Position numbers and translations under genes: made by a program
Shown here: positions 1-64,000 of the stretch, in pieces
Numbering within the stretch: position 1 is the stretch's first letter
Layout of the letters: each line of letters opens with the position of its first letter
The notes under the pieces: generated by a model
Seen by the model: only the letters and a program-made list of their open reading frames with translations
Told to the model about the DNA's origin: nothing
Database searches by the model: none
IMG/VR virus record: IMGVR_UViG_3300008050_000020
Strand: one strand, 5' to 3'
Source of the DNA: an uncultured virus (IMG/VR IMGVR_UViG_3300008050_000020)
Taxonomy: Duplodnaviria; Heunggongvirae; Uroviricota; Caudoviricetes
Length of the DNA stretch: 64,000 nt

Positions 1-1
1 C

Positions 2-2110
2 ACTGCAAGAAACCTCATCCTCAGAAAGGGCATCTCTCCCGCCCAAGCAGGTCGCTTTGAATCCACTTATGCGTCCACTGAAGATTCGCTAAAGGGCCTC
101 CTTCCGAAGAGTCGCATGCGATCGTCTGGTACAGAGCTAGATCTACTGAAGCGCACACTGCTGGGCGAGATTCTAGACATTTCATCTGCTAGCGAGATCG
201 ATACAAACGAAAAAGTCCCCGTCACATCACAGCGCACATCACGATCAGCGACAGTTGTAGAGACGTTTCAACTCACATCGGGCGAGTTCAGCGGATTGGG
301 AAGTCGGTTTAGTCTCATGATCGGGGCTAAGAACGCGAGTGGCAACACAGTAGCATCAGCAGGCTGTCAAGTCGACTGCGTTGAGAAGGTCGGCGATTTT
401 CTCTTCCCTGGGACAGCAGATGAGCTACCTGGTGCGGGCAATGGCCTCAATCTTGGGTCAGCAATCACCGGCGTAGACCCAGATGATTTGGGAAGCGTTG
501 ACTCGAACATTTACAATGATCGAGAAGATCTCTTTGGTCCGCTTGCAAGCGAGGATCTTGTCGGCGATCAAGTGTTTAGTGGAATCTCTGACACATATGG
601 TGTGGACGTCCTGGGTGCAACGGACATTTACGAGATCTGGGTAAAGGGCAACAACGGGCCCACGTTCCCCTCTAACGAAGCTGTCTGGGTGCAGCTCGGA
701 GAAATGACAGCTGGTGGCATGTCTGAGATTCTCACGCAGAACTTCAGTATGGCAAACTACAACAACTATGCAGCAACCATGCAGGCTCGTTGGGTCATGA
801 TGGGATCTCGTTCCACTGAGTTTGCAGAGCTTGTTTTTCCTGGTGTCAACAACAATCTTGCATCGACGTCTTTCTTAATGGGACCCAAGCACTGTGCTGA
901 GCTCGACGTCAAGTTCAGCTCGGTATCAGCTTTTATCAAGACAGGAAGAATTGACATTCGAGTGGCAGGTCTCGAAACACCCGGCCCTGTCATGGTCGTG
1001 CGTCGTGATCTTACTCTGCACGAGCAGATTTTCACGCCGCTCAGCATTGATGAGCCTGTTCGTCTGCCAACAGAAGGGACTGGCCCTCTCATCTTTGAAG
1101 ACATCAACGTCAAAGACGATCACGTTTATGAGTATCGAGCCAAGGTCTTCACTCGTGAAGGCCGAGAGCTTATGACAACTGGTCTGGCTACTGTCACGTA
1201 CCAAGTGCTCAATGGCAATGCAGTTGAGATGACTTTGGGATCGCCCGAAGTTGACATCGACTCATCAGGCGATATCAATGTTTCATTCTCTCTCTTGGGC
1301 ACGGTGCCCAAGACTGGAGTGACAGCGCTCAATGATGTTCTTGAAGCAGGTGGCCTGGCAAAGTACTTTGAGACAGACATTCAAGCTGATCGCGAAAATC
1401 TATCAGATCTTCTTGCCTTTCATGTAGAGCGTGTTGATCTCAAGACGGGTGACGTCGAAAGCTTTGGTGTCATCACAGATCCAGAATTCTCTGACAAGAG
1501 TCTGCGCTCGACAAATAACGTCTCAACATTGAAAAGCGGACGCAAGTATCGCTATGTTGTCAGCGCGCTGCTTCGAACTCCCGATACTTTGCTCGATAGT
1601 GCTACACGAACTAAGATTGATCCGACATCAGGTAGAGAGTACTCGTTTAAGCCAAGTCGCTATCTCCGTCCCGCTACACTCAAGAGTGGTGCATTAGCTG
1701 CAACAAATGTCGTAGCAGGCACAGACGTAAGCGAAGAGTTTGCGGCAGGCTTCGCAGGTGTTCAGCGATTTATTGACATTTCAACTGATAGTCGGCTGCC
1801 TTCAATCGTGTCTGCTAGCGTTAGAGCAAACTCTCGTGGGCACAATGTTGTTCGCTGGAAGGTCAAGGGTAGCATGAATAAGATTGATCACTTCGTAATC
1901 GTTGCTACTAAGCTCGGAATGAAGACGATTATCGGCAGATCTCACAACATCTCGTCAAATGGCTCGTTTAAGCATGTAGACAAGAAGATGAGTAAGTGTG
2001 TCGGGCAGGTTACCTATCAGGTTGTCCCCATCTACAATGACTACACGCAAGGGTCTCCAGTTACTGCTGGTCGGATTGAGTCACTAAGCGAAGTCGCGGT
2101 GAAGAAGTAA
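2..2110 (+). CDS. Large hypothetical virion/baseplate-associated protein, 5' end outside window
   Basis: Frame is open from position 2 to TAA at 2110. Beta-rich, FnIII-like segments (e.g. YEYRAKVF, YRYVVSALL). Cotranscribed with downstream structural genes. Confidence 0.6.
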   Translation, partial: TARNLILRKGISPAQAGRFESTYASTEDSLKGLLPKSRMRSSGTELDLLKRTLLGEILDISSASEIDTNEKVPVTSQRTSRSATVVETFQLTSGEFSGLGSRFSLMIGAKNASGNTVASAGCQVDCVEKVGDFLFPGTADELPGAGNGLNLGSAITGVDPDDLGSVDSNIYNDREDLFGPLASEDLVGDQVFSGISDTYGVDVLGATDIYEIWVKGNNGPTFPSNEAVWVQLGEMTAGGMSEILTQNFSMANYNNYAATMQARWVMMGSRSTEFAELVFPGVNNNLASTSFLMGPKHCAELDVKFSSVSAFIKTGRIDIRVAGLETPGPVMVVRRDLTLHEQIFTPLSIDEPVRLPTEGTGPLIFEDINVKDDHVYEYRAKVFTREGRELMTTGLATVTYQVLNGNAVEMTLGSPEVDIDSSGDINVSFSLLGTVPKTGVTALNDVLEAGGLAKYFETDIQADRENLSDLLAFHVERVDLKTGDVESFGVITDPEFSDKSLRSTNNVSTLKSGRKYRYVVSALLRTPDTLLDSATRTKIDPTSGREYSFKPSRYLRPATLKSGALAATNVVAGTDVSEEFAAGFAGVQRFIDISTDSRLPSIVSASVRANSRGHNVVRWKVKGSMNKIDHFVIVATKLGMKTIIGRSHNISSNGSFKHVDKKMSKCVGQVTYQVVPIYNDYTQGSPVTAGRIESLSEVAVKK

Positions 2111-2112
2111 AG

Positions 2113-5100
2113 ATGGCACGTAGCGTCTCAAAGTCAAAGAATCAAATCATCACCAATGCGGTCTCGGGAGTGGGCTCGACGAGCACTAAGTCTCGAACTG
2201 CATTGTCTATTGCTACTGGCAAGTCCCCAGGGTCAGTGTCAGTATTGGGATTTTTGGGATCAGCCGCAGAAAAGCTAACCATTGACTCTCCTGAGGGCAT
2301 CGATGCACTTTTGTCTGAGCGAGCACTAAGCAGTCTTCGACCCGAACTCCTTTCCCTCTTCAGCTTTCTTCCAGTAAAGTCTGAGACTGACGAAGGAACA
2401 ACAGCGGGCCAGCTTTTTGATCTTCTTGTCACTGCGCGAAACCTCTGGACAGAAGACGTCCAGGCTCTGCAGGCAACACTATCTGAGATTGCAGTTTTTG
2501 ACGAGAGTCTTGAAAATCTGCAAGCTGAGTACGACGAAGAAGTTGCAAGCGTCCAGTCACAGCTTGAATTCTTGTCGAAGATCATGCTAACTGTCAATGA
2601 CATGAAGCGGTCGCTGGATTTGAAGCACAATTCTGATTCGCTGCAGGCAGCTGTTAAGCTTCTTCGGTCATCTCGAGGTGTTGAACTCCCGCCCGTCGGA
2701 CAGTTCAGTACCCCCGCTGGAATTTTGGGCTGTCAGCTTGGGTTCGAGAAGTCTAACGTCGAGGCATTTTCGAACACAAAATTTGTGGGACAGATTCTCG
2801 CGGATTTGGAGGCCTCACTTACCGCGTTCTCACCACAGCTCTTGGGAAGTTACGACTCTGATCGTAAGGATGACACAAGCCCGATCACAATTCTGACGAC
2901 CCTCTCGTCAGACGATGACTTCACATTCACCCCTTCATCAGTCAGATCACAGACTAGCAATTTGCTAACTCACCAGCTCGGCACTGGGGCACTTACAAAC
3001 AATCTTTTTGACCCCACAACCGACGCCGACTTCTCAAGTTTTCTTGACAGCCTACCAGCCGACGACGAGGATCGAATCAAGATTCTTATCGTTGCTCTTT
3101 CGAGAGAGCTCCGCATGTCGGCTGGCGTCAAGCTTATGACGGGTACATCTCTTGATGATGCCTACACAGTTGAATCAGGCAACTTGATGACAAGGATCAT
3201 CGGGAACCCGGGCGAAAAGATTACTGACGGAATCCCCAGCGAAGGATCCCTTGCTAGCATTAGTCGATTCCTCGACGCCGACGGCAATGTTATTTTGCCG
3301 CTTGAAAGTCGTGTCATCATTGATCCAGATGAGGAAAAGACGTTTGTTCCCGGGACAATCTTCCTGGTCGACAGAATCCTTCGAGGCTCTGATAAGTTCA
3401 AGACTAACGCGCTTGATGACTACGCATCAAGCGTCAAGTCTACTGTAGAGAACGGTTCATCGGCAATCGCAAAGTTGATGAACTTTGACGATGAGCATCG
3501 AACCCTTTACTACATCTCAGTCTTCAAAGACATTATGTCCTTTGTTGCGGACTCAATTGAAACGCTCGTAAAGGGTGCGTCAATCACCGAGGAGCAGGCG
3601 CTGGGTGCTGCCCTTCTAGTTGCTGCACAAACAGATCCGACTCTTAAGCGGCAGCTCTTCAATTATCTCGTCGCTATTCGTGCCGGCGGCTACGTGTCAT
3701 CTTCAACGTCTGATCCGTCGGGAGGCGGGACCAGTGGAGGCGGTTCTGGTGGCGGGCGCCGAGGCGGTCCGGGAGGACTACCTGGACTCGATGATTTCGG
3801 AGAAGCTGCAGCTGAAGCCGCAGCCGAAGCAGATGCGACCTCTACACGATCAAGAGGAAGCCGGAGCACCAATCCATCTAAGGCCATCTCAGCAGTGTCA
3901 GCAATTAAGTCAACTAAGAGCAGTCTAGGCAGCGCTGTAGCGTCAATGGTTGTTCGAGGAACACCCTCTTCCATCGAGCAGCGCGTTGAAACTCTCTTTG
4001 CAGAATCATTGACAACAGCCAGAGCTTTGGGTCACTCAAGGCAGACTTTGAGGCGAAGCAGCTCAGAGGCATCGAGAACGGTTACTCTTGCTGACGGTTC
4101 AATCACAGACATCCTGGACGCGGGATCATCAAATGACAATTTCATCTTCTCTAAGATGGCAGATTATGCTGACGAGCAGTTAGAGTCAGCAACCCGAATT
4201 GTTGCCGCAGGCAACTCACATCGCTATGATGACGATCAGACAAAGACGTCAACCGGGCTCACAAGAATGAACAGATTGTCAGATGATACTCTGCTTCTGC
4301 TTCTCTTTGAGACAGTCGTTTCATTCTATAGTGCATTCGTCGATGTCAAGTTCTCATCCGCATCTGATGGCGGCCAGGTTAAGATTTCTGTCAACAAGTC
4401 AAAGTGCAGCACAGTAAGAAGCAAGATGCTATCACTGGCCGAGCGAATCTCAGAGTCGAGCTATTTGAGTACGAAAACTGGGACATCACGATCATCACTA
4501 AGTTCGTCAGAGTCATATTCTGCTAAGTTGCAAGCTCTGGCTGAAGTTTTTGAAGCTGAGGAAGCTTTGATCAGAGATCAGGTCGACATGCTTCGAGCAA
4601 TTTCGTCAACGCTGAGCGCACAGGCGGCTACGACATCTTCTTTCTTTGGTTCGTCATCTTCTTCAACGACGGGCAAGAAGCTCACAGCCCTGCTGGAGAA
4701 TGCTGATGGTGACGCTCTCGTTGAAGGGTTGTCAAATATGCAAGTTACGTTGGGCTGGAAGGCTAGCGAAGATCTTCTGCTGTCATCAGACGACTCTCTA
4801 CTACCCGATGAAACTGTTCTGACTGACAGTGAAATTAATGCTGTTAAAGCACTCCTTCTCGAGGCACAATTTGTATCGCCAGCAGGAGACAATCTAAAGA
4901 TTCTGTCAGTAGGAATGCCTGCCGGCCTGCTGACGTCATTGCAGCATCCGACATTCACCGTGGGTGAAGATACAAGTATTGCATCCACATCAGCGGATCT
5001 TGTGACAGTCAAGGTTTATCGTCTTGATCCTGAGTTTGAGGACTTGGTTTTCAAGCCCATGGCGTTTGTTTTCGATATGTCTCGATTCGCCATGAATCGA

Positions 5101-6003
5101 GCAGCAATCGGAGAAGGAGTTACTCTAGATTCTGTGCTGTCGTCGGGCTATGGCCTTCGAGAGGTTAATCCCGAGGCAGGTTTGGGCTCGCTGGATATTG
5201 CCTCTACGATGTCCCAGCAGTCTGAGTACGAAGGGCTCACAGGTCAAGAGATTGAAAATCTCGTTCGCAATCACATTGTTCACGAGCTTCTTAGGCTCTA
5301 CGTCAAGATTCTCTCGGGTATGAACTTCGCGGAGTATACATTCCTTGTTGATGAAGGCTTGCTTGATGTGACGTATACCGACGCTGCTCTAGAGTTCTTC
5401 GAGACATTTCTGGAGAGCACCGACGTACCCTGTGTTAGTTCTACTGCGAGTAATTCGAATGTTGCACTCTATGTCAAGGGGCTGCAGGACGGCCTCTCTG
5501 CGAAAGATGCAATGGTTTACTCAATTCAGAACTCGTCAAGTCAAATTGCAGCAGCTGCAAAGGCATCAGCGAGCACCACAGCGAGCACCTCTTCATCATC
5601 TGGTACATGCGCGATGGACGCTCTGGCTGGAGCTGATAGTGAAGAGGTCGACGATGTTGACTCCACTGAAGAGGACAACGATCTGGATTCCGAACTCGTT
5701 GCTCGGTTTAAGCGGCTTATCTCGACGGTCTTCTTTAACAAGTCCGCACTCAGCGTAAGGGCAATGCAGACGAAGATGTTCGAGAGAACATTCATGCTGC
5801 CCGTCGATCCAGATGAATTCGTAATTGATGTTGATGAAACTTCATCAACTCGAGCAGGTAAGCGGTTGCTACGAAGCGCTGCGTTTAAGAACTGCACAGT
5901 TGAGACCGAAGATTCGAATGGCAACTCTGTTTTGAAGCTTGCTGGTCGAGAGACAGAGTTTTCTGAATTCTTCTCGGTCATTTCTTTGGGAGTTGATCTC
6001 TGA
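2113..6003 (+). CDS. Large Ser-rich hypothetical protein, probably virion-associated
   Basis: 1296-aa ORF tightly coupled to its neighbours (TGATG overlap at 6001-6005). Has Ser/Gly low-complexity linkers and no recognisable catalytic motif. Confidence 0.6.
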   Translation: MARSVSKSKNQIITNAVSGVGSTSTKSRTALSIATGKSPGSVSVLGFLGSAAEKLTIDSPEGIDALLSERALSSLRPELLSLFSFLPVKSETDEGTTAGQLFDLLVTARNLWTEDVQALQATLSEIAVFDESLENLQAEYDEEVASVQSQLEFLSKIMLTVNDMKRSLDLKHNSDSLQAAVKLLRSSRGVELPPVGQFSTPAGILGCQLGFEKSNVEAFSNTKFVGQILADLEASLTAFSPQLLGSYDSDRKDDTSPITILTTLSSDDDFTFTPSSVRSQTSNLLTHQLGTGALTNNLFDPTTDADFSSFLDSLPADDEDRIKILIVALSRELRMSAGVKLMTGTSLDDAYTVESGNLMTRIIGNPGEKITDGIPSEGSLASISRFLDADGNVILPLESRVIIDPDEEKTFVPGTIFLVDRILRGSDKFKTNALDDYASSVKSTVENGSSAIAKLMNFDDEHRTLYYISVFKDIMSFVADSIETLVKGASITEEQALGAALLVAAQTDPTLKRQLFNYLVAIRAGGYVSSSTSDPSGGGTSGGGSGGGRRGGPGGLPGLDDFGEAAAEAAAEADATSTRSRGSRSTNPSKAISAVSAIKSTKSSLGSAVASMVVRGTPSSIEQRVETLFAESLTTARALGHSRQTLRRSSSEASRTVTLADGSITDILDAGSSNDNFIFSKMADYADEQLESATRIVAAGNSHRYDDDQTKTSTGLTRMNRLSDDTLLLLLFETVVSFYSAFVDVKFSSASDGGQVKISVNKSKCSTVRSKMLSLAERISESSYLSTKTGTSRSSLSSSESYSAKLQALAEVFEAEEALIRDQVDMLRAISSTLSAQAATTSSFFGSSSSSTTGKKLTALLENADGDALVEGLSNMQVTLGWKASEDLLLSSDDSLLPDETVLTDSEINAVKALLLEAQFVSPAGDNLKILSVGMPAGLLTSLQHPTFTVGEDTSIASTSADLVTVKVYRLDPEFEDLVFKPMAFVFDMSRFAMNRAAIGEGVTLDSVLSSGYGLREVNPEAGLGSLDIASTMSQQSEYEGLTGQEIENLVRNHIVHELLRLYVKILSGMNFAEYTFLVDEGLLDVTYTDAALEFFETFLESTDVPCVSSTASNSNVALYVKGLQDGLSAKDAMVYSIQNSSSQIAAAAKASASTTASTSSSSGTCAMDALAGADSEEVDDVDSTEEDNDLDSELVARFKRLISTVFFNKSALSVRAMQTKMFERTFMLPVDPDEFVIDVDETSSTRAGKRLLRSAAFKNCTVETEDSNGNSVLKLAGRETEFSEFFSVISLGVDL

Positions 6004-7778
6004 TGTCCTCCATCTCTTACCCTTCACGAACTCTCAATGTAGTTGACATTCCCGAGGTCAGTAGCTACACTGCAGAGTTCCAGTACAACTTCTTTGCTGT
6101 CGATGAGAGCATCAATGACGAGGGCGGCAACTCTGGAGGCGTAGCGTCAGCTACTGAGCTTGTCAATCTCAAGGGGAGCACTCCCCGTTTCGTGAAGTTG
6201 ACCTGGTCTCCTGTCACGATTCAAGATTGCACCTCGCTGGTGGGTGCATTCTCACCTCGAAATGCCACCCCGCTGGGTGATCCAGACAAGCTTCTCACGA
6301 CAACTAATGTCCGCAAAATTCAGTCTGAGCTTGCATTTTCAAACTTTGATTTCGCCGCAATCAACTTCCAGGATACTGGCCTCGACGGCACACTCTTCAA
6401 GATGGTATCTGGCTCTCTAGGGCTGAGGGGTATCACGAGCGGCAGTTTGACAGAGGCAGCAAAAACACTCAATGATCTGACGTCGAATCGTGTTGACGGA
6501 AATGTTCTCATTGATGCGATCAATTCACTGTCAGCGTGCGGAGTTGAGTTTGCTGATTTTGACTTGACGCACCTGACTGAGAGGACAACCCTTCAGAAGT
6601 TGCGCGAAGTTGTTCTCCATACACAGGTCAGCAACAAGGTCATTGGAACTCTTGTCAACTCTGTTATCGACGACAGGTTGAACCTCTACGCAGACGAATT
6701 TGCTGATTTAGTTGCTGATGCCACTGCACTACAAGAGGCAGCCCGCGCTGGCCTTGACGCAACTTCAATGTCTTCACTTGATTACGACTCTGGGTTCACG
6801 CCCATTAAGATCGAGTCTGTAGATGAGACGGCGTCAGGAGTTGATTCAAGAGTTATCCAGGGCGTCGGCTATATCGTTGAAAAGAACGAGTACGTTGGCA
6901 AAATCACTATCCCGCATGATCCAGTTATCGTTGTTGGCCCCACAACGTCGATTGCTCTTGACACTCGCGTAAAGTACGGAAGCATTTATGGCTACACAGT
7001 TAAGGCTGTTGTAGCGGTTCGTCTTCCAATGGTGACAACGACTGGTGAGTCTGTTCTGGGAACAGGTCTTATTGCTTCGAGAGGTAGCACCGAGATTTTG
7101 GTGCAATGCACTGAGAACACGCCCCCGCCGCCTCCCGCAGACTTCAGGCCAGACTGGGACTTTGCGAACAATCAGCTTCGTCTTCTCTGGTCGTTTCCAG
7201 TCAACCCACAGCGAGACATCAAGCGATTCCAGATCTTTCGACGAAAGACCACTGATTTGCCATTTGAGCTGCTGGGCGAGTATGATTTTGACGATTCCCT
7301 CGAAAGGCTCCCGCGCAGTGAGAGAGTTCCAAAGCGATTCATCACTAAGATGATCAACAATCCACAGACCAAGTTTGTGGATTTGAACTTCGACAAAGAC
7401 TCGTCCCACATCTACGCGCTGTGCTGCATTGATGCTCACGGGCTAAGTTCAAATTACTCAATTCAGTATAGAGTGACTTTCGACCGCTTTGGCAACAATT
7501 TGAATCTAGAGATGGTCTCTCGTGCGGGAGCACCTAAGGCGCTTCCCAATCTCTACCTCCAGGAAAATGTCTTCGTCGACACCATGAAGACGTCTGGATT
7601 TGATCGAATGTCTATCTACTTTGATCCTGAGTACCTTGACGTAAAAGACGCCGACGGGAACGATCTTTCACTTCTGCCACTAAGCGACCCACGCGATGTC
7701 TACAAGATGCAGGTTATCAACACAGACATTCAAGAAGCAGAAGTTTTGACAATCAAGCTCAAGGACTTACGTTCCTGA
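6003..7778 (+). CDS. Hypothetical virion protein with FnIII-like C-terminal region
   Basis: 591-aa ORF. The segment PPPPPADF...LRLLWSFP...KRFQIFRR...HIYALCCIDAHGLSS has an FnIII-like pattern. Confidence 0.55.
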   Translation: MSSISYPSRTLNVVDIPEVSSYTAEFQYNFFAVDESINDEGGNSGGVASATELVNLKGSTPRFVKLTWSPVTIQDCTSLVGAFSPRNATPLGDPDKLLTTTNVRKIQSELAFSNFDFAAINFQDTGLDGTLFKMVSGSLGLRGITSGSLTEAAKTLNDLTSNRVDGNVLIDAINSLSACGVEFADFDLTHLTERTTLQKLREVVLHTQVSNKVIGTLVNSVIDDRLNLYADEFADLVADATALQEAARAGLDATSMSSLDYDSGFTPIKIESVDETASGVDSRVIQGVGYIVEKNEYVGKITIPHDPVIVVGPTTSIALDTRVKYGSIYGYTVKAVVAVRLPMVTTTGESVLGTGLIASRGSTEILVQCTENTPPPPPADFRPDWDFANNQLRLLWSFPVNPQRDIKRFQIFRRKTTDLPFELLGEYDFDDSLERLPRSERVPKRFITKMINNPQTKFVDLNFDKDSSHIYALCCIDAHGLSSNYSIQYRVTFDRFGNNLNLEMVSRAGAPKALPNLYLQENVFVDTMKTSGFDRMSIYFDPEYLDVKDADGNDLSLLPLSDPRDVYKMQVINTDIQEAEVLTIKLKDLRS

Positions 7779-7810
7779 GTCATCTCCTTTATCCGACTTG
7801 CAGTCGGGCA

Positions 7811-7818
7811 TATAGTTA
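7811..7818 (+). promoter_or_regulatory. Putative phage late promoter (TATAGTTA)
   Basis: Instance of the recurring intergenic nATAnnTA motif, upstream of GAGG and the ATG at 7841. Confidence 0.55.
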
Positions 7819-7840
7819 CTAGCCGACGTGAGGTAAGTTC

Positions 7841-8473
7841 ATGGTTGTCTACCTGATCACTAACAGCAATAGCGGAAAGCGCTACGTGGGAAAGACCACG
7901 AAGCTGCTTGATGTTCGCTGGCGTGGTCATGTAGCTACCAGCTTATCGTCTGACGTTCCGCTAGCACGTGCAATCAAGAAGCACGGCACAGACGCATTCA
8001 CTCGCGAGGTTCTCGAAGCATGTGACTCGCTGGACATGCTCAATGAGCGTGAGATCTTCTGGATCCAGAAGCTCGACACGTATCACGGCCGCGGCTACAA
8101 CGCCACACCAGGCGGAGACGGTAACGGAGCTCGCTTCGGCCCCGAGAATCACAACTTTGGGAAGGCATGGGGCAAGCTCGACTGGTCGACCGAAGAGCGA
8201 GCAGCAATGTCTGCTGCTCGCATGGGTAGAAATAATCCGATGTTTGGGCGAACCCACTCAATTGAGATTCGCAAGCGAATCTCCGAGTCAGGACGAGACC
8301 GTGCTGGTGTGTGTCGAAAGGTCAAGCAGTTCACACGCGATGGAAACTTCGTAGCTGAATATGTATCGATCGTGCGCGCAGCAGAAGCAATCGAAGGACG
8401 ATGTGCTGGAATCCGTCGGGTTCTAAGTGGCGAGCGTCCGTACTACTACAATTTTTCCTGGCAGTACGCGTAA
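7841..8473 (+). CDS. Free-standing GIY-YIG homing endonuclease with NUMOD3/NUMOD1-like DNA-binding domains
   Basis: N-terminal VVYLITN...KRYVGKT...RWRGH...REIFWI...GYN is a GIY-YIG catalytic domain. NNPMFGRTHS is NUMOD3-like. KVKQFTRDGNFVAEYVSI is NUMOD1/IENR1-like. Confidence 0.9.
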   Translation: MVVYLITNSNSGKRYVGKTTKLLDVRWRGHVATSLSSDVPLARAIKKHGTDAFTREVLEACDSLDMLNEREIFWIQKLDTYHGRGYNATPGGDGNGARFGPENHNFGKAWGKLDWSTEERAAMSAARMGRNNPMFGRTHSIEIRKRISESGRDRAGVCRKVKQFTRDGNFVAEYVSIVRAAEAIEGRCAGIRRVLSGERPYYYNFSWQYA

Positions 8474-8490
8474 GCGTCGGGTGGTGTGTC

Positions 8491-9213
8491 ATCGGTTTCC
8501 TCGATCATTCAACAAATAACATTCTTCTTGACTCGGTGCTTACCGATGTCGGCCGAGAGTTCTTGTCTAAGAATGACGGTTCTTTTTCAATCGTGAAGTT
8601 TGCTTTGTCAGATGACGAAGTAGACTACACTCTCATTCGAAAGTTTGGGCGCACGGTAGGTAAGGAGAAGATCGAGAAGAACACTCCCGTGTTTGAAGCG
8701 CTGACAAATCAGAATTTCGCACAGAAGTATCGATTGATTGCGCTCTCCAATCCTTCGCTCGTGCGTCTTCCGTCACTCACTCTCACGGGTGAGGGTCTAG
8801 ATTCGACGGGGGCTCTACTGTCAATGGGTCGCTCGGGAACAGGTAAGTCACGTCGAGTGATTCTCTCCCAGACAATCACTGCCGAAGACTCAATTGATGT
8901 TGAGCTGAGAGATCAGGCGTTCCTGGTTCGTCTTCCCAACGACCTCGTGCAGCTTTCTGGTATCTCACCAGACAACATTGATCAGGACAACATTGCTTCC
9001 TACCTCGTGACCAGAGATTCTACGACTACAGCAGTCGGAGGCTCTCAGCTCACGCTAGACGTGGAAGTCAAGTCTATTCCTGACAGACTCTTTACAATTC
9101 GAGGCCTCGTCACTGACAAGACGACGATTAGGGCCTTTCTTTCCATCATTGGATTGCAGTCTGGTGCATCGAAGGACTTTGAAGTCCAGATCAGCAAGAC
9201 CAGCGCAAGCTGA
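8491..9213 (+). CDS. Hypothetical virion protein (GFLD...ILLDSVLTDVGR...KFALSDDEVDY type); start uncertain, apparently ATC
   Basis: Protein-like sequence begins IGFLDHSTNN at 8491. There is no in-frame ATG/GTG/TTG between the endonuclease stop (8473) and this point. The ORF-track start at 8401 lies inside the endonuclease. Confidence 0.65.
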   Translation: MGFLDHSTNNILLDSVLTDVGREFLSKNDGSFSIVKFALSDDEVDYTLIRKFGRTVGKEKIEKNTPVFEALTNQNFAQKYRLIALSNPSLVRLPSLTLTGEGLDSTGALLSMGRSGTGKSRRVILSQTITAEDSIDVELRDQAFLVRLPNDLVQLSGISPDNIDQDNIASYLVTRDSTTTAVGGSQLTLDVEVKSIPDRLFTIRGLVTDKTTIRAFLSIIGLQSGASKDFEVQISKTSAS

Positions 9214-9225
9214 GAGGACGACTAG

Positions 9226-10479
9226 ATGGCAACTTTCAAGGAGCTTAGCGCTCAGGACATCAAGACCAGCCGTTCAGTATTGAACCAGCTGGTGGATGTT
9301 ATCCAGAACGACATCTCGGGATCAACGACTCGAAAGAGGTTCGAGGTCTTTGTGACGGGCGGTATTGGTCCAGGTGTAACATCTTCGATGTTCCAGACGA
9401 TCTACGATCAGGACTTCACACTACAAACAGCAAACCCAGTCTTTGATCTTACTGTCGGGTTGTGGTACTCAGGTAGCACCGTACAGGACGCTAAGACGGG
9501 TGATGACTCATCCGGAAAGATCCTGTTCCCTTCGTCGTCAATTCAGATGAGGGAGAAGACTGACATTTACCGACAGTTCGCTCAGCAGCTTCTGGGTAGT
9601 GCGACGGATTCGTTCTTCACACCTCACGGTGCTACAGACTCAGCCGATCGTGTCGATGAAGCAATGTTCGTTTGCTTTAAGCGTCTGTTTGCTCGAGATG
9701 CCATCAAGCGCGAAACTTTCGCCATGAAGTTCTACCAGTCGGCATCATGCACGATTGGTGCCTTTACACCTGCTGGAGGCGCTTGCCCAACTATTCAGGA
9801 GCCGAACATCAACAGAACGTCGGTTTCGGGCTCCACGATCTTCACGGACGTTGGCTCAGCTGCAAATCAGCTGGTGGCATTCGGTGGCGACGTCGGAAAC
9901 ATTGTCAACTCAGCTAACACGTCAGAGTATGCAGGCGTGCTCTTCTACGACCAGGGGATTGCCGTTTTCAACATGGCAACCATCATGTCGGGTACTCAGC
10001 ACGTCTCAGGTGCCATTGACGCACTAAATGCTTCTGCTCCCGCAGGTGATGTCGCTGCAGGTAAGATGGTTATCGGCGATGATAAGTCGGGCAACCCTAG
10101 CGCGACGTTCATCCCTGACTTGATGGTCTCAGCGTCAATCGATGACATTGTAGATCACTTGGCATCATGCAGATTCAGTTCGGGAACTTTGTCAGGCATC
10201 GTGTTCCAGAACAACACCAACATCAACAGCACGCTCATTTACTGCCGGGCCTCGGCTGACGAGTTTAACTACTCGTCGAACCCGTCGTACGTCGACTCTG
10301 ACAGTCGCATCATCGTTATCGATGAGGGGCAGGAAAACAACCAGCTTAGCTTCACGTTCCTTACGACCATTGGTCTGTATGACGCGAACAATAACTGTCT
10401 GGCTGTTGCTAAGCTGAGCCGTCCTGTTGAAAAGAACCCTGAAAAGGACATGACATTTAGAATTAGATTGGATTACTAA
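9226..10479 (+). CDS. Putative virion structural protein (tail/baseplate-associated)
   Basis: SD GAGGA upstream. C-terminus FNYSSNPS...TTIGLYDANNNCLAVAKLSRP resembles phage tail-collar/baseplate-type domains and is paralogous to the C-terminus of the next gene. Confidence 0.6.
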   Translation: MATFKELSAQDIKTSRSVLNQLVDVIQNDISGSTTRKRFEVFVTGGIGPGVTSSMFQTIYDQDFTLQTANPVFDLTVGLWYSGSTVQDAKTGDDSSGKILFPSSSIQMREKTDIYRQFAQQLLGSATDSFFTPHGATDSADRVDEAMFVCFKRLFARDAIKRETFAMKFYQSASCTIGAFTPAGGACPTIQEPNINRTSVSGSTIFTDVGSAANQLVAFGGDVGNIVNSANTSEYAGVLFYDQGIAVFNMATIMSGTQHVSGAIDALNASAPAGDVAAGKMVIGDDKSGNPSATFIPDLMVSASIDDIVDHLASCRFSSGTLSGIVFQNNTNINSTLIYCRASADEFNYSSNPSYVDSDSRIIVIDEGQENNQLSFTFLTTIGLYDANNNCLAVAKLSRPVEKNPEKDMTFRIRLDY

Positions 10480-10512
10480 GCCCAGCGCCAGCGGGTAGTC
10501 AAGGCGGGTAAA

Positions 10513-12867
10513 GTGTCCCTAGTCAGACTCACAGAAGATCTTTTCGAGAAGTTCACGCTGGTTACAAACCCGCGACGAACTTTTATCTCGTCATCGCTTG
10601 GAACGACCGGATCAGTCTATTTGAAGGCTCGGACGTCTACGAGTGTCAAAGAAGTCGAAGAGCTTGGCACGTTCCTGACGTCCTCATTTTCTGAGGGCGA
10701 CATTGAAACATTGACAAGTCAGCTATCTGAGGCTCTGTCTTCATCGATTGCGTCGGGCGGCGGAGATGTTAGTGTTACGGCGCAGCTGTACCTCGACGGA
10801 GTGAATGACGCTGCTGAGTCGGCGCTCAATGCAAAGCAGCTTACAGTTGCTCGCTTCACACCCCCGACAGACTTTGCTCGAGAGACACTGAAGAAGTCAG
10901 CAATCTTGAATGCGCAGATGCCATTCTATCGACCGCGGTACCCGGAGGCGCAGTTTGCCTTCACGAATTATCACTGCCTCAACTTCTTTACTGCATCATC
11001 AGTTCCTAATAGCTCTGCTCTGATCTACCCAAACTCGGCGTCAAACGACCCGCTGGGAGCCAGAACTCGCCCTTACAATCCGTCGGGCTCATTCACGATT
11101 GATTTCTACATCAATCCGCGCTACACTTCAATTGACGAAGCTGACGAGTTCCATGCAGGAACAATTCTACACCTCTCATCGACGTATTGTGTCTCTCTGG
11201 TCACTGGAAGCAACGTTCATGTAACTGGTAAGCCCCGAGGCTTCCGTCTGCTCCTTCAGCTGTCTCATTCAGCAGACACAGCACCGTCAGATATTAATCT
11301 GGCAACTGCGAACAATGCAAGGGCATTCCCAGATGACCTCACTTTTGTGTCATCTGACAACTCACTTCTGCAAAATCGCTGGCATCATGTCTCAATTCGA
11401 TGGGGCACAACGACCACCAATAGCGGCACTGGCTCCTTCGTCATTGACGGAACGACCAAAGGACGCTTTAACGTCCCATCTGCTTCCATCAGTTCTACTG
11501 CAGGATCAGATGGGATCGTTGTTGGTAACTTCTTCGACGGTCCATCAGCTGGACTTGCGCAACTCTTTAATGCCACAGCAGCTACCACTGAGGGCGTGAC
11601 ACAGCTCTCAGCTGGAACAACTGACCCGACTCTCTTCGGGTTCTCTCACCCACTTAATGCTGAAGTGCACGATCTCAAGGTCTTTAAGGAGTATCGGGCA
11701 ACAAACGAGATGCTCACATCATCAATGAGAGGACCCGAAGATCTGTCTGATCTCCTCTTTTATGTGCCGCCATTCTTCGTTCGCGAGTCTCGGTCAAGGA
11801 CGATCCCTGTCTCGCCCTTTTACACACGAACAGGAGAGACGTACGACTCCTTCAATGTGGACTACTCGATGGGCGTGGGCGGACATCTGGTCAATCTTGA
11901 GAACTACACTCGTGAGTTTGTCAAGGGCGAGTACCCGAGACTCTTTCAGCTGACAGCCTCTACTGTAGCAGGAACTCTCGAAGCTTCATTGTCGGCTAAT
12001 GACTACTTGATGGCAACTGGCTCAATCAAGAAGAGAAATCTAACGATTCTCCCTTGCGACAACGGTCTTTTTGTCCCGAACTTCGACCTGCTAGCATCAG
12101 GAACACTCCGAGATCTTCCCAGTTCGGGCACGGCGACCGAGAAGTTCGTGTCGGATTTCGGAGCTTACAACAATCGCCTCATCACTCTCCGAAACCTGAT
12201 CTCGACGTCTTCTTTGCGGGACGCAACCTCAGGCGCGTTCGATGCTGAGGTTGAAGGCCCAAATCCCGAAGCACTAGACGCTGCACCCGCAGACGTCCTT
12301 GCAATCTTCCAAAGGACCAGAGATAATACGTCAAATCAGGTTGTGTTCTTCGATGTGTCTAACATCCTCTATGGTCGACGAATTCTTCCAGGGACATTGT
12401 ACATCCGAGATCAGGATCTTACTGGCTCCGATGCGAAGGTTGATATCACGCTGAAGGACAACGGAAACGGAAGCCTCTATCGAGCTGACTCTGACACTCC
12501 GCATGCCGAATGGGCGTCAGTGGGCAACGTCTTCTACAATGAAGGCATCGTCCTTGTCAAGTCTCCAAATCTGCCGCTCTTCGGAAAAGACTATCACTCT
12601 TTGGACTTTCAGGGTGAATCACAAATTCACGTCATGCGAATCAATGTTCCGTGCCCAGCAGGTAACGTCAATTCGTCGTCGAATCCAAGCTTCCAGCCCG
12701 TCTCGGCAACTCTAAACGCCAATGACTCCGATGCGTCATTCGTTTACATCACTGGCTTGGCGTTCCACGATGATAATCTCAACATCGTCATGCGGACGAA
12801 TCTAGCGCAGCCAGTCGCTAAGCGCACCGGAGACAAGTTCCTTTTCCGGCCCAAAATCGACTTCTGA
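10513..12867 (+). CDS. Putative virion structural protein with LamG/concanavalin-like domain
   Basis: SFTIDFYINP...NRWHHVSIRW...FVIDG is a LamG-like pattern. C-terminus NSSSNPSF...YITGLAFHDDNLNIVMRTNLAQP is paralogous to 9226-10479. Confidence 0.6.
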   Translation: MSLVRLTEDLFEKFTLVTNPRRTFISSSLGTTGSVYLKARTSTSVKEVEELGTFLTSSFSEGDIETLTSQLSEALSSSIASGGGDVSVTAQLYLDGVNDAAESALNAKQLTVARFTPPTDFARETLKKSAILNAQMPFYRPRYPEAQFAFTNYHCLNFFTASSVPNSSALIYPNSASNDPLGARTRPYNPSGSFTIDFYINPRYTSIDEADEFHAGTILHLSSTYCVSLVTGSNVHVTGKPRGFRLLLQLSHSADTAPSDINLATANNARAFPDDLTFVSSDNSLLQNRWHHVSIRWGTTTTNSGTGSFVIDGTTKGRFNVPSASISSTAGSDGIVVGNFFDGPSAGLAQLFNATAATTEGVTQLSAGTTDPTLFGFSHPLNAEVHDLKVFKEYRATNEMLTSSMRGPEDLSDLLFYVPPFFVRESRSRTIPVSPFYTRTGETYDSFNVDYSMGVGGHLVNLENYTREFVKGEYPRLFQLTASTVAGTLEASLSANDYLMATGSIKKRNLTILPCDNGLFVPNFDLLASGTLRDLPSSGTATEKFVSDFGAYNNRLITLRNLISTSSLRDATSGAFDAEVEGPNPEALDAAPADVLAIFQRTRDNTSNQVVFFDVSNILYGRRILPGTLYIRDQDLTGSDAKVDITLKDNGNGSLYRADSDTPHAEWASVGNVFYNEGIVLVKSPNLPLFGKDYHSLDFQGESQIHVMRINVPCPAGNVNSSSNPSFQPVSATLNANDSDASFVYITGLAFHDDNLNIVMRTNLAQPVAKRTGDKFLFRPKIDF

Positions 12868-12962
12868 TAATATACCCGCAGAGATATGGCCGGCCAACAG
12901 CAGACTGATTACGTCATGGCTGATTTTGCTGTATACTGGGATCAAGCAGCAAGAGGATAACG

Positions 12963-13559
12963 ATGCTCTATCGAGAAGACGAGCCCGTCATATTGGGGCT
13001 AGACGTTTCTACCTCGATTACCGGGTGGTCTCTGTTGGCTTTGGAGAGCGAAGACTTCTCACTTGGGTATCTACCCCTGGCGAGTTCTAAAGACCCATAC
13101 AGTAAGGCTGGCAAGGTCCGGAAGCTGCTCCAGAACCTCACACATGATCACAATATCTGTGCAGTGTTTGTAGAGCAGGATCTGCGTCGGTTTACTCGTG
13201 GTCTCTCATCGGCGCAGACAATTGCGACACTGGCACGATTCAATGGAGTTACTTGCCAGATTGCTTTTGAAGAGACAGGCATCAAGCCCATTTTGCTAAA
13301 TGTGAACGAAGCACGAAAGGCTGTCGGGATCAAGTACGATCGCAAGGACAAAACGAAGACTACAAAAGAGAAAGTCTTTGAGAAGGTTGATCAGATGATC
13401 ACATACGACTGGCCAATGAAGGTTTTGAAGAGCGGACCGAGAAAGGGGCTCTCAATTAAGCAGCCAGGATGCTTTGATATGGCAGACGCGTACGTCATCG
13501 CCGCAGCCGGCAAAATTTTACATCCAGCGCAATCAAGAATTGGTCTGTCGTCTACTTAG
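12963..13559 (+). CDS. ruvC: RuvC-like Holliday junction resolvase
   Basis: ILGLDVSTSITGW (catalytic D), VFVE, and C-terminal DMADAYVIA give the RuvC/RNase H-fold acidic residues. Confidence 0.8.
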   Translation: MLYREDEPVILGLDVSTSITGWSLLALESEDFSLGYLPLASSKDPYSKAGKVRKLLQNLTHDHNICAVFVEQDLRRFTRGLSSAQTIATLARFNGVTCQIAFEETGIKPILLNVNEARKAVGIKYDRKDKTKTTKEKVFEKVDQMITYDWPMKVLKSGPRKGLSIKQPGCFDMADAYVIAAAGKILHPAQSRIGLSST

Positions 13560-13573
13560 TCTAAGAGGGCTTA

Positions 13574-13825
13574 ATGAAACTGACCAGCCGACTCCTGAGA
13601 CAGATCATCAAAGAAGAGATTGTCGAATTCCCGTCAGCTGCAACTGCCAGTGACCGTTATTCATCTTTTCTTGAGAACATGAATGCTGCTGTCTCGGATC
13701 TAGAGTCGATCGAAAAGATCATGTCGCAAAAAGGATTTGATCTCAGTGACATCAGAATGCTTATCACGCAAGTCAAATCATCAAAAGATGATGAGACGCT
13801 TCGATATGATATCGAATCACTGTAA
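13574..13825 (+). CDS. Small protein with MKLT-leader motif
   Basis: MKLTSRLLRQIIKEEIVE N-terminus. Preceded by the TCTACTTA motif (13551-13558) and SD GAGG. Confidence 0.7.
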   Translation: MKLTSRLLRQIIKEEIVEFPSAATASDRYSSFLENMNAAVSDLESIEKIMSQKGFDLSDIRMLITQVKSSKDDETLRYDIESL

Positions 13826-13864
13826 CTTGTACCCTGATGAGGGTGTGCAGTAGACTTTTCCCGA

Positions 13865-14854
13865 ATGGGAAGCCGCCAAGACAAGCTTGCATTTCTCCGA
13901 CGGGTGTTTGGAGGAGTTTCACTCGCCAGTGACGGTGTGAACATCTCTGTTCGCTGTCCGAACTCCAAGTGCGGGAGTCAAAAGAAGGGCAAGCGAAAGC
14001 TTTCGATTCACATTGACAAGGACCAGTCGCATTGCTGGGTGTGTGGACTCAAGTCTCACAACACACTCGTGCCAATCCTTAGACGAATTTGCACTCCCAC
14101 AGAAGTCGCAGAGTACGTCAACAAATTTGCACCCAAGAGTGCTCGATTTCTGGGCGATGAGGGTGGATACGAGCCAGAAGAGCAACAGGTACATGTTCCC
14201 GAGGACTACCTGATTATCGCGCAGCATTTGGGCTCACGGGATCCTCGGATTAAGAGAGCAGTCAATTATCTCAAGCGCCGAGGGATTGGAGAATCTGAGC
14301 TCTGGCGCTTCAAGATCGGCATGTCCTCAGAGCCTCGCTTTGATAATCGGGTTATTGTCCCATCCTTCGACGAAGATGGGTATTTGAACACGTACGCCGC
14401 ACGAACATTTGACAAGCGCGGATGGCCGAATTACCTGATTCCCAAAGTGGACAGGATTGGCATCGTCTTCAACGAGCTCAATGTTGATTGGGGCAAAGAG
14501 ATCACTCTAGTAGAGGGTCCACTCGATCTAGTCAAGTGCGTCGGCAATGCCACATGTCTTCAGGGTTCTTCGCTCACCGAAGATCATCTGCTCTTTTGGA
14601 AGCTTGTCTCTAATCGAACTCCTGTAGTTATGGCGCTTGATGCAGACGCCACTCGCAAGTCAGTCAAGATTGCTAAGCTTCTTGCATCATACGACGTCCC
14701 TGTTCGGATTATGAATTTGGGATCGTTTGCTGACGTAGGCGAGATGGACCGAAAATCGTTCTTGGCTGCTCACAAAGCTGCTCGACCCTGGACAAGCATG
14801 GAAGGACTCAGAATGACTATCAATGCTTGGTCTCCGTCTAGCGGGTCAACATAG
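13865..14854 (+). CDS. DNA primase (Zn finger + Toprim)
   Basis: CPNSKC...HCWVC zinc-binding domain, YLKRRGI, RVIVPSFD, Toprim LVEGPLD and MALDADA (DxD). Confidence 0.88.
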   Translation: MGSRQDKLAFLRRVFGGVSLASDGVNISVRCPNSKCGSQKKGKRKLSIHIDKDQSHCWVCGLKSHNTLVPILRRICTPTEVAEYVNKFAPKSARFLGDEGGYEPEEQQVHVPEDYLIIAQHLGSRDPRIKRAVNYLKRRGIGESELWRFKIGMSSEPRFDNRVIVPSFDEDGYLNTYAARTFDKRGWPNYLIPKVDRIGIVFNELNVDWGKEITLVEGPLDLVKCVGNATCLQGSSLTEDHLLFWKLVSNRTPVVMALDADATRKSVKIAKLLASYDVPVRIMNLGSFADVGEMDRKSFLAAHKAARPWTSMEGLRMTINAWSPSSGST

Positions 14855-14994
14855 TTAAACACATGGTGATTGGACTAATCCCGCGACGAGAGAAAGTTGC
14901 AGTTGATTAGACCACCTTTGACCGCATCGGTCTTCCGCGTTAATACACTTGATCTCTGGGTCGTTAAGATGATCAGAGAGTAGAAAGAGATTAG

Positions 14995-15075
14995 ATGCCC
15001 AAGATTGCACGCAATTATTGCGAAGAGCGTGGTTGGGAATACTGTGTTATCTTCGAAGATGGCTTGGAGACCTAA
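14995..15075 (+). pseudogene. Remnant mini-ORF resembling the C-terminus of a TnsA/gp4-like endonuclease
   Basis: MPKIARNYCEERGWEYCVIFEDGLET*. A-x-x-YC-x-x-x-GW-x-Y/F is a typical TnsA/gp4-type tail. Its stop overlaps the next ATG (TAATG). Confidence 0.4.
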
Positions 15076-18000
15076 TGGGAGTTCGCATTGCGCACATTGC
15101 CGACATCCACTGGCGTGGAATGTCCCGGCACGATGAGTATCGCGCATCGTTTACAGCACTAGTCGAGCAGCTTGAAGAGCTTAAGCCTGACATGGTCGTC
15201 ATGGTGGGAGACATTTTCCACACCAAGACACAGGGCATCTCGCCTGAACTTATTGATTGCCTCACGTGGTTCTTCAGGATCTTTGCAGATCGCTGGCCCA
15301 CGCACGTAACACTGGGCAATCACGACGGGATCATGCTCAATTTAGATCGCCAGGATGCGATCTCACCGATCATCTCCGCAATGAATCACCCGAATCTGTT
15401 TCTGTACAAGGACAGCGGTGTTTTCCCAACGGGGCACGACGGATTCAACTGGTGCAACTTCTCCTGTTTCGACGAGAAGTCTTGGCCCAGGGTCAAGCCT
15501 GTTCCTGGCGATATCAACATTGCCCTCTTTCATGGTGCAGTCTGGGGATCAACGACTGATTCTGACTGGAAGCTAGAAGGAGATGTAGACACTAAGTTCT
15601 TCGACGACTTCGAGTACACTCTTCTGGGAGACATTCACAAAGTACAGTTCCTTCGTGATGACAAGAAGATTGCGTACTGTGGTTCGACTATTCAGCAGAA
15701 CTACGGTGAAGGTCCAGGTAAGGGATTCCTTCTGTGGGACATTCGAGGAAAGGATGACTTTGACGTCGAGTTCCATGAAGTTCCTCACACTATGCCCTTC
15801 ATTACAGTCGACTGGGCAGGCTCTGTTCCACTGACAATGGAAGAGGCAAGACTTTGCCCGAAGGGAGCAAGGTATCGCGTTCGTACACGTGAACCAATTC
15901 CGCACGCTGAGATCACCCAGATCAAGAATGAGCTGAAGATTGTCCAGGAGGCTGCTGAAGTTGTCTTTCAAGACAAGTACATGCCGGACACGAATCAGAT
16001 CACAGTCTTGGATGAGAACCTCCAGAAGTCTGATCTCCTCGATCCGGAGACACACATGCGCCTCCTTCAGGAGTACCTTGCTGGCGTTAAGCTCGAAGAC
16101 GAAGATTGGGAGCTCATTGAGGAGTTGGTCAGCCGATACGTCAAGACGATTGCAAGGGATGGTCCTACCAAGCGAAGCATGAAGTGGTCTGTCAAGAAGA
16201 TGGGATTCACTCACACGTTCGCGTATGGAAAGGACAATGTGATTGACTTCAGCAAGCTCGGAGGCATCACGGGAATCTTCGGGCGGAATCGTCGCGGAAA
16301 GTCATCAGTCATCGGCACGTTGGTTTACGGCCTGTTTAATACTACTGACCGAGGCGCAGTCAAGAACATTCACGTCATTAACGACCGGAAGGATTACTGT
16401 CGCGCGACGATTGACTTCACTTCGAATGGTGAACACCTCCAGGTTGACCGACAGTCAGTCAGGAAGAAGGACCGCAACGGCAAGGAGTCGGCGATCACCC
16501 ATCTCAATTTCTGGAAGCTTGACAGCGAAGGAAAGCCGATGATGGGTTCTGATGGAAAGCAGGCTGGCGATTTGAGTGGTGAACAGCGTCGACAGACTGA
16601 GAAGATCATTCGCGATCGCGTCGGTACTGCTGATGACTTCCTTCTTACGTCACTTGCAGCTCAGGGAGAGATGAACACCTTCATCAAGGACCGAGCTACT
16701 GCTCGAAAGTCAACCTTGACGAAGTTTATGGGACTTGACGTTTTTGAGAAGATGTCGGGCTTGATCAAGGAAGAGTCTTCGGACATCAAGTCTCAAGTGC
16801 GCAACGCACCAGATCGAGACTGGGATGCAACTGTTGCTGAGATGAAGATTGAGAGGAAGGCACTCCTGGTGAAGGGGAAGGCGCTCTCGAAGGTCCTCGC
16901 CGAGAAGCGAGGGCTTCTGCAATCTCATCGTCTACGTCTTTCTGGCTTTGACAATGCAGACGCAGTTACACCCGCCGATGTCCATCGAGCCGTGCGACAG
17001 TTGACAACCAGTCAGCGTCAACTAGAGCAAGCAGAGGCAACGCTCCGAGAATGTGAAGCTGCTGACAAATCATTGCAAACGAAGATTGAGAGAATCGACA
17101 ATCTTCGTATGAGTATTGATATCGATGCACTAAAGGGGCAACTCAGAGACATTCTAGAGTTCGAAGACAGCCTTCGCACTCTCAAGCATAGTCACGAGAG
17201 AGAGGCAGCAAAGCTCGAACGCCAGGAGAGGTCAGCTAAGATTCTTGAGACTGTCCCGTGTGGTGACCAGTTCTCAACATGCAAGTTCATCAAGAACTCT
17301 CATCGAGACAAGGAGCAAATTGCTGATCAGAAGCAGAACGTCACCGAGCTGATTTCTCAAGTAGCAGTCACACAGAGCTCACTCGACAAGTACAAGAAGG
17401 AAGAGTTGGAAGAGAGGATTCACAAGTTTGATACTCTCATCCAGAAGGGATCTAAGCTTCGTCTTGAAATCTCTTCCAAGCAGATGGAGACTACAGTAGC
17501 TCGCACAGAGATCTTGACTCTCACACATCAGATTGAGAGAGGCGAGGCAAATCTCGTTGATTTGAAGTCTCGAGTGGTTGATGACGAAGTTGACGCAGAG
17601 CTCTGCAGACTCAAGTCCGAGATTTCCGAGCTGCAGGACGAAGTTTCGAAGGTCGACGCCAATCGAATCTCAGTAGCTTCCAGGATTGGTCGTCTGGACG
17701 GCGACATGGACAACCTTGTCGAAGAGCGTGACAAGTATAAGGAGCTACGTCGAACTTGGCGAGTCTATGAGCATCTCACTCAGGCAGTTTCAAAAAGAGG
17801 CATCCCGCTCCAGATCATCAAGTCACAGCTTCCTGTCATCAACGCTGAGATCGCAAAGATCCTCCAAGAAGTGACGTCTTTTACGGTGGAGCTCGAGGCT
17901 GACTCAAACTCCAATGCAATGGACGTTTACATTGACTACGGCGATTCGAAGCGAATTATTGAGATGGCATCGGGAATGGAGAAGCTTGTTGCTTCACTGG

Positions 18001-18242
18001 CCATTCGCGTGGCGCTGATCAATATCTCTTCTCTTCCCAAGACTGACATGCTCATCATCGACGAAGGATTTGGGAGTCTTGATGATCTCAACGTCGAAGC
18101 AGTGAACCGAATGTTGGTGTCTTTGAAGAAGTGGTTCCGTCACATTCTAATCATCACACACGTTGACGGTGTGAAGGACGTAGTGGACAATGTGATTGAC
18201 ATCACATGGAACGGCAAGGACGCCAAGATCGTTTACGAGTGA
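15075..18242 (+). CDS. Fused Mre11/SbcD nuclease - Rad50/SbcC ATPase (gp47-gp46-like)
   Basis: N-terminal metallophosphoesterase motifs IADIH, VGDIFH, LGNHD, FHG, LGDIH. Then Walker A GRNRRGKSS, coiled coil with PCGDQFSTC, signature SGMEK, Walker B IIDEGFGSLD, IITH. Start placed at ATG 15075. Confidence 0.92.
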   Translation: MGVRIAHIADIHWRGMSRHDEYRASFTALVEQLEELKPDMVVMVGDIFHTKTQGISPELIDCLTWFFRIFADRWPTHVTLGNHDGIMLNLDRQDAISPIISAMNHPNLFLYKDSGVFPTGHDGFNWCNFSCFDEKSWPRVKPVPGDINIALFHGAVWGSTTDSDWKLEGDVDTKFFDDFEYTLLGDIHKVQFLRDDKKIAYCGSTIQQNYGEGPGKGFLLWDIRGKDDFDVEFHEVPHTMPFITVDWAGSVPLTMEEARLCPKGARYRVRTREPIPHAEITQIKNELKIVQEAAEVVFQDKYMPDTNQITVLDENLQKSDLLDPETHMRLLQEYLAGVKLEDEDWELIEELVSRYVKTIARDGPTKRSMKWSVKKMGFTHTFAYGKDNVIDFSKLGGITGIFGRNRRGKSSVIGTLVYGLFNTTDRGAVKNIHVINDRKDYCRATIDFTSNGEHLQVDRQSVRKKDRNGKESAITHLNFWKLDSEGKPMMGSDGKQAGDLSGEQRRQTEKIIRDRVGTADDFLLTSLAAQGEMNTFIKDRATARKSTLTKFMGLDVFEKMSGLIKEESSDIKSQVRNAPDRDWDATVAEMKIERKALLVKGKALSKVLAEKRGLLQSHRLRLSGFDNADAVTPADVHRAVRQLTTSQRQLEQAEATLRECEAADKSLQTKIERIDNLRMSIDIDALKGQLRDILEFEDSLRTLKHSHEREAAKLERQERSAKILETVPCGDQFSTCKFIKNSHRDKEQIADQKQNVTELISQVAVTQSSLDKYKKEELEERIHKFDTLIQKGSKLRLEISSKQMETTVARTEILTLTHQIERGEANLVDLKSRVVDDEVDAELCRLKSEISELQDEVSKVDANRISVASRIGRLDGDMDNLVEERDKYKELRRTWRVYEHLTQAVSKRGIPLQIIKSQLPVINAEIAKILQEVTSFTVELEADSNSNAMDVYIDYGDSKRIIEMASGMEKLVASLAIRVALINISSLPKTDMLIIDEGFGSLDDLNVEAVNRMLVSLKKWFRHILIITHVDGVKDVVDNVIDITWNGKDAKIVYE

Positions 18243-18354
18243 GCTGCCTGACATAGGATCGAGAGGTCAGGAGTGAAAGCTGACCTCTCCCTCAGAAATC
18301 TGGCGACCGATTAGCAGGTCGCGTAAATACCGACAGCATCCGGCTGGATTCGAT

Positions 18355-18597
18355 GTGATTGTTCCGACAGGAGAACAGTCCCACGTTCCGCTGGATTGTC
18401 CTGTTTGCAGAATCATCATGCGAGATGCAGATGATTCCCGTCTGTACAGAGAGTTTCAGTGTTGCTCTTGGTGTGCATCTCGATGGGCAGAGTCTCGGCG
18501 AAGCACGTGGATGGAGGGTTGGCGCCCTTCGCAAGATGACGTCGACCACGAGATTGCGAGGCGACAGTCTTCACCGATCAGACTTCCGATCGAGTGA
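18355..18597 (+). CDS. Small Cys-rich (zinc-binding) hypothetical protein
   Basis: CPVC...CCSWC...W...GWRP. Fills the gap before the late-promoter motif at 18601. Confidence 0.6.
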   Translation: MIVPTGEQSHVPLDCPVCRIIMRDADDSRLYREFQCCSWCASRWAESRRSTWMEGWRPSQDDVDHEIARRQSSPIRLPIE

Positions 18598-18600
18598 GGG

Positions 18601-18608
18601 GATACTTA
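18601..18608 (+). promoter_or_regulatory. Putative late promoter (GATACTTA)
   Basis: Motif upstream of SD AAGGAG and the head module. Confidence 0.6.
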
Positions 18609-18632
18609 CGTACTGCCGCTTAAGGAGCAACA

Positions 18633-19019
18633 ATGCTGACACTTGAAGAAGTTCGAGTTCTGGGAAACATCGCTAACTCGACCTGGGGACGTTCATCAAC
18701 CGCAAAGGCGCCCACGATGTCGCTTAAGTGCGAAATCATTGGAGGCGAAGCCTTGAAGGTTTCGTACGTTACGTTGGTGACATTCGCATCTGACCATGCT
18801 ATGAGCCAGCAGATGCCCGCTCTCGAGAACGAGGCTGTGCAGGTCACTGGGAAGTATCTAGCCGAGATCAAGAAGGAGTTCAAGGCTGAGATTGGCCATG
18901 CTCTTAAGACGAAGGTCAAGAACACTGTTCCTTCTGTTGAGATGGTCAGTTTGCAGCCTCACATCTCTCCCAAGCGTACTGCGTACTACCGCCACATTAC
19001 GTTCGTGGATCTCGGCTGA
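18633..19019 (+). CDS. Hypothetical protein upstream of terminase
   Basis: Strong SD (AAGGAG). Stop overlaps the terminase ATG. Confidence 0.75.
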   Translation: MLTLEEVRVLGNIANSTWGRSSTAKAPTMSLKCEIIGGEALKVSYVTLVTFASDHAMSQQMPALENEAVQVTGKYLAEIKKEFKAEIGHALKTKVKNTVPSVEMVSLQPHISPKRTAYYRHITFVDLG

Positions 19020-20629
19020 TGGCAGTTAATCGCGCTCAAGTGCAGGAGATTGTGAAGTGCGGGAAGAATCCCGACTACTTCTTCAACAGCTACTGCAAGA
19101 TTCAGCATCCAACGAAGGGTCTTATCCCGTTTAAGACGTTTCCCTTCCAGGATGACTGCGTCCAGGACTTCATTGAGCATCGTCTCAATGTTATTCTAAA
19201 AGCACGACAGCTTGGAATCTCAACTCTCGTCGCCGCTTACTGCACCTGGCTTGCTCTTTTTCAGAAGGATCAAAACCTTCTTATCATTGCTACGAAGCAG
19301 ACAGTTGCACAGAACATCATCAAGAAGGTCAAGGTTGTCCTGAACAATCTTCCACGCTGGCTTATTCTTCCGAAGATCATCGGGATGAACAAGCAGGAGG
19401 TGACGTTTAGCAACGGCTCAAGCATCAAGGCAATTCCAACGTCAGACGATGCGGGCCGCTCAGAAGCAATTTCGCTCCTCATCATCGATGAAGCCGCTTT
19501 CATTAAGAACTTCGACGACTTGTGGACAGGACTTTACCCGACGTTGAGCACAGGTGGCCGAGCCATTATTCTGTCAACTCCGAAGGGTGTGGGTGGCCAA
19601 TACCACAAACTTTACACTGATGCTGAGGCGGGACTTAACGAGTTCAACGACATCCGTCTACCATGGGATGTGCACCCAGAAAGAGATCAGGCTTGGTTCG
19701 AAAATGAGACCAAGAACTTCGCCAAGCGGAAGATTGCACAGGAGTACCTGTGTGACTTCCTAGCGTCAGGCGATACTATGCTCGACGGCGATGACATCGC
19801 CTGGATTGGTGCAATGGTCCAGCCACCGCGGTCCAAGTTCGCTCCTGATCGTAATGGATGGGCGTGGAAGGAACCACTGGCTTCTCACAACTACGTTATC
19901 TCAGCAGACGTTGCTCGAGGCGATGGAAAAGACTTTAGCACCTTCCATGTCATCGACACAACAGCCGGCGAGGTAGTTGCTGAGTACAAGGGAAAGCTGC
20001 CTCCTGACCGATTTGCTGATCTGATCTACGAGACGGGTCGACGGTACATGAATGCTCTTGCGGTTCCGGAGAACAATAGCTACGGCTACCATGTCTGTGG
20101 CAAGCTTAAAGACGCGGGTTACCCGAAGCTCTACTACCATGATGCTCGCAAGACGGCATACATTGGTGACTACATCCCGCCCCAGGATCTGTCCAAGGCA
20201 GGATTCCCCACGACAGCGAAGACTCGAAATCTAATCCTCGCCAAGATGGAAGAGGTCATTCGAAACAAGGGTCTTCGCATCTATTCCAGTCGATTCCACG
20301 ATGAGCTCAAGCAGTTCGTCTGGGAAAATGGCAAGGCGCAAGCCCAGCGCGGTGCTAATGATGACCTGGTCATTTCGTTCGCAATCGGAAATTGGTTCTA
20401 CGAGGGTAACGGTGACTACGGCAAGTACTCGAACGAATTGAACAGCGCAATGCTCGCTGGGATGGGTCTGACTCGCAAGGAGTATCAGGCCCCTGACGTT
20501 CGAGGCGCTGGTAAGCAACACTGGGATCCCTTCCTTCCCATTAAGCCTGGCACAGATACTCTGGCACCCGTTGATGACAAGACCCGTCGAGTCAGAAACG
20601 CTTCCAGAGATCTCAGCTGGCTCTTTTGA
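19019..20629 (+). CDS. gp17: Terminase large subunit (T4 gp17-like)
   Basis: KARQLGIST Walker A, LLIIDEAAF Walker B, STPKG coupling motif, nuclease ISADVARG and DDLVISFA. Confidence 0.95.
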   Translation: MAVNRAQVQEIVKCGKNPDYFFNSYCKIQHPTKGLIPFKTFPFQDDCVQDFIEHRLNVILKARQLGISTLVAAYCTWLALFQKDQNLLIIATKQTVAQNIIKKVKVVLNNLPRWLILPKIIGMNKQEVTFSNGSSIKAIPTSDDAGRSEAISLLIIDEAAFIKNFDDLWTGLYPTLSTGGRAIILSTPKGVGGQYHKLYTDAEAGLNEFNDIRLPWDVHPERDQAWFENETKNFAKRKIAQEYLCDFLASGDTMLDGDDIAWIGAMVQPPRSKFAPDRNGWAWKEPLASHNYVISADVARGDGKDFSTFHVIDTTAGEVVAEYKGKLPPDRFADLIYETGRRYMNALAVPENNSYGYHVCGKLKDAGYPKLYYHDARKTAYIGDYIPPQDLSKAGFPTTAKTRNLILAKMEEVIRNKGLRIYSSRFHDELKQFVWENGKAQAQRGANDDLVISFAIGNWFYEGNGDYGKYSNELNSAMLAGMGLTRKEYQAPDVRGAGKQHWDPFLPIKPGTDTLAPVDDKTRRVRNASRDLSWLF

Positions 20630-20640
20630 CTGAGTAAAGA

Positions 20641-22716
20641 ATGGCGCGAAAGTCCGACAATCTGTTTCAGCGGCTAACGCATCTCTTTAGGAGTGGGCCC
20701 GTCATTAAGCGACGGGTCAAGGCCTTTAAGCAGAATGATGTCTCGACGGCACATGAGGTTTTCAAGAAGACCCTCAGTCACGTCTACAGCTCTGCTATGT
20801 CTGCGTATGGCACGTACGACAGAATGGCAAGGTACTCCGACTACAGCGAGATGGAGTACACGCCTGAGATTGCGTCTGCTCTTGACATCTACGCTGAAGA
20901 GACTTCGAGTGCAGATGACAAGGGTCGGGCACTTCACGTGTACTCCGAGAACAGGCAGATCAAGCAGATTCTGCACGACCTCTTCTACGACACCCTTAAC
21001 GTGGAGTTCAATCTGACTCCTTGGGTGCGTGACCTGGTCAAGTACGGTGATCTCTTCCTGTTCAACGACGTCTCAACACAGTACGGCGTCCAGAACGTTT
21101 TCCCGATCGCTGTGAATGAGATCGAGCGTGAAGAAGGATTTGATCCCCAGGATCCTCTCGCTGTCCGATTCCGATGGGTTACACAGGGAAACCAGATTCT
21201 TGAGAACTGGCAGGTAACCCACATGCGTCTAATGGGTAACGACGCATTCATGCCTTACGGCTCGTCAGTTCTTGAGTCTGCACGTCGTATCTGGCGCCAG
21301 CTTATTCTCATTGAAGATGCGATGCTGGTCTACCGCGTCGTCCGGTCTCCTGAGCGTCGCGTTTTCTACATCGATGTTGGTAACGTCCCGCCCGAGGATG
21401 TTCCGAACTACATGGAGCAGGCTCGCGGAATCCTTCGAAGCAATCAGGTCATCGACCAAGGCTCAGGGCGAGTCGATCTTCGGTACAACCCGCTAAGCGT
21501 TGACGAAGACTACTTCATTCCCATTCGTGGCCTCGAGACAGGAACCAAGATTGAGACTCTTGCGGGTGGTACCAACGTCACAGCCATTGAGGACGTCGAG
21601 TACATTCAGAAGAAGCTATTCTCGGCACTCAAGGTCCCGAAGGCTTACCTGGGTTATGATGAATCCCTCGGGTCCAAGGCAACACTCTCCCAGGAAGACA
21701 TTCGATTCTCTCGTACGATTGCTCGTATCCAGCGAACGATTCTCTCAGAGCTCAACAAGCTTGCCATCATTCACCTCTTTTGTCACGGTTTTGAGGGCGA
21801 AGACCTTCTCGACTTTGAGCTGAAGCTCTCGAACCCGTCTACAATCGCTCAGCAGCAGAAGCTTGAGCTTCATCGTATGCGATTTGACATTGCTGCGGCG
21901 GCACCCGAAGGAATTGTCGACAAGTATTGGATTCGCAAGAATATCATGGGCTTGACAGATGATGAGATCGATCGAATCGAGCGAGGCCGCGCCGAAGATA
22001 AGCAAATCGATATGGAGCTCGAGCAGCTCGGTGTTCCTGATGGAGAACTCGGCGGGGGCGGCGGAGGTGGTGGCTTCGGCGGAGGTGGCGGTGGAGGAGG
22101 TCTCGGATTGCCCGACCTCGACCTCGGCGAAGAAGGTGAGGAAGATGATCTCCCGGGCCTGGATGGTGAAGACAGTGCTGATGGCGGAGACGACGAAGAG
22201 CCCAAGGACCTTGATGCTGGCCAGTCCCGTCGAGCTGGAGGACTTCTTTCAAGTCTCGAAGAGGCAGATGACGATGATGACGATGAACGCTTCAAGCTAT
22301 CTCTCAATGATGACGATGCTCCAGTTAAGGCACAGAGTCTGATTGACAAGACTCTTCGGAATCGCCGACGCCAGCGCCACAACGGATCAGAGGCTCTTGC
22401 AATGCCTGATCTGAAGAGAATGGCAAGCCACGATCGCCTAGGCGACTCTATCAATGATCCCTTCGATAAGGGACGTCTCACGGGAGACCCCTTCAAAGAA
22501 GCAGCTGAGCTTGATCCTCTGGAACACTTCCTCGAGCAGGGAATCAAGTCGCAGGCTCATATGACAACGAGACTTCGGTCGACGTTAAGTTCGCTGGGCT
22601 CGAAGATAGGTAAGACAAGGACTCCAACCCTGATCTCCGAAGCGGAAGCACCGGAAGGGATCATCGATCTTGAGATCGAGGGCGTAACCCTCCTGGGAGA
22701 AAGCACTGATGGCTAA
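20641..22716 (+). CDS. gp20: Portal vertex protein (T4 gp20-like) with long acidic/Gly-rich C-terminal extension
   Basis: EDAMLVYRVVRSPERRVFYIDVGN, EDYFIP, TKIETLAGG, KKLFSALKVP, EDIRFSRTI are gp20-family motifs. Confidence 0.95.
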   Translation: MARKSDNLFQRLTHLFRSGPVIKRRVKAFKQNDVSTAHEVFKKTLSHVYSSAMSAYGTYDRMARYSDYSEMEYTPEIASALDIYAEETSSADDKGRALHVYSENRQIKQILHDLFYDTLNVEFNLTPWVRDLVKYGDLFLFNDVSTQYGVQNVFPIAVNEIEREEGFDPQDPLAVRFRWVTQGNQILENWQVTHMRLMGNDAFMPYGSSVLESARRIWRQLILIEDAMLVYRVVRSPERRVFYIDVGNVPPEDVPNYMEQARGILRSNQVIDQGSGRVDLRYNPLSVDEDYFIPIRGLETGTKIETLAGGTNVTAIEDVEYIQKKLFSALKVPKAYLGYDESLGSKATLSQEDIRFSRTIARIQRTILSELNKLAIIHLFCHGFEGEDLLDFELKLSNPSTIAQQQKLELHRMRFDIAAAAPEGIVDKYWIRKNIMGLTDDEIDRIERGRAEDKQIDMELEQLGVPDGELGGGGGGGGFGGGGGGGGLGLPDLDLGEEGEEDDLPGLDGEDSADGGDDEEPKDLDAGQSRRAGGLLSSLEEADDDDDDERFKLSLNDDDAPVKAQSLIDKTLRNRRRQRHNGSEALAMPDLKRMASHDRLGDSINDPFDKGRLTGDPFKEAAELDPLEHFLEQGIKSQAHMTTRLRSTLSSLGSKIGKTRTPTLISEAEAPEGIIDLEIEGVTLLGESTDG

Positions 22717-23560
22717 GGCCCACAATAAGAAGCGCAACGTCGGAATCGTCTATGAGCAGCTTCTCCGGTACATTTCCCGGGGAGTTGTTGATGATGATCG
22801 AAATGCGGTGCGACGCGGATCAGCAATCATCAAGCGGCACTTCAAGCCAGGAACTGAGCTCTATCGAGAGTTCCGGCTCTTCAATGCTCTTGTGAAGACA
22901 CAGGCAAGCTCTGTGACTGTTGCCAAAACAATCATCTCAGAGGCACGGCAGGTCGCTCGTGTGTCCAACGCTGCTGCACTTGATCGTGAAAAGTCAATGC
23001 TCATTCGTAGCATTAACCACGAACTAGCAGATTCAAAGTTCTATCACCAGCGAATTCCCGAGTACAAGATGCTCGCCACAATTCAGACTCTTCTGAATGA
23101 CTGGCGCGGCGGAGACTCAGCTGATATTGCTCGTCTTGCTGAGTTCGAGATGAAGGTCAACGGCTGGCTTCTCCAGGAAAAGGTTGAGCCAGATCTTGCT
23201 GAACTGGGCAAGACAGATTCGGACGGCCTTGTAGTTCGTATCATGTCTGAGAAGCTGAACGACCGATATAACGAGGGTCTCAATCCCGAGCAGAAGGAAA
23301 TTGTTCGGTCATACACTCTGATGAGTACACCAGCTGATAAGAACTCTCTGGTTGGGTACCTGAAGGCTATCCGGGAAGGAGTTCTTGAAGAGCTTGAAAG
23401 CTATCTGGGTGATGCTGGGAATCAGGTGCTGAATGAGAAGGCAGACCGCGTGAGGCGAGACATTGAAAGCCTCGCCGTCGAATCTCTCAATGATGAAACA
23501 ATTACTCGCTTCATGACAATCTCGCAGCTTCGCGCTGAGCTCAAGGAGACCGACCGATGA
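22709..23560 (+). CDS. Hypothetical head-module protein
   Basis: 283-aa ORF overlapping the portal stop and the protease start. N-terminus HNKKRNVGIVYEQL. Confidence 0.75.
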   Translation: MAKAHNKKRNVGIVYEQLLRYISRGVVDDDRNAVRRGSAIIKRHFKPGTELYREFRLFNALVKTQASSVTVAKTIISEARQVARVSNAAALDREKSMLIRSINHELADSKFYHQRIPEYKMLATIQTLLNDWRGGDSADIARLAEFEMKVNGWLLQEKVEPDLAELGKTDSDGLVVRIMSEKLNDRYNEGLNPEQKEIVRSYTLMSTPADKNSLVGYLKAIREGVLEELESYLGDAGNQVLNEKADRVRRDIESLAVESLNDETITRFMTISQLRAELKETDR

Positions 23561-24171
23561 GTGCACAGCACCTACTCCACTCGTGGACACCCTTCGATAT
23601 CAACACTGAGATGATTCGGGAGTCTCGAGAGTCTCATGATGGAAAGATCATTCTTCGTGGGATTCTGCAGAAGGCAGACACTCTCAATCAGAATGGACGT
23701 GTCTATCCCAAGGCAATTCTTGAGCGCGAAGTTCGGAACTACCAGAAGTTCATTCGCGAGCGTAGAGCCCTGGGAGAGTGTGATCACCCTGAGAGCTCAG
23801 TCGTAGAGCTCAAGAATACCTCACATCTCATCGTCAAGGCGTGGATGGAAGGCAATGATGTCTACGGTGACGTCGAGCTTCTCAACACACCCGCAGGGAA
23901 GATTCTCCAGAGCCTTGTCGAGTCCGGTGTAACACTTGGCATTTCTTCCCGAGGTGTGGGCTCAACCCGTCGGGATGGTGACCGCCAGGTCGTCCAGGAA
24001 GATTTCCAGCTCATTTGCTGGGACTTTGTTAGTGAGCCTTCAACTCCTGGCGCATTCATGATGCGTGAAGGGAGAGAGATTACACCTCGAGAGGCTAAGG
24101 CTCTTAAGCAGCAATTCCGAAAGAGTGACCGAGTAGATCGACTCTTCAACGACATTTTGGGCTGGAACTAA
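23557..24171 (+). CDS. gp21: Prohead core protease (T4 gp21-like)
   Basis: NQNGRVYP, ALGECDHP, GISSRGVGS, DFVSEPSTPGAF. Confidence 0.95.
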   Translation: MSAQHLLHSWTPFDINTEMIRESRESHDGKIILRGILQKADTLNQNGRVYPKAILEREVRNYQKFIRERRALGECDHPESSVVELKNTSHLIVKAWMEGNDVYGDVELLNTPAGKILQSLVESGVTLGISSRGVGSTRRDGDRQVVQEDFQLICWDFVSEPSTPGAFMMREGREITPREAKALKQQFRKSDRVDRLFNDILGWN

Positions 24172-24671
24172 TGGCGAAGATGACACGAGGTACTCTGAAA
24201 GGCCTCGTCAAGGAATGCTTGATTGAAATTCTTGCAGAAGGGATTGCAAGTTCACCTGCAGCTTTGACTGAGTCTGTAGAATCTCGTGTTGCAATGCGAG
24301 GTCCGAGCTTGGGCACAAATGAAGCACTGCTCCATCGTCCCCGTTCCGCAGCTCTTGATACACCCCGACAGATTCCGAATCCCAATTTTGACAGAAACGT
24401 AGAAACAGCCGTCAATCAGATCACGTCAGATCCAATCTTGCAAGAGATTCTTTCTGACACAGCACGTGGGTCTCTTCAGAATCTGGGTGCACAAGACTCA
24501 GCTCTGGGAAGTAATGCCCTCGCAGGACCCGGAGGACAGGCTTCGCCAACATCTGGTCCGACCATGAACGGTGATCCTTCTCGTGTATTTGATCAGATTG
24601 CTCCAGGCTCGTCAGAGAAGTGGGCTCACCTGGCCTTTGCATCTAAGAAGAATCATCTGCCAGGTCAGTAA
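24171..24671 (+). CDS. Hypothetical head-module protein with leader-like N-terminus
   Basis: MAKMTRGTLKGLVKECLIEILAE N-terminus. Translationally coupled to the protease. C-terminal WAHLAF resembles the scaffold end WAQLAG. Confidence 0.7.
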   Translation: MAKMTRGTLKGLVKECLIEILAEGIASSPAALTESVESRVAMRGPSLGTNEALLHRPRSAALDTPRQIPNPNFDRNVETAVNQITSDPILQEILSDTARGSLQNLGAQDSALGSNALAGPGGQASPTSGPTMNGDPSRVFDQIAPGSSEKWAHLAFASKKNHLPGQ

Positions 24672-24724
24672 GGCAGAAGCCCAGTCAACCGCATACATAC
24701 TACTGTCACGACTACCGTCCGGAG

Positions 24725-25012
24725 ATGACGACAATGGCTAACCGAAAGCTCACCCCCGCACTCCTCAAGCAGATCATTCTTGAAGAAGCATCCAAGTTGG
24801 ATGCAGACAAGAAGAAGCATGAGAAGGAACTCGTCGCTGTCGCAGCAAAGACCAAGGAAGTCGATGCTGATGAGTACGCCGACACTCTTGAGAAGGAGAT
24901 CGACCACGCGGCCGCTCTCAAGGTCAAGGAGGCAGTTCTTCGCTCGAAGCTTCGCAAGGTGCAGGAAGCTGCTAAGGCTTCCAAGAAGCGCATTCGTTCG
25001 CTTCGCTCCTAA
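24725..25012 (+). CDS. Small coiled-coil protein with leader-like motif
   Basis: RKLTPALLKQIILEEA. CATACATA motif upstream at 24692. Start could be the second Met (24734). Confidence 0.7.
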   Translation: MTTMANRKLTPALLKQIILEEASKLDADKKKHEKELVAVAAKTKEVDADEYADTLEKEIDHAAALKVKEAVLRSKLRKVQEAAKASKKRIRSLRS

Positions 25013-25051
25013 GAGCACCCTTCTGTCTGCTAACCCCTATCTGAGGTAACA

Positions 25052-25525
25052 ATGCCCACTCATAAGCAGATCACTGTAGAAGCAGTCTCGACTGAGCGAG
25101 CTAACGGCTCCTCGGATACTGCCACAATGCAGGCTTTGTTTCCGGCGTCGCCCATTCATGCGGGTGAGTTGACAGATTCTGTTGTTCATGATCAGGGAAA
25201 TGACCTGCTCATCACCAACGGTGTCAACGACAGCGGACACACATTCGGTACGTTTGATCGTGACTTTAGCGATGCACCGAATCTTGAAGATGTCAAGACA
25301 GGCGGCGGCGGACTACCAGGCAGTCCTTATGCTCCTGCTCCCGGCTCTCCTGGGCCGGGCAGCATGCTTGCAACAGACATCCCCGAGCCGCCCGCCGAGT
25401 GGCCAGCAGATCCTGGCACAGAGTATGGCTCTGGTGAGGGTGGACTCGTTTCGCCTTCTTCGACATCAAAGGTTGTTGCCAAGCAGACCATCGGCGACTA
25501 CCTGTTCGGTAAGAGCAGCTCCTGA
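25052..25525 (+). CDS. Hypothetical Gly/Pro-rich protein
   Basis: SD GAGGT upstream. 157 aa, lies in the head module. Confidence 0.7.
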   Translation: MPTHKQITVEAVSTERANGSSDTATMQALFPASPIHAGELTDSVVHDQGNDLLITNGVNDSGHTFGTFDRDFSDAPNLEDVKTGGGGLPGSPYAPAPGSPGPGSMLATDIPEPPAEWPADPGTEYGSGEGGLVSPSSTSKVVAKQTIGDYLFGKSSS

Positions 25526-25537
25526 TAGGAGGTTCTC

Positions 25538-26194
25538 TTGAGCCGTTTGGTTGAGTTTTACCGACGTAGGGCCTTGCTCGAGTTCACCGGAGGCACAGCC
25601 TCTAAAGATGCTCGAGTTGGCATGGGTTACGGCCGAGCTTCGACGCCGACTGGCGTCGGCGGCGAGTATTCTGCATCCGGCGAGTTTCCGTATACGGAAG
25701 AACCAACCGAACTCGACGACGCCGTTGAGACAGAAGATCTCTGGGCAGACGAAGCATCAGAAGATGTCTTCCTGAAGAAGACGGGCCACAGGTCTCATCG
25801 CAACTCTGGCAATCATGCTGACAGAGGAAGTCTCGCGCACACATCTCAGCGGGGCCTTGGCGAAGCGCAGACTACGTCGCCCATGACGGGCATCTATAGA
25901 ACGGCAGCAGGCTCGGGCGGAAACGAGCATAAGCCCGTATCCCAGTTCAACACTGGCGCAGACCGAACAACAAAGATCGGTTCGAAAGCAGGCTGGTTTG
26001 GTGCACCGCCCCCGATGGTATCAGATGTAACACCTCCAGCCTACCGGCTTGAGGATGTGCCCACATCTGCTGAGCGTTCTTTAGAGAAGGCCCAAAACAC
26101 GCACTTGTCCCTGACGAGAGACTATGAACAGTCTTTCCTGTCTGGAGAGGATTCGGACGAAGAAGAAGTCACAGAGACTGAATTCGGCTGGTAA
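25538..26194 (+). CDS. Hypothetical protein
   Basis: TTG start with strong SD AGGAGG. Acidic and Gly-rich. Confidence 0.65.
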   Translation: MSRLVEFYRRRALLEFTGGTASKDARVGMGYGRASTPTGVGGEYSASGEFPYTEEPTELDDAVETEDLWADEASEDVFLKKTGHRSHRNSGNHADRGSLAHTSQRGLGEAQTTSPMTGIYRTAAGSGGNEHKPVSQFNTGADRTTKIGSKAGWFGAPPPMVSDVTPPAYRLEDVPTSAERSLEKAQNTHLSLTRDYEQSFLSGEDSDEEEVTETEFGW

Positions 26195-26246
26195 CCTTTG
26201 TTGTTGAGACGCATACGTAACCCACGTGGAGTAGGAACCAAGTAAC

Positions 26247-27977
26247 ATGTCAACGAGCCTTTACCAAGAAGCAATTCTCGAGGCTCAGCAGCTCCGCAAG
26301 GCTGCTGAGGACAATGCTACTCGGGCAGTCGTCGAGGCCATCTCGCCTCGCATTCGTGCACTCATCGAGCGCCAGATTCTCTCTGAGGATCCCGTAGGTG
26401 CTGAGGACGATATTCTGCTCGGCGCAATGGGAGACCTCGAAGGAGGCCTCGATGGTGACGTTGCAGGTGATCCTGCAGGCGTTTCTCTCCCTGATGAAGC
26501 AGGCAAGGTCACCCTCGACCTCGATTCACTAACTACCGACGATGTCCTCAATGACGATCTCGCTGGTGGCGTTGGACCCGGAACTCCTCCCGGTCTCGAG
26601 GCAGAAGGAAGCGACGAGCTACTTCTTAACATGGAATCAGCACGTGCGCTCATGACGTTGAGAGAGGCAAAGAAGCCTTCTTCCGTCAATGAAGCTCAGT
26701 CACGTATGCGACGTATCCGTCACAGCCTTGGTTTTGGGGCTCACCTCATCGAGTCAGACATTGGCCGCGAGACCCGCAGCCTTGGTCTTCTTGGACGCCT
26801 GTGCGACAAGATGCTCTTTGAGATGGGAATCCTCGAAGAGGGAGTGATAGGTATTGTGGGAACGAGGTCCAACGGCCTCGACTCCGAGATCAAGTCACTT
26901 CGTAAGGAGATCATGGAGATGGCCACACGCAAGCGGCTCACAGAAATGGACGTCATGCTGAAGCTCGCGCTTCCTGATGATGTTGAACTAGATTTGGCCG
27001 ACCTCGATGTCGAAGTTCTCCCCGGTGAGGGTGAGGGCGACCTCGAGATGGTTGATGATGAAGGTGGCGAGGACCTCGACTTCGGTGGTGAAGAAGAGGA
27101 GCTCGACGTCGACGTTGATGATGAAGAAGGCGAGATGGAGCTGGAAGCAGACGACATGGGTCTAAATGAAGAGGACCTGATGCTCAAGCTCACAGGTCTC
27201 CCCGAAGATGATTTCGACCTTTCTGCTCTAGACATTGAGGTTGTTTCAGACGACCTTGATGGCGAGGGTGAGGAAGGAATGGACACTGAACTTGACCTCG
27301 GTGACGAGGGAGGAGAGGAAGACATGGCAGACATGGACGTCTCTGGTCTCGCTGATGACGAGGTCGTTGAGATTGATGAGGGAATGCTCAAGAGGGAGCT
27401 GGCGCGTATGCGTCGGGTCGCTGAGGGCGCCGCAGATGATCCCAAGGTCCTAGACGATTTCGGTGGTGCAGCCAAGGAGCGTGAGGCATTCGTTGATTCC
27501 AGCGATTCTGACCTCAACAAGCACGACGCTGTAGGCACCGTTAAGGTTGAGGCTAGAGTCCTCAACAAGCTGAAGAATGAGAGCCGACAGAATCGAGCTC
27601 TTCGCAAGCAGGTAGCTGAGCTGCAGGAAGCAGTCGACAAGCTCAGCAAGCAACTCAACGAACAGAACTTGTTCAATGCCAAGCTCCTCTACGTGAATAG
27701 GCTGGTACACTCCAAGGCACTCTCTGAGGGACAGATCAAGTCCATCGTCGAGTCCCTGGACAATGCCAAGACTCTACGTGAGGTCAAGTTGCTGTACAAG
27801 GGCTTCACTGATTCCCTCGGTGGGAAGCGGAGCAAGAAGTCTGGATCCCTGACTGAGACTGCACATCGATCCGCTGGTGGTTCATCCCGTCGTCGCGGCT
27901 CTGCTTCGAGCTCTGCTCGCGGTGGCTCCACAACAGACAGGTGGGCACAGCTCGCTGGTATTCCTTCCAACGACTAA
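26247..27977 (+). CDS. Prohead core/scaffolding protein (gp22-like)
   Basis: Immediately upstream of the major capsid gene. Very acidic middle with many L-x-E sites, coiled coil, NLFNAKLLYVN...ESLDNAKTLREVKLLY, C-terminal RWAQLAGI. Confidence 0.8.
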   Translation: MSTSLYQEAILEAQQLRKAAEDNATRAVVEAISPRIRALIERQILSEDPVGAEDDILLGAMGDLEGGLDGDVAGDPAGVSLPDEAGKVTLDLDSLTTDDVLNDDLAGGVGPGTPPGLEAEGSDELLLNMESARALMTLREAKKPSSVNEAQSRMRRIRHSLGFGAHLIESDIGRETRSLGLLGRLCDKMLFEMGILEEGVIGIVGTRSNGLDSEIKSLRKEIMEMATRKRLTEMDVMLKLALPDDVELDLADLDVEVLPGEGEGDLEMVDDEGGEDLDFGGEEEELDVDVDDEEGEMELEADDMGLNEEDLMLKLTGLPEDDFDLSALDIEVVSDDLDGEGEEGMDTELDLGDEGGEEDMADMDVSGLADDEVVEIDEGMLKRELARMRRVAEGAADDPKVLDDFGGAAKEREAFVDSSDSDLNKHDAVGTVKVEARVLNKLKNESRQNRALRKQVAELQEAVDKLSKQLNEQNLFNAKLLYVNRLVHSKALSEGQIKSIVESLDNAKTLREVKLLYKGFTDSLGGKRSKKSGSLTETAHRSAGGSSRRRGSASSSARGGSTTDRWAQLAGIPSND

Positions 27978-28037
27978 CCAACGGGTCTCGCGAAGAGAAC
28001 TCAAAATTTCACAGATTCTGTGAGGAGAAAAAACATC

Positions 28038-29945
28038 ATGGGTAAGAACTTCACCCTTGGACAGCTCACTGAGGGCATTCGCGAGCGTCACCTCGCTCGC
28101 GAGTCCAACGCTCTCGTTGAGAAGTGGAGCCGTACTGGTCTCCTGCGTGGTCTCGAGAAGACCAAGCGCGAGAACATGGCACGCATGCTCGAGAACCAGG
28201 CAATGCAGCTTCTGCGAGAGACTTCGTCTCTTAGCACTGGCGGCGGAGCAGGCTCCAGCAGCGGCGACATCCGCGGTTTCAGCAACATTGCATTCCCAAT
28301 CGTTCGTCGAGTCTTCGGTGGCCTTGTTGCCAACGAGCTGGTGTCGATTCAGCCGATGAGCCTGCCTTCTGGCCTGCTCTTCTACCTGGACTACACTTAC
28401 GGTACTCGCGTCGGTGGTGACGCTAACCTCCAGACTGGCGCCGCTGGTGCAGCTGGTGCCGAGACCTACGACGTTGGTCAGTCCATCTACAACAGCCCGG
28501 TTGGCAAGGGCATTCGCTCTGGTTCGCTGGCCGCCGGCGGTCAGTACGACCTCGTTGGTACTTCCTACACCAAGATCCACAGCACGTCCGTTCTAACGGC
28601 CGGTCTCATCGTGGCTTCTGGTGCTTGGGCAGGTGGCGCTACTCTCGCAGCCGGTTCGCTGGCCTTCGCGACGGGTACTGATGGACGTCACATGATGTTC
28701 GACCCTCAGATCACCAACCTCATTGAGGTTGATGCTGAGAACAATACTCTGGACTCCACCGGTCGCTTCTCGTTCATGATGATCGACCTGAACGCATTCG
28801 ATGCTAACGTCGACCTGACCATGGTCAAGGACTTCTCGCTCTTCAGCGCGGGTCTCGCTGCCTCCGGTCTGGCTGCTCTTCCTGGTTCCGTCCAGGGTGG
28901 AAGCAACATCGTCAACGTTCGTCGTCTCAACCAGCTCGGTACCTACTCGGGCGGCGTGTTCACTTCGAACCCACACGTTACACGTACCACCGCTAACTCC
29001 GTCCTGATGGCCGTTGTTTCTGGTGCTCACGTTTCGGCTGGAACCACCAACCTCTCGGCTTCCTACGTCGTCGCTGCAGGTCTCGATGTCAATGGTGACG
29101 CTTCGGCACTCACCATCCCGACCTTCGAGTCCGACTTCGCGACTCAGCCGTCTCCTGCAATCCCTGAAATCGACATCAAGATTGAGTCGATTGCCGTGAC
29201 GGCACAGACCCGTAAGCTGCGTGCTCGCTGGTCTCCTGAGCTCGCTCAGGACCTGAACGCTTACCACAGCCTCGACGCTGAGGTGGAGCTCACTCAGATT
29301 CTCTCTGAGCAGGTTGCCCTTGAGATTGACCGAGAGATCCTCGGCGACCTCATTCACGAGGCACAGGGCGCGAACTTCTACTGGAGCCGTGCTCCTGGCA
29401 AGTTCGTCAACAAGGAGACTGGTGCGGAGCAGACCCTGTCGAGCACGCTGGCTACTGGCCCGCAGTTCACTGGTACGGTTCGTGAGTGGTACGAGACTCT
29501 CATCGAGACAATCATCGATGTTGCCAACCAGATCCACCGTAAGACGCTTCGCGGCGCGGCGAACTTCATCGTCACCTCGCCTGATGTCTGCACCATCCTG
29601 GAGGCATCGGTCCTCTACAAGCCTTCCCTGTCGATCGACGGAATGGGCCAGGTTGGCGCGCCGTTCAGCATTGGTGCTGAGGCCGTTGGTACTCTGTCCA
29701 ACCGCTTCACGGTGTACAAGGATCCGTACTTCCCGAGAAACCGAATCCTCGTTGGTTACAAGGGAGGCAGCTACCTGGAGACTGGATACGTCTACGCTCC
29801 GTACGTTCCTCTCATCGTGACCCCGACGATCTTCGCTCCTGAGGACTTCACTCCTCGTAAGGGTGTGATGACTCGGTACGGTAAGAAGATGGTTCGCGCC
29901 GACTTCTACGGTACGGTGACGGTCCTGGACCTGAACATCATCTAA
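28038..29945 (+). CDS. gp23: Major capsid protein (T4 gp23-like)
   Basis: LLRE, AFPIVRRVFG, VSIQPMSLPSGLLFYLD, TRKLRARWSPELAQDLNAYHSLDAEVEL, GYVYAPYVPL, KGVMTRYG. ATG 28038 follows SD GAGGAG. Confidence 0.97.
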   Translation: MGKNFTLGQLTEGIRERHLARESNALVEKWSRTGLLRGLEKTKRENMARMLENQAMQLLRETSSLSTGGGAGSSSGDIRGFSNIAFPIVRRVFGGLVANELVSIQPMSLPSGLLFYLDYTYGTRVGGDANLQTGAAGAAGAETYDVGQSIYNSPVGKGIRSGSLAAGGQYDLVGTSYTKIHSTSVLTAGLIVASGAWAGGATLAAGSLAFATGTDGRHMMFDPQITNLIEVDAENNTLDSTGRFSFMMIDLNAFDANVDLTMVKDFSLFSAGLAASGLAALPGSVQGGSNIVNVRRLNQLGTYSGGVFTSNPHVTRTTANSVLMAVVSGAHVSAGTTNLSASYVVAAGLDVNGDASALTIPTFESDFATQPSPAIPEIDIKIESIAVTAQTRKLRARWSPELAQDLNAYHSLDAEVELTQILSEQVALEIDREILGDLIHEAQGANFYWSRAPGKFVNKETGAEQTLSSTLATGPQFTGTVREWYETLIETIIDVANQIHRKTLRGAANFIVTSPDVCTILEASVLYKPSLSIDGMGQVGAPFSIGAEAVGTLSNRFTVYKDPYFPRNRILVGYKGGSYLETGYVYAPYVPLIVTPTIFAPEDFTPRKGVMTRYGKKMVRADFYGTVTVLDLNII

Positions 29946-29965
29946 GCCCTCTCGGGTGAAGAATG

Positions 29966-29993
29966 AAGGGGAGCTCTTCGGAGCTCCCCTTTT
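29966..29993 (+). terminator. Rho-independent terminator after major capsid gene
   Basis: GGGGAGCTC-TTCG-GAGCTCCCC stem with a C(UUCG)G tetraloop, followed by a T run. Confidence 0.9.
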
Positions 29994-30080
29994 CTGTTTC
30001 TCTGATACTAGTTTCAAACACTTGAAAACTAAAGTTTGTTGAAGTCCTACTTACCTACGCCTTGAAGGAGGGCTTAACTC

Positions 30081-30509
30081 ATGGCTAAGACTACAGTAGA
30101 TTCTCGTGGTGCAGTAACCTCACCAGGCTCTGGCTTTGTTGTGAAGGGTGCTTTTACTCTACACAAGGGTCAGAAGAGCATCGTCACAGCGCTAACTGGC
30201 TCACAGACACTCACTCGCGGTGGTGTTTACACCATTAGCGGTACAGCAAACGCTAGCCTGGTTCTACCAGATCCTGCTGATGTAGCTGGTGCGTTCTTCA
30301 CAATTCGTTCCCTAAGTGCTCACAACCACCAGATGTCAAGCTCGCAGGTCACACAGGACACCTTGACACTAACCGACGGCAACACCCACGGCGCCAGAGC
30401 AGATCTGCAGAATGTCGTCGGTTCGTCTGTTATGATGCAGAGTGATGGTCTAAACTACCTGATCATGGGCAACTCAGGTTCGGTTGTACTCTCGACGCCG
30501 TCTTCCTGA
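30081..30509 (+). CDS. Small virion-type protein (possible capsid decoration)
   Basis: Own late motif (CCTACTTA 30046) and SD AAGGAGG. Beta-rich, S/T/G-rich, directly after the capsid gene. Confidence 0.6.
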   Translation: MAKTTVDSRGAVTSPGSGFVVKGAFTLHKGQKSIVTALTGSQTLTRGGVYTISGTANASLVLPDPADVAGAFFTIRSLSAHNHQMSSSQVTQDTLTLTDGNTHGARADLQNVVGSSVMMQSDGLNYLIMGNSGSVVLSTPSS

Positions 30510-30580
30510 TTTAACCATCGGGTAGCTCTCTTTTGTACCTTGCGTCTCTTCTGTAGAAGAATGAGGCGTGAGGTGCAGTA

Positions 30581-30832
30581 GTGTTCCGTGTAGGTGATAT
30601 CGTTGGGTTTCCTTGGGAGACTACCGACGAAGTAGGCTTGATTGTAGAAGAGTCTGCTGATGTATTTGAAGAGCATGACGACATCGACGAAGTTCTCAAC
30701 GATTGTGGTTTCGCTGTCCCGGTGTCAGTGCCCATATTTGTCGTTCTTTTGAATGGGCATCTTACTCGATGGAGCCCGGGAAATCTAGCACTTATTCGAC
30801 GCCAGACAGATGAGATCAATGAAAGAGGGTGA
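30581..30832 (+). CDS. Small hypothetical protein (SH3/KOW-like GDIV start)
   Basis: GTG start after GAGGTG. MFRVGDIV. Confidence 0.55.
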   Translation: MFRVGDIVGFPWETTDEVGLIVEESADVFEEHDDIDEVLNDCGFAVPVSVPIFVVLLNGHLTRWSPGNLALIRRQTDEINERG

Positions 30833-31091
30833 TCTCGTCAGGCATCGAAAGGCGCACTATCGCAAGAGTGATCAGTTGGGGATTCTCATTGAACCCGAGA
30901 TCATCTTTGATCGAGGATCTGGTCCACTCTCAATGAAAATCGAACACAAGGGAAAGCTCTTAGATTTCACGATGCCCACTGGCGGAGAGCCAAATACAAG
31001 AGCGGGCTGGCTGGTCCTGGTCGATAATTCTGTTGAATGGTGGGATACACGGGCTATCATTCCAGAGCAAGATACAACTCCCCTGGGTTGA
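30819..31091 (+). CDS. Small hypothetical protein (SH3/KOW-like GDLV start)
   Basis: MKEGDLVRH...LGILIE...WLVLVD. Overlaps the previous gene. Confidence 0.55.
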   Translation: MKEGDLVRHRKAHYRKSDQLGILIEPEIIFDRGSGPLSMKIEHKGKLLDFTMPTGGEPNTRAGWLVLVDNSVEWWDTRAIIPEQDTTPLG

Positions 31092-31250
31092 TACCCAAGT
31101 CTAGTTCTTAGAGCACTTCTAGACCATTCTAAGAGTCCCCAGCAGCATCTAGAGAGTATCTTCGCCCCTAAGCTGGTTTTGCTTCGGCGAGTCTGGAACG
31201 GATGTCCGCAGATAGTTAGACGCAGGCCGATCTGACAGGAGTTAGAGGGC

Positions 31251-32420
31251 ATGCCGTCCTTTGTGAACACAACAAGTCCGACTCCCTTCGGATTCTTTGA
31301 CACTGACACTGACTTCCAAACAGAAGCAGACGGAGTCGTCACGTTCGTCAAGCGCCGTCTTGGCGACGACATCCTAAGTGTCGAGTTAACTAGAAAACAG
31401 ATCTGGGCGGGCCTCGAAGAAGCAACTCTTGAGTACTCTCGCTTGATGAACGAGTACCAAGTCAAGTCGCAGCTCAACAATTGGTTGGGACAGTCAACAG
31501 GAAGTATCTCAGGATCTGAGCAGCTCTACCCACGTGAGAACCTCGAGTACCTCATCCGATTTGCTGAGCCCTACGCGGTTGAAGCGGGAATTGGAGGAAG
31601 CTACAACTCATTCTCAGGCTCAATTACTCTGGTTCCGGGTCGTCAGGATTACGATCTCTACTCTGAGCTGACCAGTTCAAATGGTGTGGCACTGTTTGAT
31701 CACCCGGAGAACAGCCCGCAGAGCAAGATGCGCATCCGCGAAGTCTTCCACTTTTCACCATCTGCTGCATACCGATTCTTCGATACGTCATCGGCTGTCA
31801 ACTACATGAATAATGAGTTCTCATTCGAGAGCTTCACACCCGAGACGATTTTCTACGTCCTCCCGGTCTTCGAAGATATTCTTCGCGCCGGCCAGCTTGA
31901 TCTCTCTCAGCGAGTCCGTCGGTCGAACTACAAGTACCAGATCATGGGACGCAAGATTCGCATCTTCCCAACACCGTCATCTCAGACAAGAACAAAGCTT
32001 TGGATCAGAGTCCAGTTCGCAGCGAATCCACTCAGCTCTTCGATTCCAGATCAGTCTATCTACGGTGTGTCCAATATCTCGAATGTGCCGTTCGGCAATC
32101 TCCAGTTCGGCAAGATCAATAGTATTGCTCGACAGTGGATTCGTCAGTACACACTGGCAATTAGCAAAGAGCTTCTGGGTAACATTCGATCAAAATTCGC
32201 GTCAGTTCCTATTCCAGGGAACGAGCTTACACTCAACGGTGACAGTCTCATCTCACAGGGTCGCGAAGACATCGACCGTCTTCGTCTTGAGCTTCGAGAG
32301 ATGCTTGACAGCCTCACGTATGATAAGCTTGTTGAAGTGGAAGCTGATCGTGCCGAAGCAATTCAAAGACAGCTAAGAATGGTTCCGATGCCCAATGGCA
32401 TGGCTATCATCACAGGATGA
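31251..32420 (+). CDS. Neck/head-tail adaptor protein (T4 gp13-like)
   Basis: VKRRLGDDILSVELT at the N-terminus. WIRQYTLAISKELLGNIRSKF...PGNELTLNG is typical of gp13. GATAGTTA motif upstream. Confidence 0.8.
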   Translation: MPSFVNTTSPTPFGFFDTDTDFQTEADGVVTFVKRRLGDDILSVELTRKQIWAGLEEATLEYSRLMNEYQVKSQLNNWLGQSTGSISGSEQLYPRENLEYLIRFAEPYAVEAGIGGSYNSFSGSITLVPGRQDYDLYSELTSSNGVALFDHPENSPQSKMRIREVFHFSPSAAYRFFDTSSAVNYMNNEFSFESFTPETIFYVLPVFEDILRAGQLDLSQRVRRSNYKYQIMGRKIRIFPTPSSQTRTKLWIRVQFAANPLSSSIPDQSIYGVSNISNVPFGNLQFGKINSIARQWIRQYTLAISKELLGNIRSKFASVPIPGNELTLNGDSLISQGREDIDRLRLELREMLDSLTYDKLVEVEADRAEAIQRQLRMVPMPNGMAIITG

Positions 32421-32428
32421 GGTAGAAA

Positions 32429-33100
32429 ATGGCACGACTGTTTATTACGCCTCGCGAGATTGACTTCATTAACGATCTCAACAAAGAGCTGGTCAAGGAT
32501 GTTGTTGGCCAGACTATCGTGCTGTACCCGATTTCTGAGATCAAGACGAAAGTTCATGACGTCTACCAGGAAGCTGTAAACAAGATCTTCGAAAAGCCCA
32601 TTCGTATCGATGCTCTCGTTGAGTGGGAACCAGAAGACGTTCGAACAAACCAGTTCGGAACAGAAGAGTTCACGTCAGTAACTGCGTTCATTCCGCATCG
32701 TGACATGATCAACAAGGACATCCGGCTTGCTGAAGGTGACTTCTTCAGTTATGGTCCGCAGTTCTTTGAGGTCACATCAGCTCGAACGACTCACAACATC
32801 TATGGCCAGATCGAATTCACGGGCGGGATGAAGCTCACGGGCAAGGAAGCTCGTCGCAGCCTCTTCATCTCAAAGCTCAAGGGTCCGACGGATGAAAACT
32901 ACTCTGACAGCGATGCAATTCAGGATCCGTTCCACCAGCAGCGCGGCTTTGATCAGAATGCAGAGGGACCCACGGGCGATGTCCGTGATCTACAGCGAAG
33001 AGGCGTCCTTGATGCTCCTCTCACAGGTCCAAGCGAGGTCTCATCTCTGGGTACGCTGACAGGCTCTGCCAACTCTAGCTTCTACGACGACCAGGACTGA
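32429..33100 (+). CDS. Neck/head closure protein (T4 gp14-like)
   Basis: Synteny after the gp13-like gene. HDVYQEA...F..PI and EGDFFSYG. Confidence 0.65.
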   Translation: MARLFITPREIDFINDLNKELVKDVVGQTIVLYPISEIKTKVHDVYQEAVNKIFEKPIRIDALVEWEPEDVRTNQFGTEEFTSVTAFIPHRDMINKDIRLAEGDFFSYGPQFFEVTSARTTHNIYGQIEFTGGMKLTGKEARRSLFISKLKGPTDENYSDSDAIQDPFHQQRGFDQNAEGPTGDVRDLQRRGVLDAPLTGPSEVSSLGTLTGSANSSFYDDQD

Positions 33101-33103
33101 TGA

Positions 33104-34306
33104 ATGGCTGAGAATGTCCATGACGTCACAGATCGTCTACCAGACGGACTAGCAGGGAATGACATCCCTGACGATTTCTCAATTCCCTCTTGCGGAATTG
33201 AGGACGTTGATCGCGCCCTCTTTGACAAGTTCAACAAAGGGATTGGGTTCGTCCTCGAGCAGGGCGGTGAAGTCAAGAGTGTGCCGGTTGTCTTTGCCGG
33301 AGGTGAGCGCTTCGCGATGGTGAAGCGCAAGGATCCCATTCGCGACAAGAACGGCACACTTATTCTGCCGCTCATCTCTCTCTACCGAACAGGCATTGAT
33401 CAGTCAGAGACGCTAAGCGGCTTGGGGCGCGGTATCGGCCAGGATACGGGAGAGCTCGTCATCAAGAAGCGCCTCTCTCCTAAAGATCGAGATTATCAGC
33501 GCATCAAGAATGCAATCAATCTCAAGAACCAAGATGACGTCACATCCGCCGAGCATCTAGCACAGGTTGCCCGCCCAGAAAAGAACGTCCTTGACACCCT
33601 GGGAACTCGACGTGCCATTGGTCGCAACGAATCGTCCAAGGTCGCAGGCAACATGCTGTCATCCGATCTCAAGGACAACATTGTAGAGATCATCACGATT
33701 CCGTTCCCTGAGTTCTTTAGGGCAACGTACGAAGTGACCTTCTGGACACAGCACGTCCAGCAGATGAATACGCTTCTTGAAACAATGATGACGGCATACG
33801 ACGCGCAGCACAACCAGTTCAGAATTGACTCCCCGAAGGGTTACTGGTTCGTTGCATTTGTTGGTGACAACTTCAATGCGGGTGACAACTTCAAGGATTA
33901 TGCAGACAATGAGCGTCTCATCAAGTATTCCTTCGAAATTCAGACGACCGGTTACATTGTAGGCACTAAGCACCCTGGACAGAGAAGCCCACTCAGGCGA
34001 TATCATTCATCGCCTCAGATCTCATTCGGCATTCAGTCTTCGCCCGGCGCTGTTCAAGGCCCCCGTCCGTCAGGTAACGGCTCAGGTAATCCTGACTCAT
34101 TCATTTTGTCTGACGTTACTGAGCTCGACAAGGCTGGTACACCCATTCTAAGTCGAAACCATTCCCCCGACAAAGTTCTCCAGGTCGTTGAAGATCCTTT
34201 CACTGGAAAGGATGAACGAAAGTATGCTAGAGTCCTCACCAGGAATCAGCGTGCAGGGGAGACAGTTGCTCGTCTCACCGACCTGGACAACGTCCTGTCA
34301 GACTGA
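33104..34306 (+). CDS. Tail completion/sheath terminator protein (gp15-like)
   Basis: IEDVDRA, VPVVFAGGERF, LILPLISLYRT, PEFFRATYEVTFWT...QMNTLLE. Directly precedes the sheath gene. Confidence 0.7.
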   Translation: MAENVHDVTDRLPDGLAGNDIPDDFSIPSCGIEDVDRALFDKFNKGIGFVLEQGGEVKSVPVVFAGGERFAMVKRKDPIRDKNGTLILPLISLYRTGIDQSETLSGLGRGIGQDTGELVIKKRLSPKDRDYQRIKNAINLKNQDDVTSAEHLAQVARPEKNVLDTLGTRRAIGRNESSKVAGNMLSSDLKDNIVEIITIPFPEFFRATYEVTFWTQHVQQMNTLLETMMTAYDAQHNQFRIDSPKGYWFVAFVGDNFNAGDNFKDYADNERLIKYSFEIQTTGYIVGTKHPGQRSPLRRYHSSPQISFGIQSSPGAVQGPRPSGNGSGNPDSFILSDVTELDKAGTPILSRNHSPDKVLQVVEDPFTGKDERKYARVLTRNQRAGETVARLTDLDNVLSD

Positions 34307-34374
34307 AACTTGAGGGTCCGGACGATACGTATGTCTAGCGTCAGACCTGACCCGCGTTAAGGAGAGCGAACTCC

Positions 34375-37300
34375 ATGGCAGAGCAGACTTTTCGATCCCC
34401 TGGGTTCTTCGAACAGGAGATTGACCTGACTTCACGTCAGCAGTCCCCCGTCGGAGTTCCAGCGGGCATTGCCGGCACGTCCCAGAAGGGCCCTGCTTTT
34501 GTCCCTGTGACTGTCGGTTCCTTCCCAGATTTCCAGTCCAAGTTTGGTACACTTGATCCGAAGAAGTTCGGGCCCTATGCTGTCCGAGAATTTTTGAAGC
34601 ATCGCACGGCGGTGACCTACATGCGTGTTCTCGGAGCAGGCTCGAATGAGTCTACCACCGAGATTGAAACGACACGCGCACAGGGAACTGTGACGAATGC
34701 TGGCTTCAAGATTGAAGGAACTGCTACAACTGCTGACGTTGCTTCTGGTCGACACCAGGGAGCAGTGCAGTTCCTTGTAGCACGCCACTTTGTCTCGGCA
34801 TCGGAGGCAGTGGGATTCCCAACTGCTTTCACAGACAACGACTCGTACGGTACCTCTGTTGACAGCTTCGTCAATCTCGTCCGTGCAATGATCTTGGTTC
34901 CTTCGGGGACTCGCATCATGGTCCTGAACGGAACTGGCGAGGCGTATGCTGACACAGCAGATGACCTTGCTACAGTTACGTCCGCCGGACGCTTCAAGCT
35001 GGTTATCTCTTCGTCGACTTCTGCATACTCTACCGCAGACGGTAACGTTGGTCTTCGTATTCTAACAGCTTCACTTGATCCGAATCTTGAAGATTACATC
35101 GGAAAGATTCTCAACACGGATCCTGAGAAGTTCATCAACGAAGAGCACTACCTCTTCGCCGACTTCGCAGTCGAAGATGAGTTGGCTACTGTCGCAACAG
35201 AAGCAAGCACCGTTGCCGTTGTCTCTGGTTCGGGACTCACCTCCGACACATCAGGCGATACTGCACAGCTCTTCCGAAACGCTTACGGTCGATTTGACAC
35301 TCGATACACAACGCCTCGGACACCCGCAATCATCTCCCAGCCTTTCGGTGGAACTGAGTACGACCTCTTCCACTTCGAAGCCCTCGATGACGGCGCATAC
35401 TCGAACACCAAGATCAAGGTTTCTATCCGAGATCTTCGCGGTTCGACTAACCCTGCTGACGAGTACGGTACTTTCACCGTCAACGTCCGAACTTACGATG
35501 ACCAGGACACAAATCCTGAGGTTCTCGAGTCCTTCCCGCAGGTGTCTCTCAACCCGCGGGCTGAGAACTACATTGCGAAGGCAGTGGGTGACAAGAAGGT
35601 CTACTTCAACTTCGATGCAACAGATGATGATGAACGTCGCCTGATTGTTCAGGGTCTCTACCCGAACAAGTCACAGCGTCTAAGAATCGTCATGAATCCT
35701 GCTGTTGAGAAGGGTCTCGTCCCTGCTAAGGCACTTCCATTCGGATTCCGTGGCGTCCCCGTCTTGAAGACTTCGGACACACTTACTGACACTGCCACCG
35801 TTCTAGCTAGCGAAGGTGATGCTCCAGCTCGCCGTCTCGCACTTTCGGGTGCTTCTGGTGAATCGGTCCTGACGGGCTCTGTGGTTCCACCCCTTCCTAT
35901 GCGATTCAAGATCACTAAGGGACAGGTTGCAACTGCTGGTGGCTTTAGTGGAAATCCTGGTGTCGGCGAGATCGTTGATGGTCGTTTCCACTGGGGTGTC
36001 AAGTTCGAAAGGCTTCCGCTTACGGGAACTACTTCTAACTCAATCTACAACCCGAACATCGGCTCTGCAAAGAACAAGCTGGTCGAAGCCTACGGTAAGT
36101 TCCTCGGCATCGAGAAGATGGATGTTCTGGTTACTGGATCTGGTGCTGATGCCTTCGGTAACAACAAGTTCACTCTCGCTCGCGTAGCTTTCTCCAACGA
36201 TGCGGTCACTGCTCTCACGGGCGGTGTCAAGGACCACATCCTGGAGATGGCATACATCCGAAACGCAGTAGTGGATCCTGTTGACTACACAGTGACAGAC
36301 GGTACGCTTTCGTCCCGAATCACTTATGCAACTCTTGTCAACCAGACGTCGTCCGTCGACTTCAACAGGTTCTCAGAGTACGCAAAGTTCAGCACATTCA
36401 TGTACGGTGGCTTCGACGGCGTCAACATGCTTGACCGTGATGCGGCCAGGATGAATGACCTTGCAGCTTCCTCAGATACTGGTGGTGCTGCTGCATCGTC
36501 CTTCGTCTCGCCTGGCCTTGCGACTAACGTCAACGGAACTGGAAAGACGAACCAGACAGTGTTCGCATACCGAACTGCTGCACGCTTGATGACGGATCCG
36601 TTTGTGGTCAACACGAACATTCTCGCCATCCCTGGTATTCGTGACTCCTTTGTCACCGATTACGCTGCGACTAAGACTCGTGAGTACTCGAAGGCCATCT
36701 ACTTGATGGATATTGCAGAGTACGACGAAGACAACACTCGCCTCTTTGACAACAGTGTTGCTAAGCCTGATGTTCGAAAGACGTCTGAGGCCTTCGACAG
36801 TCGTGCAGTAGACAACAGCTACGCAGCGGCATTCTTCCCCGATGTTCAGATTGACGACCCGGTCAACACTCGTCGAGTAACGGTTCCGGCATCTATCGCT
36901 GCTATCGCCGCATTGGCATTCAATGACAAGAGCAGCTACCCTTGGTTCGCACCCGCTGGCTTCAACCGTGGTAGCCTTGACTTTGTCGCCAATGTTGATG
37001 TTCGACTGACTGCTAACGATCGCGACGTCCTCTACGACACACGAATCAACCCTATTGCTACTTTCCCACGAGAAGGCTTCGTTATCTTCGGGCAGAAGAC
37101 TCTGCAGCAGGCACGTTCTGCACTCGACAGAGTCAACGTCCGACGTCTCATGCTTGAGATTAAGCGTCTCGTTGGAGACATCGCACAGCGATTCGTCTTC
37201 GAACAGAACACAGCAGCTACACGACAGAAGTTCGTTTCCCAAATCACACCTCTTTTGGCACTTGTCCAGACGCAGGCGGGTGTGGAATCGTTCAAGGTGG

Positions 37301-37440
37301 TCGTTGATTCAACCAACAATACCGATGAAGACATCGAGGCGAACCGTCTGAACGGACGCATTGTCGTTGTTCCGACCAGGACGGTGGAATTCGTCGCAGT
37401 TGACTTCATCATCACGAACTCCGGCGTGAGCTTCGAGTGA
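34375..37440 (+). CDS. gp18: Tail sheath protein, copy 1
   Basis: FRSPGFFEQEIDL, KGPAFVP, PWFAPAGFNRG, INPIATFP, FGQKTLQ, SALDRVNVRRL, FVFEQN, PTRTVEFV. Confidence 0.95.
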   Translation: MAEQTFRSPGFFEQEIDLTSRQQSPVGVPAGIAGTSQKGPAFVPVTVGSFPDFQSKFGTLDPKKFGPYAVREFLKHRTAVTYMRVLGAGSNESTTEIETTRAQGTVTNAGFKIEGTATTADVASGRHQGAVQFLVARHFVSASEAVGFPTAFTDNDSYGTSVDSFVNLVRAMILVPSGTRIMVLNGTGEAYADTADDLATVTSAGRFKLVISSSTSAYSTADGNVGLRILTASLDPNLEDYIGKILNTDPEKFINEEHYLFADFAVEDELATVATEASTVAVVSGSGLTSDTSGDTAQLFRNAYGRFDTRYTTPRTPAIISQPFGGTEYDLFHFEALDDGAYSNTKIKVSIRDLRGSTNPADEYGTFTVNVRTYDDQDTNPEVLESFPQVSLNPRAENYIAKAVGDKKVYFNFDATDDDERRLIVQGLYPNKSQRLRIVMNPAVEKGLVPAKALPFGFRGVPVLKTSDTLTDTATVLASEGDAPARRLALSGASGESVLTGSVVPPLPMRFKITKGQVATAGGFSGNPGVGEIVDGRFHWGVKFERLPLTGTTSNSIYNPNIGSAKNKLVEAYGKFLGIEKMDVLVTGSGADAFGNNKFTLARVAFSNDAVTALTGGVKDHILEMAYIRNAVVDPVDYTVTDGTLSSRITYATLVNQTSSVDFNRFSEYAKFSTFMYGGFDGVNMLDRDAARMNDLAASSDTGGAAASSFVSPGLATNVNGTGKTNQTVFAYRTAARLMTDPFVVNTNILAIPGIRDSFVTDYAATKTREYSKAIYLMDIAEYDEDNTRLFDNSVAKPDVRKTSEAFDSRAVDNSYAAAFFPDVQIDDPVNTRRVTVPASIAAIAALAFNDKSSYPWFAPAGFNRGSLDFVANVDVRLTANDRDVLYDTRINPIATFPREGFVIFGQKTLQQARSALDRVNVRRLMLEIKRLVGDIAQRFVFEQNTAATRQKFVSQITPLLALVQTQAGVESFKVVVDSTNNTDEDIEANRLNGRIVVVPTRTVEFVAVDFIITNSGVSFE
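35818..35863 (+). repeat. 46-nt segment of sheath 1 duplicated at 40996-41041
   Basis: gatgctccagctcgccgtctcgcactttcgggtgct(t/g)ctggtgaat, 45/46 identical. Confidence 0.95.
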
Positions 37441-37476
37441 CGGATAGGTACACACGACCTATGGAGACAGTGAGCA

Positions 37477-40470
37477 ATGTCTGAACTGACTTTTCGCAGC
37501 CCTGGTGTAAGCGCTCGTGAGATCGACCTAAGCGGTCCCGCGAATGTTGCCCCCACGGGTGTTCCTGCAGGAATTATCGGAACCGCAAATCAGGGGCCCG
37601 CTTTCGTTCCTGTCACACTCGGCACAACACAGGACTTCGTGTCCAAGTTTGGTGAGTCTGATGGTGAGAAGTTTGGTCCACTTGCTGTTATCGAATGGCT
37701 GAGTAACGCCCAGTCTGTCACCTACATGCGAGTGCTCGGTGCTGGTGATGGCACCAAGCGTACTTCATCGGGTAATAACACTGGAAAGGTAACTCGTTCC
37801 GGCTTCGTCGTCGGCGCCCAGCAGGTGCAGGACTCGGGTATTCTTGCACGAAACAGCAAGGCAGTGAACAACGGCATCCCAGGTCGTACTCACTTCCTCG
37901 GCTGCTTCATGTCTGAGTCTGCAGGATCAGATATCTTCTCGACTTCTGGCATCCAGAACTCGGGTGAGAACATTGCACAGCCCATCCTTCGAGCAGTCAT
38001 CATGGCACCGTCGGGTGTCGTTCCAATGCTCTCCGGAAACAACACACCGTCGGCTCAGCCCTCGAACACTGTAGCAGCCACTGCTGTGGGTCCTCAGGGT
38101 GCAATGACGGGAGCAGTAGATTTGACCTCGGCTCAGCAGGACTTTGTCATCCTTCTGAATGGTCACATCAACACGAACCAGTATCCCAACCTGCTCACTT
38201 GCTCCTTTGATGTGGATGCACCGAACTACTTCGGAAACATCCTCAACACAGATCCAGAGCTCATTGAGTCAGCGGGGCACTACCTCTACTCGCAGTACGA
38301 CGTTCACCCTGTGATTGCTGCACCGACTGGCTCGGGCATCATTACATCAAGTGCTGGAATCGATGGCGGTCGCCACCCGATTGCCTTCCTTCTGACATCA
38401 TCGTTGGCACGCAACGTGGGTTCAACCACGATTCCCAACTTTGAGAGCTTCGAAGATCGGTACATCACGCCGTTCTCGCCTTACGTTACTTCGCAGAAGT
38501 TCGGTGGAAGCCCAGTCAATCTGTTCAAGGTTCACGCCCTGTCCGACGGCGCTTTTGCTAACACGAGATTCAAGATCTCCATTCGGAACGTGGCTAAGTC
38601 TACTTCTGAGACGGATCTTTACGGAACCTTCGACCTGCTAGTCAGAGACTTCAACGATAACGATGATGATCCAGTCATTCTCGAGTCCTTCCTCAAGCTT
38701 AGCCTCAACCCAAGCTCTGAGCGTTACGTTGCTAAGATCATTGGCGACCAGTATTGGTACTGGGACTTCGACAAGAATTCGGACGGTCAGCGTCTAGTTC
38801 TTGAGGGAAGCTTCCCGAACCTCTCTGCACTCGTTCGAGTTGAGATGAATCAGTCAGTTGAAGATGCTGAGGTTGATTCAACCGCGCTTCCCGTCGGATT
38901 CCGCGGCCCTCACCACTTGGCAACTTCTGGCTCGTCTATCATGACGACCATTGCAGGTGTGACTGACCAGTTCAACGCAGGTGCAAACCTTGCGTTCACT
39001 CGTCTGGTTGAGCCTCCGGTTCCTTTCCGAGAGAGCATTGCAACGGGTGTGGATCCCAAGCTCACAGAGAACAGCAACTTCTACTGGGGAGTGCAGTTCG
39101 AGCGGAAGACCAGCATCACTGAACCTAACTCTTCGCTGGTTCCCGATCCAACGATTGCATCTTACACGAAGTACCAGCCGAAGTTCCACACCACTTGGCA
39201 GTCGCCGTGGGTTGGTGATAACGCTGGAACAGCTGACGTTGGCGGAACGGTTCTTGATAGCGACCGGTTCAACAACAACTCATTCTCTCTCGAGAATGTG
39301 CAGGTTCGTACTGGCTCCAACGGACTCGCCGATGCAAAGGAGTGGGCATCCGCCTCGTACGTCCGACAGGGCAACATCTCAGCTAACGCTGCAAACAAGA
39401 CTCGTGCGCTTAGCGTTAACGATGACTTCGGCGACCTAACTGTCAAGACCTACGCTAAGTTCTCCTTCATCATCCAGGGCGGATTCGACGGAGTCAATAT
39501 CTTTGACCCGAACAAGACAGATCTGGTTAATGCAGCAATCATCCAGGAGATGGATGACGCGAACCAGGGACAGGATGACGGTCCTACTGTCATGGCCTTC
39601 AAGAAGGCTCTCGACATCATGGGTGAGACTTCAGAGGTTGACATCAAGCTTCTTGCAGTCCCAGGTATTCGTCACAGCGTGGTTTCGGACAAGGCGATCG
39701 ATGTCGTTGAGACTCGATTCGACGCTCTGTACATCATGGACATCGATGAGCGAGACACTGTTGACAGTGTGGTTACCTCGTCAGCTATCCAGGACATTAG
39801 CGTAACGAACACCGCGGCGGCTTTCACAAGCCGTAACCTGGACACCAGCTTCGCTGCGGCATACTTCCCAGATGCTGTCGTCACTGACCCGTTCACGCTG
39901 ACAAATGTCCAGGTTCCGCCTTCGGTTGTTGTCCTGGGTGCCATGTCTCTGAATGACAAGGTTGCTCACCCGTGGTTCGCACCTGCAGGCTTCAACCGAG
40001 GAGCACTGGACTCTACTCTCGAGACTGTTGTTTCGCTGGGACGAAAGAACTTGGATGTCCTCTACGACGCCAAGATCAACCCAATCGCAACGTTCCCTGG
40101 AACTAAGGGTCCGGTCGTTTGGGGTCAGAAGACGCTTCTCGCAACGCAGAGTGCACTTGACCGTGTCAACGTACGTCGTCTCCTAATCGAGATTCGTCGT
40201 CAGGTTAAGATGCTCTCCAGGCGGGTCATCTTTGAGCCTAACCGAGACAGCACACTGGCACGCTTTGAAGCACTGGTTCGCCCACGCCTCCAGCGCATCC
40301 AAGAGCTCCAGGGCGTTGAGCGCTTCCGAGTCAAGATTGATACCACAACGACCACTCAGGCCGATGTGGAAAACAACACGATTCGTGGAAAGATCTTCCT
40401 CCAGCCGACCCGCACCATCGAGTTCGTGTCCCTGGACTTCGTCATCACCAACGCAGGTGCGGTTGTCTAA
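37477..40470 (+). CDS. gp18: Tail sheath protein, copy 2
   Basis: FRSPGVSAREIDL, QGPAFVP, PWFAPAGFNRG, INPIATFP, WGQKTLL, SALDRVNVRRL, IFEPN, PTRTIEFV. Confidence 0.95.
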   Translation: MSELTFRSPGVSAREIDLSGPANVAPTGVPAGIIGTANQGPAFVPVTLGTTQDFVSKFGESDGEKFGPLAVIEWLSNAQSVTYMRVLGAGDGTKRTSSGNNTGKVTRSGFVVGAQQVQDSGILARNSKAVNNGIPGRTHFLGCFMSESAGSDIFSTSGIQNSGENIAQPILRAVIMAPSGVVPMLSGNNTPSAQPSNTVAATAVGPQGAMTGAVDLTSAQQDFVILLNGHINTNQYPNLLTCSFDVDAPNYFGNILNTDPELIESAGHYLYSQYDVHPVIAAPTGSGIITSSAGIDGGRHPIAFLLTSSLARNVGSTTIPNFESFEDRYITPFSPYVTSQKFGGSPVNLFKVHALSDGAFANTRFKISIRNVAKSTSETDLYGTFDLLVRDFNDNDDDPVILESFLKLSLNPSSERYVAKIIGDQYWYWDFDKNSDGQRLVLEGSFPNLSALVRVEMNQSVEDAEVDSTALPVGFRGPHHLATSGSSIMTTIAGVTDQFNAGANLAFTRLVEPPVPFRESIATGVDPKLTENSNFYWGVQFERKTSITEPNSSLVPDPTIASYTKYQPKFHTTWQSPWVGDNAGTADVGGTVLDSDRFNNNSFSLENVQVRTGSNGLADAKEWASASYVRQGNISANAANKTRALSVNDDFGDLTVKTYAKFSFIIQGGFDGVNIFDPNKTDLVNAAIIQEMDDANQGQDDGPTVMAFKKALDIMGETSEVDIKLLAVPGIRHSVVSDKAIDVVETRFDALYIMDIDERDTVDSVVTSSAIQDISVTNTAAAFTSRNLDTSFAAAYFPDAVVTDPFTLTNVQVPPSVVVLGAMSLNDKVAHPWFAPAGFNRGALDSTLETVVSLGRKNLDVLYDAKINPIATFPGTKGPVVWGQKTLLATQSALDRVNVRRLLIEIRRQVKMLSRRVIFEPNRDSTLARFEALVRPRLQRIQELQGVERFRVKIDTTTTTQADVENNTIRGKIFLQPTRTIEFVSLDFVITNAGAVV

Positions 40471-40748
40471 TGAAGCTTACACGTGAATCCCTTCGCTCTC
40501 TGATCTTGAGAGAGATGAAGTCACTCAATGAAGGTCCTCCTGGTGTTCCGTCAGCATCATGGGAAGAGGCTGCAGCTGACGAAGGCGACGCTGGCTTGCT
40601 CGCTCGTGACGAGTTGATGCATCACGGAGTACAGAATGCTCTTCGTGAACTTGCTGACGACATGTACGCCGCTGGAATCGAAGATCATGACATTGTGCGT
40701 TCCATCATCATGGAAGGTGTAGGTCACGTTTTCGATAGCATCTACTGA
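40470..40748 (+). CDS. Small acidic protein, MKLTR-leader family
   Basis: MKLTRESLRSLILREMKSLNE. Coupled to the sheath stop (TAATG). Confidence 0.75.
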   Translation: MKLTRESLRSLILREMKSLNEGPPGVPSASWEEAAADEGDAGLLARDELMHHGVQNALRELADDMYAAGIEDHDIVRSIIMEGVGHVFDSIY

Positions 40749-40755
40749 GATTCTC

Positions 40756-41049
40756 ATGAAGCTTACACGAAATAGTCTGCGACGTGCTATTCTCCAGGAG
40801 ATGCGTCTTCTAGAGAGTTCACAGCAGTCTGCCGTTGAAGATTTGAATCGAGCGCTTGATTCTCTTTTCGCTGTATTGAGCTCAAAGGGCTACGAAGTTA
40901 GAGACATGCGCTCGCTTGTCATGGGAGAGGTCGAAGGATCACTCCAGGATTTTGCTGATGACCGTGAAGGCATGGATGTCTACGATGAAGAGCGAGATGC
41001 TCCAGCTCGCCGTCTCGCACTTTCGGGTGCTGCTGGTGAATACGAATGA
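40756..41049 (+). CDS. Small acidic protein, MKLTR-leader family, ending in a sheath-derived peptide
   Basis: MKLTRNSLRRAILQEMRLLE. C-terminus DAPARRLALSGAAGE. Confidence 0.75.
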   Translation: MKLTRNSLRRAILQEMRLLESSQQSAVEDLNRALDSLFAVLSSKGYEVRDMRSLVMGEVEGSLQDFADDREGMDVYDEERDAPARRLALSGAAGEYE

Positions 41050-41324
41050 AGCTCACACGCTCAGCGTTGCGAAAGATGATTCTCGCAGAAATCACGAGCA
41101 TCTCGTCAGGTTCACCCGAAGAGCTTGCAGCCCAGATTTCAGCAGAGCACGGTAACTCACTCAACAGCATGATGGACGCTGAGGTCGAAGATCTTGTCTA
41201 CACTGCAATGGGTGAAGCTGGTCTCATGGATGATGACTGGCCCGATTTCCTTGATGCTACTCTTGACATCCTTGATAAGCAGGGTGCTGGTCAAGGTCAA
41301 AGCGTCATGGGCGAACCAGCCTGA
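41046..41324 (+). CDS. Small acidic protein, MKLTR-leader family
   Basis: MKLTRSALRKMILAEI. ATGA overlap with the previous gene. Confidence 0.75.
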   Translation: MKLTRSALRKMILAEITSISSGSPEELAAQISAEHGNSLNSMMDAEVEDLVYTAMGEAGLMDDDWPDFLDATLDILDKQGAGQGQSVMGEPA

Positions 41325-41342
41325 ACAGAACTCCAGCAACTA

Positions 41343-41350
41343 GATACTTA
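41343..41350 (+). promoter_or_regulatory. Putative late promoter (GATACTTA) for tail tube
   Basis: Motif upstream of SD AAGGAG and ATG 41376. Confidence 0.6.
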
Positions 41351-41375
41351 CCAACGTCCAAAGGAGACTTGAACC

Positions 41376-41864
41376 ATGGCCGAGACCCTCTCCGTTACTG
41401 ACATGCTCCCGAACAAGTATGAGCCGAAGCGCAAGTTTCGGTGGGTCCTCCAGATCGAGGGTGTCGACGCATTCTTGATGAAGACCGCGGCTCGGCCCTC
41501 TTTTGAGACCGAGTCGATCGAAATCGGGTTCATCAACGCCACACGCTACCTTGCAGGTAAGACCAAGTTCTCAGAAATGTCGGTCACCCTGTACGACCCG
41601 ATTGCTCCGTCTGCTTCGCAGCAGATCATGGAGTGGATCAGGCTTCACTACGAGTCCGTGAGTGGCCGCGCCGGCTACGCTGACTTCTACAAGCGCGATC
41701 TTCAGCTCAAGGTCCTTGACCCGGTTGGCACTGTCGTTGAACTCTGGGACCTCAAGGGTTGCTGGCTGACCAACATCGAATACGGAGACCTTGACTACGA
41801 TGTCTCGGACGCGATGGAAGTCTCCATCACCATTCGCTACGACAACGCTGTTCTCCAGTACTGA
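41376..41864 (+). CDS. gp19: Tail tube protein (T4 gp19-like)
   Basis: YEPKRKFRW, AARPSF, RYLAGK, TLYDPIAPS, YADFYKRD, LDPVGTVVELWDLKGCW, ITIRYD. Confidence 0.92.
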   Translation: MAETLSVTDMLPNKYEPKRKFRWVLQIEGVDAFLMKTAARPSFETESIEIGFINATRYLAGKTKFSEMSVTLYDPIAPSASQQIMEWIRLHYESVSGRAGYADFYKRDLQLKVLDPVGTVVELWDLKGCWLTNIEYGDLDYDVSDAMEVSITIRYDNAVLQY

Positions 41865-41876
41865 TTGGATTAAACC

Positions 41877-42086
41877 GTGAAGATTGCTCGAAATCTGCTC
41901 CGGACGATGATCGTTGAAGCACTCGAAGAGCAGGGACTCGAAGACCGAGTGTATTCCGCTCTCGAAGACTGCATCTTCGAGAGCGTGCCAGAGACAGAAG
42001 AATATGTCAGCGCTGAAAACTGGCACGTCATCGAAAGAACACGCCGAGCGGCTCTTGTCGATCTTCGGAATCAAGGAGTTCGCTAA
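41877..42086 (+). CDS. Small protein, leader family
   Basis: MKIARNLLRTMIVEALEE (GTG start). Confidence 0.65.
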   Translation: MKIARNLLRTMIVEALEEQGLEDRVYSALEDCIFESVPETEEYVSAENWHVIERTRRAALVDLRNQGVR

Positions 42087-42580
42087 TGAAGTTTACGCTA
42101 GGTCGGCTTCGTCGGATCATCTCAGAGAATCTCACCTGTCTTCGGGAGAGCAGCCTCCAGGCCGGTGATCTTGTTGACGTAGCTAACGACTTTAACAAGT
42201 ATGTTGCTGTCCGAATCGAAGATACTCTCGATGATGTGTCGCAACACTCAGGCCTCGATAGCGGAGCAGGCTTTTCGGGTACAACTCCCAACGGTGAAGA
42301 GATCATCTTTAGTGCTGATCAGATCATTCCGGGTTCGTACGAGAAGTACTTTTGGGCGGATGATAAGAACACGGGTATGCGCTTGAACCCATCGTACGGA
42401 GATTTAGCGCATACTAAGTCAGGTGATTCTTACTTTTTCTCGGGCCCTGGCAGCGATCGAGGCTCGTTCCGCGGTCAGAAGGCTCGGTGGACTGGTAGCC
42501 GCTACGAGCCCGAAGGAGACAACGTTTCGCTCGCACGAGATGACGTTGAAGAATGGCTTCCTAAGTCTTGGGTAGACTAA
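42086..42580 (+). CDS. Small protein, leader family
   Basis: MKFTLGRLRRIISENLTCLRE. TAATG coupling. Confidence 0.7.
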   Translation: MKFTLGRLRRIISENLTCLRESSLQAGDLVDVANDFNKYVAVRIEDTLDDVSQHSGLDSGAGFSGTTPNGEEIIFSADQIIPGSYEKYFWADDKNTGMRLNPSYGDLAHTKSGDSYFFSGPGSDRGSFRGQKARWTGSRYEPEGDNVSLARDDVEEWLPKSWVD

Positions 42581-42627
42581 GTCTACCAGTCATTCTAAGA
42601 ACATTCGGGCTGTGCTGAGGACCTTTC

Positions 42628-42669
42628 AAGAACTCCGAGGTTGTTACATACCTCGGAGTTCTTCTGTTG
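42628..42669 (+). terminator. Intergenic 14-bp hairpin, probable terminator
   Basis: AAGAACTCCGAGGT (42628-42641) pairs with ACCTCGGAGTTCTT (42650-42663), followed by a T-rich tail. Confidence 0.7.
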
Positions 42670-42729
42670 TGCACGTACGTCTCTGAGTGGATATGTATCT
42701 GCTGTGGTGTTTTGAAGCAGGGGCTTCTA

Positions 42730-43041
42730 ATGAGACTTCGTGAATCAGCTATTCGACAGATCGTTCGTGCAGAGCTCCAGCTCCACGAATCACGCCTTGA
42801 AGTTCCCGATAGCATGACCTGGTTTACGACGTTCTATCCGGGTCACATGACTCCAGCACCAATGGTGCAAGATGATGTTGGAATGAAGATGCCAGATCCT
42901 GGAACGTATCAAACGTCTAACGGCATGGTTGTTGCAACGAACACTGACGGCGAAGTTTTCGTATGGCCTTCTGACGATACGACTGAGTCGATCAACGATA
43001 TTCTTACCCGATTGCAGGGTGCTGGATTCGTGGAATCATAA
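42730..43041 (+). CDS. Small protein, leader family
   Basis: MRLRESAIRQIVRAELQLHE. GATATGTA motif at 42690. Start moved to ATG 42730. Confidence 0.65.
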   Translation: MRLRESAIRQIVRAELQLHESRLEVPDSMTWFTTFYPGHMTPAPMVQDDVGMKMPDPGTYQTSNGMVVATNTDGEVFVWPSDDTTESINDILTRLQGAGFVES

Positions 43042-43088
43042 GAATCCACACTACTGACTGATACTTACTCCCGACTAGGAGTGGCATA

Positions 43089-43910
43089 ATGAAGATCACT
43101 GTCCGCGAAATCAAGAGAGTCATTGCCGAAGAGTTCGCTAAGGGTGATGACCCTGATCTCCTCGACCTTGAATTTGATACTGTCAAGCAGGATGACCTCG
43201 ACGAGGCAACACCGCTCAAGGGAGTTGCCAGTACACCATCTGGTCGAGGTCGCCGAGGTCGCTCTGTTCGCCGCCCGGAAGATGCAATCGGCGATGACGA
43301 AGAGATGAATCTGCCTGCCAGTGCATCTACTGCTGCCGCTAATCGACGAGCTTCTAAGTCCACTGCAATGCAGGACGCAATGCAGGCTTTGGGAATGGCG
43401 ATGAAGGCGATGAACAGCTTTAATCCGCGCTGGCATCGATGGGTTTGTCGAACAGAGCAGGGCAAGGAGATGTCTGACATCACCATCAATCTTGAGCGTG
43501 GCCTCAAGACTCTGCATCGTGAACTAATGAGTGTCTCAGAGGCACGTATTCTCACGGCTGAGGACATCCGACGGATCGTGGCTGAAGAAGTTGAAAAGTC
43601 AGGTCAGCTGGATGAGCTCGGTTCGTTCCTGGGCATGTTCAAGATTCCAGGTCTTGGAAATCGTGGTCGCGAAAGGGCACAGGCGGCACGAGGCCGGAAG
43701 GCAGCACCAGCCGCTCCCGTTACTGCACCGGCACAGGACACTCGAAAGGTCTCGCCCACCATTCAGAAGGTGCGGACAATGATCTCAGACATGTCTCACC
43801 TCTACGACACCTTCACGCCCCAGATGAGAAGGAAGATGTGCCTCGGCGCTGCTGGAGACGAGCTCGTTCAGCGTCTTATCACTCTGGATGACATGCTAGG
43901 AAAGCTCTAA
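43089..43910 (+). CDS. Protein with two copies of the leader motif
   Basis: MKITVREIKRVIAEEF and internal RILTAEDIRRIVAEEV...LDE. GATACTTA at 43060, SD AGGAG. Confidence 0.75.
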   Translation: MKITVREIKRVIAEEFAKGDDPDLLDLEFDTVKQDDLDEATPLKGVASTPSGRGRRGRSVRRPEDAIGDDEEMNLPASASTAAANRRASKSTAMQDAMQALGMAMKAMNSFNPRWHRWVCRTEQGKEMSDITINLERGLKTLHRELMSVSEARILTAEDIRRIVAEEVEKSGQLDELGSFLGMFKIPGLGNRGRERAQAARGRKAAPAAPVTAPAQDTRKVSPTIQKVRTMISDMSHLYDTFTPQMRRKMCLGAAGDELVQRLITLDDMLGKL

Positions 43911-44704
43911 TGGAAAAGAAGCTCAAGAAAGGAGATCTTCGACGCATGATCGTCGAGGAGCTCCTGACAGAAACACCCAGCTCTTTTGTTACGATCCATC
44001 CCGAAACTGGACCGATGGAAGTTGATTTCGAAGTTGATCCGTCAACGGGTGCACCTATCGTTCGATTTGGTAACCGCTTTACGCTGTCAGGAATGACGTT
44101 TGGCGATTTCATGAAGCTCTCCCAAATGTTTCGTCAGGCTGCAGAGCTTTCAGAGTCAGCGGGTACTAGCGGCAATCTCTTGACAGAAGAAGAGTACGAT
44201 TGCATGCGAGACTATCGAGCGGGTACAATGTCTCGTCAAGAGTACGAGGACTGCTTGCGTCAATTCCGAACAACTGCAGGCAACTATGGTTCGGGAGACG
44301 GTCGCGGCAACTACGGCGGCTATGGACGTCGTTCAAAGTACAAGAAGAAGCGTCACAATCCGTACAGGGGGCCAAGGACAACATACACAACTCATGATCC
44401 CGAAGCTCTTGTGATCATTGATGAGTTGATTGCACAGCGTCCCAATAGTGGATTCTTTCAGTCGATTAGAAAGCGAATCGCTGCTGGTCAGGCACTCTCA
44501 CCACGTCAGAAGTCAGCAATGCAAAAGGTTCTGATCGACTTCGGAATGGACGACAAGTTGTCTCTGTTTGAGTGCGGTGAGCCGAATGACCCACTTCTTA
44601 GTGATGTGTACGGCGACGAGAATGTTACGAATCTTTCGCTGGATCCGGAGCATGTTGAAGAACTGCCTCCCGAAGAACCTGGTCGGTCTGTAACACCCTG
44701 GTGA
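43910..44704 (+). CDS. Hypothetical protein, leader family
   Basis: MEKKLKKGDLRRMIVEELLTE. TAATG coupling. Confidence 0.75.
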   Translation: MEKKLKKGDLRRMIVEELLTETPSSFVTIHPETGPMEVDFEVDPSTGAPIVRFGNRFTLSGMTFGDFMKLSQMFRQAAELSESAGTSGNLLTEEEYDCMRDYRAGTMSRQEYEDCLRQFRTTAGNYGSGDGRGNYGGYGRRSKYKKKRHNPYRGPRTTYTTHDPEALVIIDELIAQRPNSGFFQSIRKRIAAGQALSPRQKSAMQKVLIDFGMDDKLSLFECGEPNDPLLSDVYGDENVTNLSLDPEHVEELPPEEPGRSVTPW

Positions 44705-44806
44705 CGAAAATATCTACCAGACAACAACGCACTCACGATTTTTTAGTCTTGGGATATTTACCCTCCGTACACGTGAACATAAGATTCGTGTAGCGGAGGA
44801 CTAGCT

Positions 44807-45685
44807 TTGTCAGATAGAAACAACCAGATCTTCTCCCAGGGAGATCCCGAGCAGATGGCATCCGTACAGGCAGTACGTGAAGCTGGACAGCAGGGGCGAG
44901 CCCGGGATATTATGCGTGACGACTTCGGGTTTGAAATTCCCGTCGAGTCCGTTCCACTCCCGTCAGGAGGAAAGGTCTACCCAGTCGGTCATCCTTTGCA
45001 CGGTCAGCAGGTCCTTGAGATCACAGCTATGACTGCGCGCGAAGAGGATATTCTGACGTCTCGGGCACTCATTAAGAAGGGTACCGTCATCACAGAGCTT
45101 ATCAAGTCGTGCCTTGTTGACAAGCGCATTCGACCTGAGAATATGCTCGCCGGTGACCGAAACGCTCTGATGGTCTCAATTCGTGTGACTGGTTACGGTC
45201 GTGAGTATCAAGCTGAGATCGTATGTGATGCTTGCAATGAGAGATCCGAGTCTTCTTTCGACCTAGCAGGTCTCCCTATCAAGAGTCTAAGCCTTGATCC
45301 CGTTGAAGTGGGCCAGAACCTCTTTGAGTTCAAGCTCCCTAAGACGGGCGCCAAAGTTCGGTTTGCCTTCCTGACGGGTAGCGATGAAGAGCAGCTAGTC
45401 GCCGAGCACGACCGCAAGCGCAAGAAGCTGAAGCTGAAGTCTGAGTCTCTCGTTACAAGCCGCCTCGAGCGTTCAATCCTTTCAGTCAATGGCATCGAAG
45501 ATCGAACTAAGATCACGATGTTTGTGCGCAGGATGCCCGCCGCAGATTCGCGAGCACTCCGAAAGTTCATGGAAGAGCACGAGCCGGGAATCGAGATGAA
45601 GGCATGGACTCAGTGCGAAAGCTGCGGGGAGGACCAGTTGGCATCTATGCCGATTGGTGCCAAGTTTTTTTGGCCTGACGCCTGA
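44807..45685 (+). CDS. Baseplate hub assembly / tail assembly chaperone (T4 gp26-like)
   Basis: VPLPSGGKVY, MTAREEDILT, GDRNALMVSIRVTGYG.EY, two CxxC motifs, ends KFFWPDA. TTG start after GGAGG. Confidence 0.8.
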   Translation: MSDRNNQIFSQGDPEQMASVQAVREAGQQGRARDIMRDDFGFEIPVESVPLPSGGKVYPVGHPLHGQQVLEITAMTAREEDILTSRALIKKGTVITELIKSCLVDKRIRPENMLAGDRNALMVSIRVTGYGREYQAEIVCDACNERSESSFDLAGLPIKSLSLDPVEVGQNLFEFKLPKTGAKVRFAFLTGSDEEQLVAEHDRKRKKLKLKSESLVTSRLERSILSVNGIEDRTKITMFVRRMPAADSRALRKFMEEHEPGIEMKAWTQCESCGEDQLASMPIGAKFFWPDA

Positions 45686-45935
45686 TTACAGGACGATCCA
45701 GCTCGAACACATGTTCCTCCTGATGTACTACGGAGGATTTGCGTACACTGAGGCGAGAAAACTTCCGATTCCTTATCGTCGATGGTTCATCGAGAGGATC
45801 AACAAGGAGTTTGCAAAGTCGCAGGAGGCCGGCGAAGGCCAGTCTCGCGCAGCACATCATAACACGCCTACGACCCGAGCAATGCAAGGCCGCGCCCGTG
45901 AGAACGTCCCAGCTCGAATGGCACGATTTACCTGA
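45666..45935 (+). CDS. gp51-like small ORF, possibly reached by a +1 frameshift from the gp26-like gene (alternative ATG 45711)
   Basis: FFGLTPDY...FLLMYYGGFAYTEARKLPIPYRRWFIERI. Overlaps the end of the upstream gene at a T7 run. Confidence 0.65.
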   Translation, partial: FFGLTPDYRTIQLEHMFLLMYYGGFAYTEARKLPIPYRRWFIERINKEFAKSQEAGEGQSRAAHHNTPTTRAMQGRARENVPARMARFT

Positions 45936-45967
45936 GTCTGGATAGTTACACCTGACGGAGGCGTGCT

Positions 45968-46303
45968 GTGACTCAATTGACCCCAGAATTGGTCGATGAA
46001 ATGCTTACTGAGTCGGTCGATTCAAAGGCTGTTTTGAATGAGCATTTTCGCGTCAGTGCTGTAGGAAAACTTTTCTTGGCAGCGCTTGCCGGCTACGTGC
46101 TAGGCAAGAAAACGGGCTATAAAGTTCGAGGAACACCTCAAGAGGTCGCAGCTGTTAAGTCAGCACTGATGTCGTCCAAGGCTTTTCGTCGTGAGCTTGA
46201 AAAGCCTGGTGCCTCTGTCGAGTCTGTCATCAACAAGCTGAATCTAAAGAGAGCATCAGCTAGAGAGTTCGAAAAGAAGCTGGGAATTCCCTGGCCACTC
46301 TGA
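45968..46303 (+). CDS. Hypothetical protein
   Basis: GTG start after GGAGG. GATAGTTA motif at 45941. Ends FEKKLGIPWPL. Confidence 0.7.
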   Translation: MTQLTPELVDEMLTESVDSKAVLNEHFRVSAVGKLFLAALAGYVLGKKTGYKVRGTPQEVAAVKSALMSSKAFRRELEKPGASVESVINKLNLKRASAREFEKKLGIPWPL

Positions 46304-46355
46304 CCGCCCGAGAACTGGGCCTGGTCGATAGTTAAAGCCAGGAGTTTCGGGTACA

Positions 46356-49340
46356 TTGGCTGACAATCTTACCATCCATCAGCAGATTAACTCTCTGCTG
46401 AGTCAACGAACTAAGGTTCTGAGTGTCCACAATGACATTCTCAAGGACCAGCTTGCGCTCGCAAGCACTCTTCGGGACTCTCTTGAGGGAGCTGAGCCCG
46501 AGAAGCTCGTTGATCGATTCACCGAGGTCCGAGAAGCGCTGGACGAAGTAGCTGATTCTTCGCGACGTACGGGCCAGTCAATGGATAGTGACTTTAGGCG
46601 CGGAGCCGAGGGTGTTGTAGAGGCAAAAAAGGAGTCGCAAGGATTCCTTCACACTCTCAAGGAGATTGCCAAGAAGCCCTTCGTAATTGCTGGTGCTTTC
46701 TTGGCTGGTATTGGTGACGTCGCAGTCAAGGCCGTCAAGCTTCTGTGGAACACGGGAAAGATCACACTAAGCACCTTTGTGCAGATTGCTGAGAGTGCCT
46801 GGAACATCGGTTCAGCAATCGTCTCGTTCCCAATGCGAGTCTTTGAAGGCTTGCTTGCGATGTCAGATGCTCTAGCGCAAGCATTCTTGCATATTGCGCG
46901 GCAGTGGGAAGCAGTCAGGAAGGAGTTCGGTGATCCTACTGAGGACGTAAATCGGTCTATTCATGGCCTCGTCCGAAACATGAGATCCTTCAGTGGCGAA
47001 GTCAGCTCAGTCACCAGGCTTGGTCTCTACTCAGTCTTCAACGATCAGGCTGATGCAGCAGCATATGCAGCGGAAGTATTCGGTGCACTCGGTTCTACAG
47101 CTTCGATTCTAGGCAAGCAGATTGAAGAGCTTGGCATGGACTTCGTTGTCTTCCAGAAGGGTATGGGACTGTCGGGCGAAGAGATGCGTGCTCTTGGTGA
47201 ACGCGCCATCACGTCCGGACGACCAATTCAGGAAGTGCTGCACGAAGTTGCCAACATGTCACTCCAGCTTTCTGAGGCATTCGGCTTCTCGGGTAAGCTA
47301 GTATCGAAGGACATGGGCAAGATGGTCAAGGACGTAGGTCGCTTTGGCAACCTGTCAGTCCGAAGCCTTGGTGAAGTTGCTATTCGTGCTCGCTCGTTGG
47401 GGCTCGAGGTTGAATCACTAGGAAAGGTTGTAGACAAGTTCCTCACCTTTGATGACGCTGCTGAGTCAGCAGCTAAGCTAGCACAGGCCTTCGGCATCAA
47501 CGTCGACTCAATGACTCTCATGCGAGAAGCTTCAAACGGCGGCATGGGAGCAATTGACGAGCTGCGTAGAGCATTCTTTGAAGCAGGTCGCGATGCTGAA
47601 AAGATGAGCCTTGTCCAGCTCCGCCTTCTGGCACAGAACACTGGCCTCTCTGAGGAAGAAGCTCGTCTCGCATTCTCTATGAAGAATCGCGGCCGCTCAA
47701 TGGAAGACATCTCCAAGCAGTCTGGAATTGCGGAAAAGAAGGAGCTCTCTCAGGCTGAGGCGATGTCGAAGCTGGCTGACGCAACAGAGCGTTACATCCG
47801 CTTCATCGAAATGAGTGGCGGCTTGTTCGACCGATTCGCGCAGGGATTTGCACGAGGAATCAAGCATAATAACAAATTCCTCGAGACGATGTTTAGTCTT
47901 CGTGCAGTGTCAGAGGAAGTGCAGTGGGCCGGTTTCGAGCTGGGGAAGGTCTTTGTTGATGCATTCCCTGGCGTAACGAAGATGCTTGGTGCACTTCAAG
48001 AGCTCTACAGCCCAGCGAAGTATAAGAAGCTGATGACAAAGGTGAAGGGAGCATTCACCGAATTCTTTGAAGATCTGAGTGATCCGAAGAAAATGGCCGA
48101 GGCTACGCGAAACCTCATGTCTGGTCTTAAGTCAGCACTTTTTGAGTCATGGACCGGCCCCGGCTCTATTAAACTCCTCGATGGAGTCAAGGACTTTTTG
48201 AGCGGGATCGGTCATGCTATCGCTGGATTTATTCCAGTCATGGCCGAACAGTTCGCAAACGGTCTCGGGCGCCTGGGCGACGTCATTGAAGGGAAAGGCT
48301 CAACAGGCCTTGACTCATCTCTTCAAGTTGGAATGGACAAGATGGGTGATGGAGCATTCGACGCGATTATGGGTCTCGTAACACCGATCACTGATGCTCT
48401 GAGTCGGCTTTGGAAAGATGGGACAATTCAGGAAGCTCTAGTTAAGTTCCTGTCTCGTGTAACAAATCAGATGAATGAATGGGCACGGAATCCGGGAGAC
48501 GATCGAGGAGTCGGCGAGGCGCTCGGGGAGTTCATGTTTGCTGCACTCAATCTCGCCTGGGAGCTAGGTGTTAAGCCAGCTCTTCCGGGGTTGAAGGCCA
48601 AGCTGTCTGAGGGTATGAGCATGGTATGGGACGCAGCAAAGGAAGCTGTCCTCTTCAAGCTATCCGAGATGTGGGAAGATGTTATCAACTACTCAAGTGA
48701 AAAGTTGCAGTTCGTGTCTGACTATCTCCAGACACTGGCTGCGGATGTCGGGGATGTTGCTGTTGCAATCTCGAGCCCCTTCCAGGATGCCTGGAACACC
48801 ATCGAAGAAATCTTCGACTTCAAGGTCGCCATGAATCTGATGGAGGAATTCACCAAGGGAATGGCCAAGGGCTTGGGTGACGCTGAAGAGAGCCCAGCTT
48901 TCATGACCCTTGTGGGGTCCATGCAGGCGATCCTCGAGTTCCTCGACATCAACTCCCCTTCTCGCTTCGCAGAGAAGATGATCGGTGAAAACCTGGGTAA
49001 GGGTCTCACACACGGTGTAGAATCATCGTTGGGTGGCTTCTCTGACACGATGCTCGACAACATGAACTTGCCTGCGACCAACGACGCCATTGCGCTGATG
49101 AAGAGCAATCTTCAGGCAGACATCAAGGCTATCAACCGGTCGCTTGAGAGCATTCCGGACATCGATCTCTCAGCTAAGATTAGTCCGATGGGCAACGGTA
49201 TGGGAATCAACGGCGACACATTGACAGTTGAAGCCGGACGACTGAACCTCAACCTTCACCTGACAGTTACAATGGAAGCCGATCAGGTTGCTACTGTCCT
49301 TGTGGACAAGGCCTCGATGGTTCGAAAGGAGAGAATCTAA
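46356..49340 (+). CDS. Tail tape measure protein
   Basis: 994-aa, mostly helical, Ala/Leu/Gly-rich. KFLTFDDAAESAAKLAQAFG. Located between the chaperone and baseplate genes. Confidence 0.8.
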   Translation: MADNLTIHQQINSLLSQRTKVLSVHNDILKDQLALASTLRDSLEGAEPEKLVDRFTEVREALDEVADSSRRTGQSMDSDFRRGAEGVVEAKKESQGFLHTLKEIAKKPFVIAGAFLAGIGDVAVKAVKLLWNTGKITLSTFVQIAESAWNIGSAIVSFPMRVFEGLLAMSDALAQAFLHIARQWEAVRKEFGDPTEDVNRSIHGLVRNMRSFSGEVSSVTRLGLYSVFNDQADAAAYAAEVFGALGSTASILGKQIEELGMDFVVFQKGMGLSGEEMRALGERAITSGRPIQEVLHEVANMSLQLSEAFGFSGKLVSKDMGKMVKDVGRFGNLSVRSLGEVAIRARSLGLEVESLGKVVDKFLTFDDAAESAAKLAQAFGINVDSMTLMREASNGGMGAIDELRRAFFEAGRDAEKMSLVQLRLLAQNTGLSEEEARLAFSMKNRGRSMEDISKQSGIAEKKELSQAEAMSKLADATERYIRFIEMSGGLFDRFAQGFARGIKHNNKFLETMFSLRAVSEEVQWAGFELGKVFVDAFPGVTKMLGALQELYSPAKYKKLMTKVKGAFTEFFEDLSDPKKMAEATRNLMSGLKSALFESWTGPGSIKLLDGVKDFLSGIGHAIAGFIPVMAEQFANGLGRLGDVIEGKGSTGLDSSLQVGMDKMGDGAFDAIMGLVTPITDALSRLWKDGTIQEALVKFLSRVTNQMNEWARNPGDDRGVGEALGEFMFAALNLAWELGVKPALPGLKAKLSEGMSMVWDAAKEAVLFKLSEMWEDVINYSSEKLQFVSDYLQTLAADVGDVAVAISSPFQDAWNTIEEIFDFKVAMNLMEEFTKGMAKGLGDAEESPAFMTLVGSMQAILEFLDINSPSRFAEKMIGENLGKGLTHGVESSLGGFSDTMLDNMNLPATNDAIALMKSNLQADIKAINRSLESIPDIDLSAKISPMGNGMGINGDTLTVEAGRLNLNLHLTVTMEADQVATVLVDKASMVRKERI

Positions 49341-49570
49341 TGAGCAAGTCAATCCTCGACATGGTAAAGGAGAGTTCTGACTATCAGCGTGCTCTTGACA
49401 TGGCACCTGAGGCTGATCGCGCTCGGATTGAGGCAAATGCCAGCCGGCTTGCAGGCGTAATGCAAAATCTCGCCGAGCAGCTCCGGAAGGTCGCCGAAGA
49501 CCCCGAGGCACGTGAAAAAATGCGCGACGCTCTCAAGGGACAGATGACGGGGGCGAACCGTGTCTCGTGA
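49340..49570 (+). CDS. Small hypothetical protein
   Basis: TAATG coupling, SD AAGGAG. Helical. Confidence 0.65.
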   Translation: MSKSILDMVKESSDYQRALDMAPEADRARIEANASRLAGVMQNLAEQLRKVAEDPEAREKMRDALKGQMTGANRVS

Positions 49571-52500
49571 AGATGTCGAAGATATCTCCTATCAGGTAGA
49601 CGGAACTGGCCCCGATGGGCAGTTTCAGTGGGGTACTGATGACCTCGAGAAGGATCTTAAGCGAACACTTGCTGACTTTCTTCATTGTGTGACATCTGAG
49701 TCTCCGACGAATAACAAGTACGAAGTCCCTAGCGGCTATGAAGAGGGAACTTATCGTGAGCCGGATGGCTCTCCCGCAGCAATTCAGACAGGCGGCCCGT
49801 ACCGAGATAACGCTTTCTCGACAGATCCCTCACTAGAGTCTTTTTCAAACCCGTTCCTTGATGCACTATCAGACACTCTTCGTGTTGCTGACTATCTTGA
49901 TAAGGGCGAAGACGGTCATGATCTCCTGAGGGGCATCGACGGAAACGATCTAAACAGAACGGGTCGTTCTATTGCAACTGATGGGAGCACAGATGTTCAG
50001 AAGCAAGTCTCCCAGGTTCTAAGATCCAATCGATGGAATCCAACTGAGGGGAATACGCCCTACGTCACTGGAGATCAGCAGCCTGATCCTCCCAAGCTTG
50101 TTCCCAATGAGAGCTCACTGGGAGCTTTCCGTGATCCCGTCACTGGTGAACTTCTGGCAACCGCAGTGTCGGTTGAGACCATGCGGAAAGTTGCGCTTAG
50201 CCTGATGCTCAAGGCTACTGGTGATGATCCGAACGGCACACAAGATCCCGACAGCGCAAATCCTCTTGCTCCCACATTTGTGCAAATCGGCTCAAGCCGA
50301 ATTGAGCCCACTGAGCTTGAGGCCCGACGCGCTTATGAAGTCAATGAGCTCTCTCGGGTAACACTGGACTCAGACTTTCCACGCAAGAGTGGTGATGACT
50401 ACAAGTCATACGGAAACCTCAACAGCTTTCTTGAGCCTTTTGATGGATTCCTGCCGCTCGGAATGATTGCACTAGCAGCCACAACGACAGTCACCCTGAT
50501 CGTCTCTGCACAGGTCATCTTCAGCATCCTGGCACTCATCACCAGCAATGAGGGCAAGTCTGTTCGAATCGACCCAGGGCCATACATCCCAGGTCAGTAT
50601 GGCAAGCCTGAGCCGAGCGGACTTCTGGGAGCTCTGGTAAGCCCAAGAACTCTCGGCCTTGTACACACTGAGAATCAGTTCTCTGATGCTGCTCTAAGAG
50701 GTGCCAACGTCTTCTTCGGGTTCTCTGGTGACAATCTTGCTGATGCTTCGTCGACTGCGCTTCTCAACATTCTACAAGCTCCTGGCTACTATGCAGTCAC
50801 GACGCGGACAATCTTCAGAAGCCTCAACACGATTTCAAATGCACTGAAGGATGTTGACTTCTCGAATCCCGTGGGTGGTGCTCAGGCTGCTCTGGGAATG
50901 GTTGATGTCATTCGGTCTTCGAAGGTAGTGTCGTTCTTTAACGTCATTGCAGGCCTCGGCGACATTGCGCTTCGCCTCGAGCAGCAGGGTTACACAGTTG
51001 AGCCCGGATCCAAGCAGCTCATCTCTATGGTTGATGATTTGCCGGATAATCCAGCGACACACGTCATGAAGAGTCGTGCAAAGGACGGCCCATCGGGCAT
51101 GTCTTTGGCATGGAGGACGTCATCAACAGCAGCAGCTTATCTTCTCCCAGCTTCTCTGCTTACTGCAGCGGGAGACTTCGGGGCAGGCCAGAAAACGGTA
51201 GCTGGCTTGTTAGGAACCTCACTGGCAGCAGAGTCTTGGGTCGATGGTGCTGGAAAGAGTCGCTCTTCACTCATGGCCGATCGAGACCTTTTGGGCAGCA
51301 ATCGCATCCATCCAGAAGTCGTACAAGAAATTGAAGATGTCTTAGACGGAGAGTATGTTCCGTTTTATTTTCACGATCTCAGAACAAACGAAATTGTTTC
51401 GTTTCACGCGTTCCTGTCAAGCTTGAGTGATGACTTCTCAGTCAATTACGAAAGCACAGAGGCTTATGGTCGAATCGATGCAGTAAAGACTTACAAGAAT
51501 ACTGAGCGTTCGATTAGCCTCTCCTTTCACGTTGCTGCTACTAGTAGAGAAGATTTTGATGTCATGTGGTGGAAGATCAACAAGATGATCACACTTCTCT
51601 ATCCACAGTGGACGCAAGGTCGCCTAATGCAGAACTCGGTTGGATCGTCGTTCATTCAGCCCTTCTCTCAGATTCTTTCTGCTTCGCCGCTTATCCGAAT
51701 GCGAGTCGGCGACGTTATCAAGACGAATTATTCTAAGTTCAATCTTGGACGTCTCTTCGGGTTGGGCACCGAAAGCTTTAAGCCTGATCCAGGGCAAGAG
51801 TCGTCGAACTTTGGTGACGGTATCGGTGTATCAGTGATCGACGAGGCCACACGGACCGTGACAACCATGATGCGAGATCCAGATCTCAATGGAAGCGACT
51901 ACGGCTACGTTGTTGGCGATCGCGTCTTCCTTAAGCCTTCGAACAATGGAAACTACCTCGAAGCAGATCCCGTTGGCAATGTACTCCAAAAAGCTGCGTC
52001 TATTATCACAGGAGGTAGTGCTCGGAAGCGTCTTCGCACCAAGCAGGAATATGAGGTCGAAATCACGGGCCGGCAGGAAAAGACTATTGACCGCAATAAG
52101 ACACCGCTCATGACTGGCCAGAAGACGCTCTACCAAGTTAAGTTCGTCGGGTCAGTCGTTCCACCTGGGTTTGAAGACTCTGAGGTTAAGTGTACGCACA
52201 CCGATATTCGCATCGATCCTGACTGGGTTGTTACAAAGATGGGAATCAATGAATCTCTGGCCAACCATGAAGAAGTCAACAGCATTACCAGCGATTTCCT
52301 TTCTTCTGAAAGCAATCCGATTGTTCGGTCATTTGAGTCTGCCAAGGGCCGAGGCCTTGCAGGTGTTATTACCAGCATGAACTTCGATTGGTATGAGCCC
52401 ACTTGGGAAACTGATCCGGGTGCTCGAGCACCCCAGTGGTGCAAGATTGAAATGAACTTCTCGCCTATTCACGATATTCCGCCTGGCTTGGATGCTGACG

Positions 52501-52646
52501 GATTTAATCGTGCGCCTGTCTACCCAGTGGGACTAGTTGGTGAGATGGTGGGTGATGTTCATGGGTCAGATCCAGCAGCTCTGAAGGACAAAATTCGAGA
52601 GTTGATTTCGCATGTTGATGCATTTCTCTCTGAGAATGGTGCGTGA
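49560..52646 (+). CDS. Large baseplate/tail-tube-initiator-like protein (gp48/gp54-like C-terminal region)
   Basis: FHAFLSSLSDDFSVNY...YGRIDAVKTYKNTERSISLSF...LYPQW...SPLIRMRVGD and GVITSMNFDW...WE...APQWCKIEMNFSPIHD give a tube-initiator-type pattern. Confidence 0.65.
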   Translation: MSREDVEDISYQVDGTGPDGQFQWGTDDLEKDLKRTLADFLHCVTSESPTNNKYEVPSGYEEGTYREPDGSPAAIQTGGPYRDNAFSTDPSLESFSNPFLDALSDTLRVADYLDKGEDGHDLLRGIDGNDLNRTGRSIATDGSTDVQKQVSQVLRSNRWNPTEGNTPYVTGDQQPDPPKLVPNESSLGAFRDPVTGELLATAVSVETMRKVALSLMLKATGDDPNGTQDPDSANPLAPTFVQIGSSRIEPTELEARRAYEVNELSRVTLDSDFPRKSGDDYKSYGNLNSFLEPFDGFLPLGMIALAATTTVTLIVSAQVIFSILALITSNEGKSVRIDPGPYIPGQYGKPEPSGLLGALVSPRTLGLVHTENQFSDAALRGANVFFGFSGDNLADASSTALLNILQAPGYYAVTTRTIFRSLNTISNALKDVDFSNPVGGAQAALGMVDVIRSSKVVSFFNVIAGLGDIALRLEQQGYTVEPGSKQLISMVDDLPDNPATHVMKSRAKDGPSGMSLAWRTSSTAAAYLLPASLLTAAGDFGAGQKTVAGLLGTSLAAESWVDGAGKSRSSLMADRDLLGSNRIHPEVVQEIEDVLDGEYVPFYFHDLRTNEIVSFHAFLSSLSDDFSVNYESTEAYGRIDAVKTYKNTERSISLSFHVAATSREDFDVMWWKINKMITLLYPQWTQGRLMQNSVGSSFIQPFSQILSASPLIRMRVGDVIKTNYSKFNLGRLFGLGTESFKPDPGQESSNFGDGIGVSVIDEATRTVTTMMRDPDLNGSDYGYVVGDRVFLKPSNNGNYLEADPVGNVLQKAASIITGGSARKRLRTKQEYEVEITGRQEKTIDRNKTPLMTGQKTLYQVKFVGSVVPPGFEDSEVKCTHTDIRIDPDWVVTKMGINESLANHEEVNSITSDFLSSESNPIVRSFESAKGRGLAGVITSMNFDWYEPTWETDPGARAPQWCKIEMNFSPIHDIPPGLDADGFNRAPVYPVGLVGEMVGDVHGSDPAALKDKIRELISHVDAFLSENGA

Positions 52647-52649
52647 CGT

Positions 52650-52946
52650 ATGGCAATGAGACGATACACACGCTCGCCGGTCCTTAGGGGAGGGGCACAA
52701 TATGGAACATCACAGGCTGCTCGTTTAATTCGAACAGCGATTGAGAATGGTGAGATCAAAGTTGACATTGTAGTGACGTCTCGCGGTGACCGCCTGGATT
52801 CACTTGCAGGTCGTCAATATGGGGATTCCCGACTCTGGTGGATCATTGCGGCAGCTTCTGGTGTAGGATGGGGCCTCCAGGTTCCTCCCGGTACCCGTCT
52901 TTTGGTGCCTCGGGATTTGTCTGAGGTTTCTGAGGTCGCCGGCTGA
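52650..52946 (+). CDS. LysM-like baseplate wedge protein (gp53/tail protein X-like)
   Basis: GDRLDSLAGRQYGDSRLWWIIAAAS...VPPGTRLLVP. Confidence 0.85.
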   Translation: MAMRRYTRSPVLRGGAQYGTSQAARLIRTAIENGEIKVDIVVTSRGDRLDSLAGRQYGDSRLWWIIAAASGVGWGLQVPPGTRLLVPRDLSEVSEVAG

Positions 52947-55666
52947 TGTCAAATTCAGATCTTGCAGCAGCGGTAACTGAGCTCAAAGAAGTCCTTGCAG
53001 TCTCAGGCCGAGACGATTTACTTAGACAGTCCATTGTCTCAACAGCAGAGAATGTCTCCGAAAGATCGATGTTGTTAAAGCTTGTCCTTGACATTGTTGA
53101 TGGCGGAACTTCTACAAAGGACATCATTAAGAATCTTCGTGAGTTTGAGAAGGCCGCGCCAGACATTGATATCTCGTCGCTTGTCTCCATCATTTACGCT
53201 ACTGACGATGGAGATTTTGCTGCGGGTTCTATCAATGAGATTTCGGGTGAGCAAACTAACAATGCGACTGATGCACCATCAAAGGCAAGCCCCCAAATCT
53301 CTCTCATTCAAGTACACCCGGTAAACATTACGCCAGGTAGTCGCCAGGCAGATGCTGCAGCCATCTTGATGAACAGCATTCCGTCGTATGAGTGGTCCCG
53401 CGCTATTCCCTATCTCAATGTTACTCTGCTGCTCGGCCGTCCCGCCGTCGATGATAGAGGTAAAGTCACTGCTATGTCGCTGGGACGATTCTTAGTTGGC
53501 GGGACAACAGTAGAGGGCACTGAGCGAAAAATTATTGAATCAGCTGAGATCGGCGACGAGACAACATCCCAACGTTCAACTGCCGGAATGGAGCTCTTTA
53601 CGTCTCCTCAAACTTTGGTGAATGCAAATGAGGGTCGTGGCGAGGGTGGCGAATCTGCTCGATATGCTCCAGTTCTAGACATTTTTCGTCCGTTTATGTC
53701 TCTCAAGAAGCTTGAGCTTAGCATTGCTAACATGGGTGCAGGTCTGATTCCTTACAAGCATGGAAAGCTTAATCTCACTCTCCATGACCGTTCGCGCCTT
53801 GGAGAGATTGCAGATTTGGTCCGGCCGGATCTTTACTCTTCAACGGAGATGCTCATTGAATACGGGTGGAGTCATCCGGATGGCGGCCCAGCTTCTACAA
53901 ATGCTTTTGGAAAGTTGATCAATGCTTCTCGAATCAAGGAGAAGTATGGCATCAAGAACTCGTCTTTTTCTTTCGAAGAGGGCGGACAGGTCGAAATCAC
54001 GCTAGAGTTGGTGACTAAGGGGATCACCGACATAGCCACCTCCAAGATTGCTGAGACTCGGGAGGTCATGACAGCCATTCAAGAAGTGGAAAGACTGACG
54101 GAAGTCATTGCCACGATTCGATCAAGGGTGATCAACAGCCCTCTCCAAAAGGAGATTGCGCCCACGCAGATTTTGGATTCAACGTCTGACCTCAGTCGTG
54201 TTATGTCGCTTTCCAAGCCGGTCAAGGCTGCCATCGACAAGTTTCTGCATCCAACGGGTGAGACTAGCGAAGACACCCAAGAGCTCATTGCTGCGCTTGA
54301 AGACCTTCTAGGGACCTCGGGTGACGGTACTGATGGTGCAGTGGGTGACCTCGAGAATGCTCTGCAGAAATCCCTAAAGCAGAAGAGTGAGTCTTTGTCA
54401 AACGGTGAAGATCCAATGCTTGTGACTGGGCTCCCTACAGAAATTCAGTCGAACTATACTTCTGCTTCGCATGTCTCACTGGGTAAGCTTCTTCTTCGTT
54501 TCATGGCTGAGCCACTTACATCGACGGGGCGCTTCGATGAGGTCCAGCTTATCACCTACTCGTTCAATACGGGTGCAGGCAAAATGAGAAATGCCAACAT
54601 CGGCTCTCTCCCAATTCAGACATCTAGTTTCAAGACTGAGTTTGAAGCGTATACAGCTAGTCGTAATAAGTTCAATCTGACTATTCGAGAGTTTATGGAG
54701 TACATCACCAACAGCTTTGTTGATGACATTACGAATCCAGCTTACGGTGTAACAGACACCGAAGAGTACTCCGTTGACTTCGCAAACGGTGAACGAGTCA
54801 GCATCTCGCCACTTGAAGACTCAGAGGCAACAGCGCTTCATACTGAAATCGAAAAAAAAATGAAGAGCTTGGGAATTCCTGATGGCGAATTCGTTCCTCC
54901 CAAGATCTCGTTCCACTTCGAGACAGTCCCAAGAGCATCTGCAAGCGAGATCGACCCGGGTGATCCTGGATATTCACTCCTTCGAATTCATGTTTTTGAC
55001 GAAGCAGCAACACCCTACGACATGTATCTTCGTTTGATGAATGCAATGAAGGATCGTCACTTAGGCACTATCGGCGTCGATACCAGCACAGAAGAGAGCA
55101 ATGCAAAGCATCGAGAACTTGCTGAGAAAGTTCTGAAGGCAGCATTCGATGCGGGTCTCGTCGAGTACGTGAACGAGCAGAAGGGCGTCTACAAGATGAG
55201 CGATGACGTCACACCAGCACGCATCAAGCGGTTTGTGGCTGCTCGAGTTCCCTCCATTCGCTACGGCACGTCAGCATCTGGAATCAAGAACGCCTCAATG
55301 CGTTCAATTCAGGATTCACTGCTGAGCACAGACCACATGCAGAGAATGGGGCTTGGTGATCCGTCTGCTGCACCCGGTGTCGATGGTGACATTGTCCCTC
55401 TCCGAATGCTTCCTACAGAGCTTGAGATGGAGACTATCGGGAATCCACACTTTACGTACGGTCAGCAGTTCTTTATCGACATGGATAGTGGTACAACTGT
55501 TGACAACGTCTACCTCATCACGGGCGCAACATACTCCCTTGAGCAAGGCAAGTTCGACACAAGTGTCAAGCTTATCAACATGCAGGCGTTCGGTACATTC
55601 AGATCAGCAGTATCGTCTATTCAGGCCGCCGTGGATTATTTGAACGCCGAGCAGAAAGGAATCTGA
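52946..55666 (+). CDS. Putative baseplate hub protein (gp27/late control D-like)
   Basis: Follows the LysM protein. MLIEYGWSHP and C-terminal METIGNP..TYGQQFFID...DNVYLITGATYSLEQGKFDTSVKL are hub-type features. Confidence 0.6.
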   Translation: MSNSDLAAAVTELKEVLAVSGRDDLLRQSIVSTAENVSERSMLLKLVLDIVDGGTSTKDIIKNLREFEKAAPDIDISSLVSIIYATDDGDFAAGSINEISGEQTNNATDAPSKASPQISLIQVHPVNITPGSRQADAAAILMNSIPSYEWSRAIPYLNVTLLLGRPAVDDRGKVTAMSLGRFLVGGTTVEGTERKIIESAEIGDETTSQRSTAGMELFTSPQTLVNANEGRGEGGESARYAPVLDIFRPFMSLKKLELSIANMGAGLIPYKHGKLNLTLHDRSRLGEIADLVRPDLYSSTEMLIEYGWSHPDGGPASTNAFGKLINASRIKEKYGIKNSSFSFEEGGQVEITLELVTKGITDIATSKIAETREVMTAIQEVERLTEVIATIRSRVINSPLQKEIAPTQILDSTSDLSRVMSLSKPVKAAIDKFLHPTGETSEDTQELIAALEDLLGTSGDGTDGAVGDLENALQKSLKQKSESLSNGEDPMLVTGLPTEIQSNYTSASHVSLGKLLLRFMAEPLTSTGRFDEVQLITYSFNTGAGKMRNANIGSLPIQTSSFKTEFEAYTASRNKFNLTIREFMEYITNSFVDDITNPAYGVTDTEEYSVDFANGERVSISPLEDSEATALHTEIEKKMKSLGIPDGEFVPPKISFHFETVPRASASEIDPGDPGYSLLRIHVFDEAATPYDMYLRLMNAMKDRHLGTIGVDTSTEESNAKHRELAEKVLKAAFDAGLVEYVNEQKGVYKMSDDVTPARIKRFVAARVPSIRYGTSASGIKNASMRSIQDSLLSTDHMQRMGLGDPSAAPGVDGDIVPLRMLPTELEMETIGNPHFTYGQQFFIDMDSGTTVDNVYLITGATYSLEQGKFDTSVKLINMQAFGTFRSAVSSIQAAVDYLNAEQKGI

Positions 55667-55697
55667 ACACTGACTCTGCCCTGATGTAGGGTGCGGT

Positions 55698-56891
55698 GTG
55701 AAAATCTGTCTGGCTAAGACTACTCTTGGGACTCCTGGACATCTTGTCTGGGAAGAGGGTAGTGGATATACGTGGGTCCGGAAGATTCCCGTTGGTGCAT
55801 GGGTGTTTGGTTCGCCAGGCTGTTGTCTTGACTTGTCGGAGCTTGCTCATGCACAGGGAGGATCACACACCTGGGAACCTCCCAAGGCTCACCACCGATC
55901 GCTAACAGAGCTGCTGGGCGAAGACGGTGATCACCTGCGCGTGCGATGGGATCTTATACTGCCTCCTGCGCTGTACAAGAAGCAGCTGCGAGACCTATTC
56001 CAGAGGTCCCAGGAGCTCCTTAAGAACTCGGATGAGTGGAAATACCAGGAGACTTTTGAAAGGACTCAGAAGGCGCTGTGCGACCTTGCACCAGTAACGG
56101 TAGATAGAACAGCATTGGGTGTCCACCTTCGAACGTGCCCTCAGGGTCGGAAGGACGAGCTCCAGTCGTTTCAGGGTGACAAGCAAGCTCGATACTCGCG
56201 AACAACATCGACCGGTCGACTTACAGTTGCCAGTGGACCTAAGCTTCTCACTCTCGATAAGCGATTCCGGAACATTTTGAAGTCGCGTCATGGTGATCAA
56301 GGCTCAATCATTCAGCTGGACTATGTCTCTCTTGAGCCTCGGACTTTGCTTGCATTGACTGGTCAGGATGCACCTGATGACGTTTATAGCATTCTTCAGA
56401 GTCGAACGGGAAAAATGTCTCGTGACAAGCTGAAGCGGGCTACTATGCTGGTTCTCTACGGCGGCGGCATCGCAAGCCTGAGAAAGATCCTGGACCCCGC
56501 TGATGATCCCGTGAAGGTGATGGACGGAATTCGTGCTGCTTTCAAGCTTCGGTACTTGGGAGACGCACTCACCGCAGAGAATGAAGTTAGCGGGATGCTT
56601 ACCAATTTCTACGGACGCGTTATGCATCCCAAGAGATCACAGCCAGGCTACCTCGTTGCGATGTACACACAGTCAACCGCAGTAGACGTTGCACTGCAGG
56701 GATTCGGACAAATCCGAGAAGAAATTCAGGACATCGACGGAATCGACGCTATCGGCATTGTGCATGATGCTTTGTGGTTAGATGTACATCACAGCTGCGC
56801 AGAGTACACTAAAAGGTTACGTGAAGTCGGCTCTAAGATCCCCGGCTTCGATATTCACTTTCCCCTGGACGAACAACATGTCAGCAGCTGA
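55698..56891 (+). CDS. Minimal family A DNA polymerase-like protein (polymerase domain only)
   Basis: TSTGRL, motif A LDYVSLEPR, motif B RDKLKRATMLVLYG, NFYGR, QSTAVD, motif C IVHDAL. No exonuclease domains. Confidence 0.8.
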   Translation: MKICLAKTTLGTPGHLVWEEGSGYTWVRKIPVGAWVFGSPGCCLDLSELAHAQGGSHTWEPPKAHHRSLTELLGEDGDHLRVRWDLILPPALYKKQLRDLFQRSQELLKNSDEWKYQETFERTQKALCDLAPVTVDRTALGVHLRTCPQGRKDELQSFQGDKQARYSRTTSTGRLTVASGPKLLTLDKRFRNILKSRHGDQGSIIQLDYVSLEPRTLLALTGQDAPDDVYSILQSRTGKMSRDKLKRATMLVLYGGGIASLRKILDPADDPVKVMDGIRAAFKLRYLGDALTAENEVSGMLTNFYGRVMHPKRSQPGYLVAMYTQSTAVDVALQGFGQIREEIQDIDGIDAIGIVHDALWLDVHHSCAEYTKRLREVGSKIPGFDIHFPLDEQHVSS

Positions 56892-57468
56892 TCGCATTGA
56901 AAAGAACTTTCTTACCTTCCAGAAGTTATGTCGTGCCCTGGGTAACCGTCGACCGGAAGCAGAGCTCCTTGTTGATGAGATGGCAAATGAAATCGCCATG
57001 TGCCCTGCCTCGTCGAGGAAGTCTTTTCATGACTGTTATCCGGGTGGGCTAGTTGAGTATTCGCTTCGAGTCTTGCGCAATGCTAAGCAACTGAACACGC
57101 AGTACGACTTCTCTTGCAGCGAAGAGTCGATGATTCTCGTTTGTCTTTTCCACGCAATTGGCAAGGCAGGTGATCTCGACGGTCCGTTCTATGTCCCGCA
57201 GGAATCAGAGTGGCATCGTGAGAAGCTGGGCCAGATGTTCAAAACATCTGATGAAATCGTTCCGATGTCCTGGAACGACCGCTCGCTTTTTCTTCTGCAG
57301 CACTTCGACGTTGAAATTCAGCAGGATGAGTGGATTGCTATCCGTATGTGCGACGGCGTTTATCGACAGAGCACCAGCAGCTACTACGGCGGACATGAAG
57401 AGCCGGGGCTAGCAACACTCCTGGAGATGGCAGTGAAGCTCGCAGTCATGCAAGGAAAGGGGCTCTGA
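56878..57468 (+). CDS. HD-domain-like protein with substituted metal ligands
   Basis: CPASSRKSFHDCYPGGLVEYSLRV...LFHAIGKAGD...EWIAIRMCDG follows the phage HD-hydrolase layout, but Y/A/C replace H/D/H. Confidence 0.7.
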   Translation: MSAADRIEKNFLTFQKLCRALGNRRPEAELLVDEMANEIAMCPASSRKSFHDCYPGGLVEYSLRVLRNAKQLNTQYDFSCSEESMILVCLFHAIGKAGDLDGPFYVPQESEWHREKLGQMFKTSDEIVPMSWNDRSLFLLQHFDVEIQQDEWIAIRMCDGVYRQSTSSYYGGHEEPGLATLLEMAVKLAVMQGKGL

Positions 57469-57493
57469 CTGACGCGGGTCGATACTTACTAGG

Positions 57494-58036
57494 GTGCCTT
57501 TCGCAGATTCCAATCGTGGTAGTCGTAGAGCGGGACAAGGTGGTGGCGGAGGCCCGGTCGACAAGAAGTTCGGCGTCTCTACACAGCCTTGGCCGACACG
57601 GCAGAGTGGTGGACAGAGTTCAGCTGCTGACACAACTGCTTCGCAGCGAATGTCAGTGGGCTTCTCAGATGCCGAAACTTACACTCCAGGCGACGAGAAC
57701 GTTCTTCACCCGCGCCCGTCCGATCACGAAGGCGAAGCCGGTTGCGACAGCGACGGCAACTGCGTCAGGCCCTACGGAGACAACATGTTCGGTGAGAATC
57801 TTCTGAGAACGTTCATTCGAGAAGCTCTGGCATTCGGCGCAGCTCCCTCAGATCTAGATGAGGTTGACCTGGTCGACGAAGACGAAGACGAACAGTATCC
57901 GGACAAGAATGAATTCTCGGCTGTCGGCGGCGGAGCAGGCGGAGCGTTTCAGGTCCGTGGATATACGCTCCCGATGGGTGGCAAATCCGCCCGCCCGAAG
58001 ACCAAGAAGAAGGGTAAGAAAACCACCCACGGGTGA
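57494..58036 (+). CDS. Hypothetical late protein
   Basis: GTG 5 nt after GATACTTA (57481). Internal ENLLRTFIREAL...LDE and GYTLPMG. Basic tail. Confidence 0.6.
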   Translation: MPFADSNRGSRRAGQGGGGGPVDKKFGVSTQPWPTRQSGGQSSAADTTASQRMSVGFSDAETYTPGDENVLHPRPSDHEGEAGCDSDGNCVRPYGDNMFGENLLRTFIREALAFGAAPSDLDEVDLVDEDEDEQYPDKNEFSAVGGGAGGAFQVRGYTLPMGGKSARPKTKKKGKKTTHG

Positions 58037-58077
58037 TTACTCGCTGCTTTCCGCGCGGTATTGTAAGGATACAATCG

Positions 58078-58221
58078 GAGGCAAACAAGACAAGACGACA
58101 ACAAGCAAAGAACTCAAAAAGAACTTGAACAAGTAAGCAAACCAACCGTAAAATCAACAAGCTCAACCAAGCAAATAACAGCCAACAGCAAAACAGCTAA
58201 TAGGCAACAGGATAGAAATAC
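58078..58221 (+). promoter_or_regulatory. A/C-rich unstructured leader of the SSB gene (candidate autogenous operator)
   Basis: About 140 nt dominated by AAC/CAA/AAGC words and poor in G and T, unlike the rest of the window. Confidence 0.55.
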
Positions 58222-59052
58222 ATGGGACTCGATCTCGACGCAATTCGTAAGAAGCTCGCCGGCCTTTCCGGCGGCAACCGCCCCAAGAAGATCAAGTTTG
58301 AGGACGGCAAGCAGCGCGTGTTGCGCATCGTTGCCTTCCCTGACAACGACGGACAGCCCTTCAAGGAGCGCTACGTCTACAGTATCGGCAAGGAGTGGAA
58401 TCTCCTCGCCCCCTTCCAGTTCGGTAAGGATGACCCGATCAAGGCTCTCACCGACAAGCTTCGCTCTCGTGAAGGCAAGTCAGAGTCGCAGGCTTCTGAG
58501 GACTGGAATCTCGCCAAGCAGCTCCTGGCGAAGATGAAGCATCACGCTATCGTCATTGATCGTGATGACGAAGCCGCCGGTCCGATTCTCTGGCCGTTTA
58601 GCCAGTCGGTTGCCAAGCGCCTCTACGAGATTATGCTCGATGAGGATTACGGTGACATCACTGACCTTGAGCAGGGCTTCGACCTGAAGGTCAAGCGAGT
58701 CAAGGAAGACAACGGATTCCGCGCTTACAAGATTGACCCGCGCCCGAAGCAGACTCCGCTGTCCAAGGACGGTGACCAGGCCGCCAAGTGGCTGGACAAT
58801 CTCCCGACTGACATCGACGGTCTCTACAAGGAGAAGTCCTCTGATGAGCTTGATGCCATCCTCACCAAGTACCTGAATGGCGACGAAGAGGCTGACGGCG
58901 CGAGCGGTAGCACTGGCACTGAGCGCGGAGGCTCTTCCAAGAGCTCTTCGTCTAGCGCAGAGACTGCTGCTGCTGGGGACGACTCCGTATCTGGACAGAC
59001 CTTCGAGGATCTGGACAGCGCGTTTGACGACCTTATGACTGAAGACGCCTGA
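58222..59052 (+). CDS. Single-stranded DNA-binding protein (gp32-like)
   Basis: MGLDLDAIRKKL, LRIVAF...PFKER, DPI, IDRDDE..GP.LW.F, DYGDITDLEQGFDL, acidic tail DLDSAFDDLM. Upstream of recA. Confidence 0.85.
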   Translation: MGLDLDAIRKKLAGLSGGNRPKKIKFEDGKQRVLRIVAFPDNDGQPFKERYVYSIGKEWNLLAPFQFGKDDPIKALTDKLRSREGKSESQASEDWNLAKQLLAKMKHHAIVIDRDDEAAGPILWPFSQSVAKRLYEIMLDEDYGDITDLEQGFDLKVKRVKEDNGFRAYKIDPRPKQTPLSKDGDQAAKWLDNLPTDIDGLYKEKSSDELDAILTKYLNGDEEADGASGSTGTERGGSSKSSSSSAETAAAGDDSVSGQTFEDLDSAFDDLMTEDA

Positions 59053-59117
59053 AAAGGCGTCTCGTCAATCAATCGACGGGGGCGAAAGCCCCCGTCACTG
59101 TTCGCCACCATGAGGTG
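59043..59117 (+). other. Cluster of hairpins between ssb and recA
   Basis: AGACGCCT-GAAA-AGGCGTCT (59043-59062), GACGGGGGC-GAAA-GCCCCCGTC (59075-59096), CCACC-ATGA-GGTGG (59104-59117). Confidence 0.75.
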
Positions 59118-59140
59118 GAGTACCACAGGAGTGTAGCCAG

Positions 59141-60448
59141 ATGGCTAAGCAAACCGATGCGGTGGACGACTTCACCTCTGACCTCATTAAGTCCCTCAAC
59201 AAAGAAGCTGGCTCAAAGGTTGCTTTCAACCTGGCCGAGGACGAATCTCCAACACACGTAAAGCGTTGGATCTCGTCAGGAAGCCGCTTGCTTGATTGGA
59301 TTGTTGCCAACAAGGTTGAGGGAGGCTATCCCGAAGGTCGAATTGTCGAAATCTTCGGCGATCCTGGCATTGGAAAGTCACATATCGCTGCGCAGATTTG
59401 TCGGTCAGCACAGAAGATGGGCGGTCTTGCTGTCTACATTGACACTGAGAATGCTACCAGCCCTGAAAACCTTGATCAGCTGGGCGTTCGAATTGACCGA
59501 CAGTTCGTCTATGTCTCGGAGCATTGCACAGAGAATGTGCTGAGTTACGCTGAGAAGACGATGATCAAGGCGCGAGCTCTCATGGGCAGCGGAAAGGATA
59601 TCCCAGTTGTCATCATCTGGGACTCTGTTGCTGCGACGTCTCCCAAGGCAGAGCTCGACGGCGAATACGACCAGAACTCCATCGGGCTTCAGGCTCGAAC
59701 CATCTCAAAGGGAATGCGAAAGATCACTGGAATTGTCGGTGATAACAACGTTCTTCTCGTTTGCCTCAATCAGACACGAACAAAGATTGGCGTCATGTAC
59801 GGCGACCCGACCACAACATCGGGCGGAAAGGCGATTCCATTCCACAGCTCAGTCCGCATTCAGCTCTTTGGTGGGAATCACATCAAGAACGATTTGGGCG
59901 AGATCATTGGAATCCACGTGAAGGCCAAGACGATCAAGAACAAGGTGGCAATGCCCTTCAGGCGCGCCGAGTTTGAGATTCATTTTGGCTATGGGATCAA
60001 GGAGTCAACGCAAATCTTCGAGCTCATGAAGGAATACGGTCCGACGCTTATCGGTGACAAGATCGTAGGTATTGGCAACTTCGCGGGGGACGGTCATCGT
60101 AAAATGATTGTTCTTCCGACTGCCAACGGAGAATTCAGTCTCGACGACTTTGAGTTCAATAAGAAGAAGAATCGCTTCAAGTGGCCGACGAAGGGCAATT
60201 TCCAGAAGAAGAAGATGGCTGAGCAGGCTCTAATTCACAAAAGCTTCTATCTGAAGGCTTTCGAGGATCTGCTCGAGGATCCCGATGTCAAGGATTACCT
60301 CGACGCACTGCTAGCCAAAATCATGACTCGCACATCTAAGAAGCGATTCGACGAAGACTCGGACATCAATCCTGAGTCCTATGTAGAGATGCAAGCGCTC
60401 GCGGCTGAGATCGAAGAAGGTCTTGGTGATTTGAGCGACCTGGAGTAG
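59141..60448 (+). CDS. recA: RecA/UvsX recombinase
   Basis: ISSGSRLLD, GGYPEGRIVEIFGDPGIGKS, YIDTEN, IWDSVAA, GLQAR, LNQTRTKIGVMYGDPTTTSGGKAIPFHSSVRI, KNKVAMPFR. Confidence 0.95.
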   Translation: MAKQTDAVDDFTSDLIKSLNKEAGSKVAFNLAEDESPTHVKRWISSGSRLLDWIVANKVEGGYPEGRIVEIFGDPGIGKSHIAAQICRSAQKMGGLAVYIDTENATSPENLDQLGVRIDRQFVYVSEHCTENVLSYAEKTMIKARALMGSGKDIPVVIIWDSVAATSPKAELDGEYDQNSIGLQARTISKGMRKITGIVGDNNVLLVCLNQTRTKIGVMYGDPTTTSGGKAIPFHSSVRIQLFGGNHIKNDLGEIIGIHVKAKTIKNKVAMPFRRAEFEIHFGYGIKESTQIFELMKEYGPTLIGDKIVGIGNFAGDGHRKMIVLPTANGEFSLDDFEFNKKKNRFKWPTKGNFQKKKMAEQALIHKSFYLKAFEDLLEDPDVKDYLDALLAKIMTRTSKKRFDEDSDINPESYVEMQALAAEIEEGLGDLSDLE

Positions 60449-60450
60449 TA

Positions 60451-60504
60451 ATGCAGAGCTCGGCGCCCATTCTTATCGTCGACGTTTCGTCAGTCACTTT
60501 GTAG
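60451..60504 (+). pseudogene. Orphaned 5' stub of the 5'-3' exonuclease gene
   Basis: SD GGAG, then ATG, reading MQSSAPILIVDVSSVTL*. SSAPILIVD is identical to the N-terminus of the gene at 61372. Confidence 0.85.
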
Positions 60505-60526
60505 CTGGTCTGCCTACCTACTCTCG

Positions 60527-61393
60527 ATGAGTCGGGCACACAACTACAAGCATCTCTCGGCAGAGGCTTTGTCCTCTGCTGTTGCTGCGTTCAGAGACGG
60601 TTCGACAATCGACGAAGTTCGAGAGTCTTGCGGTGTTGGACGAAACAAGATGATTCGCCTCCTCAAGGAGGCATTGGGCGAAGAGTACGAGTCTGTTGCA
60701 AAGCAGACACGCATTCGTCGATCCGCCCGCGAGGCACATCGAGCAAACACGGGACGAAAGAGAGGCCCGATGCCGATGTCTCAGCGACAGGCAATCTCCC
60801 AAGCGAAGATGGGTAAGTCTCTGTCTGATGAGCATCGACAGAGTATTTCTGAGGGACTTCATCGACATATTGCAGACAATGGGTTCTGGCACGACAAGGC
60901 GACGTGCCTCGAGATTGGCAGAAAGTCTCGCGATACGAAGCGACAGCAAGGCCTCTACGAAGAGTTCGGCAGAAAGATCAGCCAGCGATGGGCCGAGGGA
61001 TGCTATGAGAATCTCTACGGGAGTGGGCTGTGGCGTTCCAAGATCGAGGAGAGAGTCGAAGAGGTACTCTCAGATGTGTACGAGGTAGAAGGATCACATC
61101 GACTTGCTGTCGAAGGACGCCGCTACTGCTTTGACATCCTGCTGGTCGAGCACCTCCTTCTCATCGAGATCAACGGCGACTACTGGCATTGTAACCCTTC
61201 GAAGTACGATGCTGAGTTTTTTCATCCTCATCGGAAGCTGAACTCCAAGGCCATCTGGGAGTATGATTCACTGAAGGCTGCTGATGCCCAGGTCGCAGGG
61301 TTCAACACTCTCACACTCTGGGAAGAGGATGTGAATCGATGGACGGACAACGAGATTCTCGAGGCAGTCAAGTGTCATCTGCACCAATCCTGA
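60527..61393 (+). CDS. Free-standing homing endonuclease (NUMOD3-like repeats + Vsr/DUF559-like nuclease)
   Basis: N-terminal HTH-like region, QRQAISQAKMGKSLSDEHRQSIS repeats, C-terminal SKIE...FDILL...LLIEINGDYWHCNP...D..K...GFNTLTLWE. Confidence 0.85.
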   Translation: MSRAHNYKHLSAEALSSAVAAFRDGSTIDEVRESCGVGRNKMIRLLKEALGEEYESVAKQTRIRRSAREAHRANTGRKRGPMPMSQRQAISQAKMGKSLSDEHRQSISEGLHRHIADNGFWHDKATCLEIGRKSRDTKRQQGLYEEFGRKISQRWAEGCYENLYGSGLWRSKIEERVEEVLSDVYEVEGSHRLAVEGRRYCFDILLVEHLLLIEINGDYWHCNPSKYDAEFFHPHRKLNSKAIWEYDSLKAADAQVAGFNTLTLWEEDVNRWTDNEILEAVKCHLHQS

Positions 61394-62346
61394 TTGTTGA
61401 TGCACTAAACTTGTTTACGCGACATTTCATTGCGAACCCTGCAATGGTGTCTACGGGTTATCGCGCAGGCGAGCCCGCGGGCGGCATTGTAGGGTTTTTG
61501 AACTCTCTGAGATGGCTGATTGATACTCAGCATCCCAGCAGAGTTGTTGTTGTATGGGAGTCTGGGGGTTCGGCACGCAAGCGGAATCTGTTCAAAGAGT
61601 ACAAAGCTCATCGACGGCCCCAAAAGCTCAATCGATACTACGAAGACGACATCCCGGATACTACCGAGAATCGAAATTGGCAAGTTGCAACGATTGTGGC
61701 ACTTCTTCGATTCGTAGGCATCAATCAGGTCTATGTTCAGGACTGTGAAGCGGATGATGTCATTGGCTACATCTGTCGATACAAGTTTCCTGGACGACGA
61801 AAGGTAATTCTCTCGTCAGACAAAGACTTCTATCAGCTCCTGGACAAGGACACGCGTGTCTACAACCCTATGGGAAAGCGTTACGTGCTACCCGAGGATG
61901 TTTTTGAGCGCTTCGGAATCAAGCCACACAACTTTTGCACTGCCAAGGCACTGTGTGGTGACCCATCTGACAATATTCCGGGAATCAAAGGGGTCGGCTT
62001 TAAGACGCTTGCCAAGCGATTTCCGCAACTCGCGTCAGAAGATGATGTCTCTGTTCGCGACATCATTGCAGACGCCCAGAGCCGAATCGATCCCAAGGGA
62101 AAGGGTCCCAAGATCTACCAGCGCATTGTCGACGGAGAAGAGATTCTTCTTCGCAATTGGAAGCTGATGTATCTTGATACTCAAAACCTGTCGGGAAATC
62201 AGATTAAGCGCATTGAGCACGCAATTGATAATTTCAGCCCTGTGCGCGATAAGATGGGCCTCATGAGGAAGCTGGTGAAGGAGGGCATCTCCTCCTTCGA
62301 TGCTGATCGCTTTTTCACAGTCTGCAGGACCTACCTCAGAGACTAA
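61372..62346 (+). CDS. 5'-3' exonuclease / flap endonuclease (T4 RNase H-like)
   Basis: ILIVDALN, EYKAHR, CEADDVIG, SSDKDFYQL, GDPSDNIPGIKGVGFKT. GTG start at 61372 after GAGG. Confidence 0.93.
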   Translation: MSSAPILIVDALNLFTRHFIANPAMVSTGYRAGEPAGGIVGFLNSLRWLIDTQHPSRVVVVWESGGSARKRNLFKEYKAHRRPQKLNRYYEDDIPDTTENRNWQVATIVALLRFVGINQVYVQDCEADDVIGYICRYKFPGRRKVILSSDKDFYQLLDKDTRVYNPMGKRYVLPEDVFERFGIKPHNFCTAKALCGDPSDNIPGIKGVGFKTLAKRFPQLASEDDVSVRDIIADAQSRIDPKGKGPKIYQRIVDGEEILLRNWKLMYLDTQNLSGNQIKRIEHAIDNFSPVRDKMGLMRKLVKEGISSFDADRFFTVCRTYLRD

Positions 62347-62361
62347 TCCCAAGAGGAAAGA

Positions 62362-63768
62362 ATGACCGACACACCTGGTCAGGGCACAGTTGTCCCTCAC
62401 TTCAACAGGTACGATAAGCCCTTTCAGGAGAAGATCCTTCAGGCTCTACTGACTGACCGCGACTGGTCAGCTCAAATGGTCGAAGTGATGACTCCAGAGT
62501 ACTTTGAGCTCAAGTATCTACACTTCCTGACCGAAAAGTACTTCGAGCACTTTCAGCGTCACCGGACATTCCCGTCCATCTCGCTCATTGCGGCGATGGT
62601 CAAGGATGAGCTCCGCGGAACCGATGAGCGAATTCTCAAGCAGCAGATCGTTGAGTATCTTCATCGCATCAAGTTCACGCCGGCACTTCAAGATCTTGCG
62701 GAGGTAAAGGATAGGACCATTGAGTTCTGTCGAAAGCAGGCGATGAAGGAGGCACTCACGCAGTGTGTGGATCTCATTGAGGAGGGAAAGAACGAGCAGG
62801 TCACGGAGGTCATGAAGACTGCGCTTTCTGTGGGCGTTCCCACCTCTACAGGGCACGATTTCTTCGAAGACTTCGAAGCTCGGTTCGCGGCACAAACTCG
62901 AGTACCTTGTCCGACGGGAATCCCACAGCTTGACCGAGAAGATGTTTTGGCGGGAGGTCTAGCTCGAGGAGAGCTGGGTGTCATTACTGCTAATACTGGT
63001 GTCGGCAAGTCTCACATGCTTGTCAATTTCGGAGCTCACGCACTTCGACAGGGCAAGAACGTACTCCACTACACGTTTGAGCTTTCAGAAACAAAAGTTG
63101 GACTTCGCTACGACTCCAATCTGTGTGACATTCCAAGCAACGAAGTGATTGTGAACAAGGAAACTGTTCGCAAGGCTTATGAAGGGATGGAACTGGGCCG
63201 GCTCATCATCAAGGAGTACCCGACTGGATCAGCGTCAGTTGTCACTTTGCGCTCTCACATTGAGAAGCTGCAAATGAAGGGTTTCAAGCCGTCCCTCATA
63301 CTTATCGATTACGCGGACATCATGCGGTCCACGCGAAGCTACGATTCAATGAGGCACGAGCTCAAGCTGATCTACGTTGAAGTCCGAAACCTTTCGCAAG
63401 AGCTTGGTGTCCCCATCTGGACTGCTAGTCAGGCCAACCGGGATTCTGCAAACTCTGAGATTGTGGGTCTTGAGAACATGGCTGAGGCGTATGGCAAGGC
63501 CATGGTCGCCGATGTTGTCATCTCGATCTCTCGAAAGGCGTCCGAGAAGGCAACTGGCTTCGGTCGACTGTTCGTTGCTAAGAATCGTGCTGGTCGAGAC
63601 GGCTTGCTCTTTCACATCAAGTTGGATACTGCACGGTCGAAGGTGACTGCTGCAGATCCAGATGAGGAGCAGACGTTTGCTGAGGCAGCGGTGCAAGACG
63701 AGGCATACAAAAAGACTCGTCTGACTGAGGCCTACAATGAACTCAAGGCTGAAATCGCGGCTAAGTGA
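62362..63768 (+). CDS. Replicative DnaB-like helicase (gp41-like)
   Basis: PTGIPQLD, GGLARGELG, ANTGVGKS, YTFELSE, IIKEYPTG, IDYADIM, IWTASQANR, KNRAGRDG. Confidence 0.93.
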   Translation: MTDTPGQGTVVPHFNRYDKPFQEKILQALLTDRDWSAQMVEVMTPEYFELKYLHFLTEKYFEHFQRHRTFPSISLIAAMVKDELRGTDERILKQQIVEYLHRIKFTPALQDLAEVKDRTIEFCRKQAMKEALTQCVDLIEEGKNEQVTEVMKTALSVGVPTSTGHDFFEDFEARFAAQTRVPCPTGIPQLDREDVLAGGLARGELGVITANTGVGKSHMLVNFGAHALRQGKNVLHYTFELSETKVGLRYDSNLCDIPSNEVIVNKETVRKAYEGMELGRLIIKEYPTGSASVVTLRSHIEKLQMKGFKPSLILIDYADIMRSTRSYDSMRHELKLIYVEVRNLSQELGVPIWTASQANRDSANSEIVGLENMAEAYGKAMVADVVISISRKASEKATGFGRLFVAKNRAGRDGLLFHIKLDTARSKVTAADPDEEQTFAEAAVQDEAYKKTRLTEAYNELKAEIAAK

Positions 63769-63830
63769 ACTGAGTATAGTATCGTGCCTGTAAAGTTCGC
63801 ATTGAACAGCGTACGCTCTGGAGAGGCCTA

Positions 63831-64000
63831 ATGGCGACATTGCAAGAAGTGACAGCAGCGTCACTCGACTATTTCAACGGCGACAAGCTCGCGGCAAACG
63901 TTTTTGCGACAAAGTATCCGTTGATGTCACCAGACGGCGACATTCTAGAAGTGACGCCCGATGATATGCATCGCCGGATGGCTCGGGAGTTTGCGCGAGT
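63831..64000 (+). CDS. nrdJ: Ribonucleotide reductase, class II (B12-dependent)-type N-terminus, truncated by window edge
   Basis: MATLQEVTAASLDYFNGDKLAANVFATKYPL...EVTPDDMHRRMAREFAR, with SD GAGG upstream. Confidence 0.75.
   Translation, partial: MATLQEVTAASLDYFNGDKLAANVFATKYPLMSPDGDILEVTPDDMHRRMAREFAR

What the first reader, a model, noticed from the sequence alone, without database searches (positions are those of the whole stretch)
60451..61401. Endonuclease inserted inside an essential gene and rebuilt its N-terminus with every codon recoded
Seen: the stub at 60457-60483 (agc tcg gcg ccc att ctt atc gtc gac) and the working gene at 61375-61401 (tca tct gca cca atc ctg att gtt gat) both encode SSAPILIVD, but all 9 codons differ synonymously. 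The break falls right after the first conserved Asp of the exonuclease. The replacement start, with its SD and GTG, is overprinted on the endonuclease 3' end. I see no room for an intron core, and the endonuclease is not an in-frame intein. Known: homing endonucleases target conserved codons and normally avoid gene disruption by splicing or by sitting between genes. Inference: a splicing-free homing strategy in which the element carries a recoded, cleavage-resistant 5' gene end that also avoids a direct repeat that could excise it.
Basis: partly seen in the sequence, partly recalled or inferred. Interest (0 to 1): 0.85.

Follow-up and report, generated by a model that had tools for sequence, protein, structure and literature searches.

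The report
Homing endonuclease carrying replacement gene start
A selfish endonuclease gene sits inside the first codons of a marine phage's essential flap-nuclease gene and keeps that gene working, without any splicing, by bringing its own differently spelled copy of the gene's start.

Summary
After the RecA/UvsX-like gene lies a dead stub (60451-60505, MQSSAPILIVD+6 codons+TAG), then a 288-aa endonuclease gene (60527-61393), then the working 5'-3' exonuclease (FEN) gene. Its SSAPILIVD (61375-61401) differs from the stub at 9 of 9 codons (16/27 nt, longest shared run 2 nt).

The endonuclease has the Vsr-like/EDxHD homing-endonuclease fold. No intron or intein is present.

Full-length homologues of the endonuclease sit next to the FEN start in 8 other contigs. 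Stub + endonuclease + respelled copy recurs at a glycosyltransferase gene in five sister lineages, where 3/11 to 10/13 codons differ. Total respelling is therefore not obligatory, and its adaptive role is untested.

Precedents exist: the T4 MobA 'homR' and fungal mitochondrial mORF gene hybrids. This is a new variant of a known kind.

The main side finding is that most sister elements carry a stop-containing 5-13-nt spacer flanked by matched codons. This implies natural ribosomal 'stop-hops', which a 2016 review says were known only from synthetic constructs. The window's copy has no such spacer.

The parts
59141..60448 (+). RecA/UvsX-like recombinase gene, the upstream neighbour. In relatives the FEN gene starts at or within 70 nt of its stop.
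   Evidence: Pfam RecA E 1.4e-61. PHROG UvsX-like 3.2e-65. In 75 of 80 related loci the FEN frame opens within 70 nt of the RecA stop.
60451..60505 (+). Stub: the native 5' end of FEN (codons 1-11, MQSSAPILIVD, 60451-60483), then six codons of element DNA (VSSVTL) and TAG. It sits in the native position, 2 nt after the RecA stop.
   Evidence: The peptide is identical (11 of 11) to the N-terminus of the uninterrupted relatives P0001, P0123 and P0126.
60484..61401 (+). Inferred inserted element: 918 bp made of leader, endonuclease gene, N-terminal extension and respelled copy of codons 3-11. It lies between the Asp codon (GAC) and the Ala codon (GCA).
   Evidence: Inference from the stub end, the resumption of FEN at GCA CTA AAC and the uninterrupted protein alleles. 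The right-hand boundary cannot be fixed without DNA of an empty allele.
60443..60523 (+). Imperfect inverted repeat (arms 60443-60457 and 60509-60523, 80% complementary). It encloses the stub and ends 4 nt before the endonuclease ATG. A role in translational control is possible but not shown.
   Evidence: the repeat finder I5. The fold of 60440-60600 is not more stable than shuffles (z -0.88).
60527..61393 (+). Homing endonuclease gene, 288 aa. N-terminal helical DNA-binding part, and a C-terminal Vsr-like/EDxHD nuclease domain (residues about 168-288; IEINGDYWHCNP).
61339..61374 (+). Element-encoded N-terminal extension of FEN (MDGQRDSRGSQV), read in another frame of the endonuclease 3' end. 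It holds both candidate starts, ATG 61339 and GTG 61372.
   Evidence: The extension MDGQR... is shared by a second lineage, P0122.
61375..61401 (+). Respelled copy of codons 3-11 (SSAPILIVD). The first six codons overlap the last endonuclease codons and its TGA (61391-61393).
61339..62346 (+). Working FEN / 5'-3' exonuclease gene: 335 aa from the ATG, 324 aa from the GTG.
   Evidence: Pfam 5_3_exonuc_N E 6.1e-30; 5_3_exonuc E 1.6e-9 (38.5 bits, just under the 40-bit cut-off). 93% identical to the uninterrupted relatives.
62362..63768 (+). DnaB-like helicase gene, the downstream neighbour (conserved synteny).
   Evidence: Pfam DnaB_C 4e-21.

Best explanation
A free-standing homing endonuclease gene of the Vsr-like (EDxHD) family has inserted into the FEN gene of an uncultured marine phage, between codon 11 (the first catalytic Asp) and codon 12. 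The inserted 918 bp carry three things: the endonuclease gene; a short new N-terminal extension with a start codon and ribosome-binding site, written over the endonuclease's own 3' end; and a copy of codons 3-11 that is spelled differently. The downstream reading frame therefore encodes a complete FEN with no RNA or protein splicing. The native first 11 codons stay behind as a dead 17-codon stub.

Inferred mechanism. The enzyme cuts the empty allele at or next to the I-V-D-A-L-N codons. The break is repaired from an occupied genome, using the RecA-stub side and the FEN body as homology arms. The stub is then simply the left arm and is renewed at each homing event. The different spelling of the copy stops the left break end from pairing with it, which would repair the gene without copying the element. 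It also removes the direct repeat that could delete the element, and probably removes half of the enzyme's long recognition site.

Shown: the anatomy, the enzyme family, the absence of an intron or intein, the existence of empty alleles (as proteins), and the recurrence of the layout in sister elements.

Inferred: the cleavage site, homing itself, and the selective value of the respelling.
For: Anatomy.

Enzyme family.

No intron: Rfam gives only 3 chance matches with E >= 2.5 on the other strand. No intein: the stub frame stops after six codons and no Hint domain is found.

Empty allele in relatives 93% identical, starting (M)MQSSAPILIVDALNLY (P0001, P0123, P0126). A second occupied lineage, P0122, has the same extension.

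In 75 of 80 related loci FEN abuts RecA with nothing between.

The same enzyme family keeps to this site. All 7 contigs found in two searches of viral contigs with full-length homologues (31-45% identity) place it next to the FEN start: 6 head-to-tail between RecA and FEN, 1 divergent. L250, found by a separate pattern search, is an eighth such contig.

The layout recurs. Among 66 distinct loci with this nuclease domain, a 9-residue peptide is repeated on both sides of the endonuclease gene at 9/9 in the window's contig and in L150, L091, L107 and L134, and at 8/9 in L115. The best match is 4-6 of 9 in 59 loci. The target there is a group-1 glycosyltransferase gene.

The stub is identical in protein (11/11) to the empty allele, as expected if it is native DNA. 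All 5 database copies of the endonuclease are 99-100% identical, which fits a recent spread.

Codon statistics.

I-Bth0305I, the studied member of the family, cuts next to its insertion site, footprints about 60 bp and tolerates most single substitutions (abstract and passages of PMC3239194). Many changes would therefore be needed for immunity.
Against: No DNA of an empty allele was obtained, so it is not shown that the stub's spelling is the native one or where the element ends.

No cleavage, homing or expression data exist.

Sister loci with the same layout are respelled only in part: 3 of 11 codons in L107, with a 20-nt identical run. Respelling is therefore not needed for the layout to exist. 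Pooled over the window and five sister loci, 41 of 66 codons differ, about the 52-60% seen between distant relatives, so the window's 9 of 9 may be the tail of neutral divergence.

Six of the nine codons overlap the endonuclease reading frame, which also constrains their spelling.

The first 42 nt after the site show no extra DNA likeness between the window and other element-bearing alleles: 24.6 versus 26.8 of 42.

Whether the two occupied lineages are sisters is weakly resolved: 5 shared derived residues against 2 and 2.
Confidence: 0.72

Rival explanations
1. Same architecture, but the different spelling has no function. The element's copy of the 5' end is foreign or old DNA that has drifted to saturation at silent sites, as is assumed for the fungal mitochondrial gene hybrids. 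Immunity to the enzyme then comes from something else, for instance the insertion itself splitting the site.
For: Fungal mORF hybrids show the same pattern and are read as transfer from a foreign donor: 63.5% nt with 91% aa identity between the two atp6 ends (passages of PMC3630166). Sister loci differ at 27-77% of codons, pooled 41 of 66, close to the 52-60% of distant relatives. L107 keeps 30 of 33 nt identical.
Against: The copy matches the stub at 9 of 9 residues, including SSA, which is specific to this lineage (relatives read DRP, ERP, SRP and so on). Yet it shares no codon (P = 0.023 even at saturation; 2 of 209 and 0 of 302 windows). A truly foreign 5' end should also differ in protein.
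Confidence: 0.2
2. The insert is removed by splicing, either as a degenerate group I intron or as an intein, and the stub is the true first exon.
For: Vsr-like endonucleases are known inside group I introns and inteins (PMC2677866 passages). Only 43 nt separate the stub's Asp codon from the endonuclease ATG, so the stub could be read as a first exon.
Against: There is no Rfam intron match. The endonuclease ORF fills the insert and overlaps FEN. The stub frame ends in TAG after six codons, and no Hint domain is found. Splicing stub to body would double the SSAPILIVD peptide, unless the junctions fell exactly where the copy makes them needless.
Confidence: 0.02
3. The layout is an assembly chimera of two strains, or the FEN gene here is dead.
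For: The window comes from metagenomic assembly, and no culture exists.
Against: Identical junction-spanning contigs occur in three further runs, in an IMG/VR contig, and in protein records from several sources (P0124 in 4 sources). The FEN frame is intact and 93% identical to relatives. Sister lineages with interrupted FEN show pN/pS of 0.06-0.10.
Confidence: 0.02

Closest known systems
T4-type MobA element in the topoisomerase gene (genes 39/60), with its 'homR' and 50-nt bypass (bioRxiv 2022.08.31.505936, passages read; Bonocora et al. 2011 recalled, not read)
   Same: A free-standing phage homing endonuclease inserted inside a conserved enzyme gene. The element encodes an N-terminal extension and a divergent copy of the sequence around the cut site, so the host protein survives without splicing. 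Reading frames of the element overlap. In the sister loci found here, a translational bypass lies at the junction.
   Different: MobA is an HNH enzyme; this one has the Vsr-like fold. MobA splits the gene into two working subunits and deletes 55-75 nt of it. Here the upstream piece is an 11-codon dead stub, the native DNA is kept, and the downstream frame encodes the whole protein. The window has no bypass at all.
Fungal mitochondrial mORF 'gene hybrids': Allomyces atp6; Glomus atp6, atp9, cox2, nad3 (PMC3630166, passages read)
   Same: An endonuclease ORF travels with a replacement gene end. The native end is displaced and left beside it. The two ends are alike in protein and far apart in DNA.
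   Different: Those are 3' ends in mitochondria, with LAGLIDADG or GIY-YIG enzymes, often fused in frame. Here it is a 5' end in a phage, so the element must also supply a start codon and ribosome-binding site, which it writes over its own 3' end.
'Fractured genes' with Vsr-like endonucleases, and I-Bth0305I (PMC2677866; PMC3239194)
   Same: Same enzyme family. Marine phage replication genes are the targets. Free-standing endonuclease genes whose 3' ends overlap the downstream gene (6-69 bp in 15 loci of that paper).
   Different: Those genes are rescued by split inteins or a group I intron, or in one SbcD-like case are left in two halves. No duplicated, respelled gene end is described in the passages I read.
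Intronless homing by free-standing endonucleases of T-even phages (SegF, SegG, MobE; overview in PMC2988022, seen only as a search listing; details recalled)
   Same: No splicing element. The enzyme cuts a nearby conserved gene of the empty genome. Occupied genomes are protected by sequence differences.
   Different: Those genes sit between genes. This one sits inside the coding sequence and has to rebuild the gene's start.
Synthetic 'home-and-rescue' and 'cleave-and-rescue' gene drives carrying a recoded, cut-resistant copy of an essential target (recalled; no paper read)
   Same: A nuclease aimed at an essential gene, plus a recoded rescue copy inside the drive.
   Different: Those are engineered, RNA-guided and eukaryotic. 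The likeness is one of logic only.

Membership tests
Vsr-like / EDxHD homing endonucleases (I-Bth0305I family) | C-terminal catalytic domain with the Vsr endonuclease fold | tested here: met
Vsr-like / EDxHD homing endonucleases (I-Bth0305I family) | Conserved catalytic Glu/Asp/His/Asp set | tested here: met
   D203, E214, D218, H221 and D247 are invariant in 11 family sequences. The spacing D203-H221 is 18 residues and E214-H221 is 7, as for Vsr Asp51/His69 and position 62/His69 quoted in PMC2677866. H221-D247 is 26, against 28 in Vsr. That these residues are equivalent is my inference. The HMMER alignment to 3r3p does not show D and H at the matching places of that chain.
Vsr-like / EDxHD homing endonucleases (I-Bth0305I family) | N-terminal DNA-binding region with NUMOD-type motifs | tested here: inconclusive
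   The window's protein has no Pfam match. Homologues P0128, P0129, P0131 and P0132 carry PF07460 (NUMOD3) in precomputed annotation, and the L150 and L134 enzymes match it (E 6e-6 and 4e-6).
Vsr-like / EDxHD homing endonucleases (I-Bth0305I family) | Presence/absence polymorphism at one site among close relatives | tested here: met
   This was tested at protein level only. The 325/326-aa forms begin MQSSAPILIVDALN; the 335-aa forms carry the element-encoded extension. All lie in one cluster of at least 90% identity.
Vsr-like / EDxHD homing endonucleases (I-Bth0305I family) | Site-specific cleavage of the empty allele, and homing | not testable with these tools
   Needs enzyme assays or co-infection.
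Group I intron with an endonuclease ORF | Ribozyme core (P3-P9) flanking or enclosing the ORF | tested here: not met
   Rfam search of 60200-61700 on both strands at E <= 10 gave three unrelated matches, all E >= 2.5 and on the minus strand. Only 43 nt lie before the ORF, and none after it that is not FEN coding sequence.
Intein | In-frame insertion with a Hint splicing domain | tested here: not met
   The stub frame ends in TAG six codons after the Asp. No Hint/intein Pfam match in the endonuclease.
Endonuclease cassettes that carry a replacement gene end (MobA homR; fungal mORF hybrids) | Endonuclease ORF, plus an element-borne copy of the gene end that is alike in protein and divergent in DNA, plus a working chimeric gene | tested here: met
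   Whether the chimeric gene works is inferred from the intact frame and 93% identity to relatives.
Endonuclease cassettes that carry a replacement gene end (MobA homR; fungal mORF hybrids) | Native gene end closer in DNA to empty relatives than the element-borne copy is | not tested
   No DNA of the empty allele was found. Only the protein match of the stub (11/11) is known.
FEN / 5'-3' exonuclease (host gene) | N-terminal resolvase-like and C-terminal H3TH domains with the first catalytic Asp | tested here: met
   PF02739 E 6.1e-30. PF01367 E 1.6e-9 (38.5 bits, under the 40-bit cut-off). The Asp is at the same position in all 153 N-termini listed.

The most novel reading that the evidence does not exclude
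The window's element is the seamless member of an undescribed class of Vsr-like endonuclease cassettes. These colonise the first 10-30 codons of phage genes (FEN, a glycosyltransferase) without splicing, by bringing a replacement gene start.

In most members the joint between the element-borne start and the native body holds a stop codon plus 0-10 further bases, flanked by matched codons (shift +5 to +13 nt). Ribosomes would have to hop over this spacer. These would be the first natural 'stop-hops'. They appear driven by a 12-15-bp hairpin ending in the take-off codon (FEN) or by a GGGG Shine-Dalgarno-like run 2-3 nt before it (glycosyltransferase).

In the window, total respelling of the copy stands in for that spacer as the element's self-immunity.
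Probability: 0.5. Interest if true: 0.9.

Novelty: new variant of a known kind. Interest (0 to 1): 0.72.

Why it matters
It shows a third way, besides introns and inteins, for a homing endonuclease to live inside the most conserved codons of an essential gene. The element rebuilds the gene's start on its own DNA, including start codon and ribosome-binding site written over its own coding sequence. This is the natural counterpart of the recoded-rescue design used in synthetic gene drives.

It also gives a clean system for asking what makes an occupied allele immune: respelling, as here, or a spacer, as in the sister loci.

Such stubs and overprinted starts will mislead gene callers and phylogenies of phage replication genes.

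The sister loci matter more widely. They offer dozens of natural, short and varied candidate ribosome hops. Each has a built-in control, because the stub or an uninterrupted homologue shows the expected protein. A 2016 review states that no natural in-frame stop-hop was known.

Tried and rejected
DNA of the empty allele was sought four ways and not found.
- The metagenome scan with P0001 gave 58 loci, the best 69% identical.
- The genome-contig scan gave nothing.
- The nearest held virus record, G001, does not cover the region.
- Laying contigs of 4 of the 15 listed runs (X6, X8, X9, X10) showed only pieces identical to the window or distant relatives, and no joint skipping the insert.

No RNA holder was listed.

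Sequence search of the endonuclease against PDB gave only coiled-coil noise. Pfam gave nothing.

The promoter scan found none, and the 2 terminator-like sites on the other strand are no more than in shuffles.

The fold of the stub/leader region is not special (z -0.88).

No second endonuclease of this family lies in the window.

The insertion between RecA and FEN in L014 holds ordinary genes, not an endonuclease.

A co-conversion signal was sought in the 42 nt after the site and none was found.

Whether the two occupied lineages form a clade is only weakly supported: 5 versus 2 versus 2 shared derived residues, 8 ambiguous.

No upstream hairpin is present at the glycosyltransferase hop sites (mean z -0.5).

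My unfiltered scan for hop-like joints was mostly noise: 556 control sites. Even filtered, 9.8 sites are expected by chance in the tested regions. Only the homologous, recurring joints are counted.

No tRNA genes lie in the seven hop-bearing FEN loci.

Earlier notes of this scan held nothing on this locus.

Literature searches found no description of short hops in phage FEN or glycosyltransferase genes, or of a respelled 5' end beside a phage endonuclease. The library lacks most subscription journals, and the supplements of the bioRxiv preprint are closed.
Full report
**What is in the window**

The region reads, on the + strand, in this order:
- a gp32-like gene (58222-59052);
- a RecA/UvsX-like gene (59141-60448; Pfam RecA E 1.4e-61);
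- a 17-codon ORF (60451-60505);
- a 288-codon ORF (60527-61393);
- a 5'-3' exonuclease (FEN) gene, open from 61339 to 62346 (PF02739 E 6.1e-30);
- a DnaB-like helicase gene (62362-63768).

The 17-codon ORF starts 2 nt after the RecA stop and reads MQSSAPILIVD, then VSSVTL and TAG. The FEN frame reads MDGQRDSRGSQ-V-SSAPILIVD-ALNLFTRHF.

The two SSAPILIVD stretches (60457-60483 and 61375-61401) share no codon. They are identical at 16 of 27 nt, and their longest common run is 2 nt. A DNA repeat finder does not see them.

**Is it more than chance, and is it real DNA?**

With the window's own codon usage, two independent spellings of this peptide differ at every codon with P = 0.023. In comparisons with a relative of 68-72% protein identity, where 52-60% of identical residues use different codons, 2 of 209 and 0 of 302 runs of nine such residues are all different. 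The pattern is therefore at or beyond silent-site saturation. Yet the protein match is perfect, and it includes the residues SSA, which other relatives do not share.

Contigs of three other sequencing runs cover the stub-to-endonuclease and endonuclease-to-FEN joints without a single difference. An IMG/VR contig is identical.

**What the neighbours say**

Eighty related loci from viral contigs keep the order gp32-like, RecA, FEN, DnaB. In 75 of them the FEN frame opens within 70 nt of the RecA stop. The exceptions are:
- the window's own contig;
- L014, which has ordinary genes inserted;
- L017 and L019, with 3.7 kb inserted;
- L068, which lacks the upstream DNA.

The stub thus sits exactly where FEN normally begins.

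A protein search found a cluster of at least 90% identity that holds both forms. P0001, P0123 and P0126 (325-326 aa) begin (M)MQSSAPILIVDALNLY. P0124 (the window's own) and P0122 (335 aa) begin with the extension MDGQR....

I could not obtain its DNA. The key prediction, that it uses the stub's codons, therefore stays open.

**The inserted gene**

The 288-aa protein has no Pfam match, but it hits phage endonuclease PHROGs.

D203, E214, D218, H221 and D247 are invariant. Their spacing matches the Vsr catalytic residues quoted by Dassa et al. 2009 (PMC2677866, passages).

That paper also describes free-standing Vsr-like endonuclease genes that break marine phage replication genes, with 3' ends overlapping the downstream gene. 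I-Bth0305I cuts next to its insertion site, footprints about 60 bp and tolerates most single substitutions (PMC3239194, abstract and passages).

**No splicing**

Rfam finds no intron. Only 43 nt precede the endonuclease ORF, and its 3' end is already FEN coding sequence. The stub frame ends in TAG after six codons, and no Hint domain is present. Because the downstream frame already encodes the whole protein, splicing would be pointless.

**The element keeps to this site**

Full-length homologues of the endonuclease (31-45% identical) were found in 7 viral contigs by two searches. Six lie head-to-tail between RecA and FEN, and one lies head-to-head with FEN. An eighth contig, L250, turned up in a later pattern search. 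These phages' FEN proteins are only about 50% identical to the window's. The enzyme family has therefore followed this gene start across distant phages. None of those contigs has a stub.

**The layout recurs at another gene**

I scanned all loci holding this nuclease domain (109 loci, 66 distinct) for a 9-residue peptide present on both sides of the endonuclease ORF. The best match is 4-6 of 9 in 59 loci. It is 9 of 9 in the window's contig and in L150, L091, L107 and L134, 8 of 9 in L115 and 7 of 9 in L240.

The four to five new cases share one target, a group-1 glycosyltransferase gene (Pfam E 8e-8). Each shows the native start as a short stub, then the endonuclease gene (antisense in L134), then an extension plus a second copy of the first 11-15 residues, then the gene body.

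The copies differ from the stubs at 8 of 13, 10 of 13, 2 of 5, 3 of 11 and 9 of 15 codons. These include Ser TCN/AGY and Arg CGN/AGR switches. L107 keeps a 20-nt identical run.

Complete respelling is not part of its definition.

**How it most likely works**

The best account is a homing cassette whose left homology arm is RecA plus the stub, and whose right arm is the FEN body.

This explains why the stub is still a perfect copy of the empty allele's start. It is native DNA, renewed at each homing event. A dead 33-nt remnant as old as the 6-7% protein divergence among the three lineages should have decayed.

It also explains why the element's copy must be unlike the stub. Otherwise the left break end could pair with the copy, and repair would restore the gene without the element.

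All five database copies of the endonuclease are 99-100% identical, which fits a recent spread.

Cleavage site, homing and immunity are inferences. A neutral reading, in which an old or foreign copy has simply saturated, is not excluded. Pooled over six loci, 41 of 66 codons differ, about the saturation level. Six of the window's nine codons are also constrained by the overlapping endonuclease frame.

**Comparison with what is known**

Two precedents are close.
- The T4 MobA element deletes 55-75 nt of the topoisomerase gene and replaces it with an element-encoded, divergent 'homR' inside an N-terminal extension. A 50-nt bypass insert, not the polymorphisms, gives immunity (bioRxiv 2022.08.31.505936, passages).
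- Fungal mitochondrial mORFs carry a foreign C-terminal gene end and displace the native one: 63.5% nt and 91% aa identity between the two atp6 ends (PMC3630166, passages).

The window's case is the 5'-end, phage, Vsr-like version. The upstream piece is a useless stub, and the element supplies the start signals on its own coding sequence. I rate it a new variant of a known kind.

**Side finding: probable natural ribosome hops in the sister loci**

*FEN gene.* In all 7 contigs where the endonuclease lies head-to-tail before FEN (L219-L224, L250), and in 6 further contigs without it, FEN carries an in-frame stop inside the catalytic motif: I-D-G-L-stop-L-N, spelled CTT TAG or TAA, then CTC/CTG/CTA/CTT. 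That is 6 nt more than any other FEN.
- This covers 13 contigs in at least 7 lineages only 42-54% identical to each other.
- Of 101 distinct FEN starts, 10 carry the stop and 91 do not.
- 8 of the 21 pattern hits were chance matches outside FEN.

The 306-323 codons after the stop are under strong purifying selection. pN/pS is 0.06-0.10 at pS 0.33-0.54 in three pairs; a fourth pair is too similar to tell.

The 45 nt ending in the CTT fold into a 12-15-bp hairpin. Mean energy is -20.2 against -6.7 kcal/mol in stop-less genes (Mann-Whitney P about 1e-6). Compensatory changes occur in 5 of 15 pairs, a level reached by 5 of 500 shuffles.

*Glycosyltransferase gene.* The joint varies between loci:
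- GGC TGA GGT and GGT TAA GGC (+6);
- AGT TG AGC (+5);
- AGC TGAA AGC (+7);
- AGC TGACA AGC (+8);
- AGC TGACTA AGC (+9);
- GGT TGAATAAA GGT (+11);
- GGC TGAATTTAAA GGA (+13).

In every case matched codons flank a stop. The product of a hop equals the stub-encoded or uninterrupted sequence; L127 and L082 are uninterrupted comparators. The frame changes rule out readthrough.

Fourteen of 15 such sites have GGGG (one has GGAG) 2-3 nt before the take-off codon. This run is made by GGG where 4 of 5 stubs have GGT. My recollection is that this resembles the Shine-Dalgarno-like stimulator of the RF2 frameshift.

A 2016 review states that 'stop-hops' with matched codons flanking a stop were made in synthetic constructs, but that no natural occurrences are known (PMC5009743, passages). 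My searches found nothing later.

The window itself has neither stop nor hairpin. It is the seamless member, and the only one with every codon respelled. This suggests, on few cases, that heavy respelling and a spacer are alternative routes to immunity.

**Verdict**

The structural interpretation is supported. The adaptive interpretation is plausible but untested, and sister loci show it is not obligatory. The finding is moderately novel in itself and leads to a wider class that deserves follow-up.

Noticed in passing
L220:4435-4491, L223:4462-4518, L250:2468-2524, L233 (=L056):2468-2524, L236:2468-2524, L237:2019-2075(-), L243:2498-2554(-): FEN genes of at least 7 phage lineages (13 contigs) carry an in-frame TAG or TAA flanked by Leu codons (CTT-stop-CTN) inside the catalytic I-D-G-L|N motif. 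A 12-15-bp hairpin ends in the CTT. The 306-323 codons after the stop are under purifying selection (pN/pS 0.06-0.10). This is a candidate natural 6-nt 'stop-hop'. All 7 contigs with the endonuclease head-to-tail before FEN have it.
   Followed up: yes
L150:3491-3540, L091:3374-3420, L115:3545-3600 (=L113:3581), L107:1406-1450, L142:3530, L134:2100-2200(-), L112:3614, L117:3407, L123:2870, L155:3413: A group-1 glycosyltransferase gene of marine phages is the main target of this endonuclease family. At the joint between the element-borne start and the gene body, a stop plus 0-10 nt lies between matched Gly or Ser codons (shift +5 to +13, in and out of frame). GGGG lies 2-3 nt upstream. Five lineages also keep the native start as a stub.
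   Followed up: yes
L056:3931-4000 (also L078): The 70 nt between RecA and FEN keep a remnant of the endonuclease 3' end (GGGDHP-stop in its frame) and the hop cassette, but no endonuclease gene. This suggests loss of the enzyme with retention of the cassette, as reported for MobA.
   Followed up: partly
L150:3528-5843: The same glycosyltransferase gene also holds an intein with a LAGLIDADG domain (Pfam LAGLIDADG_3, E 2e-8; ...GGSCMTPDTEIL ... IGNSHLKD). One gene therefore carries three kinds of selfish or recoding element.
   Followed up: partly
L017 and L019 (also L175, L176): about 5000-7974: The DnaB-like helicase is split (residues 14-217 and 217-434), with a Vsr-like nuclease domain hit between the halves. 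This is a 'fractured gene' of the kind described by Dassa et al. 2009 and already noted by this scan on other DNA.
   Followed up: no
L225:2313-4961: A double-length homologue of the endonuclease (559 aa, two N-terminal modules) lies head-to-head with FEN, with the starts overlapping by about 20 nt. That FEN has neither stub nor stop.
   Followed up: no
protein P0011 (332 aa) and P0128 (326 aa), both recorded on a contig of 278,273 bp: A FEN 61% identical to the window's has a long N-terminal extension and reads IVDASSLF instead of IVDALNLF at the target motif. The closest endonuclease homologue (45%) is recorded on a contig of the same length. This may be a third way of altering the site. No DNA was seen.
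   Followed up: no
L223:4400-4560 versus L222 and L224: A silent Ile change in FEN (ATT to ATC) removes the endonuclease's overlapping TGA in L223 and lengthens its tail. This shows how tightly the two overprinted frames are coupled.
   Followed up: no
window 60443-60523: An imperfect inverted repeat brackets the stub and ends 4 nt before the endonuclease ATG, which has no Shine-Dalgarno sequence. The stub may serve as a leader that delivers or blocks ribosomes.
   Followed up: partly
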